From positions 1-43,157 of IMG/VR virus record IMGVR_UViG_3300033076_000514: a DNA stretch of 43,157 nt. One strand, given 5' to 3'. The notes below the pieces were generated by a model. It was not told the origin of the DNA. It saw only the letters and a list, made by a program, of their open reading frames with translations, and did no database searches. This stretch comes from a virus (Duplodnaviria > Caudoviricetes). How positions within the stretch are numbered: the stretch's first letter is position 1; every line of letters starts with the position of its first letter. Of this stretch, positions 1 to 43,157 are shown piece after piece. Both the position numbers and the translations under genes were made by a program.

Positions 1-1035
1 GAAGTCTTTGGCTAGTGCTTCTATACCTGTGCCGGCAGTAGGAAAGTCTGCTTTGGCACGAGAAATAGCTCGTTGCAAACCTACGTCTTTTACTTCAGGT
101 TCTTCTTTTTTTTTATCGGCTTCTGCTATGCCTTGCTCATTGTCACTGGTCTTTAACTGACTGCGTAATTGGTCAGCCATCTTCAAGTGATGCTGTTGCT
201 TAAGGTCTTTGGATTTCTTAGCGGCTTTTTCGTGTGCTGTAATCTGTGCCCATAGAGTATTTTGTTTACGCTCGTCGGCACCTTCATTCATTTGATCAAC
301 TACATGCTTCAAGTCAGCCAGTGCTTCCTTCTTAGTAGCATAACCACTATACCAAGTATTGGTTTCATAGTGCTTCATGTAATAAGGACCTTGGCCGGGA
401 CTTGGATCATGGTCCAAACCAATTTCGCCCACAGCACGGCCATTCTTGTGAACAATCTTTGGTGAGCCCACTGTCATGTCGCTCATGCGATTGCCCGCTC
501 TAGGCTTACTCTTTTTAGGCATACTAGATGAACGAACACCAGTGTGCATGTTAATATAGTCGCCACTTGGAGTTCTAGTCCATTCACCTGCTTCCGCCAC
601 ACCTTGATCTTCTGCTGCGGATTCTAATTCATCAAGAATTATCTGTAATTCTTGGGGATCTACTTCGGCAATGATTGAGTCCAAGTCGCCTTCGTATTCG
701 TCCCAGTATTGTGCAAATATAGGGCTGTCGTAATATGCAAATTCCACAGCGTCGTCGCCTTGGTTATAAATCCGTTGATACGCTGCCTTAATGCGGCTAC
801 CAATGTCGCCTGCGCCCTCTCCTAGGCCACGACTGCGTAAACTCTTTTCGTAGTAAGATTCGTCGTCGCTGTAATCAGGTTCATCATCGGGCATATCAAA
901 GTCATCATCATAAGCAGGTTTACGCTTGCCACGAACTGCTGCATAATAATCTTCGTCGCTGTCAAAATCGTGTGGGTTGACTTCATTTAACTTTTTCTTG
1001 TTGAAATCATCTTCAAATAATTGTGTGAATAACAT
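1..1035 (-). CDS. Modular internal-head-protein-like polyprotein, 3' end runs off the window (missing from ORF track)
   Basis: Open frame from ATG at 1035 to position 1: MLFTQLFEDDFNKKKLNEVNPHDF...RGLGEGAGD...DQGVAEAGEW...QMNEGADE...EQGIAEADKK...; segments separated by x-x-E linkers. Confidence 0.8.
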   Translation of the reverse strand, partial: MLFTQLFEDDFNKKKLNEVNPHDFDSDEDYYAAVRGKRKPAYDDDFDMPDDEPDYSDDESYYEKSLRSRGLGEGAGDIGSRIKAAYQRIYNQGDDAVEFAYYDSPIFAQYWDEYEGDLDSIIAEVDPQELQIILDELESAAEDQGVAEAGEWTRTPSGDYINMHTGVRSSSMPKKSKPRAGNRMSDMTVGSPKIVHKNGRAVGEIGLDHDPSPGQGPYYMKHYETNTWYSGYATKKEALADLKHVVDQMNEGADERKQNTLWAQITAHEKAAKKSKDLKQQHHLKMADQLRSQLKTSDNEQGIAEADKKKEEPEVKDVGLQRAISRAKADFPTAGTGIEALAKDF

Positions 1036-1049
1036 CTGTGTGTTCTTTC

Positions 1050-1757
1050 TTATGCTTCGTCAATGTAATCTGCAGATTGATCTTGCTGGCGGCAACGTGC
1101 TTGATACATTTCCAGTGCCATGTTGGCGTGATCTAAATTGCGGAAGCGACTCGGTAAACGTCGGTTGCCATGTCGGATTTCGAACCCAGTGTGTTCGTCA
1201 CCGTGTATTTCACAAACACGACCATCTTCCAGTGTGATTGTTTTTACTGGTGCAGCAGGTTGAGCAGCGTAAGTGGGCTCTTGAATTGATGCAGCAGGAG
1301 TATCAGGAGCTGCGGGTTCCTGTGTGGGATCTTCTTCCAGTTCCACTGAGCTAGGAACAATATCTCGATCTGCGGCTTTCTTACCAATGCCCTTGTCAGC
1401 AGGACGGTCTCCGATGTCGCGATCTTTTTTCTTGCCAACAGCATCTTCCACTGAATCCAAATAATCAATAAAACTCTTCTTAACCTTGTCCAACAACTGC
1501 TCTTCATTGGCAATGGCTTCTTCGATTGGTTCTTCAAGTTTTTCTTCACTCTCGGCGCCAACAAAGTAACCTTTGGTCACTGCTTTTTTGTTGGGATCAC
1601 CGCCCAAAATAGGACCGCCTTTGCTGGGCTTGAACAGTGCAGGCAATTGATGCACTGACCGTTGCTGTGGATTTTGACTGCCCGACGGTTGTGTAGGAGT
1701 TATGCGTCCTTCCAATACAGCAAGTCTTTTAACAATGTCGTGAATGGGATCGGTCAT
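1050..1757 (-). CDS. Hypothetical acidic phage protein, possibly head-associated
   Basis: Start placed at MTDPIHDI just after the dps stop; several L/I-x-E motifs; ends DYIDEA. Confidence 0.7.
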   Translation of the reverse strand: MTDPIHDIVKRLAVLEGRITPTQPSGSQNPQQRSVHQLPALFKPSKGGPILGGDPNKKAVTKGYFVGAESEEKLEEPIEEAIANEEQLLDKVKKSFIDYLDSVEDAVGKKKDRDIGDRPADKGIGKKAADRDIVPSSVELEEDPTQEPAAPDTPAASIQEPTYAAQPAAPVKTITLEDGRVCEIHGDEHTGFEIRHGNRRLPSRFRNLDHANMALEMYQARCRQQDQSADYIDEA

Positions 1758-1759
1758 GA

Positions 1760-2203
1760 TTATGCTCTCTGGTCTTTCAAGAAACTTCTCAACTGCCAAC
1801 CATGTTTGCCATGAGCATCGATACGCTCGGCAATGAAGTTGGCAATGCCTTGTTGATTTTCTGCTTCAGCAGCAGCAAAGCATTCATTAAGTAATTCTAT
1901 CATTTGACCATTGTTGGCCAACAATTCTTCAATCATGAGTCGTGCTCTGGGCACTTTGGTCTGTCCGGATATTGCACTCAATTCCAAGAAACGCTCAAAG
2001 CTACCAGGAGTGTAGTCGTCCAGTGTGCGGATATACTCAGCGGTCTTGTCTATGGAGTTGTCGTAGACTTCGTTGTAAAGATCGCCGAAAAACTCATGCA
2101 GCTGAGCAAAGTCTGGGCCCTCCACGTTCCAGTGGAAGAACTGTGCTTTTACCACAAAAGCATATTCAGTTGCTAATAGAGTTTTTAAATTGTCCGCGAG
2201 CAT
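1760..2203 (-). CDS. dps: Dps / ferritin-like DNA protection protein
   Basis: Signature FHWNVEGPDFAQLHEFFGDLY...DKTAEYIR and C-terminal KHGWQL. Confidence 0.93.
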   Translation of the reverse strand: MLADNLKTLLATEYAFVVKAQFFHWNVEGPDFAQLHEFFGDLYNEVYDNSIDKTAEYIRTLDDYTPGSFERFLELSAISGQTKVPRARLMIEELLANNGQMIELLNECFAAAEAENQQGIANFIAERIDAHGKHGWQLRSFLKDQRA

Positions 2204-2375
2204 TTTGTTTAAACCTTTTTATTTCCTTGGGCGTGTTAGGCGTAGGGTCTGTTGTATATTTACCTGCTAACATATTAGCACCATTTCTTGACACCATGCC
2301 CATGGGCTGTGCTACCACAGCAACGCTGCCTGAGGTAGTTGCACCCATGGATTCTGCAATTTCACGCCAACGCAT
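2166..2375 (-). CDS. Small protein with capsid-targeting-like N-terminus
   Basis: MRWREIAE|SMGATTSGSVAVV; tiles between neighbouring genes. Confidence 0.65.
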   Translation of the reverse strand: MRWREIAESMGATTSGSVAVVAQPMGMVSRNGANMLAGKYTTDPTPNTPKEIKRFKQNARGQFKNSISN

Positions 2376-2658
2376 TTCTAATCCTTAGTATATTCCCGCC
2401 TTTGATTGAGCCAGGACCATAATCGACCCTGACGTTTTCCATGCGCAAATGTGCCAACGCTGGAGGCACAAGTTCACAATGTATTTTGTAATTGCCTTCG
2501 GGCGCTTCAATTTGCAACATTTCTTCTAGATATGAATCAGAGAAATTATAGGTGCGTTCAGTGAACAGTTCGTCATTGACATAGACGCGATAGTCAGGTG
2601 CCTGCCCTTGCCAGTCGCAATGCACATCAAATAAAACTCTAACAAAATGCCGGGTCAT
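2362..2658 (-). CDS. Hypothetical beta-rich phage protein
   Basis: 98 aa ORF with TAAATA 5 nt upstream of its ATG. Confidence 0.7.
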   Translation of the reverse strand: MTRHFVRVLFDVHCDWQGQAPDYRVYVNDELFTERTYNFSDSYLEEMLQIEAPEGNYKIHCELVPPALAHLRMENVRVDYGPGSIKGGNILRIRNALA

Positions 2659-2663
2659 GAATA

Positions 2664-2669
2664 TATTTA
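2664..2669 (-). promoter_or_regulatory. Putative late promoter TAAATA (leaderless)
   Basis: TAAATA-5 nt-ATG; the motif recurs before at least 15 genes in the window. Confidence 0.6.
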
Positions 2670-2712
2670 GTTATTATATTCAAGCCCGGCAGTGAGTGAT
2701 GTCAAAGATTTA

Positions 2713-4053
2713 TCAGCAGTTCCAGCGTCTACGTGCTTTGCAAATGGCCTTGTCTGGCGTTTTTGCACAGCTGATGTTGTGCATTTTCATTTGTCCACGA
2801 CTGCGGCTGCAATAGCTCTTGCGGCGTTTGCTGGCTTTGCTGCCTTTTTTAAGTTTGCTTGGCTTTGTGGTCACAGCAGTTTGCAATTTTGAACCTGGAT
2901 GCTCACGACGATATGCTTTCACGGCCTTGCGACTCATGCCATCTGTTTTATCACGTTTGTTGGCCTTTTGCCAATCTTCGTTCAACTGTGATGTAACAGC
3001 AAACGCATACAGCTCATCTTCTGTGAGACTTTCCAAGTCTGTCCACACTGCGTCAGCATCCACACCGTTGTGTGCAGCAATGCTTTCGATAATGCGTTCA
3101 ATCAAATCAAATTCCTCAGCAAGCTGACGCTCTTCTTCGGATCTCATGTAGTCCCAGACATTGACCAACATGGATTTGGCCACAGCAATTTTTTCTTGGC
3201 ACCATTCTGGCAAGTTGTCACCAGGTTGTATAATATCGTCAATGCCTTGAACAGCACGTTTCAGCGTTTCAAGATTGTTGTCGGCCATGCCGGCTTCGTC
3301 ATCATACTCACCGTTGTAGTCGCCATCGTCGATGTGCTCTGACATTTTCTTTGGCTTGTCACCCTTTTTCTTCATTGCAATAGCAATGGCAGCTTGTTGA
3401 GCTGGGTTTGCTGCTTCGGCCACAACTTGATTGATTTTCATATCTTGTCCTTCGTTCTTTGATTTATTGCCCCAGTTCTTGGCGCCTTTTTTACGGCACT
3501 GAACCAGTGCGCCTGATGCATAGGCACTGGGCCATACTTTGTAGCGACTTTTGACTTTGTAATAACAAGCGTCTTGTTTTTCATTGATCATCAACTCACT
3601 GAACATGGGTCCGCCGCATTCAGGACATTGTTGAACATCTTCATTCTTTACACAGTTAGGCACTGTTTTGCCAAATAACTCTTTGTTGCCTTCCTTGTGA
3701 TAGCCATCCCAGCACTTTTCATCTATTTGCTGTTCATTGGTTTTCTTTTTAGTAGCAACGTTTTTAGCAGGACCTCTGCGTTCTGGATTGGGGTCTTCCC
3801 TACGCTTACGAGCCGCGGCGCTAGCACGACCTTTTTTGCCCAAGGCATGTGCTTTTGATTGTGGCAAACACTTGGGTTTGCCTTCTGAATCTGAACCTCG
3901 AGCACAGTCACCACGAATCTTGCCATCTGGGCCAAAACGCACCCACTTTTCTTTGAACCACTTGCGTAGATCTTCGTTGACGTGTGTGCAGTTGCAAGGA
4001 GTTTGACCACATACTGGGCAAGCATCCTTGGATAAAAATTCGTGTGCTCTCAT
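2713..4053 (-). CDS. Polyprotein of small basic/Cys-rich modules, putative internal head protein
   Basis: Starts MRAHEFL; about 8 modules bounded by VNE, IDE, KNE, INE, VAE, MSE, LAE, LNE; last module (RRKSYCSR...KARRRWNC) resembles the DUF6321 type. Confidence 0.8.
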   Translation of the reverse strand: MRAHEFLSKDACPVCGQTPCNCTHVNEDLRKWFKEKWVRFGPDGKIRGDCARGSDSEGKPKCLPQSKAHALGKKGRASAAARKRREDPNPERRGPAKNVATKKKTNEQQIDEKCWDGYHKEGNKELFGKTVPNCVKNEDVQQCPECGGPMFSELMINEKQDACYYKVKSRYKVWPSAYASGALVQCRKKGAKNWGNKSKNEGQDMKINQVVAEAANPAQQAAIAIAMKKKGDKPKKMSEHIDDGDYNGEYDDEAGMADNNLETLKRAVQGIDDIIQPGDNLPEWCQEKIAVAKSMLVNVWDYMRSEEERQLAEEFDLIERIIESIAAHNGVDADAVWTDLESLTEDELYAFAVTSQLNEDWQKANKRDKTDGMSRKAVKAYRREHPGSKLQTAVTTKPSKLKKGSKASKRRKSYCSRSRGQMKMHNISCAKTPDKAICKARRRWNC

Positions 4054-4060
4054 AATATTC

Positions 4061-4066
4061 TATTTA
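4061..4066 (-). promoter_or_regulatory. Putative late promoter TAAATA overlapping the upstream stop codon
   Basis: TAAATA-7 nt-ATG(4053). Confidence 0.6.
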
Positions 4067-4258
4067 TTTGACTTGTTTAACGCTGCCAATATGCCAATCT
4101 TCCACACCATACTGTGCTTTCATTAACTGGCGTGCATGGTTGGCATTGTCTGCTGTGACAGTGACGTCAATACGGCCAACATAGTGCGGGTGCTGAATAC
4201 GCACCGCGGCAGTCCACAGCAAACTTTTACGCTTTGGCACTATGTCGCGGCTTTTCAT
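4064..4258 (-). CDS. Hypothetical protein (64 aa)
   Basis: Start MKSRDIV overlaps the upstream stop (ATGA coupling). Confidence 0.65.
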   Translation of the reverse strand: MKSRDIVPKRKSLLWTAAVRIQHPHYVGRIDVTVTADNANHARQLMKAQYGVEDWHIGSVKQVK

Positions 4259-4665
4259 CGTATAGGGCCACCTTCTACCCAAGCATCACAGGTGCGTTTG
4301 GCAGCACATTTGAATTTCAAAAACTTACAATAACCCAAGTGTCCGGCATCAATGGTGGCCATGGGGTCAGATCCAGGTTCTGCACCAATACCTCGGGCAA
4401 TGCAGTCCATCATGTCGTCGCTCATGTCAAAGGCAGCACAGTTGCCACAACGTGCTGATTTAGCGTCATCTGGGTCGCTCATGTTCCATTCGTCGGCCTT
4501 GGCTTGCCAGAATTCTTCATTGGGTGCGTTGGGATCCAGCGGTCCATAGCGATATTCGTCAATGGCTTTTTGACGATTTTTCAAGTTCAGTTCAATGCTT
4601 TGTGTAGCAGGAGGACAGCCTTTTTCCATGGCTTCAATCAAATTGATGTAATTTCGTAATATCAT
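4255..4665 (-). CDS. Cys-rich hypothetical protein, possibly metal-binding
   Basis: MILRNYINLIE|AME..., CGNC and GYC...KC...TC motifs; ATGA coupling. Confidence 0.7.
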   Translation of the reverse strand: MILRNYINLIEAMEKGCPPATQSIELNLKNRQKAIDEYRYGPLDPNAPNEEFWQAKADEWNMSDPDDAKSARCGNCAAFDMSDDMMDCIARGIGAEPGSDPMATIDAGHLGYCKFLKFKCAAKRTCDAWVEGGPIR

Positions 4666-5888
4666 TTTTTCTTCCCGCCTTTCATGTTGGCACACCAGTG
4701 GTACATACGGCCTTTTTCTCCACCGTATTTACGAGCCTTGGCACGTAGATCACTCACACTTCCTTTGCAACTTGCGCCTGCACGTTTTACACGCCCAGGA
4801 CGGCTTTTGCCCCGGACTTTGCCATCAGCAAAGTTTTCAGTTAAAGAAAGACTGGCTACAGGAATTATACCATGATACTCCAGCGTATCTCCTGAGTTGT
4901 CCTGCACATTTTGGTCCACAAATAGTCGAGACTGATCAAGTTGGCTAGCATTAATTTTTAATACTACGATTTGATCTAGCCACTCGTCTGGCACAACATC
5001 ACTAGACTCTGCGTAGCTTTCAGCAACGTCAGGATCGCGAGCTAGATACACCACGCCGGGCTTGCTATCTTCCCATTTGGCTTGAGCACGATCCCCGCCC
5101 AGGCCGTGTGCTCGAATGCTTTTTAACAGTGGGCGATAGGTAGCATGATACAACCACGTGCTATTGTCAGTATCTTCGTTCAATGAAATATTCCGCAATG
5201 CTGCTGTGACACCGGGGTGCATGGGTGCAGGCCAATCACCTGCCTCAACCCAACAGTAGTCTTGCCATTCATCGTTGGCACGTGGTTCGAACTCGTGTGG
5301 CACAATACCGAGAAACGTTACATATTTTGGATTCTCAGCTAAACGTTTTAACTTTATAGGACCCATGTAACCCGACTCTTCACCAAGCTCACGACGAGCA
5401 CATTGTTCCAGTGTTTCACCTGGTTCTCTACCACCGCCCCATGCTGCCCATAATCCTGGATCATTGATCTCATTGCTACGTTGCTGTAACCCGTAACGAC
5501 CTGTGTCTTGGGCATACAATACAATGCCAGCAGCGCCTTGCCCACGATCTTCCCATACATAACTGTCCTCACCTCTATGCTTGTCCCAGAATCCTCGTCC
5601 AGCATCTGTTTGGTCGAAGCTACGATTGATTGTAAATCCCTGACTCTTGATGTAGTCATACATTACTCTAGCAATGCCTTGACCTTGATACTTGTCATAA
5701 ACTTCCAAATCTTTTGGATCAAGTTCCCGGCCATCCATTCCAAAGACGACATGTCCCATGGGCAGTCCAAAGTCGTTGAGTGCCTTGACAATTAACTGAC
5801 CATCCTTTTCCATCATGGTAAAGGTCACACCCTCATATTCTCGAGTAGGGTATTTTTTGTATTCAGTGACAAACTCTTGTGCTCTCAT
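4662..5888 (-). CDS. GNAT + Nudix + ADP-ribosyltransferase-like + basic-module polyprotein
   Basis: GNAT motif A VYDKYQGQGIA; Nudix box GGREPGETLEQCARRELGEESG; ART/Tpt1-like LYHAT...SIRAHGL...VYLA...AESYA; linkers VTE, VWE, LNE, LTE. Confidence 0.85.
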   Translation of the reverse strand: MRAQEFVTEYKKYPTREYEGVTFTMMEKDGQLIVKALNDFGLPMGHVVFGMDGRELDPKDLEVYDKYQGQGIARVMYDYIKSQGFTINRSFDQTDAGRGFWDKHRGEDSYVWEDRGQGAAGIVLYAQDTGRYGLQQRSNEINDPGLWAAWGGGREPGETLEQCARRELGEESGYMGPIKLKRLAENPKYVTFLGIVPHEFEPRANDEWQDYCWVEAGDWPAPMHPGVTAALRNISLNEDTDNSTWLYHATYRPLLKSIRAHGLGGDRAQAKWEDSKPGVVYLARDPDVAESYAESSDVVPDEWLDQIVVLKINASQLDQSRLFVDQNVQDNSGDTLEYHGIIPVASLSLTENFADGKVRGKSRPGRVKRAGASCKGSVSDLRAKARKYGGEKGRMYHWCANMKGGKKK

Positions 5889-5896
5889 AGTAATAG

Positions 5897-8800
5897 TTAT
5901 CCCATTACTGGCAGCACTTCAACGCCGCCTACCATGTGTCGTGGATTGCGTTGCAACCATTGCATAGCTACACGGTTGGCATCTGATTGACTATTGCCTA
6001 CACCACCAAAGCGATAGATTTCATTGCCGTTGGGGTCAACTACTTTCCACTCACCTGTGAACTGTTGTTGGGGTTGACCCGGAACAGTTAGTGTGCGTGG
6101 TGCTGTTGCTGGTTGTTCACCTGCTACATCAACGATACCACCTTGTGCTGCGTCTGCTGAAGGAACATTTAATACACTACGGACAGCAAACAGTTGCGGA
6201 GCACCTAGGTTAAAGTCTGCTGCATACCGAGCAATCTTGCTTTCGGCATCTTCTGGACTAGTTGCTCGGAATACAATAGGATTGCCAGCAGGTGCAGTAA
6301 CAACACGACCATCGCTAATACGATACAATTCATAACTGCTGGGTTCGCCCGCTGATTGCTGTGCTGTAGTGGGTTCAATCTCACGAACTTCAACGTCGGC
6401 ACGCATACGTGGATTTGACTCACGAGTCTGTGCCAAGAACTGTTCTGCTGCTTCGCGGCTTGGGAATCTGCGTAATGGAACTTCTTGACCTGCTGGGTAT
6501 TCACCGGGCTCTCTAGCAAAACGGCTGGCACCGGCAACCCAAATGCCCCAGTTGCCTTGATTTTGTTGTGCCGCAGCAGCACGTTGACGTTGTAGGTCTA
6601 GTGTGCTTCCTGGAACGGGTGTTGATTCAGATTCGTCTTTTAGAGAATAATCACGTTGTCCCCAACCTTGCATTTGCACAAAGTCATGCTTGATTCCAAG
6701 AGCTTCACTGCGGTCAGCAGCATGGAAACGATGCACCACTGTGCCATCACTGTCGCGAACCACTGCATAGTTAGGAGCACCGCGAGCTGCACCAAACTGT
6801 GTCGATGGCTGCGGAGCAGCAGGAGTAATATCGCCAATTCTGCTGACTCTACCGACTTCTTCGCCGCGGGCATTTCGAACAATAACATCTGTGTTGCGTT
6901 GTTGTGCCCAGTATTGTGCTCTTCTCAACGCTGCTTGATCACTTTCGTATTCGTCGCCTGCAATCAACCCGCCGCGGGTGTCAGTTATTCTATAGATGTT
7001 GCTGCCGGGTATTTCAGGTTGTTGTGTAGTTTCGCCTTCTTTGTATGGACGCAATGGTGTGACTGTTGCTCCGGCAAGTCGATCTTCGGGAACTCCCCAT
7101 TCTTCAGCAGCAACTTGTTTAGCTACTTCAGGCGATCCAGCAACAACTTCCATACGGCGGTTTGCATCCCATTGAACGTTCCACCACATCTTGCCTGCTT
7201 GTTTGCCCTTGGCCACGCTGCGTTCCAACTGTGCTTGGCGAACAAAACTCTTGAGTGCTTGCTTAGGCAATTCACCTGCGGCATAACGAGTGAAGATGTT
7301 GATCAAGTCTTTGTCACTGGCTTTCATCGCCTGTTTGAGACCAGACTTGGCTTCGCGGCCACCACCTTGTCCTGTCAGCACTTTATACAGTTTCTTTTGA
7401 TACTCTTGTTTATACTTGTCGGGATCCATGGCAGCATCCAGTGTGACTACCATGCGATTGATAGTGTCAATCATTTTTTGTGGATTGTCGGCAATGATGC
7501 TTAGGTAGTCACCACCGGGTGAACGGAACTCAACACGATTGTCCTTGGTATTAATCGATGTAAATTTGTTTGTTTGCCCAGAGTGGATCAACTTTGATGC
7601 AGCAGCATTTAATTGACTCTTCATCTTGTCCAGCAACTCCTGTGCTTTTTCAGGTTTTTGTTGGACCAGTTGCTTGACTTTTTCAATAGCAGGTGCAGCG
7701 TAGCTATTGCCAATGCGATCAAATTCACGCAACACATATTCGTCGCCCAACAACAACGCGGCTTTTAAGTAGTCTAGTTTGTCTAAATCGTAGCCCGGCA
7801 CTGAGATGTTGGTGTGAATTGATGTTTTATTACGCTTGCCTGTGTATACGCCATTGTCTGCCGCCCAGCTTTGGACTCGTTTCATCAAGTCAGGAACTTG
7901 TTCCAGTGGTGTAGGTGGACTTACAAATTCCAATCCAACGTCATCTGAACTGTTGCCATCTAAACTGCCATCAGGTTCGATGCTGAAACAATCGTCGGGT
8001 TTTTCGCTGCCAACCAACACCCAACCGTTGCCCACCCATTTTTTATAACTGCCGTGATAGCTAGAGCTGTAGGCAACTGAGTCAGCACCAATGCCATTCA
8101 TAAAGTCCAATGCTACACGCTCGATATCAGTTTCGTCGTCACTGCCACTGGTATAGTAAGGCCAGGTTACATGGCCAAATGTGCTTTCAACGTCTGATGC
8201 ATAGCGAATGCCTTGCGAGTCTAACCAATCTTCTTCTGTAAGCTCATCGCGTTGCTCGTCTTCGAATTCTTCTCGAGCGTTGTCGTAGTTGCGACCCTGT
8301 TCGTCCCACTGCTCTTGATAATACTCTTTGCTTTTTTCTTCCACCAACTCATTGAGCATGGTTTGGAATTCTTCAGGAGTTATGTCGTCGCCGTATTGTG
8401 CTTGTAATTCGTTGCGAGCCTCTTCTTCGGCTTCTTCCTCATCAAACGGGTCTTCACGATCCAAATAGTTTGTGAAAAAATCCCAACCGTCGTTGCTGTT
8501 CCAAAGTTCATCTATCTTTTCATGTTGCCAATCAAAGAAATCCGATTCCATGTTTTCACGCAGTCTGCGAAGCTCGTTGCGGCTATTATAATCACCGTCG
8601 TCAAAGAAATTCACAGCATCATCAATGTCGCGAACACGCTGGTCTTGGTCGTAGTCAGGTTCCATGTCTGAATCTTCCACTCGAGCATTGGGCACAATCA
8701 TTTCAAACTCTAAACCAACTTTGACACCTTTGATGTCTTTGGCTAGCTTGGCCAAGTTCTTGGAAGTCATTTTAACTTCAAACAAATCTTCATCTTCTTG

Positions 8801-10228
8801 TAAGATACCTGCTTTGAACTCTTGAAACTCTTTCAACAAATTAGCCGATTTGATCAACAACGCAGGTTTGCCTTGACGGTCGGTTTTAAGAGCCATCTTG
8901 TTGGCTTCTTTACCAGTTTGTCCTGGTTTGATGTCTACAGTCAATGCCATAGCATAACGTGGATCCTGAGCTTCTTTTTTGTTCTTAGGGATGTAACCCG
9001 ATGCCGACTCATTGACTTCGTCGCCGTGTAATCCAGTGGCTTGACCTGCGTTGAAGTATTCTGGGTGCAGTCTAGCATAGTCACGCATGAGTATACCAGC
9101 TCTGGCATTGGCTTCATTCTCGTATGGTGATCCTGTTTCGCCAGCATCCATAGGGACGTCTTCACGTTCATGCTGACGACGATGTGTTAGTTCGTGTGCC
9201 ACGGTTCGCAACACATCCATGATGTGACGCTGACCCCAGGCAACTTCCAACATGTTATTGTCATCTATATAACGACCAAAGGTTGTGTGAACCACAGGCC
9301 ACTGTGGATCACGACGCAGTTTGATAATAGGCAACTCTTTTAGTTTTAGTTCTTTTGCAACAAAGGTAATAAAGTCCTTGAGAATATCCTCGTCGCTAAC
9401 AGGATCTTCTTCATTTAAGAACATGCAAGTTGTGGGGTTCACACCATCGGGCGTGAGGGTGGCATCTTCTTCCACACTCTTAAATCCATAAACAAAGGGT
9501 TTCTTTTCCCGGTTTTGCTCTGCTAAACTCAGTTCAGCATCGCGGGCAGCATTTCTTGCATCATATAATTTTTTGATGTAGCCTTGATTACGCAACATCT
9601 TAAATGCAATGTTCTCGGGCCCAAACTCGCCATGTTTGTCAAGCCCAGCTTGGCGGTATGCTTTGATCTTTTTTGCTAGACGATCAATTCTCTCAAAGTC
9701 TTTGTCTTTGAGTGCTGATTCGATTCTGTGCTTGATATCTTCGTATTTGCTTTTTACCGCAGTATCATCAACTGTGGCCCTACGCTTCCGGGGAATGTTG
9801 ATCCAGTCGTTGTTTAGCACACTAAAGATGCCTTGACTCACTGGTGGCTTGCCTGCGTCTTCAACATAGAGTTCAACATCGTAGCCGCCTATTTTGATAT
9901 TGTGTAAATCGTTGTATTGATACTTCTTGGCGTCAAATAATTCGCGAAAGATAGCATCATCTTTTAGTTTGGGAACATCGACCACTAGGTGCAAGTCAAT
10001 GTCCGAATATGGTGTATAGTGGTAACTGGCATTTGACCCACTCACTGTTATATCTCGAACGTCTAAATTATCTACGCCCAAGAACTCACGGAAGTCCTCA
10101 GCAATTTCCAGCAGCTTTTCGCGCACTTCGGGACGCATTTTGCTACCCTGCCAAATACGTGGGTTTAGCTCGTCATTGAATTTAACGGCATCAGCAAGGT
10201 TAAAAGAATCTAATTCAAGAATGTTCAT
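5897..10228 (-). CDS. 1443 aa polyvalent protein: Pol-beta nucleotidyltransferase + zincin metallopeptidase + COOH-NH2 amidoligase + C-terminal repeats
   Basis: GSNASYHYTPYSDIDLH...DVELY; AHELTH...ENEANA; GLEFEM...IEPDGSL...GLEFVSPP...SIHTNIS...RVEFRSPGG. Confidence 0.85.
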   Translation of the reverse strand: MNILELDSFNLADAVKFNDELNPRIWQGSKMRPEVREKLLEIAEDFREFLGVDNLDVRDITVSGSNASYHYTPYSDIDLHLVVDVPKLKDDAIFRELFDAKKYQYNDLHNIKIGGYDVELYVEDAGKPPVSQGIFSVLNNDWINIPRKRRATVDDTAVKSKYEDIKHRIESALKDKDFERIDRLAKKIKAYRQAGLDKHGEFGPENIAFKMLRNQGYIKKLYDARNAARDAELSLAEQNREKKPFVYGFKSVEEDATLTPDGVNPTTCMFLNEEDPVSDEDILKDFITFVAKELKLKELPIIKLRRDPQWPVVHTTFGRYIDDNNMLEVAWGQRHIMDVLRTVAHELTHRRQHEREDVPMDAGETGSPYENEANARAGILMRDYARLHPEYFNAGQATGLHGDEVNESASGYIPKNKKEAQDPRYAMALTVDIKPGQTGKEANKMALKTDRQGKPALLIKSANLLKEFQEFKAGILQEDEDLFEVKMTSKNLAKLAKDIKGVKVGLEFEMIVPNARVEDSDMEPDYDQDQRVRDIDDAVNFFDDGDYNSRNELRRLRENMESDFFDWQHEKIDELWNSNDGWDFFTNYLDREDPFDEEEAEEEARNELQAQYGDDITPEEFQTMLNELVEEKSKEYYQEQWDEQGRNYDNAREEFEDEQRDELTEEDWLDSQGIRYASDVESTFGHVTWPYYTSGSDDETDIERVALDFMNGIGADSVAYSSSYHGSYKKWVGNGWVLVGSEKPDDCFSIEPDGSLDGNSSDDVGLEFVSPPTPLEQVPDLMKRVQSWAADNGVYTGKRNKTSIHTNISVPGYDLDKLDYLKAALLLGDEYVLREFDRIGNSYAAPAIEKVKQLVQQKPEKAQELLDKMKSQLNAAASKLIHSGQTNKFTSINTKDNRVEFRSPGGDYLSIIADNPQKMIDTINRMVVTLDAAMDPDKYKQEYQKKLYKVLTGQGGGREAKSGLKQAMKASDKDLINIFTRYAAGELPKQALKSFVRQAQLERSVAKGKQAGKMWWNVQWDANRRMEVVAGSPEVAKQVAAEEWGVPEDRLAGATVTPLRPYKEGETTQQPEIPGSNIYRITDTRGGLIAGDEYESDQAALRRAQYWAQQRNTDVIVRNARGEEVGRVSRIGDITPAAPQPSTQFGAARGAPNYAVVRDSDGTVVHRFHAADRSEALGIKHDFVQMQGWGQRDYSLKDESESTPVPGSTLDLQRQRAAAAQQNQGNWGIWVAGASRFAREPGEYPAGQEVPLRRFPSREAAEQFLAQTRESNPRMRADVEVREIEPTTAQQSAGEPSSYELYRISDGRVVTAPAGNPIVFRATSPEDAESKIARYAADFNLGAPQLFAVRSVLNVPSADAAQGGIVDVAGEQPATAPRTLTVPGQPQQQFTGEWKVVDPNGNEIYRFGGVGNSQSDANRVAMQWLQRNPRHMVGGVEVLPVMG

Positions 10229-10270
10229 AGGGCTGGTTTACAATATCAACTTGTATTTATTCGCAGCCCT
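10229..10270 (-). promoter_or_regulatory. Hairpin enclosing TAAATA promoter (10254-10259), abutting the start codon
   Basis: AGGGCUG/CAGCCCU outer stem plus UACAA/UUGUA inner stem ending immediately before the AUG at 10228. Confidence 0.6.
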
Positions 10271-10296
10271 GCTTATAGGTTTATGATGATGCAGTC

Positions 10297-10322
10297 AAAA
10301 TAAAAGCCCTTGCGGGCCTTTA
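10297..10322 (-). terminator. Rho-independent terminator, GCAA loop
   Basis: AAAGGCCC-GCAA-GGGCUUUUAUUUU directly after the stop at 10323. Confidence 0.8.
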
Positions 10323-11240
10323 TTATGCTGTGGTTTCTTTCTTTTTAATACTCTTGCCTTTCACAGGCTTTGGTGCGTCAGCAGGAGCTCCTGTGGTGGC
10401 CACAACCTGTGGTGGTGTGTATTGTGTGGTTGCTTGTGCATTTTGATCCACTGGTGCAACAGGTGCGCCAGCAGTGGCCATGGCGTGCAGTTCTTTGTAT
10501 ACTTGCTCTTGTGCAGCATAGTCAAACACATAAGTGCCGGTGTGACGCAGCAATACACGCTTGTCGACCCAGACTTTGCCACCAATGTCGCGCCAGTTTT
10601 CGCAGAACATCCAGTCTTCTGAATAGTAGCGATTTTCGCGCACAGCCGTATCAAAGTAGGTTTTCATGTGCGGATCAAGGTCTGCAGGCAAACCAATGTC
10701 GTTTTTAAATGGTTTCACAGCAGGATGTGACTTGAGTTTTTCAAATACGCCTTTCTTGATCAGCAAGAAGCCAGTGCCTGTTTTGGTAACTTCTTGTAGG
10801 CCATCGGGTCCTTCTTCTGCGCCTTCAAAGCCGTTGACACACCATTTGATGGGCAACGATTTCATAGGATACAAGCCGCCAATCACGTCAACGTCGCGAT
10901 CCAACAGCACCAACAAGTGCCAGGGTTCCCAGCCAATGTCAGCGTCAATAAACATCAAGTGGGTTGAGTCTGGATTGGTAAGAAACTTGGCTGTGAGTGT
11001 GTTTCTAGCGCGAGTAATCAAACTCTCATTGGTCATGGTTTCCATGGTCCACTCAATGCCCAACTGACGAGCAGTGTTTGACCACTTGATAAAACTCATA
11101 AATGTAGACTCTGTTAACATACCTCCATAGCAAGGCATGCAAATATGCACACGAGTTTGACGCAATTTGTCGATGTTAACCTGAATTTGTTGTTGTCCAG
11201 CAGGCGCTGGGCTTTGTGTTGTGGGTTGGTTATCAGCCAT
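10323..11240 (-). CDS. GT-A fold (family 2-like) glycosyltransferase
   Basis: ICMPCYGG, ITRARN, FIDADIG (DxD), GTGFLLI, SEDWMFC. Confidence 0.8.
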   Translation of the reverse strand: MADNQPTTQSPAPAGQQQIQVNIDKLRQTRVHICMPCYGGMLTESTFMSFIKWSNTARQLGIEWTMETMTNESLITRARNTLTAKFLTNPDSTHLMFIDADIGWEPWHLLVLLDRDVDVIGGLYPMKSLPIKWCVNGFEGAEEGPDGLQEVTKTGTGFLLIKKGVFEKLKSHPAVKPFKNDIGLPADLDPHMKTYFDTAVRENRYYSEDWMFCENWRDIGGKVWVDKRVLLRHTGTYVFDYAAQEQVYKELHAMATAGAPVAPVDQNAQATTQYTPPQVVATTGAPADAPKPVKGKSIKKKETTA

Positions 11241-11245
11241 TGTTT

Positions 11246-11276
11246 CCTCTTAAAAGTAAGTGAAATATTTAAGAGG
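11246..11276 (-). promoter_or_regulatory. SD-sequestering hairpin overlapping TAAATA (11266-11271)
   Basis: Perfect 9 bp CCUCUUAAA/UUUAAGAGG stem; 3' arm carries the GAGG SD of the gene at 11240. Confidence 0.7.
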
Positions 11277-11282
11277 CTTTAG

Positions 11283-11942
11283 TTAACGGCGTATTTTTTC
11301 TTCAAGGTAGTCAGTGTTTTCAGCCACGGTGGGTCGGGGTTCAGCAGGACCTTCTTCGCCCAAAATAGCCATGTCCAACATTTTGACCACAGTGGCAGCA
11401 AGTTTGGGATTCTTTTGTGTAGCAGGATACAAGCTCATTACAAGAGCTGTTTTACGACGTTCGTTTAGTGTTGGCCAACTGTTGCGAATTTCTGTGGCCG
11501 ATGTCATTCCAGGACCAAACTCCACTGTGGGCAAGTAAGCCATATAAGCATGTTGGCTCATTGGTGCAAGTTCTGTTTGCCCTTTTAGCGGTTGCAAATA
11601 CGCAGGTGTGCCGTCTTTTTTGTTGCCGCCGGCCTGTGGTGGTTTGTTGGCATCTTTTTCGCTGCGAACAAAGATCAACTGTGTGTTTTCTTTGTCCAAC
11701 TGGTCAGTGATTTCTCTAGCTTGAAATGGGCTCTTGACTTGAACAAAATGTCCTGGCGCAACACCGGCTAACTTAGCAAGTTTTTCTTTCAACGCAAAGG
11801 GAAATGGGCGAGTTGATGTGTCGTTGGTTGCAGCAACGTAGACATCTGCGCCAGGAAATGCGTCTTGTGCTTGTTTATATAATGCATAATGGCCCGCGTG
11901 AAATGGGTGAAAGCCCCCGGGCATGATAACTACTTGCTTCAT
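11283..11942 (-). CDS. HxGH (cytidyltransferase-like) nucleotidyltransferase
   Basis: PGGFHPFHAGH and SATEIR motifs; TAAATA (11949-11954) 6 nt upstream. Confidence 0.8.
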   Translation of the reverse strand: MKQVVIMPGGFHPFHAGHYALYKQAQDAFPGADVYVAATNDTSTRPFPFALKEKLAKLAGVAPGHFVQVKSPFQAREITDQLDKENTQLIFVRSEKDANKPPQAGGNKKDGTPAYLQPLKGQTELAPMSQHAYMAYLPTVEFGPGMTSATEIRNSWPTLNERRKTALVMSLYPATQKNPKLAATVVKMLDMAILGEEGPAEPRPTVAENTDYLEEKIRR

Positions 11943-11957
11943 AGCAAGTATTTAGCT

Positions 11958-12395
11958 TTACATGTTTTCCAACAGCCAGAGATAAAACGGGGTCGAAAAT
12001 TTAAATTCTACTGTGCCATTGCAACCCATGTGATTGTTGAATGGCTCTGTGACATCAGCGCCGTTGCCGTTGAAGTTGTGTTGATAAGTTGCTAACTCGT
12101 TGAATGTATGTCCAAGTTGAATGTCGTCAAACGCTACATCTGTAATAGATATCAGTGCATCTTTGACAATATTGCCCGATTCATCAATTTTGGTGTGTTC
12201 GTTGGTCTTGCCCGACATTACCCAACGCAGACAGTGCTGGCCCTCGTCATCGTCATTTATATTGAAACTCACTGTTTCGGTTTGTCTGACCCAGCGATTT
12301 TGATAAATTCGTTGATCGTTTAACCATATCTCTAATCCCAATAGGCAATCAGGGTCGGAGTTTTCAATTCGACATTGAAATTTAATTTGATCCAT
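11958..12395 (-). CDS. Hypothetical beta-rich phage protein
   Basis: 145 aa ORF in the operon. Confidence 0.7.
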   Translation of the reverse strand: MDQIKFQCRIENSDPDCLLGLEIWLNDQRIYQNRWVRQTETVSFNINDDDEGQHCLRWVMSGKTNEHTKIDESGNIVKDALISITDVAFDDIQLGHTFNELATYQHNFNGNGADVTEPFNNHMGCNGTVEFKFSTPFYLWLLENM

Positions 12396-12397
12396 AT

Positions 12398-12763
12398 TTA
12401 ATATACAACTGTAATAGAGTCAATTTGTCCAGCTGCAAAATCTGTGATATGCACTCGAAGCCAGGTATAATTGCCAGTCAACGACACTGGATACACACCC
12501 GATACCACAGTGCTAGCATCTCCAAACACATTGACGTCTACCCAATTGGCAGTTTCCCAATTCTGATCCAACGTAGCTTGAACAGTGATCACACCCTGAA
12601 AGCCAGTGATTCTTTGATACACAGTTTGTATTGATCCTTGGCCACGATAATAACCCACGCCCTTGGCCCCATCGGAATCAAAATTCTGGCTAGAACCATC
12701 GTAATTACCGCTGGGAATGCCATGTTGAGTTAGACCCAAAATGGTTAGGTTATTGACGTTCAT
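12398..12763 (-). CDS. Hypothetical beta-sandwich protein, possibly virion-associated
   Basis: G/T/V-rich with GNYTWLRV; in operon. Confidence 0.65.
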   Translation of the reverse strand: MNVNNLTILGLTQHGIPSGNYDGSSQNFDSDGAKGVGYYRGQGSIQTVYQRITGFQGVITVQATLDQNWETANWVDVNVFGDASTVVSGVYPVSLTGNYTWLRVHITDFAAGQIDSITVVY

Positions 12764-12930
12764 TATGCTCGTTCAACTTCCACAACAACGCCGGAACCCA
12801 AGAGTTCTTCGGCCACAGATTGCAACGCTTCGCAAATGTCGTTGGTAGCAACAAGCTCAGCGTCTTGATCTTTTTCTTTGATCAATTTTGAGAGTTTGAT
12901 CACAACTACTTCTTCATGAATTTTTGCCAT
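12763..12930 (-). CDS. Small protein (55 aa, missing from ORF track)
   Basis: MAKIHEEVVVIKLSKLIK...VVVEVERA; TAAATA (12938-12943) 7 nt upstream; TAATG coupling to the next gene. Confidence 0.7.
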   Translation of the reverse strand: MAKIHEEVVVIKLSKLIKEKDQDAELVATNDICEALQSVAEELLGSGVVVEVERA

Positions 12931-12936
12931 AGTAAA

Positions 12937-13620
12937 TTATTTAGCAACTATCTGCATGGTGCGGCCAGTAATTCTAGACACTACCATGTTTAAGAACAGC
13001 ACTTCTCCATCATTGTTGTGATCAAAAAAGAAATAGCTTTGGGTGCAATTATACCAATATTGATTGTTATTGCGATTGATCCAATATTTAAGACCAGGAC
13101 TTAGGCGTATGTTTTCCCTGCTGGCCAAATAATTACTTATTTGCTTTTTCTGTGTTTCGTCCAAGCTACGGCATCTAAGATATGTTCTGTGGCTCCATTG
13201 GGGATTTTTTAATGCTATGGTGCCCGGAGGGCATACTTCCATGGCTTCTTGAGCATAAAGATTGTCAATGCAACTTAATTCTTTGATCTTTTCCAATACT
13301 TTGATGTTGTTGGTATACACATAACCAGTATGAAAAGATATAGTAAACTTGATTTGCTTTTTGTATTTCTTCAACAGTTGGCAAATTAATTTGAGGTCAG
13401 CAACTTCTTTGTCTGTGATTATATTGCGGTAACCAGAATAAAGACCTCTATGCTCCTGACGCCAGGCATTGCGTTCTTTGACAATTTGATCAATTTTGTT
13501 ATAGTGGAGGCCACGAATGACCCCCAGTTCACTGAGACCAAATCTACCGCTGTAACGATACTGCCCAAAGAACAAACTGTTTTTTTCTACTGGGTGTATT
13601 TCAAGGTTGGACAACAACAA
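12937..13620 (-). CDS. Hypothetical basic protein
   Basis: 227 aa ORF filling the gap after clpA; start uncertain. Confidence 0.65.
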   Translation of the reverse strand: MLLSNLEIHPVEKNSLFFGQYRYSGRFGLSELGVIRGLHYNKIDQIVKERNAWRQEHRGLYSGYRNIITDKEVADLKLICQLLKKYKKQIKFTISFHTGYVYTNNIKVLEKIKELSCIDNLYAQEAMEVCPPGTIALKNPQWSHRTYLRCRSLDETQKKQISNYLASRENIRLSPGLKYWINRNNNQYWYNCTQSYFFFDHNNDGEVLFLNMVVSRITGRTMQIVAK

Positions 13621-15841
13621 ACCCCTCAGATTGTGTCACTGTTTCAAATACAATGTCGTCGCCGTTGAGCCCAGCAGTGACACTACAGTCGCGTAGATTT
13701 TCAAACAAGATTTTCTTTGACAATGGCACGCGGATCAACTCATCGATCTTACGGCCCAAAGGTCTAGCACCCATCAGTGGGTCGTAACCTTTGTCTGCCA
13801 AGTAATCAATCACAGGCTCTGTGAGAGTCAACCGGATGTTCTTGGCATTCAAGCTGGTTTGCAGTTCGTCCACAAACTTAACAACAATCTTCTTGATAGC
13901 AAGTTTATCTAGTTTACCAAACTTACAAATCTTGTCAATACGGTTACGCAGTTCTGGACGGAAGAACTCTTTGAGTGCTCGGTCGTCTTCCCCAGACTTG
14001 ACCTGATCACCAAAGCCAATGTTCAAGCGTTCGCTGTCTCGGGCACCCAAGTTAGACGTCATGATAATAATGGTATTCTTACAGCTCACAGTTTTGCCAT
14101 TGGAGCTGGTGATACGACCTTCGTCCAGCATCTGCAAGAAGATGTTGACAACATCAGGGTGTGCTTTTTCTACTTCATCAAACAGCATCACAGCATAGGG
14201 ATTCTTGGTGAGATCTGAAATCAGTTTACCACCGCCAACATTGCCATCTTCAAAGCCCACGTAGCCGGGCGGAGCACCAATCAAACTGCTCACGGTGTGG
14301 CGTTCCTGATACTCACTCATATCATAACGCAACAGTTTCATATCCAGGTGCTCCGCCAGCAACTTGGCCAGTTCTGTTTTGCCAGTGCCTGTGGGTCCCA
14401 AGAACAAGAAGCTGGCAATGGGTTTTTTATCGTTGCCAATGCCCGAATAGTTGATGTAAACACGTTCCAACACAGTGTCCACAGCTGAGTCTTGCCCGTA
14501 GAGCTTTTGCTTGATGTTGCTTTCTAAATCAACAATGTTTGCACTGCGCTCATTTTGCAATTTGTCCAGGGGGATGCCTAGAATCCGGCTGACTTGCTCT
14601 TCAATCATGCCTTTGGTAACTGTAACGTTACCTTTGTCCTGCACACGTTGGCGAGCGCAAGCACCATCAATGAGATCAATCGACTTGTCGGGATTCTTTC
14701 GATCATGTATATATCGGCCCGATAGTTCCACTGCGGCGGTGATAGCTTCAGTGTCAATGAGGACATTATGGAAAGTTTCGAGTCGGGGCGATAATCCAAT
14801 GAGAATCTGTTCCGTGACACCAGCAGTTGGTTCATCAATGGCCACACGATGGAACCTACGCATAAGGGCACGATCCTTTTCAAAGCTCTCATAATATTCT
14901 TCCCAGGTGGTACTTGCAACAACTTTTAGGTTTCCTTTGGTGATAGCTGGCTTTAACATGTTGGCAAAGTCCAGGCTGGAGTTGTTGCCTGCACCTGCGC
15001 CTTGCATGGTATGTGCTTCATCAATGAACAAGATGCAGTTCTTTTTGGTTTCCAGTGCGCCAATCACTTGCTTGAACTTTTCTTCAAACTCGCCGCGATA
15101 CTTAGATCCAGCCAACAGTGAGCCAATTTCCAGCGACCACACTTCGTGATTCTTCAAGAATTCAGGCACATTATTTCGAGCAACTTCTTGTGCCAGGCCT
15201 TCGATGATAGCAGTTTTGCCCACGCCCGGATCGCCAACCATGAGCACGTTGGCCTTGAATCGACGGGCCAACACAGTGATCATTTCATCCAATTCTGCAC
15301 TACGACCAATCATGGGCTCTAGACGATTTTCTGTGGCCATGCGAGTCAAGTTGGTGCAGTATTCATCCAGCACTTCTGTGGCTTGAGTGGAGCTGATTTT
15401 TTGTGCTTCCCCATGTGCGTAATTTTGTTGCCAGAACAAAATAAATTCTTTTTTCTTCACACCGTATTTCAGCAAGAAGTAGTGTGCGTGACTGTTGAAT
15501 TCTGCCATGATTGCCAGCAGCAAATCTATTGTGGTCATTACATTGCGACCGGTAAACGACGCTTGAGTAAATGCTCGATTAAACACACGCTCGATTACCA
15601 CGGTCTTTTTTGGTGTTTCCACTGCGGGCTTGATTAGGTTGACCAGGCTGTCTAGATAAGCATCTAGCTCAGTGTCAAATTGATCTGTCTCTACACCAAA
15701 TTTATCCAAACATTTTCTAAACGGAGCATGCCGTAACATGCTCAACAACAAGTGCTCTGTGAGCATGTATTCGTGTTGTTTTTCCTGTGCAATTCGAATT
15801 GCTGAATCAATGATTTGTTCGATTTCGGGACTGTGTTGCAT
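13601..15841 (-). CDS. clpA: ClpA-type AAA+ ATP-binding subunit
   Basis: Clp N-domain (TEHLLL), Walker A motifs GDPGVGKT and GPTGTGKTE, LIGAPPGYVG, GARPL; no ClpB coiled coil; IGF loop. Confidence 0.93.
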   Translation of the reverse strand: MQHSPEIEQIIDSAIRIAQEKQHEYMLTEHLLLSMLRHAPFRKCLDKFGVETDQFDTELDAYLDSLVNLIKPAVETPKKTVVIERVFNRAFTQASFTGRNVMTTIDLLLAIMAEFNSHAHYFLLKYGVKKKEFILFWQQNYAHGEAQKISSTQATEVLDEYCTNLTRMATENRLEPMIGRSAELDEMITVLARRFKANVLMVGDPGVGKTAIIEGLAQEVARNNVPEFLKNHEVWSLEIGSLLAGSKYRGEFEEKFKQVIGALETKKNCILFIDEAHTMQGAGAGNNSSLDFANMLKPAITKGNLKVVASTTWEEYYESFEKDRALMRRFHRVAIDEPTAGVTEQILIGLSPRLETFHNVLIDTEAITAAVELSGRYIHDRKNPDKSIDLIDGACARQRVQDKGNVTVTKGMIEEQVSRILGIPLDKLQNERSANIVDLESNIKQKLYGQDSAVDTVLERVYINYSGIGNDKKPIASFLFLGPTGTGKTELAKLLAEHLDMKLLRYDMSEYQERHTVSSLIGAPPGYVGFEDGNVGGGKLISDLTKNPYAVMLFDEVEKAHPDVVNIFLQMLDEGRITSSNGKTVSCKNTIIIMTSNLGARDSERLNIGFGDQVKSGEDDRALKEFFRPELRNRIDKICKFGKLDKLAIKKIVVKFVDELQTSLNAKNIRLTLTEPVIDYLADKGYDPLMGARPLGRKIDELIRVPLSKKILFENLRDCSVTAGLNGDDIVFETVTQSEGFVVVQP

Positions 15842-15889
15842 ATCTAGTGTAAAGTTGTTTCCTACAAATTATACGCTGGCCGAAAATAT

Positions 15890-16675
15890 TTAGCGACCAG
15901 TGGCTTGCCGAATTCTCTCCAGTAAATCCGGATCAATTTCTCGGGGTATTTCGGCCTGAATTCGGATCATCATATCCCCGGGATTGTTGGCGCGATCGGG
16001 CAATCCTCGCCCGCGACAGCGTAGAATCTGACCGGGTTGGGTCATTGGGGGAATGTGGACCTCCAATTCCCGATTCAGTATGTCTCGAACTGTGATATCT
16101 CCACCAGTGATCAAGGTCCAAATTGAAATCTTTTGATCTGTATAAAGATTGAATCCATCGCGCTGCCAACGTGGATTGGGGTGTATTCTAAATGTTACAA
16201 CCAAATCCACACCACCGGGCGCAAGCCCTGAATACACTGCCGACGCACCATCTTCTATTCCACGTGGAATTTCGATTTCGATCATTTGACTGCCAGCTGA
16301 TGTGCCCACACTCACAGTGCGTGTGCCACCTGACGCAACATCACTTAACTGTATCCAAAGACTCATGCGTGCTTGAGCTGTTCTGGGTCTTTGTTGCTGG
16401 AACTGTGTGCCAAACATGTTGAATATGTTGTTGAAATCAAATGGTTGGCTGTGGAAATTGAATCCTCCGGGAAATCCCTGTGGTTGTGGATTATCAAATG
16501 CTGCACGTTGTTGTGGATCACTGAGCACACGATATGCTTCTTCGATCTCTTGGAATCGAGCCGTGTCACCGCCTTTGTCGGGATGATGGACGCTGGCTAG
16601 TTTTCTGTAGGCCTTCTTGATTTCGTCTGGGGCAGCAGTGCGAGTCACGCCCAGGATAGAGTAGTAGTCTTTCAC
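15890..16675 (-). CDS. dnaJ: DnaJ-class co-chaperone without Zn finger (CbpA-like)
   Basis: KDYYSILGV...HPDKGGD J-domain, G/F region, C-terminal LRCRGRGLP; GTG start. Confidence 0.9.
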
Positions 16676-16684
16676 AGCTAGTAA

Positions 16685-16999
16685 TTATACTAGATTGCCA
16701 TGGACTTGTGCAAATTTTTTGAGCGCACGAACACGAGCAATGAGCAAACGTATTCGGACATAATCAGACAGTTCGTCGTCCTGCTCTGGTTTAAAACGAT
16801 ATCTACGTTGTGGAACTATGTCCTCATCGTCTACAGCGTCCCAAGGGTCCACACCAGCAAAATAGATGGCAGTGAATCTATGTGGGTTGCTGCGCAGCAG
16901 CTTGACTTTTTTGACTACAGGTCCGTGTCGATGCACAGGTTCAGAAGCCTGTGCCGAAAAGACAGATAAACAAAAGATCAGTGCCACAAATAAATGCAT
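16685..16999 (-). CDS. Hypothetical protein with signal peptide
   Basis: Hydrophobic N-terminus ending AQA. Confidence 0.6.
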   Translation of the reverse strand: MHLFVALIFCLSVFSAQASEPVHRHGPVVKKVKLLRSNPHRFTAIYFAGVDPWDAVDDEDIVPQRRYRFKPEQDDELSDYVRIRLLIARVRALKKFAQVHGNLV

Positions 17000-17034
17000 A
17001 GTATATTAACGCCTGAGCCCATGAAAAGGCTGAC

Positions 17035-17060
17035 AAAAAAAGGCTCCGAAGAGCCTTTTT
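17035..17060 (-). terminator. Rho-independent terminator with cUUCGg tetraloop, potentially bidirectional
   Basis: GGCUC-UUCG-GAGCC followed by U7, with an A-tract on the other side. Confidence 0.88.
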
Positions 17061-17074
17061 GAGAAATAGAAATA

Positions 17075-17317
17075 TTATTTCTTTGGAGGAATTTCAGTGC
17101 CTTCGTGTTTTTTATGGATCTTGATCGTCTTACATGCTTGCTTAACTGATCCATCTTTGTTTTTAACAGGCTTCCCATCCTTGCCCACAACGTCTTTGCA
17201 AACTTGTTTGGTCTTGCCTTTGGCTTCATCTGCTCGTGCTACGTCTGCTGCCTTGGAATCTGCTGCCTGTGCACCAAATGTGATTGTTAATAATAGAGAT
17301 ACTAATAATTGTTTCAT
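17075..17317 (-). CDS. Small exported Lys-rich protein with two Cys
   Basis: MKQLLVSLLLTITFGAQA signal peptide; AGGA SD upstream. Confidence 0.7.
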   Translation of the reverse strand: MKQLLVSLLLTITFGAQAADSKAADVARADEAKGKTKQVCKDVVGKDGKPVKNKDGSVKQACKTIKIHKKHEGTEIPPKK

Positions 17318-17327
17318 GTTGTTTCCT

Positions 17328-17915
17328 TTAAATTTCTGGATGGTCTGGTTGTGCTGGGCCTGGCTTGCCAGCAGCACTGGTTGTTACCGCTGCAAACGCG
17401 GGCGCTGGAGGTGCGCTTCCAAAGCTGCTTGCAGCAGGGCTGCTTGCTTGACTTGAGCTTGATCCAAATCCTGGCGCACCAAATCCTGCACTTGAGCCGC
17501 CAGTGCTGAAGTTCCCTGCTGGCGCAGAAAAGCTAGGTGTTGTTGGTTGAGTCGTTGTTGAGCTGACATTTGTTGTTCCTAATGTTGGGCTAGGCAATCC
17601 TGCTGGCACAGCCGATTGACCTGCTAGTTTTTCTTGTGTTCGACCATAAGCTGAAACACCTAACACAGCACACATTGACACGTGGAACAGGCCACCGCCT
17701 TGTAGTGTAATAGGCACCCACTGACGGAACGCATCATTGGCTGCTTCCTGTTCCCAGAACTGCACTACTGTGAACATAATTGGGAATACAGCAAAGTCAC
17801 ACAAACAGCATGCCATATACATAAATGCTGCACATGGACGCCAGTATTTCTGCATCCATTCACCGCGGGTCATAATTTCCGCGGCCTTGGGTTTTGTTTC
17901 TTTTTTCTTGAACAC
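17328..17915 (-). CDS. Holin-like membrane protein (GTA_holin_3TM-like) with low-complexity tail
   Basis: WMQKYWRP...TM...LGVSAYGRTQEK pattern; GGGAG SD, GTG start, TAAATA at 17946-17951. Confidence 0.65.
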   Translation of the reverse strand: MFKKKETKPKAAEIMTRGEWMQKYWRPCAAFMYMACCLCDFAVFPIMFTVVQFWEQEAANDAFRQWVPITLQGGGLFHVSMCAVLGVSAYGRTQEKLAGQSAVPAGLPSPTLGTTNVSSTTTQPTTPSFSAPAGNFSTGGSSAGFGAPGFGSSSSQASSPAASSFGSAPPAPAFAAVTTSAAGKPGPAQPDHPEI

Positions 17916-17948
17916 GTTGGCTCCCTTATTGTTATTATTGTTAGATAT

Positions 17949-18098
17949 TTATTGCAAACGATCTAAGAACACAACCAGGGCCAAAAATGCAAGAAATATA
18001 GTCATTGACACGCTTAACACTGTGACAACTAAAAACAACAAGGCAAACCCTGCACCGTATTCTAATAGACGGTCTATAAAATCACGTTTCTTTTTCAT
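17949..18098 (-). CDS. Small membrane protein (49 aa, missing from ORF track)
   Basis: MKKKRDFIDRLLEYGAGFALLFLVVTVLSVSMTIFLAFLALVVFLDRLQ; ATGA coupling. Confidence 0.55.
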   Translation of the reverse strand: MKKKRDFIDRLLEYGAGFALLFLVVTVLSVSMTIFLAFLALVVFLDRLQ

Positions 18099-18877
18099 CT
18101 TCCCGTCCAGACTTTAGGTTCTGCCTCCCTTCTGCGTTGTTCCTCAGTTTTTGGGATCCAGCCGGTTCCCAAATGCGGATATTTTTCAATTCTGTCCTGC
18201 ACAACCCAGCTCATGCCCACAATAAAGCAGCCCATGGTAGCAATGATTATTAACACAGCTATGCCCTCAATGAAATACCGGTTCATAAGGTTTCTTCTGC
18301 GTTGCTGTCTAGCTGCTTCTGCTCTCATGTCGCGGGCAATCAGCAGAGTTTGCTCTTTGCCCATGGTTTCCATCATTTCTGATACTTCTGTGTAAAGAGC
18401 CCCTAGTTCGGGTGGGCTTTGATAAATCATTACCTCACGTAGCTCTTTGCCCATTTCTTCCAGTTGCTTACGCATCAGCACACGCTGCAGGGCACGTTTA
18501 CCCAAGCTGGCATCGCCTCGATAAACTTCGTTTTTGGCTCTGCGTTCCTCTTCATCAAAGATAGCCACACATTTATAGTAGTTGTCGTAATACTCCCCGA
18601 GCTTTTCGCCAATTTCTTGGTAAATGCCTGTGTGTTGTCCTGCGTTGGCTTTTTTGTTTAGCTCAATGACTTCGTTCTTTTGCTTGATAAAAGCATTGCG
18701 CTGTTCCACAGTGGCAGGTTTTTCTGGAGGATGCAGTTTCTTAAACTGATCTTCCATGTCTTTGATCACGTCCTTGACTTCGCCGGCAGCGCCCTTGATA
18801 TCTCTATAAAGTTTGCAGCCAGCTTTGACAGCAGAGACGGCCCCATTTGCAAGGGCAAATAGTGTCATTGGATCCAT
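18095..18877 (-). CDS. Coiled-coil protein with C-terminal transmembrane helix
   Basis: MDPMTLFALANGAVSAVK N-terminus; TM IAVLIIIATMGCFIVGM. Confidence 0.75.
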   Translation of the reverse strand: MDPMTLFALANGAVSAVKAGCKLYRDIKGAAGEVKDVIKDMEDQFKKLHPPEKPATVEQRNAFIKQKNEVIELNKKANAGQHTGIYQEIGEKLGEYYDNYYKCVAIFDEEERRAKNEVYRGDASLGKRALQRVLMRKQLEEMGKELREVMIYQSPPELGALYTEVSEMMETMGKEQTLLIARDMRAEAARQQRRRNLMNRYFIEGIAVLIIIATMGCFIVGMSWVVQDRIEKYPHLGTGWIPKTEEQRRREAEPKVWTGR

Positions 18878-18913
18878 TTTATTCTTCTTATTATTTGGAT
18901 CTCACTCAAGAGA

Positions 18914-18939
18914 AAGCCCTGCTATTATTTACAGGGCCC
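18914..18939 (-). promoter_or_regulatory. Hairpin with TAAATA in its loop (terminator/promoter composite)
   Basis: GGGCCCUG-UAAAUAAUAG-CAGGGCUU followed by UCUCUU. Confidence 0.55.
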
Positions 18940-18969
18940 GTGCTCTAGATTAAATGTGTGCTTATCGGC

Positions 18970-19509
18970 TTAGAACCAAAGCCAAATACCTTGACTCAAC
19001 AGCAGCACGCCAATGACGGCCACGCCCTCAGACACCTTATACATCTTTTCATTCACAGCAATGATACTTGCTGACAACAACACAATAGCAAGTTGAAATG
19101 CCATTGACGCAAATGTTAGCCATGGACTGTGTCGAGCAGCGTCATCGCGTGCTTTTTCATAGCCTTGTGCTCGAGCCAACAGCTCCTTTTTGCCTTCGCC
19201 AGTGGCAGGTTCTGACTCGTAACGTGCAATTTTTGCTTCTAGTTTGGCCACACGTTCTCGATTGTTGTTCTTTTGTGCTTCTTCTAGCTGTCCTTCAGCA
19301 ATGGCTTGCTTGATGCTTTTGCTTTGATAGAAAGCATAGGTGTCTGTGGCCTTTAACATATTCTTTAACACTGCACCTGAGTGCGAGTTTGCAAAATATG
19401 TTGTCACTGCCATGAACAACGCCATGACAACAATTACAAGTCCTGCTTTGTCTTTGATAGCTGCTTCACGTTCCGACCGTGTGGGTGCTTTTTTAACTTC
19501 TTCTGTCAT
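18970..19509 (-). CDS. DUF4337-like membrane protein
   Basis: TM...YAFYQSKSIK...GEGKKEL...QLAIVLLSASII pattern. Confidence 0.7.
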   Translation of the reverse strand: MTEEVKKAPTRSEREAAIKDKAGLVIVVMALFMAVTTYFANSHSGAVLKNMLKATDTYAFYQSKSIKQAIAEGQLEEAQKNNNRERVAKLEAKIARYESEPATGEGKKELLARAQGYEKARDDAARHSPWLTFASMAFQLAIVLLSASIIAVNEKMYKVSEGVAVIGVLLLSQGIWLWF

Positions 19510-19510
19510 T

Positions 19511-19636
19511 TTATTTTCCTATAAAAATTGATGCTATTGCTAGACCTATTACAATGCCAGCAACAACAGCACTGATCATTTCGTGCTGGGTCCAGATTTG
19601 AATTCTATGTTGATCTCGCGCATCCAATGGTTCCAT
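19511..19636 (-). CDS. Small single-TM protein (41 aa, missing from ORF track)
   Basis: MEPLDARDQHRIQIWTQHEMISAVVAGIVIGLAIASIFIGK; TAAATA (19641-19646) 4 nt upstream. Confidence 0.5.
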   Translation of the reverse strand: MEPLDARDQHRIQIWTQHEMISAVVAGIVIGLAIASIFIGK

Positions 19637-19643
19637 GGTGTAT

Positions 19644-20624
19644 TTACCCGCGCTCAGGGAAATAATCTTCTATCACACTGCGTCTGCGTATGTCCACAGT
19701 AATGCAATGCATGCCGCCGTCCCAGAACCCACGACATCTAAATGGCACCCAATGCACACAAATGTCGTGCTCTTTTAATGTTTGTTCCAGCGCAGCATTG
19801 TAACCCAACATCATTACGTTTTTTTCGTCGATGACCAAACAATTTAATTCAAAATAAGTTTCAGTGTAGTCACCCACCCAGTCTTGAGCATGGCGAATTA
19901 CGTGTTCATTGAAGCTGTGATTCAGTGTCACGCCTTCGGCATAGAATTTGCCATTGTATTCTTTGCCAGGCGGCGGCGAAGTTCTGTGCTGCCAATACGT
20001 GGGATGATCCAAAAAGATTGTTTGCCAACCGGGGAAATTTCTATCATAGCCGTTGTAATAATGATTGGCAATGATCAAGCCAGGCTTTAACACAGCAAAA
20101 CAACCATCCATGTGCCCACCATTTTTTTCCCAGGTAATTCTGTAGTTGTCAAATGCAGAATTTTCCAGCCTGGGAATATCAAATACGTCTGTGTCGATGA
20201 TAACATCGCGGCCCACACGCACCACATTGGCGCCATTGATAATGTGATTGGTCCCTGCTATCACATTGCCACCAGCGGCGCGATACTGTTCTAGTGTGGA
20301 TTGCCATGCTGGATTGTTGCTGTAGGGAGTTAATAACGTCGTGCCCTGTGTTAAAAAGGTATCGCGTGGGCATATTTCGGGTTTCTTCAGCGTGCCTGCT
20401 GAGTCGACAAAATCGTCAATGGAATTGTATTCGGGCCTGCGAACAACAACGCCAAATTCTTTCAGCTTGTTTTCGATTGTTTTTAAATCCTGTTGCGTCT
20501 TTTCAGTTATTTCGTAGAATACATCGCGCACCGCAGGCTCTAAATGATCATACCAATCAGCGGGATATATGTCTCCAAGCCATACTTCTTCCAGTGGGCT
20601 CCATGAATTGTGACTGTTGATCAA
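19644..20624 (-). CDS. Amidinotransferase (pentein superfamily)
   Basis: NSWSPLEEVWLG, CPRD, GHMDG, GGMHCITVD (catalytic His and Cys motifs). Confidence 0.85.
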   Translation of the reverse strand: MINSHNSWSPLEEVWLGDIYPADWYDHLEPAVRDVFYEITEKTQQDLKTIENKLKEFGVVVRRPEYNSIDDFVDSAGTLKKPEICPRDTFLTQGTTLLTPYSNNPAWQSTLEQYRAAGGNVIAGTNHIINGANVVRVGRDVIIDTDVFDIPRLENSAFDNYRITWEKNGGHMDGCFAVLKPGLIIANHYYNGYDRNFPGWQTIFLDHPTYWQHRTSPPPGKEYNGKFYAEGVTLNHSFNEHVIRHAQDWVGDYTETYFELNCLVIDEKNVMMLGYNAALEQTLKEHDICVHWVPFRCRGFWDGGMHCITVDIRRRSVIEDYFPERG

Positions 20625-20926
20625 TGGCCGGCCCGTTCAAATATGTTTTTTTGTATTTGATACCATTGTGTCCAGGCATCATTTTTGACCGCACATTCGT
20701 AGTATGTGGAATAATTTATTGTCACAGTTGTGGCAACGTCACTTAATTTTGCATCGTCTGTTAATTTCTGTAGCTGTGGGCAGCGTTCCAGTGCATGTCG
20801 GGGAGGCTCGGGGAAACGTGCTGTGACAGGAACTGCGGTAGAGCAGCCAGTGATACAGCTGATTAACATAATGGCCATGATGGCAAATACCACAAAAGTT
20901 GCTACTGGTCTACGGTCTCGGGTCAT
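20621..20926 (-). CDS. Putative o-spanin (Rz1-like lipoprotein)
   Basis: Lipobox ITGC, Pro-rich FPEPP, extra Cys; follows the i-spanin. Confidence 0.7.
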   Translation of the reverse strand: MTRDRRPVATFVVFAIMAIMLISCITGCSTAVPVTARFPEPPRHALERCPQLQKLTDDAKLSDVATTVTINYSTYYECAVKNDAWTQWYQIQKNIFERAGH

Positions 20927-21381
20927 TTTTTTGGTGCCTCTGCTGCGTCATTGTGTGCTTGAACAAATGATTTGGGAATCACACACTGTGAATCATACTT
21001 AGTGACTTCTCTATCAATGTATTGTTTTACTATGACCTGGCGCCCTTGAATTACTTTTACTTGTTGTTGTGATTTCTTTTCCAACTGTTCCGTGGCCGCT
21101 TTAGACTCTGCTTCAGCTTGCGCCAGCTTTGTTTCTACTTCACGCACACGTTCACGCCAGGCCATTTCTGCTGAATAGCCACCTCGAAAATAAACCCCGC
21201 TCAATAGAATAACAATACTTGCTATTTGTGCTGACTTTATGTGCGGTGCCAGTGTAGGAACTAAACGTATCAAGTGCTTTAATAAAAAGCAAGTCAATAC
21301 AGTAGACAGCACACCCGCAATTAAAACTGCATCAACTATGAATGCCAAAAATGCGTCGGGTAGAAAATGCAGCAGCCACAT
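20923..21381 (-). CDS. Putative i-spanin (Rz-like)
   Basis: N-terminal TM segments, coiled coil, C-terminal CVIPKSFVQAHN; directly downstream of the endolysin. Confidence 0.7.
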   Translation of the reverse strand: MWLLHFLPDAFLAFIVDAVLIAGVLSTVLTCFLLKHLIRLVPTLAPHIKSAQIASIVILLSGVYFRGGYSAEMAWRERVREVETKLAQAEAESKAATEQLEKKSQQQVKVIQGRQVIVKQYIDREVTKYDSQCVIPKSFVQAHNDAAEAPKK

Positions 21382-21384
21382 CAA

Positions 21385-21999
21385 TTATGCTCCAAATACG
21401 TGCAGGGCGTGCTCGTAGTGTTTTATTCTATCTTCAAGACCGATGTAACCGCCATTGATTATTCGAGTCATTGTTTTGATATCTCCGGCATCGGCCCATT
21501 TGTTTAGGTTGTTTGTTTCCCAGAACCAGCAAGCACTTTGCACAGCGCCTTCGAATGTGCCCAGATATTCAGTGATTTCTTCCACAGGGGTTTCAATAGA
21601 GTCTGCGAAATTCTGATAATTGGTTTTGCCTGTGAGCTGAATCAATCCGCGTCCACAATAACGAAAACCATCGCCTGACGCTTCGTCGCCATTGCCCATG
21701 CGGTTGGCATAGACCCGGTTGGCAATCCGTTCACCTTGATTGGCATACTGTGCTGCCAGCTCGTCGGTGGGGAAATACTTGGGAAATACTCTGCGTAATG
21801 ACGCTGCTTTGTAATTTAAGTTTTCACGCAGGAAAACATAGTTGCCCGACTCGTGTGCTGTTTGTGCAATGAACGAAGCCACACGCTGTGGTGTGTCAAT
21901 TTCATATTCGGGAAGAATTTCATTTAATGCGTGAACCCAATAATCCAAATAAGGGTTCTTGCCAATGCAGCTTTGTAATTGTTCTTTTGTGATTTGCAT
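21385..21999 (-). CDS. Glycoside hydrolase family 19 endolysin
   Basis: FIAQTAHES, ENLNY, GRGLIQLTGKTNY, SACWFW, INGG. Confidence 0.92.
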   Translation of the reverse strand: MQITKEQLQSCIGKNPYLDYWVHALNEILPEYEIDTPQRVASFIAQTAHESGNYVFLRENLNYKAASLRRVFPKYFPTDELAAQYANQGERIANRVYANRMGNGDEASGDGFRYCGRGLIQLTGKTNYQNFADSIETPVEEITEYLGTFEGAVQSACWFWETNNLNKWADAGDIKTMTRIINGGYIGLEDRIKHYEHALHVFGA

Positions 22000-22023
22000 G
22001 TGCGCTCCTGTAGCACATATTTA
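21998..22023 (-). promoter_or_regulatory. TAAATA promoter plus start-codon-sequestering hairpin of the endolysin
   Basis: UAAAU-AUGUGC-UACAGGAGC-GCACAU-G. Confidence 0.65.
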
Positions 22024-22224
22024 GCGCCTGCCCCAGCTGATCCAGTTCCACACACGCTCGTGAACAAAATAAAGAACAGTATTAAATGTTAATTGAATTA
22101 CCGCAATGGTGCTGCTCACAGCAAAGTCCCCTAGTATTGCATAGCTAATGGCAAATGTAGCTCCTGAACCGCATATTCGCCAACTCACTGTTTTAGCTAT
22201 GCTGCGAGCAGTGGTTTCGTTCAT
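22021..22224 (-). CDS. DUF2061-like small membrane protein
   Basis: RSIAKTVSWR...YFVHERVW. Confidence 0.8.
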   Translation of the reverse strand: MNETTARSIAKTVSWRICGSGATFAISYAILGDFAVSSTIAVIQLTFNTVLYFVHERVWNWISWGRR

Positions 22225-23018
22225 TTTAATCCGAGATCTCGACGAATCTTTGTAGCACTGATATCATGTGTGGCATCATCAAAGGTTTCCTGCTCGATCT
22301 TGTAGCCTACATCACGCCCGTAGGTAATGTTTACGATGTTGGGCACAACTTGAATTTCATACTTGCCTTGATAAATGGGATCTAAATCACGACGAATAAA
22401 TGATTTAACCCGTTCAATTTCAAAAGGATTGGATCCTTGCCAACCTTGACAGTCGCGTATTTGTATAACAACTTGTCCGGTCTTTTTTATAGCACGTTCA
22501 AACAGCGCACGATGCCCGTCGTGCCAGGGTTGCCAACGTCCCAGCATTTGCACAGTTTCTCGTTTCCAGTCAAATGTGGGACGGCGGAAGTTTCCCAGGA
22601 TGTGATGCGCCACAAATTCGCCCCATTTTACTGCGTCCTGTTCTGTTATGCGGAAATCATAAACTTCGGGTTCCTGGAACATGGCATTGGTGTCTGCGTA
22701 GCGCCCTTCTCTGATGGTATCCACCCATACTGTCCAGTCTGCTTTGTAGTTGTCGCGCATGGCTTTTAAGGGCGCAACAAAATCACAAATAGCATAATCA
22801 CAGCCTGAAGCGTCGGCCAATTCTCTCATGCGTTTTGATTGACGTATGCGACCGGCTTCAGAAAAGTCCCAGTCATCATACTTTTTACGAATATCGTCGG
22901 CATTGAACCAAGCCACGGTTTTTGTAGCAGCTTGTAAATGATCTAAGATATACTGTGCTAGATATGTTTTTCCCGCGCCTGGCAGGCCCATTACCAAAAT
23001 ACGCTGTGTTTGTTTCAT
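22221..23018 (-). CDS. Adenylylsulfate-kinase-like domain fused to an HxGH nucleotidyltransferase
   Basis: GLPGAGKT, NADDIR, DFSEAGR, FVAP, FQEP (CysC-like); GRWQPWHDGH and ISATKIR (HUP NTase). Confidence 0.82.
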   Translation of the reverse strand: MKQTQRILVMGLPGAGKTYLAQYILDHLQAATKTVAWFNADDIRKKYDDWDFSEAGRIRQSKRMRELADASGCDYAICDFVAPLKAMRDNYKADWTVWVDTIREGRYADTNAMFQEPEVYDFRITEQDAVKWGEFVAHHILGNFRRPTFDWKRETVQMLGRWQPWHDGHRALFERAIKKTGQVVIQIRDCQGWQGSNPFEIERVKSFIRRDLDPIYQGKYEIQVVPNIVNITYGRDVGYKIEQETFDDATHDISATKIRRDLGLK

Positions 23019-23635
23019 CTTTTTTTCCTTGAAGCATGATGAGCTAACGCATCTGTAGGCTGTGCGCCCACAGGCTGAAAATACTTGGAGTTAGTATCTT
23101 CTTTTATTATATCATTTATCATGATATTATCCCAAGCAATGGGAAATTCCAATTCACGTTCTAATTTCTGCAAATATTGTGCGCCATAAAGATGCAATAA
23201 TTCATAACTCAAATATGTGGGCTGTGCAAACTTTGAATATTCAGCCACGGCCTGCTGATATGTTGCACCACCGCGCACACGAGTTTGTTGATAATCTAAT
23301 ATGTTGCAATCCCTGCCCAGCACAGCTATCTTTACTCTGTGGCCCAAATTCTGCACACCTGCCACAAAGGCTTTGAAGTCCGGCACAGTGGGTTCACCAT
23401 TGTTCATATACGGCACTGAAATAGACGTAACGTGCCAGTCACTCTGTGTCCAAGCGGCATGACGTAGATCCTGAGGATTCAACCAGTAATGCGCCCAGGG
23501 TTCTTCGTCGTGCCCAATCCAGTATTCACTCAGCAGCGCACGCCAACCCAGCACACGCGGATGCAGGGCAAATATCTTTGACCATAAATGATTTCCCGAA
23601 CCCTGCGGGCCTGTTAGTATTAATAAGGTTTTCAT
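23015..23635 (-). CDS. Sulfotransferase-fold P-loop protein
   Basis: ILTGPQGSGNH, IAVLGRD, YLSYELL; start at MKTLL by ATGA coupling. Confidence 0.6.
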   Translation of the reverse strand: MKTLLILTGPQGSGNHLWSKIFALHPRVLGWRALLSEYWIGHDEEPWAHYWLNPQDLRHAAWTQSDWHVTSISVPYMNNGEPTVPDFKAFVAGVQNLGHRVKIAVLGRDCNILDYQQTRVRGGATYQQAVAEYSKFAQPTYLSYELLHLYGAQYLQKLERELEFPIAWDNIMINDIIKEDTNSKYFQPVGAQPTDALAHHASRKKR

Positions 23636-24282
23636 TGTGCTAAATTTGCCAAAAAGTCCATGGTTCGACCAGTGCGAATTCCTGTTAATTGAAATGTCAC
23701 ACGTGGGTGATATCCAGCATTGGCAGTGGAGTGTGGCATGTTTTGCCAATCAAATGTTGTGACATCTCCTGCACGCCATTGATTGTAGTGATAGTTGCCA
23801 TATTCCCAAAACTGTCCTGGTTGCCAATCAGTTAATTGAATCATTATTCTCATGATGGTGTCCGGTGCTTCCGGAGCCCATTTATATAGCTTGTCTATGT
23901 GTAGGTTCCACAATTCTCCGGGCTGCTGCACGTGAATGCGATTCATACAGCGATCCAAGCCCACTGCGTCAGAAATGGCCTGCAAGCTAGCGGGCAAGCG
24001 CCAGTTCAAATGCGTAATGGCCAAATCTCGATTCATGCCATTGGCAGTTAAATCCAATTCTTCTGCTGCTAGTTCGTCTGGCGGGGCTTCAATGCCTTCA
24101 CCTTTGTATCCACGTGTGGCCCAGGTAGCTGGTTTTGCATTTGCAATAATATCTTCTAAGTCCCCTTGCCACGTGGGTTCAATGTGCCCTAGATAAGCCA
24201 TTGCGTCTTGGGCGCTGTCTTTTCTTTTGGGATCGAAATGATAGCGGCTTCTTGATTTTGCTGTTTCCCAATTTGATTTCAT
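23632..24282 (-). CDS. 2OG-Fe(II) oxygenase / cupin-like protein
   Basis: LHID...PHSTAN...RVTFQ (HxD...H...R pattern). Confidence 0.7.
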   Translation of the reverse strand: MKSNWETAKSRSRYHFDPKRKDSAQDAMAYLGHIEPTWQGDLEDIIANAKPATWATRGYKGEGIEAPPDELAAEELDLTANGMNRDLAITHLNWRLPASLQAISDAVGLDRCMNRIHVQQPGELWNLHIDKLYKWAPEAPDTIMRIMIQLTDWQPGQFWEYGNYHYNQWRAGDVTTFDWQNMPHSTANAGYHPRVTFQLTGIRTGRTMDFLANLAQ

Positions 24283-24902
24283 ATTACTACTACCTTTGCA
24301 TCTGCGTATTCGTATACCTGTGAATATTCTTCAGGGGGCTGTGCAATGTGTAATAATTCACACAGCTCTTTGTTATCATATGGCACTGATCCAGGATACG
24401 TCAGCGTGGCGTTGACAATGCCTGTGTTTTGCTGCCGAATAATCCCGGCCATAGTTTTTAAATCTCTGTAGTAATCATGATACCGGGGATATGTTATATC
24501 AAAATGACCACATTTTACCCACCAGCCCAGGCAAGCGTCATCCCCACGATACACCAATACAATAGGAACTTCAGGAAATAGTTTTCGTAAATGGTCGATA
24601 TGATCACTAAAGATGTGACTTTTAATGATGCGAACGCCCTTTGCATCTGTGCTAAAAGGTGTGTCAAACATGGCTTCAAGTTCTGCACGAGTGTATTCAT
24701 TTAAGTTCTCTGGTATGTTGCACGCCATGCCGGGATCAAAATAAGCACCCAAGTGCATTAAATCCATTTTGCCCCCGGCATCGTGATAGTAAGTCCATTC
24801 GTCCCTGTAATCACTACGATCTATACTGGGCGAATAATAAATGTTTTTTACAACTGAGCTCCATTTAGAGCCTGGAGCACCGGCTACGAAAATATATTTC
24901 AT
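24279..24902 (-). CDS. Sulfotransferase-fold P-loop protein
   Basis: FVAGAPGSKWS, RIIKSH, IVLVYR. Confidence 0.6.
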   Translation of the reverse strand: MKYIFVAGAPGSKWSSVVKNIYYSPSIDRSDYRDEWTYYHDAGGKMDLMHLGAYFDPGMACNIPENLNEYTRAELEAMFDTPFSTDAKGVRIIKSHIFSDHIDHLRKLFPEVPIVLVYRGDDACLGWWVKCGHFDITYPRYHDYYRDLKTMAGIIRQQNTGIVNATLTYPGSVPYDNKELCELLHIAQPPEEYSQVYEYADAKVVVI

Positions 24903-25864
24903 TGAAGTGGGATTTTTCTAAAGTATGGCATCCATTGTGTGCGAATGCTTTCGAGATATTTACGCACACCTTCGGGGGTCTGTTCGCTTTTTACAGCATA
25001 CATCAAATTGTCTTCGAAAATCTTTTTGGCTTCGGCACTGTTGATTGCCGGCACAAATAATTTATTGTAGTAATCAATTTGCTCCTTGGGAGTGCCCGGT
25101 GGCATCACAATGACCCAGGCTGCATAAACATTGAGTCCTGGGATGGTATCTTTCCACAGTGGAACATCGGGAATTTGCGCCAGCTTTTGCTCGCCTGCCA
25201 AAGCAATGTATTTTACTTTGCCGGCTTTTACCAATGGATAAGCAATGGCCGTGGGCATAATACCAAATTCCACTTGATTGCCTGCTACATCTTGCACTGC
25301 TTGTGCAGGACCTTTGTATAACACACTTTTTACTTGATCACTGTTGCCGTTGCTTTTGTCCATTAGGTATTCAAATACCAATTTGTGTGCTGTTGCACCC
25401 AGTCCAAAATTAATGGGTTCTTTGGTTTCACGCAAACGCTTGACCAAGTCTTGCGGTGTGTTTGTTTTGCTGTTGATATTTGCAACCACGCACAGCGGAC
25501 TTTTTGCAATGGTTGTGACCAGCGCAAGTTCCATTGGGTTGTATTGTGCTTGCTCGGGATACCAAATTTCAGTGGCTGTGAACACCCCTTGTTGACTGGC
25601 AATAAACAAGTTGCTGCCGTCCAGTGGCTGTTTGACAAACCAATTAAGGCCCACAGTTTCGCCTGCTCCGGGTTTGTTGTTTACAACATAGGCAGTCCCG
25701 GGATTGTTTTTTTCCACAACGGAACTGACAATTCTAAAACTGACTTCGTTGCCCGACCCTGGAGCATAGCCCACTGTGACGTTGACCACTCGGGGCGGGG
25801 TAAATGCCATGGCTCCTGACATCGCTGTTATAGCTATTGCTGTTAAAAATTTTTTGATCATCAT
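24899..25864 (-). CDS. Bug/TctC tripartite tricarboxylate transporter substrate-binding protein
   Basis: Signal peptide, VGYAPGSG, VNNKPGAG, YKGPAQAVQDVAG, PPGTP. Confidence 0.88.
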   Translation of the reverse strand: MMIKKFLTAIAITAMSGAMAFTPPRVVNVTVGYAPGSGNEVSFRIVSSVVEKNNPGTAYVVNNKPGAGETVGLNWFVKQPLDGSNLFIASQQGVFTATEIWYPEQAQYNPMELALVTTIAKSPLCVVANINSKTNTPQDLVKRLRETKEPINFGLGATAHKLVFEYLMDKSNGNSDQVKSVLYKGPAQAVQDVAGNQVEFGIMPTAIAYPLVKAGKVKYIALAGEQKLAQIPDVPLWKDTIPGLNVYAAWVIVMPPGTPKEQIDYYNKLFVPAINSAEAKKIFEDNLMYAVKSEQTPEGVRKYLESIRTQWMPYFRKIPLQ

Positions 25865-25916
25865 GTTGGCTCCTTAAATAGTATTTGAAAATCTAACTTA
25901 TATATCAAAATTTTTT

Positions 25917-26636
25917 ATGAACACCAAAATTTTTAACCTCTTAACAAAAAATTTGCAGAGTGCGTTTAATTTACCCAAGTATGCAAATATTTCTATCACA
26001 GCAGACACAGTGGTGCAAGACCTACCCTGGACTCCGGCACGCTATAGAAAATTCAAAGATGCTGTGGAAGCAGAGTTGAGCCTGCCCTGTGATTATGTGG
26101 GCACACTGCGTGATATCACACACGATCTGTCAGAGCGTTATATACACAGATTTTTTGCGGAGATTTGGAAACCAAGGACCAATGACTATGACTACACTGG
26201 TTGGCAACTTGCCGACGAAATTAACGCACTCAATCCGCGCAGCGTTCTCGACGTTGGCTGCGGGTATCATCCATTTAAAGGTCGCATCGACAACCTCATT
26301 GGTATTGATCCTTATAATAACTGCGCTGATTACATGGTTGATGTTTTGGATTATGTTGGGAGCCATGATGTCATCATTGCTCTTGGGTCTATAAACTTCA
26401 ACGATCGTGATGAAATCGAAAGCCGCTTTGGGAAATGTGTAGAATTATTAGATAAGGGTGGTCGGTTTTATCTACGTGCCAATCCAGGAATTACACACCG
26501 AACAGGTCCTTATGTGGAAATCTTTAATTGGACTTTTGAAGTAGTAAAAGAATTCGCGGAAAAATACCATTTACGTTTGGATACCTACAAAAAGGACGCC
26601 AATGATAGATTGTATTTTGTTTACACCAAGAAATGA
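25917..26636 (+). CDS. Class I SAM methyltransferase with N-terminal ACP-like domain
   Basis: VLDVGCG, GIDP, DVIIALGS; divergent from tctC; TAAATA at 25875-25880. Confidence 0.8.
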   Translation: MNTKIFNLLTKNLQSAFNLPKYANISITADTVVQDLPWTPARYRKFKDAVEAELSLPCDYVGTLRDITHDLSERYIHRFFAEIWKPRTNDYDYTGWQLADEINALNPRSVLDVGCGYHPFKGRIDNLIGIDPYNNCADYMVDVLDYVGSHDVIIALGSINFNDRDEIESRFGKCVELLDKGGRFYLRANPGITHRTGPYVEIFNWTFEVVKEFAEKYHLRLDTYKKDANDRLYFVYTKK

Positions 26637-27247
26637 TTTTCGGCATATTCAGCAGCGGCTTGGTGCGCTGCTTCTAGTGGATGCTTGGTTGGGCTAATAG
26701 GATATCGGTTATCGTGCGCCCAATCCACAAATGTTGACCCTTCAAAACTAGATATATGCGGGCGCACGCCTGTTAGTAATGCTTCTGTGCTTGGAATACC
26801 TGTATTGGTCAGCACAGATCTATCCTGACATATCATAATGTATTTTCTCTTGCCCAGTGTGGAAATGGCTGTTTGAATATATGCCAATGCTGTGAGCTGA
26901 TCACTGTAGTTGTCTTGCATTTCTGCAAAATACGTTCTTGCAAGCTGGGTATTTTCGTGTGGCAGCAGTGTTGCCCAACGATTGTTTTCTCTATAGTCTT
27001 GTCGATCCCCATAAGTCCACCCTATGACATATATTGTATCTTCGTCATTGAGTTGACTTAACAACGCATCTAATATTTGTAAATTACCAGCACCCGGGCG
27101 GGCATAACAATGGTAATCTCTCTGCAGTTTCTTTGCCAGTAGCGCAGGCCAGGTCCGTTTACTGGCTGTGGCTCGGGGGCCATTGCGCCCGTCATCGGCC
27201 AAATCCGTGCCGAATATTAGGCTACACCCAAAGCTCTTTAATTTCAA
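26621..27247 (-). CDS. SGNH hydrolase-like protein
   Basis: FGCSLIFG, GAGN, HPLEAAH; TTG start. Confidence 0.65.
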   Translation of the reverse strand: MKLKSFGCSLIFGTDLADDGRNGPRATASKRTWPALLAKKLQRDYHCYARPGAGNLQILDALLSQLNDEDTIYVIGWTYGDRQDYRENNRWATLLPHENTQLARTYFAEMQDNYSDQLTALAYIQTAISTLGKRKYIMICQDRSVLTNTGIPSTEALLTGVRPHISSFEGSTFVDWAHDNRYPISPTKHPLEAAHQAAAEYAENHFLV

Positions 27248-27865
27248 TTAGAATCCGTTTTTAAATAATGCTGCACCGTTGTTGAAACTGCGGCTCCATG
27301 ACGCAGCATCTTGGCCACCTTTGCGTCGGCTCCACTCGTAGCCTGCGCGGTGTCCTGAGCAGTCCTTGGTGCAGGGTGAGCCTTTGAATGTTAGCTCATC
27401 CAGCTGTTCTTCTTCATTGGCATGTTTGAAATATTCTACTTCACGTTCGTGCTTTTGTGCTGCGGCTTTCGATGGAAAATCACCTAGGTTCTTCCCTGAC
27501 TTTTTGCTTACCAATCTATATCCACTGCCGTGTTTAACAATATGCTCGTCTAGTTCTTTATCGCGTTCAGGTGCGGACCAAGACCATACTTCTTTACCAG
27601 TGCTTAAATCTACCACTGCAATGTGATAGTATTCTTTCTCGTGATAGAACATGCTTTTAGCATTGGCAATAGCCCGATTCTTATCAGTGAAAATACCTTT
27701 GCGAGTACCATCACAAACAACTTGATATTTTGTTTCAACGTCTTCGTTGTGCTTTTTACGGCCTTGGCAATGGGCACGTTGGCTAAAGCCTTTTGGATTG
27801 GCACAGTTGATAGAGCGCTTGTATTTTTGGCTCCATTTTTCGCTGACAAACTCAGAGGCTCTCAT
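27248..27865 (-). CDS. Four-module polyprotein, putative internal head protein
   Basis: MRASEFVSE|KWSQ...HNE|DVET...LDE|HIVK...LDE|LTFK. Confidence 0.8.
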   Translation of the reverse strand: MRASEFVSEKWSQKYKRSINCANPKGFSQRAHCQGRKKHNEDVETKYQVVCDGTRKGIFTDKNRAIANAKSMFYHEKEYYHIAVVDLSTGKEVWSWSAPERDKELDEHIVKHGSGYRLVSKKSGKNLGDFPSKAAAQKHEREVEYFKHANEEEQLDELTFKGSPCTKDCSGHRAGYEWSRRKGGQDAASWSRSFNNGAALFKNGF

Positions 27866-28437
27866 TAGATAATCCCTGCTGCGCTTTGAATTGATTTCAT
27901 CAACGCATCTCGCTCGTAGATTTGTTTTGTAGGCAGGCCTGCAGCCACACGCATTTCATTCATTTCTGACTCAAACTTTTTGCGATATTCTTTGGGACTC
28001 AGCGGCACAATGCTATCAAATGTGTCGCGGCTAAATGGATAATCTTTATCGCGATAGTGCATTGTCCAGTCATCTTTTGAGAATTCTGTTAGTGTGCTTA
28101 AATCATCCAACAACTGTTCTACATTGCCGCCGGCTGTGCTGCGTCGGCGCATTTCAATGTAAACAAGATAGCGGTTGGGCTTGATTTCACCTGGTGATTT
28201 ATCTGCGTCTATAACAAAGTCATAGCCCTTTTCAAACCATGACATCAAGTCTTTGGCAGCTTGATTGTCACGCAGGAAAAAACTCAGCGTAATGATATCG
28301 TCATCATCGCCCATTTTTGAGCTGAATTCGTCCACGTGAACAGTAGGCTTCATTAAGCCTTCAAGGTCTTTGTATTCCAGGCTCTCAAACAGCGGGAACG
28401 GCTGGAGCTTGGGATTGTTGTTGCTGTTGTTGCTCAT
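27865..28437 (-). CDS. Hypothetical phage protein
   Basis: 190 aa; start uncertain, overlapping the upstream poly-Q tail. Confidence 0.75.
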   Translation of the reverse strand: MSNNSNNNPKLQPFPLFESLEYKDLEGLMKPTVHVDEFSSKMGDDDDIITLSFFLRDNQAAKDLMSWFEKGYDFVIDADKSPGEIKPNRYLVYIEMRRRSTAGGNVEQLLDDLSTLTEFSKDDWTMHYRDKDYPFSRDTFDSIVPLSPKEYRKKFESEMNEMRVAAGLPTKQIYERDALMKSIQSAAGII

Positions 28438-28966
28438 CTTGTTTGAACTCTTCTTTGTCTAAGTCTTGTTCGTAGGCATCATCTAAGTCTGCCAGGTCAA
28501 TGTCTTGATCTTCTAGTTCCACACTTCCAGTGCGGATGTCACTCATCAATGCTTTGGGTATTGTAATTTCCACCAGCCACACAGGTTTTTCCACAATTCG
28601 TGCTTTATGTGTGCCTGGCTGATAATCACTTGGATCATTGATTTTGATCGGGATTTTCATTTTGGTTTTTTTGTATTTTACGTCACAATCAAATGGCAAC
28701 AATCTGCGTCCTGCACGTGGATCAGGCATGAGATTTTCTGGCCACAAAAAGGTGCAGGACACTCGGTATTTTGAAATGTCTGGGCCAGCCACAAGCTCAC
28801 CAATTTCCCAGTTACGAAATGCATAGATGTCTAGTTCATCCAGCACACGCTCAAAGTCCAGCAGTGTAAGCAAACTGCCTTCGCTCAAGTAAATGTCGCG
28901 AAGATTATCGGCTACTTGCCAATAGTCTGAGTGATCTTTGAATAGTTCTTTGTCTCTGAGTCCCAT
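28385..28966 (-). CDS. Hypothetical phage protein with acidic/poly-Q tail
   Basis: 193 aa; TAAATA (28972-28977) 5 nt upstream. Confidence 0.78.
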   Translation of the reverse strand: MGLRDKELFKDHSDYWQVADNLRDIYLSEGSLLTLLDFERVLDELDIYAFRNWEIGELVAGPDISKYRVSCTFLWPENLMPDPRAGRRLLPFDCDVKYKKTKMKIPIKINDPSDYQPGTHKARIVEKPVWLVEITIPKALMSDIRTGSVELEDQDIDLADLDDAYEQDLDKEEFKQDEQQQQQQSQAPAVPAV

Positions 28967-29083
28967 AGTGTTATTTATGGTAGGTAACAGCTTGTGTTGC
29001 TTTTGCTTTTTTCTAGCAAAGCCAAATACTTATGATCTAGATTTCAAAAATCAACACCCATAGAATATTTTGATCAACCCATC

Positions 29084-29112
29084 TAAATACTTCTGACAGT
29101 AGGCAACTGTCA
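29084..29112 (+). promoter_or_regulatory. TAAATA promoter and 5' leader hairpin of phoH
   Basis: TAAATA 29084-29089, then TGACAGT-AGGCA-ACTGTCA; GGAG SD before the TTG start. Confidence 0.55.
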
Positions 29113-29136
29113 TTCTACAAGAAACGGAGATAAGAC

Positions 29137-29880
29137 TTGAGTAGAAACCGCGCTTTAAAAGCACAACAACAACAGAGTCGCCGCATGCCAGCAGAACTTG
29201 ATTCAAACATAGTTCAATTCCAAACCCGAAAAGTCTCACAGAGACCCATTGACTTGATCCCTCGCACAAAGAATCAAGAACGTTTGGTGCTGGCGTTGCA
29301 AGACGCAACTCAACACATAGTAGTCACAGCAGGACCAGCTGGAACAGGTAAAACATACCTGGCAATGTTGGCCGCTGTAAAAGCACTTAGAGAAGGAGTG
29401 ATTGACCGCATTGTAATGACACGCCCAGCGGTTGGCGTAGAGGGAGAACAGCATGGTTTTCTCCCGGGCAACCTAGTTGCCAAAATGGAACCCTGGACTA
29501 GACCATTGTTGGACGTAATGCGTGAGTATTATCGTCCGCAAGAAATTGCAGCAATGATTGACGACCAAATAGTAGAGATAGCACCTCTAGCATTCATGCG
29601 TGGTCGCACGTTCAAGAACGCATGGATCATTGCAGATGAAATGCAAAATGCCACACCTGCACAAGTAAAAATGCTAATGACAAGAATTGGATCTAACAGC
29701 AAGATCATTATCACCGGAGACGTGGAGCAGGCCGATCGCCAGTATGGCGACAATGGTTTGATGGACCTCTGCGAAAGGTTGGGGAAAGGAGGTGTTAATG
29801 GTATTGCTGTATGTGAATTGGATGGACGAGACGTCCAACGTCACCGGATAATTAGTTCGGTATTAAAGTTATATCAGTAA
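29137..29880 (+). CDS. phoH: PhoH-family ATPase
   Basis: GPAGTGKT, TRPAV, GFLPG, PLAFMRGRTF, DEMQN, TGDVEQAD. Confidence 0.95.
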   Translation: MSRNRALKAQQQQSRRMPAELDSNIVQFQTRKVSQRPIDLIPRTKNQERLVLALQDATQHIVVTAGPAGTGKTYLAMLAAVKALREGVIDRIVMTRPAVGVEGEQHGFLPGNLVAKMEPWTRPLLDVMREYYRPQEIAAMIDDQIVEIAPLAFMRGRTFKNAWIIADEMQNATPAQVKMLMTRIGSNSKIIITGDVEQADRQYGDNGLMDLCERLGKGGVNGIAVCELDGRDVQRHRIISSVLKLYQ

Positions 29881-29887
29881 ATAACAA

Positions 29888-30586
29888 ATGTTTATTGCTG
29901 ATCCAATGGATCACCCTAATTTAGTGGTGATCCATTATCCTTCTTATGCTGGCGGAAAATTTTGGATTAACTGCCTAGCACACCATCCGCATGTTTTGCC
30001 CTTGTTGGGCGACACATCGGCTCCAGAAAACAGCTGGTTATTTTCCAGCATCAGTGATGTTGTAAAACAAAATCTCAAAATTGGGTTGATCAACAAATCG
30101 TTGCCCCCTGTGGAGGACATGCACAACTGGGCTAGATATGAATTAGGGGATGGGAGAATGTGGGGAGGGACAATGAGTAATTTGTTGAATCCACATCGAG
30201 GTTTTGAAATTCCCCTTGAATCTCAAATACTGCTGGATCAGTATCGATGCTTTGTTATTAATCACACAGTTTGTTTGGATCAATTCAATCAAATCAACCA
30301 AGCATGGCCCTTGGCCAAACACATTGTTTTGCACAACACGTTGAAATTTCAACAACTCGCTGCCAAACTAAAGCAGCCAGATTTTCCAGTGCCTGTGGGA
30401 ACAGATAGTCTAGACATCAGGGGCAACGAAAATGTATTTTATATAGATGTCGACAATACTATATTCGATGATAACAAAGTGCTCAGAGTCGTGCTGAATT
30501 GCCTACGCTGCATGGGTCTGGATACAGACCTACATCCAAACATAAATGGGTATGTCACTGACTATTTGAAACTGCACCGGCTGTGA
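29888..30586 (+). CDS. Hypothetical protein with degenerate sulfotransferase-like P-loop
   Basis: VIHYPSYAGGKFWINCL; TAAATA (29878-29883) 4 nt upstream. Confidence 0.55.
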   Translation: MFIADPMDHPNLVVIHYPSYAGGKFWINCLAHHPHVLPLLGDTSAPENSWLFSSISDVVKQNLKIGLINKSLPPVEDMHNWARYELGDGRMWGGTMSNLLNPHRGFEIPLESQILLDQYRCFVINHTVCLDQFNQINQAWPLAKHIVLHNTLKFQQLAAKLKQPDFPVPVGTDSLDIRGNENVFYIDVDNTIFDDNKVLRVVLNCLRCMGLDTDLHPNINGYVTDYLKLHRL

Positions 30587-31187
30587 TTAAATCGTAGAGT
30601 TCACGCCATGTTTTAACAACAGGAATGCGCTCGTTGACATGATGCATATTGTGCCCGTGCTCCATGAGCACACTCTTTAGACCCAGGTCCAGTCCGACTT
30701 CGGCGTTTTCTGGTTTGTCTTCTACCCACCAGCAGCCTGAGTCGGCATACTCTTCCAAGGCATAGTTTTTGTCTGCGCCGGTGTCCAAGCACACCACACG
30801 TTCAAATGCAGTGGATCCAAATAACTTGGCCAAGTTCATTTCACGCAGTCGTTGTGCGTTGATGTCTTTGCTTAGACTTGTAATACAATGGAACACATAG
30901 CCATGCTCTTCATGCAGGCGTTTGACATAATACATGGCATCGCGATGCGGGGGTAAAAAACCAATTGCTGCTGACTCGTTGAACATGCGAATCAGCTTTT
31001 TGCTTTGTTGCCGGTCGATGTTGTAACGTTCGCCGATATCGTAGATAAACTGCCCGCCTTCTACCTTGGTAAAGCCATGCTCTTCCATCCAGATAGCAAA
31101 GGCATACTCCCAGTTAAGGAGCACGCCGTCGGCATCAACTAGGATTAGGTTCTGGGGATTGTGTTTCTGTTTCTGTGGGTTCTTCAT
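30555..31187 (-). CDS. HAD-superfamily phosphatase / 5'-nucleotidase (T4 gp30.2-like)
   Basis: LVDADGVL, ITS, K, WVEDKPEN. Confidence 0.85.
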   Translation of the reverse strand: MKNPQKQKHNPQNLILVDADGVLLNWEYAFAIWMEEHGFTKVEGGQFIYDIGERYNIDRQQSKKLIRMFNESAAIGFLPPHRDAMYYVKRLHEEHGYVFHCITSLSKDINAQRLREMNLAKLFGSTAFERVVCLDTGADKNYALEEYADSGCWWVEDKPENAEVGLDLGLKSVLMEHGHNMHHVNERIPVVKTWRELYDLITAGAVSNSQ

Positions 31188-31458
31188 TGGGTTTTTCTAA
31201 GTTAACTTGGTAACCGTTTTCGTTGAACAATCGTGTAATAATATTTTCGTAGTGTTGGATGTAGTATTGAACTAAGTTATCAAAGTTCTTGGGCACGTTT
31301 ACACCACCCATGCTTGCTTTGGTAACTTCTAGCTTTTTAAAGTCTAGAATAACGTTGGCCATTTGAATGTCACGTGCCTTTAAGTTCTTTGTTACGGCCA
31401 TTACCTCATCAGTTTGGCCGTTTGCTTTTTTATAGTAAGTGATGACTAGGTATCTCAT
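31135..31458 (-). CDS. Hypothetical protein
   Basis: 107 aa ORF in operon with GAGG SD. Confidence 0.7.
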   Translation of the reverse strand: MRYLVITYYKKANGQTDEVMAVTKNLKARDIQMANVILDFKKLEVTKASMGGVNVPKNFDNLVQYYIQHYENIITRLFNENGYQVNLEKPNEEPTETETQSPEPNPS

Positions 31459-32530
31459 ATTTCCTCATTATGGTGTTGTATGTATCAAGGTCTTGGGCCT
31501 TGGGCGCACAAAGACCGCACATGCAATTATACTTTTTGCATTGTATGGTTGGCGTAGTTCCCACAGCATTTAAGATAGCTTGTGTATCAGTTAAATGTCC
31601 GATAGGGCCTACGTCTCCTTGGTAGTTCATCTTGCAGTCTTTGTTGACAAATACTTCTCCGGTAACTTGCTTGACATACAAGAAAAACTTATCAACGCTG
31701 CAATACCAATCAGTGAATTTGTTGTCAATGATGTAACGCTGTCGCTCTCGACGATTGCCGTCTAGGCACAAACTTCTACCGCCACAGCAAGCTCTGCCGT
31801 AGTCGCTGAGATTTATTTTGCTGTCCTCGGGAATGTTTGATTCTGGATACAGCTTGTTGAACCATTTGATTTCCTGAGTCTCATAGTTGCGTCTGGAATT
31901 GGTTGAATCATCTAGTTGTCGTGGCAAGCAACGAATGTTAGATTCCTTTAACCACTCAATTTGACTCATTGCATCTTCGAACAATTCGTGTTCATTGTGC
32001 ATCAACACTACGCATTTTAATCTACGACCAGAATCTCTTATTGTGATTAAGTTATCTCTAAACTGTTGCTTTTGTTTATCGCTGTTCTCTGTGTGATAGC
32101 TAACAGTGAATTCGTCAATCAATGGTATAATAGCGGCCAGCCTATGCGGGGCAATAATAGCATTGGTTGTGGTTGTAACTGTGAGATGCCAGTTCCGTGC
32201 CTTTGCTTGATATCGAGAATGAACTTCCTGCAAGATAGTCACAATGTCAGGATGGTGCAGGGCTTCACCGCCGTATACGTTGAAGTTAACGTATTGTATG
32301 CCTTTAGGTTTGCTGGACATTATGCGATCCACATACTCATACATAAAGTCAACGCTGGACAAGCACTGGTCCAGTGGAGGATGTGCTGTGCTATTGTCGT
32401 GACCTTTGTAAATGCCCACTCCACAATAACTGCAATCTAAATTGCATTTCATTGTGAGTTCCCAGTCTAGCAAAAATGCCGGACGGTTCTGCGGATCAAT
32501 TGCAGGCTCAAGAAATTTGTGAGAGTTCAA
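31430..32530 (-). CDS. Radical SAM protein with Cys-rich C-terminus
   Basis: CNLDCSYC, GGEA, TTN, SYH; start uncertain. Confidence 0.87.
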   Translation of the reverse strand: MNSHKFLEPAIDPQNRPAFLLDWELTMKCNLDCSYCGVGIYKGHDNSTAHPPLDQCLSSVDFMYEYVDRIMSSKPKGIQYVNFNVYGGEALHHPDIVTILQEVHSRYQAKARNWHLTVTTTTNAIIAPHRLAAIIPLIDEFTVSYHTENSDKQKQQFRDNLITIRDSGRRLKCVVLMHNEHELFEDAMSQIEWLKESNIRCLPRQLDDSTNSRRNYETQEIKWFNKLYPESNIPEDSKINLSDYGRACCGGRSLCLDGNRRERQRYIIDNKFTDWYCSVDKFFLYVKQVTGEVFVNKDCKMNYQGDVGPIGHLTDTQAILNAVGTTPTIQCKKYNCMCGLCAPKAQDLDTYNTIMRKYEIPSHHLL

Positions 32531-33431
32531 TTAGTGTAGCACTCAAGTTAATTTCTGGGTCAGCAACCATGGTGTTGTTTACAAGACCATTACGGATAAT
32601 AACAATAGCCTGGTCTTGTTGTTCCACAGTTTTGCCAAACAGTTCTACGTTGTCATACATCCAACGGAATACTTCTTCTGCTTCTTCTGGGCTGGCGCTT
32701 TGACACAGCAGTTTACGTGCTTCTGTGACACGACCGTGTTTGAACAAGTCTACACAATCTAGCTTCCAGTCTCGGGTGCTACGATCTGATTCACTTGGTG
32801 CCACAAGTTTGTTGCTTTGACTGTTTAGTTGCACAAGATTCAAACACTTACGTAAGTCTGGGTAAGTTGCTTTGACATAGCTGTCTAGTGTATCTAAATC
32901 AAACTCCACGCCTTCTTCTACCAGCACAGTGGCAACTCTAGCAGTAAACTCTGTTTGATCTGTTTTGGTAATATGAAAGCCTTGGCAACGTGAGTGCAAG
33001 GGTGGGATAATCTTGTTGGGATAGTTACAAGTTAGAATGAAACGCACTGATTGGCTGTAGTCTTCCATCAAGTTACGCATGGCCGGCTGCACTGAGTTTG
33101 GATTCAAGTAGTCAGCTTCGTCGATCAGCACAACCTTGAACTTGCCAAATGGCATTGTTTGACAGAATCCAATCAGCTTGTCCACCCATTCAATCTTACG
33201 ACCTTCCTTGGACCCGTTTGCAAACATAACGTCATAGTCGTCTACGCCTAGTTCGTTGATCAACATCTTGGCCAGTGTGGTCTTACCTGTGCCTGGCGAT
33301 CCTGACAGCAACAAATGCGGAATGCTTCCGTCTCGAATCCAGGCCTGCACTTGCTCACGCTGTGCGTCATCCACAAACACATAACCGTCCACTGTGTTGG
33401 GACGATATTTTTCTACCCATAGTTCTTTCAT
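32508..33431 (-). CDS. Sliding-clamp loader AAA+ subunit (RFC small / T4 gp44-like)
   Basis: LWVEKYRP, GSPGTGKTT, DEAD, SRC. Confidence 0.93.
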   Translation of the reverse strand: MKELWVEKYRPNTVDGYVFVDDAQREQVQAWIRDGSIPHLLLSGSPGTGKTTLAKMLINELGVDDYDVMFANGSKEGRKIEWVDKLIGFCQTMPFGKFKVVLIDEADYLNPNSVQPAMRNLMEDYSQSVRFILTCNYPNKIIPPLHSRCQGFHITKTDQTEFTARVATVLVEEGVEFDLDTLDSYVKATYPDLRKCLNLVQLNSQSNKLVAPSESDRSTRDWKLDCVDLFKHGRVTEARKLLCQSASPEEAEEVFRWMYDNVELFGKTVEQQDQAIVIIRNGLVNNTMVADPEINLSATLIELSQIS

Positions 33432-33616
33432 ACGTTGTTCGATCCTATTCTGCTGTAGCCCAATTTGCTTTTGACTTCTCGTTGAGATTCCCGAAGTTCT
33501 TTATTATACTGTTCAATGACCAGCATTGCAAACTTTTCGGCGTTGTCCACGCTCATCCATTTGCCGCTGATATCCGTGCCAGCTTGTCGCATTAATTCTT
33601 TGATTTGTTTATTCAT
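33428..33616 (-). CDS. Hypothetical protein
   Basis: 62 aa, coupled to neighbours. Confidence 0.6.
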   Translation of the reverse strand: MNKQIKELMRQAGTDISGKWMSVDNAEKFAMLVIEQYNKELRESQREVKSKLGYSRIGSNNV

Positions 33617-33902
33617 ATCTGCTGCCTGGTTGCCCCGGTTCGTTTGAGTTGGTACACGCTAGTGTATGATCAGTTGATTTGGGGCAACGCTTGTTGCCAC
33701 AATCTGGGCATACAATAAATGTGCTCACGGTCAATGGCCATCCTCTATCATCATATTTTAAACCCATGCAGCGATAACAGCCGCATTCTTTGGAGAAATA
33801 CCAACGAGGTCTTGCACCAAAGATACGGTCTATGCTGTTGGCAAAATCTTCATATTTTACACTAAATGGTCTTGGGCTGTCGCCCTTGCCTCCGTCACTC
33901 AT
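33609..33902 (-). CDS. Small Zn-finger protein
   Basis: GGKGDSPRP N-terminus; CGCYRC and CPDCGNKRC...H...C. Confidence 0.65.
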   Translation of the reverse strand: MSDGGKGDSPRPFSVKYEDFANSIDRIFGARPRWYFSKECGCYRCMGLKYDDRGWPLTVSTFIVCPDCGNKRCPKSTDHTLACTNSNEPGQPGSRYE

Positions 33903-34173
33903 CGTCTATTACCTCTTCTAGTTCTTCGAATTTTTCACCGGTGTGAATATTGTATTCGATATTGCCAACACGCCAGCTTTCTGTCCATATATGTTGGTTA
34001 TTAGATTGCTCACCTGGTCCAAGCAGACGCAACATTGTCATGATTTGCTCTTGTTCTTTTGGATCAGTGATGACACGCCTTTTCTTAGTAAGCCCTAGGC
34101 TTTTTATTAAGGCATAGCACTCTTCAGGAGTCATGTTTTTAACACGATCCTGGATTAGTTTTAGTCCACTCAT
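33895..34173 (-). CDS. Hypothetical protein
   Basis: 92 aa, coupled to neighbours. Confidence 0.6.
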   Translation of the reverse strand: MSGLKLIQDRVKNMTPEECYALIKSLGLTKKRRVITDPKEQEQIMTMLRLLGPGEQSNNQHIWTESWRVGNIEYNIHTGEKFEELEEVIDDE

Positions 34174-34445
34174 ACTAACTCTTCTAGGATGCCAAGCAGT
34201 TCAGCAGCAATCAGCAACCCACCTGTTGCCATAATAAAGGATGTTAGTAGAGCAGGATTGTTAGCACCTAGTATAAGTGCAAATCCTGCACCGATACGCA
34301 GGAAACTTTTAACAAGGCTAACATAAAAGTGGCCTTTGGATGTATCTTTTGGTTGAATTTCTATCATAGGTTTCCTGTGCGGGCAACGGCCCTGATTATA
34401 ATTACAGCCATCATGTATAGGATGGCGACAAATATCACATTTCAT
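34170..34445 (-). CDS. Small two-TM protein with Cys-rich N-terminus
   Basis: CDIC...C...C, then HFYVSLVKSFLRI...AELLGILEELV. Confidence 0.65.
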   Translation of the reverse strand: MKCDICRHPIHDGCNYNQGRCPHRKPMIEIQPKDTSKGHFYVSLVKSFLRIGAGFALILGANNPALLTSFIMATGGLLIAAELLGILEELV

Positions 34446-35385
34446 CTAAAATCCTTAATCGGTGGTATGGGCGATTGTATAACTGATTTCTATTATACTC
34501 GATGATATCAAGATTGTCAAGCCATAACTGGCGCCATGTGTTCATATCTATAGAACACAATCTTTTGAACTCTTGAGAGAACGCATCAAATCTCCGTTGA
34601 TCGTCCTGAATGAAATCGTAGCTGTAGTCAATAAAGGTTGGTAATCTCCAACCTTTTATAGATAGGTATTTAACAAAACCCGGTGCACTAAATGGCAAAA
34701 TAAAATGTCCTTTGATCAGTGGATCCAAAGTTTTTTCTGTTGCAACCAGTGTATCCCCGGAATCCACAGATTCAGTGTAAACACTGAAAAAGGTTTCCCT
34801 ATAGTAAGCATTGTGAACAGGTTGATAACCCTGCGGTGTTGTTGCCTTTGGCAGATATTTGACTTGTGTAGCACTGGGATTAACTGAGTTAGATTCCAAT
34901 GGTCCAGTGTAACCACTGTGTTTGGCAACCAATTCAGCTAGTTGTTGTCTAAATGGGGTAGATGGTTTGTTTGGGCTAACAAACAATTTTGTTTTTTCAT
35001 CTGCTGTGCCGATGTCTTGCAACAAAAAATCATCACTGTGATGCCAATGCCAAGGTCGATAGTTCCACTGTTGTTGTGTATAGTAGGCTTTGCTTCGGTT
35101 CCACATAAAATCATGGAACAAGATGTTGGGATGTGTGCGACTACGATCCTCGCACTCAACTATGACATAACTGTCTGGCTCAATATTAGACACCTGATGC
35201 CAACCTGCAATTTTGTCATTGCTGACATGTTGTAGATCAACACAGAAATTGAGAGTAGACTTTGTTTGAGGTGTTGGACTCATTGCATCCCAGACAGTTA
35301 TGTCAGCAGCTGAACCAACATTGTGTAAGTCCAGCATCATTGTGGCACACAATCTAGCCACTGGATTGCTGCACAGATTAATCAT
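34435..35385 (-). CDS. Hypothetical protein with glycosyltransferase-like C-terminus
   Basis: FSVYTES...TEKTLDP...IDYSYD pattern, reminiscent of GT10-like proteins. Confidence 0.55.
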   Translation of the reverse strand: MINLCSNPVARLCATMMLDLHNVGSAADITVWDAMSPTPQTKSTLNFCVDLQHVSNDKIAGWHQVSNIEPDSYVIVECEDRSRTHPNILFHDFMWNRSKAYYTQQQWNYRPWHWHHSDDFLLQDIGTADEKTKLFVSPNKPSTPFRQQLAELVAKHSGYTGPLESNSVNPSATQVKYLPKATTPQGYQPVHNAYYRETFFSVYTESVDSGDTLVATEKTLDPLIKGHFILPFSAPGFVKYLSIKGWRLPTFIDYSYDFIQDDQRRFDAFSQEFKRLCSIDMNTWRQLWLDNLDIIEYNRNQLYNRPYHRLRILDEM

Positions 35386-35624
35386 TCTGCTGGGTATGCT
35401 GGATTGGGAACATCAAGCTCCCAAATGTGCCATTTAGGTTTGTTGATACCGGTTGTAGTATCTTTAAGCAATTCCATTGTGCGGTTATGCTCTGCTTCTT
35501 GTAGAGTAGAATAAAATCCAACACCTAAGCCGCTGGTACCGCTACCACCGTAGGTAAAGTTCATGCCAGTTTGTTTAACTAACTGATATATCTTAATAAC
35601 TTTAGGTGGTTGGATTGGTTCCAT
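35382..35624 (-). CDS. Hypothetical protein
   Basis: 80 aa, coupled to neighbours. Confidence 0.6.
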   Translation of the reverse strand: MEPIQPPKVIKIYQLVKQTGMNFTYGGSGTSGLGVGFYSTLQEAEHNRTMELLKDTTTGINKPKWHIWELDVPNPAYPAE

Positions 35625-36175
35625 TATCTACTCCGCATTGCTGGATTATTGTCCCAGAGATTATTGCGTCTAGACAAATCCATATCCTTCTCACGATCGG
35701 GTTCGTCCATTAGCACTCTAGCTGTTTCTGCGGCTGCTACTCGCTTACGTAAACTTGAGCTAGAGAATGAATGATCTCTGCCGTTGAACACCAATTCAAT
35801 ACCGCGTTGGTGACATTCCCACTTACCTGAGAATTCTTTGTCCTGATATTCTACTCCAAGGATTCTGACGTCAACCGGTAGAATAAGTAAGAGATCAACC
35901 AGATCCTGCTCCGTTGAATAAACCACAACTTCATCCACGTAACGGCAAGCCGCCAATTGAATCTGTCTTTCCACAATGCTCTGTACCGGCTTGTTTTTAG
36001 TATCTGGGCGATCGATGGTAGGGTCGGTTTGTAAACCACAGATAAGATAATCGCAGTGGTTTTTAGCTTCGGAGAGCATAGCCACGTGACCAGCATGTAG
36101 CATGTCGAAAGTTGAGAACGTAATCCCAATGCGTTTACCTTCTGCTTTGAGCTTTTTAATATGATTGAAAATCAT
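35624..36175 (-). CDS. Glycerol-3-phosphate cytidylyltransferase-like (TagD-like)
   Basis: STFDMLHAGH, DYLICGL, RYVDEV, RDHSFSSSSLR. Confidence 0.87.
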   Translation of the reverse strand: MIFNHIKKLKAEGKRIGITFSTFDMLHAGHVAMLSEAKNHCDYLICGLQTDPTIDRPDTKNKPVQSIVERQIQLAACRYVDEVVVYSTEQDLVDLLLILPVDVRILGVEYQDKEFSGKWECHQRGIELVFNGRDHSFSSSSLRKRVAAAETARVLMDEPDREKDMDLSRRNNLWDNNPAMRSR

Positions 36176-36381
36176 AGTGAAAAATCATTTAACACAGTTT
36201 TGAGATTGGCGAGATCAGCGGGGTCAAGACAAATATCAAATTTCACACGCTCATCTTGGGGATCTTTAGACCCGTCAAATGTTGTAGTAATACGCAGGTA
36301 GGTCATACCAGCCACTGCCTCCACGGGCTTGATTTCCAAGAATGTATGCAAGCCGCCGGTGTTACTGATTAGTTTTTTCAT
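36172..36381 (-). CDS. Hypothetical protein
   Basis: 69 aa, coupled. Confidence 0.6.
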   Translation of the reverse strand: MKKLISNTGGLHTFLEIKPVEAVAGMTYLRITTTFDGSKDPQDERVKFDICLDPADLANLKTVLNDFSL

Positions 36382-36610
36382 TGAGTCTTTTCCACACTAG
36401 TTGTTGTTCAAGTTCATTAATAAACTCTTCTTCTCCTGCAAATTTTGGTGCAGTCCTTAAGAGTTCGTCGAGTTGATATTTTACTTTAAGTAAATCTTGT
36501 TTGCAATACCAAGAGGTAAAACCGTCGTTGTAATGGCTATGGACTTGTGCCGAACAGGCGTTGATTTGACGTTGAATATCATCAACGTCCCATCGTTTGA
36601 TAAAACCCAT
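36362..36610 (-). CDS. Hypothetical protein
   Basis: 82 aa, in operon. Confidence 0.6.
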   Translation of the reverse strand: MGFIKRWDVDDIQRQINACSAQVHSHYNDGFTSWYCKQDLLKVKYQLDELLRTAPKFAGEEEFINELEQQLVWKRLNEKTNQ

Positions 36611-36988
36611 TTATTTTCCTGATACAGCTTCAGAAATGGTGTCGTCGTGTCCGGGTTCTTCGTCCGACACTAACAAAATGTCTTTGTGGTCAATTCTACG
36701 GATAATATGTTTGCCAGTTTCGTCTTCAATGTTGACACCGCGGGTCCAACGCCCGTGTGCTACGCAGATCCATTGTCCTTCTTGAACTTCTGTTTGTTCA
36801 GGACCTACTGCATACACTCGTCCCCAGCGCGGGCGGATACCGTCACTCTTACCATTGTCGTTTAATAGAATGATACCCGAACTCAGTGTTCGACCTTCAA
36901 AGTTCATGTCTGAGGCAATTACCCAATCTCTCAAAGGTTTGAATTGACTCTTTTTAAAACGGTGTGGTTCAAATGCAAGTTTCGACAT
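36611..36988 (-). CDS. groES: GroES-like co-chaperonin
   Basis: KPLRDWV, SSGIIL, GRVYAVGP, DILLV. Confidence 0.85.
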   Translation of the reverse strand: MSKLAFEPHRFKKSQFKPLRDWVIASDMNFEGRTLSSGIILLNDNGKSDGIRPRWGRVYAVGPEQTEVQEGQWICVAHGRWTRGVNIEDETGKHIIRRIDHKDILLVSDEEPGHDDTISEAVSGK

Positions 36989-36989
36989 T

Positions 36990-37427
36990 TTATAGCTTTC
37001 TTACTCCAGCTGCTCGAGCAGCTTCTCTAGGGGTTGGTAATTTGGTTTGCTGAACAGTTTTGGCCTTGGCAATAGCCGCTGCTAAGCCACCTTGTAATTC
37101 TGGACTGGTGTTTTCAGAGTCTTGTGGATCTTCGGGTAAATCGGAAAATGAATCGGTGGGATCCACTGGCATTTCGGCTAGTTCTTGGTTGCGTCGAAGT
37201 GCAGCATTACTGGTGGTAGGTGCAATGCTTTGAGCATTGACTTGTTTTTGATATTGCCTGCTGACTTGTCGAGTCTTTTGATCAATAACCTGGTTATTGC
37301 TGTCCAGTTTGTCTCCTCGGGCGTTGACATTCATATTTCCCACTGCTCGAACTTGTTCGTTTTGAAGCATAAGGGCTCCCATGTCCACCGTCTTGCCCAT
37401 AGCAGTTCGGTATTGTTTAGTTGTCAT
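36990..37427 (-). CDS. Hypothetical phage protein
   Basis: YRTAMGKTVDM...AVGNMNVNARGD; AGGAG SD; TAAATA at 37450-37455. Confidence 0.75.
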   Translation of the reverse strand: MTTKQYRTAMGKTVDMGALMLQNEQVRAVGNMNVNARGDKLDSNNQVIDQKTRQVSRQYQKQVNAQSIAPTTSNAALRRNQELAEMPVDPTDSFSDLPEDPQDSENTSPELQGGLAAAIAKAKTVQQTKLPTPREAARAAGVRKL

Positions 37428-37452
37428 AGATATCTCCTGTTGTTATAGGTAT

Positions 37453-37974
37453 TTAACGCAAGAACTCATGTGGGTCTAAATCATAGAACATAGAATTGAT
37501 TCTATGAACCCCCAACAAATAAAGCACATAACTTGCCACACTGGATCCGCGTCCTACACCCCAAATAACATGATTTTCTTTTAGCACATCAACAAGATAA
37601 TGTAGATAACGTAACAAGTCAAACAAGTCTCGTTCTTGGTATAACAGTAATTCTTCGCCTACTCGCTGTAGTTCTGCGTCTGTGCCACAAAGGTTTAGCA
37701 CGTATGCGGCAATGTCTAAATCTTTGTATTCTTGAGGCATGTGCCAGTTTCGTTGTTTCATTGAGTCCCAGGCTGGCACACTCATATCACTAAAGTCAGG
37801 GAATGTCCATTCAACCAACTGGCCTGGGTCGTCAACTATGCTTATAATTCTTTCAAGATCTACAGTTTGATCAACTATGACTCTTTTCATTTCGGTAAGA
37901 TTTCGGCCTTGCATGACCAAGTTACAAAGGTCTTCTTCGTTGAAGATCATTTCACCATTAGTGTTTTGTCTCAT
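37453..37974 (-). CDS. dnaE: DNA polymerase III alpha (DnaE) stand-alone fragment
   Basis: WGVGRGSSVASYVLYLLGVHRINSMFYDLDPHEFLR matches DnaE GPGRGSxAGSLVAY...DPLxxDLLFERFL. Confidence 0.85.
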   Translation of the reverse strand: MRQNTNGEMIFNEEDLCNLVMQGRNLTEMKRVIVDQTVDLERIISIVDDPGQLVEWTFPDFSDMSVPAWDSMKQRNWHMPQEYKDLDIAAYVLNLCGTDAELQRVGEELLLYQERDLFDLLRYLHYLVDVLKENHVIWGVGRGSSVASYVLYLLGVHRINSMFYDLDPHEFLR

Positions 37975-38584
37975 TGTTGCTTTGGTTAAAGTTAGCAAAT
38001 ACCACTTGACCTAGATCTTGTGTTACTTCGGCTTGTGACCAAGCCAGTTCTTGATCTCCCCATTCGTCGTCAGCATTAATAACAACAACATTGTCGCTTT
38101 CTTCGTCGTCATCTTCTTCAAGTTCTACATCACTGTGACGCAAGGTAGGTTCGCGCCACCAACCTGATTCTGGAAATAAATCTGTATGTTCATTTTCGTT
38201 GTGAAAATATTCAATGCTGTCACCGGCCTCCGAACTAAATCTAATCTCGGTTATTTTCATACGACCTTCCATGATAGCATTGAGTTTGTAGAATAACATA
38301 ATGCCTACCACTTGGTCAACTGGCTCTTCGGGTAGAGTTGTAACATTTAATCCTATATCAGTAAAAATTTCAGCACGTTCTACATCAGTTTGATTGATAA
38401 AGATTGTGCTGTGCAGTTCATTTAGTAAAAAGTATTTGACTCTTTCCAAAGCAATATTTTGATCTTGTGGGTCCATGGTCTGAGTCAATAACTTAAGAGC
38501 CAATGTATAATTGGTCATCATTAACTCACCGTCGAACCAAGCACCTGCTGGAAAAGTAATGTTGTAGCGAAGTCTAACGTTCAT
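37958..38584 (-). CDS. Hypothetical protein, possible degenerate QueD/PTPS T-fold
   Basis: Spacing of F.AG, NY.L.L, LK/VK...LH...IN, P....L..KL resembles QueD without its His ligands. Confidence 0.6.
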   Translation of the reverse strand: MNVRLRYNITFPAGAWFDGELMMTNYTLALKLLTQTMDPQDQNIALERVKYFLLNELHSTIFINQTDVERAEIFTDIGLNVTTLPEEPVDQVVGIMLFYKLNAIMEGRMKITEIRFSSEAGDSIEYFHNENEHTDLFPESGWWREPTLRHSDVELEEDDDEESDNVVVINADDEWGDQELAWSQAEVTQDLGQVVFANFNQSNNETKH

Positions 38585-38823
38585 TGTATATCAATCTTGT
38601 CATCGAGATTTTTACCAAGATCCTTGTTGGCAGCTTGATACATCTCTTGCAGTCGTTGGGAATGTTTTACTTGATAGCTTTCGATAGCCATCCTAATTTG
38701 ATTGCACAAATGGCCATTGCCCATACTTTGGGCAATTCGTAGTTTGTTGTTGAGTTCTGTGATTTTAGCACCCAACTCATCAATCTTAAGACTGTCTAAG
38801 TTGGGGATCAGTGGATGTTCCAT
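38581..38823 (-). CDS. Small coiled-coil protein
   Basis: MEHPLIPNLDSL...KIDIQ; first gene after a sigma70-type promoter. Confidence 0.72.
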   Translation of the reverse strand: MEHPLIPNLDSLKIDELGAKITELNNKLRIAQSMGNGHLCNQIRMAIESYQVKHSQRLQEMYQAANKDLGKNLDDKIDIQ

Positions 38824-38829
38824 GTGTGT

Positions 38830-38858
38830 ATTTTACAGCATGGTTCGGCGTCTGTCAA
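38830..38858 (-). promoter_or_regulatory. Sigma70-type promoter, probably leaderless
   Basis: TTGACA-17 nt-TAAAAT, ATG 6 nt downstream, no SD. Confidence 0.75.
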
Positions 38859-38862
38859 TTAG

Positions 38863-39747
38863 TTAGGCAAACGCACACCCGTTGTTGCCGATACAGAACC
38901 ATTTTGAGTTGATGTATTGCAAAGTGCAAGCATCGCCAATGTCATTAAATGTAATAGTTCCGGTGCCACTTGACTTCCAACCTGCGTTGGTCACAGTGAT
39001 AACCATGTCACCAGAATCAGCATACATAGCAAAGGTTTTGATTTGTCCGTTTACCCCTGCTGCCAAAGTTCCTGTCTCGGCAGAACCAGTTGAAAAATAA
39101 CTTGTAGTCAAAGCTAAATTAGCAGCAGCGCCGTTGGCCAAGTCTTCGGAACTGTTGTTGAATGGGGCAAGTTCTTTGTTAGATTCGACAATGGTAATTG
39201 TGGATCCACCGTCGCTGGTAATAAATTGGAACAAATAAGTTCCTACAGCAGCAAAAGTAATTACGTTGGTCGAAGTATTAATCCCTTGAATGCCTTGTGT
39301 GTTGACACTAACTGCCGCAGGCAATGTCAGCGTATGGGCTGTGCTAGTCACTGAGATTTGAACAAATACGATGCCAGTGACTCCGCTGGGTGGAAAATTG
39401 CTGAAACTCAAACTTACGCTGCCACCTGTGGTCAAAGTTTGAAAATGTCCAAACGAATAGTCAATGGCCTGACTGCCACTAGTGGTTCCTAAACTAACAC
39501 GATACAGTCCAAAGTCAGAAACTACACCATTGCTTATTGCACTTCCTAACATGTCGTTGTCTAAAGTTGTTCCGGTGAGCGCAGACTTGAGCAACACATT
39601 GTTTTGTAAGTCAGTGATTTCGTCAGCAGCATACTGAAAGTTGGTTTTGGTGTTGGTAAAATTGTCACGAAAACCTTGTGAGTTGTTGTCTTGACCGGCA
39701 ACTGGGTATGTGCCATCAATATTGTTTGGGTTAATGTTACTTGTCAT
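38863..39747 (-). CDS. Virion structural protein (tail/baseplate-associated)
   Basis: YPVAGQDNNSQGFRDNF N-terminus, T/S/G-rich beta regions; in the structural operon. Confidence 0.7.
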   Translation of the reverse strand: MTSNINPNNIDGTYPVAGQDNNSQGFRDNFTNTKTNFQYAADEITDLQNNVLLKSALTGTTLDNDMLGSAISNGVVSDFGLYRVSLGTTSGSQAIDYSFGHFQTLTTGGSVSLSFSNFPPSGVTGIVFVQISVTSTAHTLTLPAAVSVNTQGIQGINTSTNVITFAAVGTYLFQFITSDGGSTITIVESNKELAPFNNSSEDLANGAAANLALTTSYFSTGSAETGTLAAGVNGQIKTFAMYADSGDMVITVTNAGWKSSGTGTITFNDIGDACTLQYINSKWFCIGNNGCAFA

Positions 39748-39750
39748 GGT

Positions 39751-42330
39751 TTATCCTAAAATTGTCCTATATGGAAATACAAGGTATTTATCGTAGGCCT
39801 GAGTGTTCGAATACATATCTACAGGCGCAATAAAACGCAGGCTATCGTGATCAAACACAGTTTGTTCTGTGCTCAAATCAAAGTATGTTTCTGCTGGTGT
39901 AGGAACCCACATACCGCCGGGACTGGTGCTGTCCCCAATTGGATCCCAGTTTTTGCTGAGCAATCTATCTAACTCATAGCGGTCCACTTCAAAATCCACA
40001 AGATTCAACTGCTCACCAAATTTTGTGCGTATATAATAGGCCAGTTGATCTCCTTTGCCTGGTTTGGCATAGGCTAATACACAAGCAGGAGTAAAACCCA
40101 AAACACGACCATTGGCTTGTTTTGAAGTCATCCACAATGGCAATATATTCGCTACTTGCCCCACGGTGTCAATCACTTGATCTCTCATGTTAGGCAAACT
40201 GTTAGGATAAACTGTGCTAATTTCTGTTGAGTCTGCAGAGTTTATCGGGTAAGGCAGCGTCACAGATTTGCTTACACTTTGACCTTGTGCATTTACTAAA
40301 TTGTCAATGACTTGTGTATATACTACTTCATATATTACTTCGCCTAGAGAATTTCTAGCTTGTGCAACTTTGATTTCGCCCAACGTGAGATTTTTCCAAT
40401 AGTGATTTTCATACAAGCTGCTGACATAATCAGCATAGGTAGTAGAAGTTAGCCCAAATGCATGGTTATAAACAATTTTTGTTGCTCTTCCAAAATTTGG
40501 ATCAGTGGGTCTATACAACAAGTCTGGTTGAAATATGTCAGCATTTTGCAATAAACTTTGAATCAATGCTCGGTCATTTATCGGTGGCATGGCTTCGATA
40601 TACAAGTTTGTATAAGGCTCGTTGTATGCTCGACGAACAGTTACACTAAATTGTTTAGTGACATTGATCACTCCGTCTGTGCTGAATGCACGCACTGTGA
40701 ATGTGTGCTTCATGTCAAACGTTGTTTCGGTGTTTTGTCCAGTGATGGCCAAATCATTCATAGTAACATCAAACGTTGTTGTTCCAAGGTCCAATGCAAA
40801 TGTGTTAAAACTAACTCGACCGGCAATGTCTCCTGATGGTAATAGTTCTAGCCCTTGCGGCAGCGTTGAATCACTGCCACTTAACAATTCATACTGAATA
40901 GGGATTCCTGCAACATTCACAGCTTCAACATACAATGTGCTGGTAGCACCGTTGTCGATAGTGCCTAAATCAACTGGAACAATCCATTCTATCGCAGTTT
41001 CAATGGTTCCAATGATAGTCAAGCTATATTGATATTCGTTATAACTCAATGGGTCGATATCTTTGCTGATTCTCACACCAAAGTTATAGGTATTCTGGAC
41101 CAGACCAAGGTTGGGAATGTAACCATACAACCAACCGGAATTTTGATCTAGTATAAGTCCCGGAATACCTGCACTGTCACCTGCATCAAACATTAGTTCG
41201 AAATCAACTTGATCGCCATCTAGGTCCAGGCCCACAAACTGGTATGCAAACCAGTTGTCATTTCGTGTTGTGCCAATACTGCCTTCGGGATTGATAATAA
41301 TCGGCGGCCTAACTGGTGTAACATCGGCAGTGACAAATGTGTTATCTGCTGTGATGTCTGTTGTGTCTGCGGTAAGACTGTTTTTGCTATAAACATAGAT
41401 GCTAAAAGTTCTAAGTTGACTGTAAACTCCGTCAGTTAATTCTAGTATAAACTCATAATTGGAATTCACGCTCAAGGTTCCAAAGTCATAGCTATACTCA
41501 TCATAGCCCTGACCATCTCTACTGAATCCAGCTGTGGCATCGGTTGGGCTAAGTGGTGTAATAAACCCAGAGATCAATCCGGATGATGATATCGAAAGCC
41601 CAGCTGGTAAACTGCCAGCTATTAATCGAACACTAACAACAGCACCTGGGTCAACGTCTGTGTATTGAATCTGTAAATCTGTAACTAGTGAGCCATCATA
41701 ATATTGTGCAATTTGCCCAGCTGGAGTTATGAATTGCGGCGGATTAGGGCCGGTAACAGTTAAACTAAATGTCCTGTCTCTAATTTGATCTACTACATAA
41801 CTTCCGTTGATGTAGTTTGTGGTGTATGCTCGAACAGTGAATTTGCTGGTAACGTCCACGGCCACAGGAGTTGGCACACCTTGAATACTGGCCACAGCCT
41901 TGGGGGTTCCGATTATCAGTCCGTTGTCAGATACTTGAATTCCCGATGGTAACTGTCCTGCCTGCAGATTAAACAAAACGTGCTGTTTAAATTCTCCAGT
42001 CATTGTGCCAGTTGCTGTGGTCAATGCTATAGGGGTGGTAGTTCTTTCTGTTGCAGTGATAGAAAATTCTGTGCTGTTGTAAACATCGAGCACAAAATAT
42101 CGAACAGTAGAACTTATACCTCCAAACACTGTGCCCAAAAACATCACGTTTAAGCCTGGGTAAATGTTGGCTGTGCTACTACAGGTAATTCTATTTGTGG
42201 CAGAACTGGTGGCCGTGCAGGTCACTGTGGCCACAACATCAGTGTCAGCCAACATGGCCAGCTGATAAAATATCCCTTCGGGAATACTACCTAAACTTCC
42301 GGCTGGGGTTATCCACTGTGGTTGCGACAT
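39751..42330 (-). CDS. Ig-like/cadherin-like repeat virion protein (baseplate wedge-like)
   Basis: Repeated P.W/FITPAG.L/IG and LPxGLxL...GxIxG units; C-terminal DKYLVFP. Confidence 0.75.
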   Translation of the reverse strand: MSQPQWITPAGSLGSIPEGIFYQLAMLADTDVVATVTCTATSSATNRITCSSTANIYPGLNVMFLGTVFGGISSTVRYFVLDVYNSTEFSITATERTTTPIALTTATGTMTGEFKQHVLFNLQAGQLPSGIQVSDNGLIIGTPKAVASIQGVPTPVAVDVTSKFTVRAYTTNYINGSYVVDQIRDRTFSLTVTGPNPPQFITPAGQIAQYYDGSLVTDLQIQYTDVDPGAVVSVRLIAGSLPAGLSISSSGLISGFITPLSPTDATAGFSRDGQGYDEYSYDFGTLSVNSNYEFILELTDGVYSQLRTFSIYVYSKNSLTADTTDITADNTFVTADVTPVRPPIIINPEGSIGTTRNDNWFAYQFVGLDLDGDQVDFELMFDAGDSAGIPGLILDQNSGWLYGYIPNLGLVQNTYNFGVRISKDIDPLSYNEYQYSLTIIGTIETAIEWIVPVDLGTIDNGATSTLYVEAVNVAGIPIQYELLSGSDSTLPQGLELLPSGDIAGRVSFNTFALDLGTTTFDVTMNDLAITGQNTETTFDMKHTFTVRAFSTDGVINVTKQFSVTVRRAYNEPYTNLYIEAMPPINDRALIQSLLQNADIFQPDLLYRPTDPNFGRATKIVYNHAFGLTSTTYADYVSSLYENHYWKNLTLGEIKVAQARNSLGEVIYEVVYTQVIDNLVNAQGQSVSKSVTLPYPINSADSTEISTVYPNSLPNMRDQVIDTVGQVANILPLWMTSKQANGRVLGFTPACVLAYAKPGKGDQLAYYIRTKFGEQLNLVDFEVDRYELDRLLSKNWDPIGDSTSPGGMWVPTPAETYFDLSTEQTVFDHDSLRFIAPVDMYSNTQAYDKYLVFPYRTILG

Positions 42331-42335
42331 AATGA

Positions 42336-42602
42336 TTACCAGGGTGCAGTGTCAAACGCCACACGTTTCCAAATTTCACTCGAAGAATCATAGTCTGCTA
42401 TGCAAACGTAAAGATAGCTGGTGTCGTATGCAATCATACCAGCAGCGTCGCCGACAGTTCCTGCTGGGGTCAGCGGTGGCGAATCTTGAACTCTACTGTA
42501 GAGTTCAGCAAAATTATTGTTGCACTTGATGTAAGCAGTGCGAATTGCATCACCTTGCCCGTCGTTGGGCGTAGTTCCTACATTTATTACTTGTAATGCC
42601 AT
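42336..42602 (-). CDS. Small baseplate protein with T4 gp9/gp10-like N-terminus
   Basis: INVGTTPNDGQGDAIRTAYIKCNNNFAELY. Confidence 0.75.
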   Translation of the reverse strand: MALQVINVGTTPNDGQGDAIRTAYIKCNNNFAELYSRVQDSPPLTPAGTVGDAAGMIAYDTSYLYVCIADYDSSSEIWKRVAFDTAPW

Positions 42603-42604
42603 TA

Positions 42605-42640
42605 TTGAGTCCTCTGGAATGTATTTACCAGAAAACTCAA
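42605..42640 (-). promoter_or_regulatory. 13 bp SD-sequestering hairpin with TAAATA late promoter in the loop
   Basis: UUGAGUUUUCUGG-UAAAUACAUU-CCAGAGGACUCAA-UA-AUG. Confidence 0.8.
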
Positions 42641-42655
42641 AGGGTTAAATGTGGA

Positions 42656-42979
42656 TCATTGAATAGCAAAGCTAGAACCGCAGCCACAGGTAGTGGTTGC
42701 GTTGGGGTTGTCTATTGTAAAATTAGACCCCATTAAATCTTCTTTGTATTTGATAACAGCACCTTGAAGATATTGAAAACTCAATGAATCTACTAGAATT
42801 TTAACATCGTCGTAGACTTGTTCAAAATCATCGTCGTTTTGATCTTGGTCCAGGGTGAATCCATAGCTGAAGCCAGCACAGCCTCCGCCTTGCACAAATA
42901 CACGCAGTTTGAGATCGGGGTTGTTTTCTTCGGCCAAAATATCTCGGATTTTGACCACAGCAGATTCGTCCAGTGTCAT
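42656..42979 (-). CDS. erpA: A-type Fe-S cluster carrier (ErpA/IscA/HesB)
   Basis: [15 protein letters not shown] and [14 protein letters not shown]; start MTLDES by ATGA coupling. Confidence 0.92.
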
Positions 42980-43157
42980 AGTCTTTCGTTGCAAACGTCC
43001 CAGTCAATGATTTTCCAAATGTTATCTAAATATTTTTCTTTGTCGCTTTGATAGTCTAGGGCCCACGCATGTTCCCACCAATCAACCAAAACCGCTATAT
43101 CTGTGCGGACCTGGTGATTTGGGATTGTTTTGATCGCCCCACTTGTGCTCAAGTAAA
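42976..43157 (-). CDS. Fe/Mn superoxide dismutase, C-terminal part (5' end outside window; missing from ORF track)
   Basis: Translates ...[38 protein letters not shown]; DxWEHA signature. Confidence 0.88.

Follow-up and report, generated by a model that had tools for sequence, protein, structure and literature searches.

A 265-aa phage fusion of APS-kinase-like and HxGH domains as a candidate minimal PAPS synthase

Human PAPSS1 (PDB 1x6v) and the Aquifex SAT/APS kinase (2gks) combine an APS-kinase fold with an HxGH-superfamily domain. To our knowledge, annotation makes use of just two types of ATP sulfurylase, Sat and CysDN. The Gln and Arg of the QXRN loop of Sat bind sulfate, and the HxGH and C-terminal SxTxxR motifs of the superfamily bind ATP and PPi (PMC3779200). 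The sat gene lies directly before aprMBA in Allochromatium (PMC3779200). According to one account, SAR11 bacteria carry aprBA, cysC, and cysQ, whereas sat and cysDN are missing (PMC5069961, Table 3); another reports that their pathway is incomplete and that purifying selection on aprAB is very strong (PMC12636525). In the accessible text of three reports, phage cysC is presented as a sulfur auxiliary metabolic gene (10.1101/2020.02.13.942896, PMC13584214, PMC13172472). Here, we analyzed a 43,157-nt viral record (IMGVR_UViG_3300033076_000514; the window), which contains a cassette encoding a fusion of an APS-kinase-like and an HxGH domain (Table 1). We propose, with a probability of about 0.7, that this fusion is a minimal PAPS synthase with a third, NadM-derived type of ATP sulfurylase that supplies the putative sulfotransferases of the phage.

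Table 1. Features of the putative sulfation cassette and of the adjoining divergent gene (positions in the window)
Feature	Size (aa)	Position	Strand	Characteristics
TctC/Bug-type solute-binding protein	321	24899-25864	-	PF03401, 4.8e-24
PB, sulfotransferase-like	207	24279-24902	-	GAPGSKWS; invariant K94, H96, R119
OG, putative 2OG-Fe(II) oxygenase	216	23632-24282	-	invariant H128, D130, H184, R194
PA, sulfotransferase-like	206	23015-23635	-	TGPQGSGNH; invariant R108, D109, R119, E145
Fusion, APS-kinase-like + HxGH nucleotidyltransferase	265	22221-23018	-	candidate minimal PAPS synthase; phrog_10255 full length
Kinase domain, fusion residues 1-145		22584-23018	-	P-loop GLPGAGKT; APS-kinase fold; shortened lid
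HxGH domain, fusion residues 152-265		22221-22565	-	GRWQPWHDGH, YGRD, SATKIR; candidate new-type ATP sulfurylase
DUF2061 small membrane protein	67	22021-22224	-	Pfam, 1.9e-20
Divergent SAM-methyltransferase-like gene		25917-26636	+	weak CmoB match, 1.4e-3; part of conserved module

The cassette belongs to a freshwater phage, and a lysis cassette and virion genes flank it on both sides. Its six minus-strand ORFs are packed into positions 22021-25864 (ORF coordinates), and all five junctions between them are 4-nt ATGA overlaps, which bears out the translational coupling claimed in a preliminary description of this DNA. By coordinates, such overlaps occur at 3/37 other close minus-strand junctions; a looser script flag counted overlaps at 6/37 (Fisher p=5e-4 versus 5/5 in the cassette). 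The start of PA was taken as the coupled ATG at 23635, the mechanical ORF list beginning at TTG 23749. Pfam matches likewise upheld the TctC and DUF2061-like assignments. Judged by eye, the N terminus of the TctC protein resembles a signal peptide. Promoter and terminator scans gave matches at chance level. The divergent methyltransferase-like gene had been overlooked; its shorter relatives match Methyltransf Pfams at ~1e-6.

The first half of the fusion had been called a CysC-like kinase, an assignment that stands. Pfam APS_kinase (PF01583) matched residues 6-93 (E 4.4e-8; 33.7 bits versus a cut-off of 21.1), and the five best-ranked structures in a fold search were all APS kinases (Z 15.7-18.4; rank 1 with rmsd 1.8 over 130 residues), followed by gluconate kinase (Z 14.6). 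The P-loop and the APS-kinase fold are thus present in a domain whose lid is ~19 residues shorter than that of a canonical CysC (alignment with P0223) and whose score lies far under the TIGR00455 cut-off (28 versus 138.7 bits).

The second half, of about 115 aa, had been read as an ATP sulfurylase on the grounds that ATP sulfurylase is an HxGH-family enzyme. The best PDB sequence match of its profile was the NadM NMN adenylyltransferase 1f9a (E 3e-12), with no Sat chain at E<10, and PF01747 had no match in the fusion at E<=0.1. At the position of the QXRN loop, which is absent, the domain has GRxQP, as in NadM, and R161 and Q163 are kept in 58/58 aligned rows. A cut-down Sat was rejected on these results. 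By sequence, the domain appears to derive from a NadM-type NMN adenylyltransferase rather than from Sat. Pfam CTP_transf_like reached residues 160-188 at E 6e-4, just below its cut-off, and the fold search returned one row, PPAT 4nah (Z 10.4, rmsd 3.2, 110 aligned). The phage fusion does carry HDGH, GRD, and SATKIR, counterparts of the HXXH, GRD loop, and SGTxxR of Sat. Across the family, the HxGH motif is found in 122/150 representatives and the C-terminal motif reads SATxxR in 82 and SGTxxR in 9, whereas GRD is not invariant (65/108 motif matches versus 25/108 for GRG, a variant that includes the apr-adjacent SAR11 copies).

Gene context points to ATP sulfurylase activity for this domain because of its CysC fusions in both orders, its sulfotransferase neighbors, and its sat-like place before aprMBA. 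Canonical full-lid APS kinases are joined to it in both orders (P0153, P0223, and P0259); in P0153 the HxGH domain comes first and the kinase matches PF01583 at 5.7e-63, and a haloarchaeal CysC fused to the domain passes the TIGR00455 cut-off. In haloarchaea, a sulfotransferase, the fusion, and YqcI occur together in 5/5 loci examined; a sulfotransferase also neighbors a family member on a Rhodoferax plasmid, and phage Sano has a weak Sulfotransfer_4 match two genes from its fusion. Among the 80 closest viral fusion loci, 24 have a classical sulfotransferase (directly adjacent in 19) and 48 have neither such an enzyme nor PA/PB within 6 kb; a PF13469 match was absent from 2/5 fusion-bearing phage records. 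Of the best 80 GTDB loci of the domain, 52 have the short kinase next to it in tandem and another 7 carry the two as a fusion; 7 loci contain aprA and 8 contain cysQ. Overall, the recurring named cellular partners are cysC, cysQ, aprMBA, tauE, and sulfotransferases. DUF2061 is fused to CysN in one locus (L244) and, as a DUF2061-like N terminus recognized by eye, to the HxGH domain in P0128. A fusion with degenerate HxGH, GRD, and SAT motifs precedes cysD and a cysN without kinase domain in a Microvirga nod cluster, and CysD was also found in 2/3 alphaproteobacteria with an intact fusion (one partial). Kinase-only homologs in Cupriavidus, Rhizobium, and Methylosinus have a sulfotransferase within 7 kb in two cases and none in the third, and a nod cluster around them in 0/3. 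These comparisons strongly favor the compact PAPS synthase of the preliminary description, through the CysC fusions, the neighboring sulfotransferases, the sat-like place before aprMBA, and the joint occurrence with AprA in SAR11, although the HxGH domain is not a shortened Sat.

The proteins PA and PB had been labeled sulfotransferase-fold, and OG 2OG-Fe(II)-like. Pfam gave no match for PA and OG and a sub-threshold DUF6950 match for PB (E 0.015); no Pfam Sulfotransfer match was found in PA, PB, or the relatives L033 and L045, and PDB sequence searches with the three proteins yielded nothing significant. Because profiles did not match, these labels draw on motifs and language-model neighbors. 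OG has the HxD...H and C-terminal RxS/T motif of 2OG-Fe(II) enzymes, with the four residues in Table 1 kept in 39/39 rows and T196 in 37/39; its PDB match to AtsK is weak (E 0.44), and none of its 1817 relatives has a name. All aligned rows read GPQGSGNH in PA and GAPGSKWS in PB, without the Walker A pattern GxxxxGK[ST]. Ordinary P-loop kinases, which the preliminary description had put forward as a case against itself, were rejected for lack of the Walker A lysine. The invariant K-x-H and later Arg of PB resemble what we take to be the catalytic and 3'-phosphate motifs of sulfotransferases, and the invariant R108 of PA may correspond to their 3'-phosphate Arg. Atlas neighbors with sulfotransferase Pfams scored 0.94 for PA and 0.95-0.96 for PB, such Pfams being present on 13-50% of neighbor members, and the PB structure model has a pLDDT of 92.1. 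Profile comparison found no similarity between PA and PB.

The PB motif and the Atlas neighbors argue against the strongest rival, which we regard as unlikely, namely, that the module is no sulfation pathway and the fusion handles sulfur nucleotides as a mobile hotspot passenger, with PA and PB using the sulfotransferase fold for other chemistry or none. In its favor, both proteins lack the PRSG(T/S) loop of the aligned phage sulfotransferases, their own loops being atypical, and profile comparisons with those enzymes were weak (hhalign probability of 51% over 28 columns only for PA; 4% for PB). The surroundings of the fusion bear on this rival from both sides. The core of the conserved phage module is the divergent methyltransferase/TctC-PB-OG set: 71 of 80 related PB loci have the methyltransferase-like gene and 70 have TctC, and the fusion is adjacent in 37. 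The fusion itself occurs in many unrelated gene contexts, and its 80 closest viral loci include TctC in only 9 and PA in only 3. A fixed six-gene operon was therefore rejected, the fusion joining the module only sometimes; the ATGA coupling in the present cassette speaks against a mere passenger. So does the presence of the fusion, or at least its kinase half, in 36/36 first PA loci (L081-L116), as well as its occurrence elsewhere in 4/5 module-bearing phage records without an adjacent copy, the fifth being a 15%-complete fragment. Sat was found in 0/5 module phages.

Among 81 SAR11 genomes, the HxGH domain and AprA were each found in 67, both in 66, and neither in 13. The p value of this co-occurrence (5e-13) overstates the association because the genomes are not phylogenetically independent. 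Sat is present in two genomes, which also carry the domain, and CysD in three, all without the domain and AprA. As relatives occur in nearly every sampled SAR11 genome with AprA but without a known sulfurylase, they may fill the long-noted SAR11 ATP sulfurylase gap. The two sets of genes lie side by side in only 10 of the 66 genomes having both; in most SAR11, the domain is paired with a short kinase far from aprBA. In three loci (L317-L319), the HxGH gene, encoding a 126-aa protein 53% identical to the phage domain, shares its strand with aprM-aprB-aprA-(small ORF)-tauE and precedes this set by 31-74 bases. A second arrangement is convergent and belongs to a different subclade. In SAR86, the domain occurs in 32/71 genomes, CysD in two, both without it, and AprA in 0/71 (the control set gave no match with this search, whose model found 67 SAR11 genomes). 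A strict tie to AprA was thus rejected on the SAR86 counts; the two Sat-bearing SAR11 genomes and the alphaproteobacteria likewise show that the domain and CysD or Sat do not strictly exclude each other.

That coexistence with CysD or Sat, together with the missing QXRN, would suit a domain acting on APS without being an ATP sulfurylase, e.g., as an APS hydrolase or an APS:phosphate adenylyltransferase, with AMP recycled or ADP produced, in which case the phage protein would be an APS kinase relying on host ATP sulfurylase. The aprMBA/tauE link in SAR11, where APS need only be removed (PMC5069961), fits as well. We consider this reading improbable: the ATP/PPi-binding HxGH and SxTxxR motifs are retained (PMC3779200), APS destruction makes little sense in an APS kinase fusion beside a sulfotransferase, and SAR86 has the kinase-HxGH pair, yet CysD is confined to two genomes without the domain. 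As for NadM itself, the HxGH domain carries its GRFQPxHxGH motif and lacks two of its internal segments (compared with a single NadM sequence, that of phage BUDD), including the Trp-bearing helix that stacks nicotinamide. An NMN/NaMN or sugar-phosphate nucleotidyltransferase paired with a small-molecule salvage kinase, as in NadR-type fusions, is very unlikely: NadM enzymes are the best sequence matches, phage Sano has a NADAR gene next to its fusion, and NAD-salvage genes are common in phages, but besides these deletions the domain misses the NadM family cut-off (25 versus 181 bits), NadD is already present in 80/81 SAR11 genomes, and sulfur genes recur as cellular partners, with no NAD-salvage gene among the recurrent neighbor families profiled.

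From gene anatomy, domain folds, family distribution, and gene context, we infer every catalytic step, including the sulfotransferase activity of PA and PB and the hydroxylate-then-sulfate pathway of the preliminary description, as well as the acceptor. The small HxGH domain, as a third ATP sulfurylase family distinct from Sat and CysDN, would join ATP and sulfate into APS, which the APS-kinase-fold domain would phosphorylate, yielding PAPS for the putative sulfotransferases encoded by the phage. PB and PA would use this PAPS and, in concert with OG and the divergently encoded methyltransferase, modify an acceptor in the cytoplasm. For this acceptor, we slightly favor a small organic compound that TctC captures over a glycan or DNA. 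The SAR11 stand-alone form could work alongside AprBA, converting APS to sulfate and ATP, or alternatively feed the adjacent short kinase. It seems reasonably probable that the NadM-derived family as a whole completes the AprBA route and makes PAPS in SAR11, makes PAPS in SAR86 and haloarchaea, and gives thousands of phages self-sufficient sulfation, here within a methylate-hydroxylate-sulfate pathway. The literature searched, mostly open-access articles, held no proposal of this family as an ATP sulfurylase.

If this is correct, a 125-aa enzyme filling the SAR11 gap would alter how sulfur metabolism is understood in the most abundant bacteria of the sea, and a very small enzyme would be available for PAPS regeneration. 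The SAR11 relative of loci L317-L319 occupies a spot equivalent to that of sat in Allochromatium vinosum, immediately before aprM-aprB-aprA, with 126 aa in place of the ~400-aa Sat. NadM (M. jannaschii MJ0541, 1f9a; NadM-Nudix, 2qjt) shares GRxQPxHxGH, NP(F), and the C-terminal SxTxxR with the HxGH domain, which differs in its small size, the two deletions, scores far below cut-offs, and a sulfur-activation gene context. PHROG 10255, annotated as "kinase," spans the whole fusion. The phage cysC reports, whose genes may be of the same family, describe, in their accessible text, an APS kinase for sulfate reduction, with no mention there of a fused nucleotidyltransferase or sulfation; under the PAPS synthase reading, phage "cysC" genes (7697 clusters) would be complete PAPS synthases for sulfation instead of sulfate-reduction helpers. 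PAPSS1 was the sole chain aligned over both halves of the phage fusion (254 residues, Z 16.9), the rmsd of 20.8 indicating an alignment as two separate domains. Compared with the PAPSS1 and Aquifex type, the phage protein is 265 rather than 546-630 aa long, its HxGH half is not PF01747 and has neither QXRN nor the additional domains of Sat, and its kinase lid is shortened.

The six minus-strand genes form a coupled cassette, as the preliminary description had claimed, with boundaries that held on recomputation; an ATGA overlap joins the genes at each of the five junctions, whereas by coordinates only 3 of the window's 37 other close junctions have one. Pfam supports TctC, DUF2061, and the APS-kinase half (residues 1-145) of the fusion, whereas the sulfotransferase-like PA (206 aa) and PB (207 aa) and the putative oxygenase gene OG had no significant Pfam match and none in PHROG or NCBIfam. 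In the window, a 43-kb phage record, a GH19 endolysin/spanin block flanks the cassette on one side and two virion genes on the other, and close relatives of the cassette are borne by contigs of up to 340 to 520 kb. Coupled to the spanin genes is a 326-aa ORF, amidinotransferase-like by eye, with an unnamed PHROG as its sole match. Two further HxGH cytidylyltransferase-like genes of the window were not recovered among members of the fusion's family.

Coordinates of the features discussed (window unless a related locus, L, is named)
Feature	Position	Strand
Six-gene cassette	22021-25864	-
Fusion (265 aa)	22221-23018	-
ATG, start of PA (third gene)	23635	-
Amidinotransferase-like ORF	19644-20624	
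Further HxGH gene	11283-11942	
Further HxGH gene	35624-36175	
Methyltransferase	25917-26636	
Class I glutamine amidotransferase (Peptidase_C26)	L175:4461-5021	
Ferritin-like diiron candidate	L197:199-894	
Microvirga cysN	L244:10181-11770	
PA paralog pair	L124, L130, L145, L152, L153 (around 6001)	

The fusion is predicted to be a PAPS synthase (probability about 0.7). The compact enzyme proposed earlier stood as regards the kinase half, which matches APS kinases, and a context favouring APS chemistry, but its HxGH half falls outside the Sat family. In an AlphaFold2 model (pLDDT 91.9), the five best structural matches of residues 1-145 are APS kinases (Z 18.4 to 15.7), above gluconate kinase (Z 14.6), and the lid, compared with that of canonical CysC, is shortened by ∼19 residues. 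The family is very large and conserved (7697 clusters among 7965 candidates), with an estimate of about 1400 IMG/VR stretches that have the fusion; cultured phages, e.g., Sano, Salvo, and DLP6, also carry it, and of 15 matching records 12 are close to full length.

By profile, NadM NMN adenylyltransferases are the nearest match of the HxGH domain (E 3e-12); the same comparison gave no match to Sat. Relative to one phage NadM, the domain misses two internal segments, one bearing a Trp that is presumably part of the nicotinamide pocket, which rules out a complete NadM. HxGH, the GR(D/G) loop, and SATxxR are retained as parallels of three Sat motifs; GRxQ stands where Sat carries QXRN, and this absence counts against the ATP sulfurylase reading. 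In PMC3779200, QXRN is the sulfate-binding motif of Sat. These profile, motif, and segment comparisons thus place the domain neither in the Sat family, ruled out by the missing profile match and QXRN, nor among complete NadM proteins.

Five lines of genomic context point to APS chemistry for the HxGH domain. Canonical full-lid APS kinases are fused to it in both orders (representatives P0153; P0223 and P0259; haloarchaeal CysC) in a scan of 66 of 150 representatives that left some other long matches, chimeric-assembly-like, uncounted as fusions. A sulfotransferase is present in 24 of the 80 closest viral fusion loci, many of them near-copies, and adjacent in 19; no sulfotransferase-like neighbour was recognised in 48 of the 80, which counts against the reading. 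Haloarchaeal loci united sulfotransferase, fusion, and YqcI/YcgG in all five opened, of 10 listed. On haloarchaeal plasmids (L242, L243, L330, L331, L332), a sulfotransferase, a CysC-HxGH fusion, and YqcI/YcgG, a family that we take to be heme N-hydroxylases, make up a three-gene cassette, possibly a hydroxylate-then-sulfate small-molecule pathway. The Microvirga nod cluster (nodC, nodI, nodJ, and a sulfotransferase) holds the fusion, then cysD, then cysN; this CysN ends in DUF2061 in place of the APS kinase domain, which ties DUF2061 to sulfate activation. In this one case, with CysDN present, the HxGH-domain motifs of the fusion have decayed. Coexistence of the canonical enzyme with the HxGH domain in 2 of 3 other alphaproteobacteria counts against the reading.

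A scan of 5 of 64 GTDB parts gave 343 matches, of which the best 80, mostly from SAR11 and SAR86, had the HxGH domain in tandem with a short kinase in 52 and fused to it in 7; seven have aprA beside the domain, and eight have cysQ in its vicinity. In loci L317-L319 the order is HxGH domain, aprM (labelled by position; no Pfam match), aprB, aprA, small ORF, and tauE; these copies share 53% identity and a supported clade of 29 rows with the window's domain, and the two apr-adjacent arrangements sit in different subclades. Across 81 SAR11 genomes, the domain occurs in 67, AprA in 67, both in 66 (including G072, an unpublished genome), and neither in 13, a pattern that reflects shared ancestry; the genes are adjacent in only 10 of the 66, and both points count against the reading. 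Sat was found in 2 of the 81, CysD in 3, and NadD in 80; both Sat-bearing genomes also keep the domain, which counts against its proposed role. PMC5069961 and PMC3448164 describe SAR11 with aprBA, cysC, and cysQ, without sat and cysDN, sat being confined to an island of one strain; PMC12636525 reports strong purifying selection on SAR11 aprAB. The main interest of the finding lies in the missing ATP sulfurylase of SAR11; an ATP sulfurylase assignment for this HxGH family was not found in a literature search largely excluding subscription journals. In SAR86, 32 of 71 genomes have the domain, CysD occurs in two that lack it, and no AprA was found in the 71, which counts against the reading; the Sat check covered one genome. 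In SAR11 loci L257-L300, genes of organosulfur and C1 metabolism often surround the kinase-HxGH pair, with DddP-like, methanethiol-oxidase-like, and homocysteine methyltransferase-like neighbours, each under the family cut-off.

Over 80 PB loci, some incomplete, OG accompanies PB in 79, a divergent methyltransferase in 71, and TctC in 70, which makes these the constant partners; PA (45), the fusion (37), and DUF2061 (11) are variable. The glutamine amidotransferase (26 of 80) and the ferritin-like candidate (weak AurF/RNR matches; 19 of 80) are absent from the window's cassette; TctA is another addition at other loci, as are more genes of sulfotransferase-like and GDSL-like type. Where non-adjacent to the module, the fusion was present elsewhere in 4 of 5 records, all from module-bearing phages. 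The OG pattern HxD...H...RxT is invariant, as are K-x-H and an Arg in PB (model pLDDT 92.1). Atlas neighbours of PA and PB carry sulfotransferase Pfams, and profile comparisons with sulfotransferases were weak; P-loop kinases were rejected for both. The window's methyltransferase has an N-terminal extension of ∼75 residues, degenerate acyl-carrier domain-like by eye, that shorter relatives lack. In five T4-like phage contigs, marine as judged from the sample series, two PA paralogs stand directly after neck/tail-terminator-like genes, with a ferritin-like protein and a methyltransferase and no fusion nearby.

The PB module most likely represents a predicted tailoring pathway that would methylate, hydroxylate, and sulfate one acceptor; a complete sulfation pathway is putative and less certain than the PAPS synthase. 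Because the solute-binding protein TctC is steadily present, we lean weakly, by judgement, to a small imported molecule as acceptor; a glycan is judged only slightly less likely, and a nucleic acid improbable.

The fusion is likened to a bifunctional PAPS synthase at under half the length. Its HxGH domain differs from Sat in failing family membership; in L317-L319 a relative of this domain occupies the position that sat has in Allochromatium.
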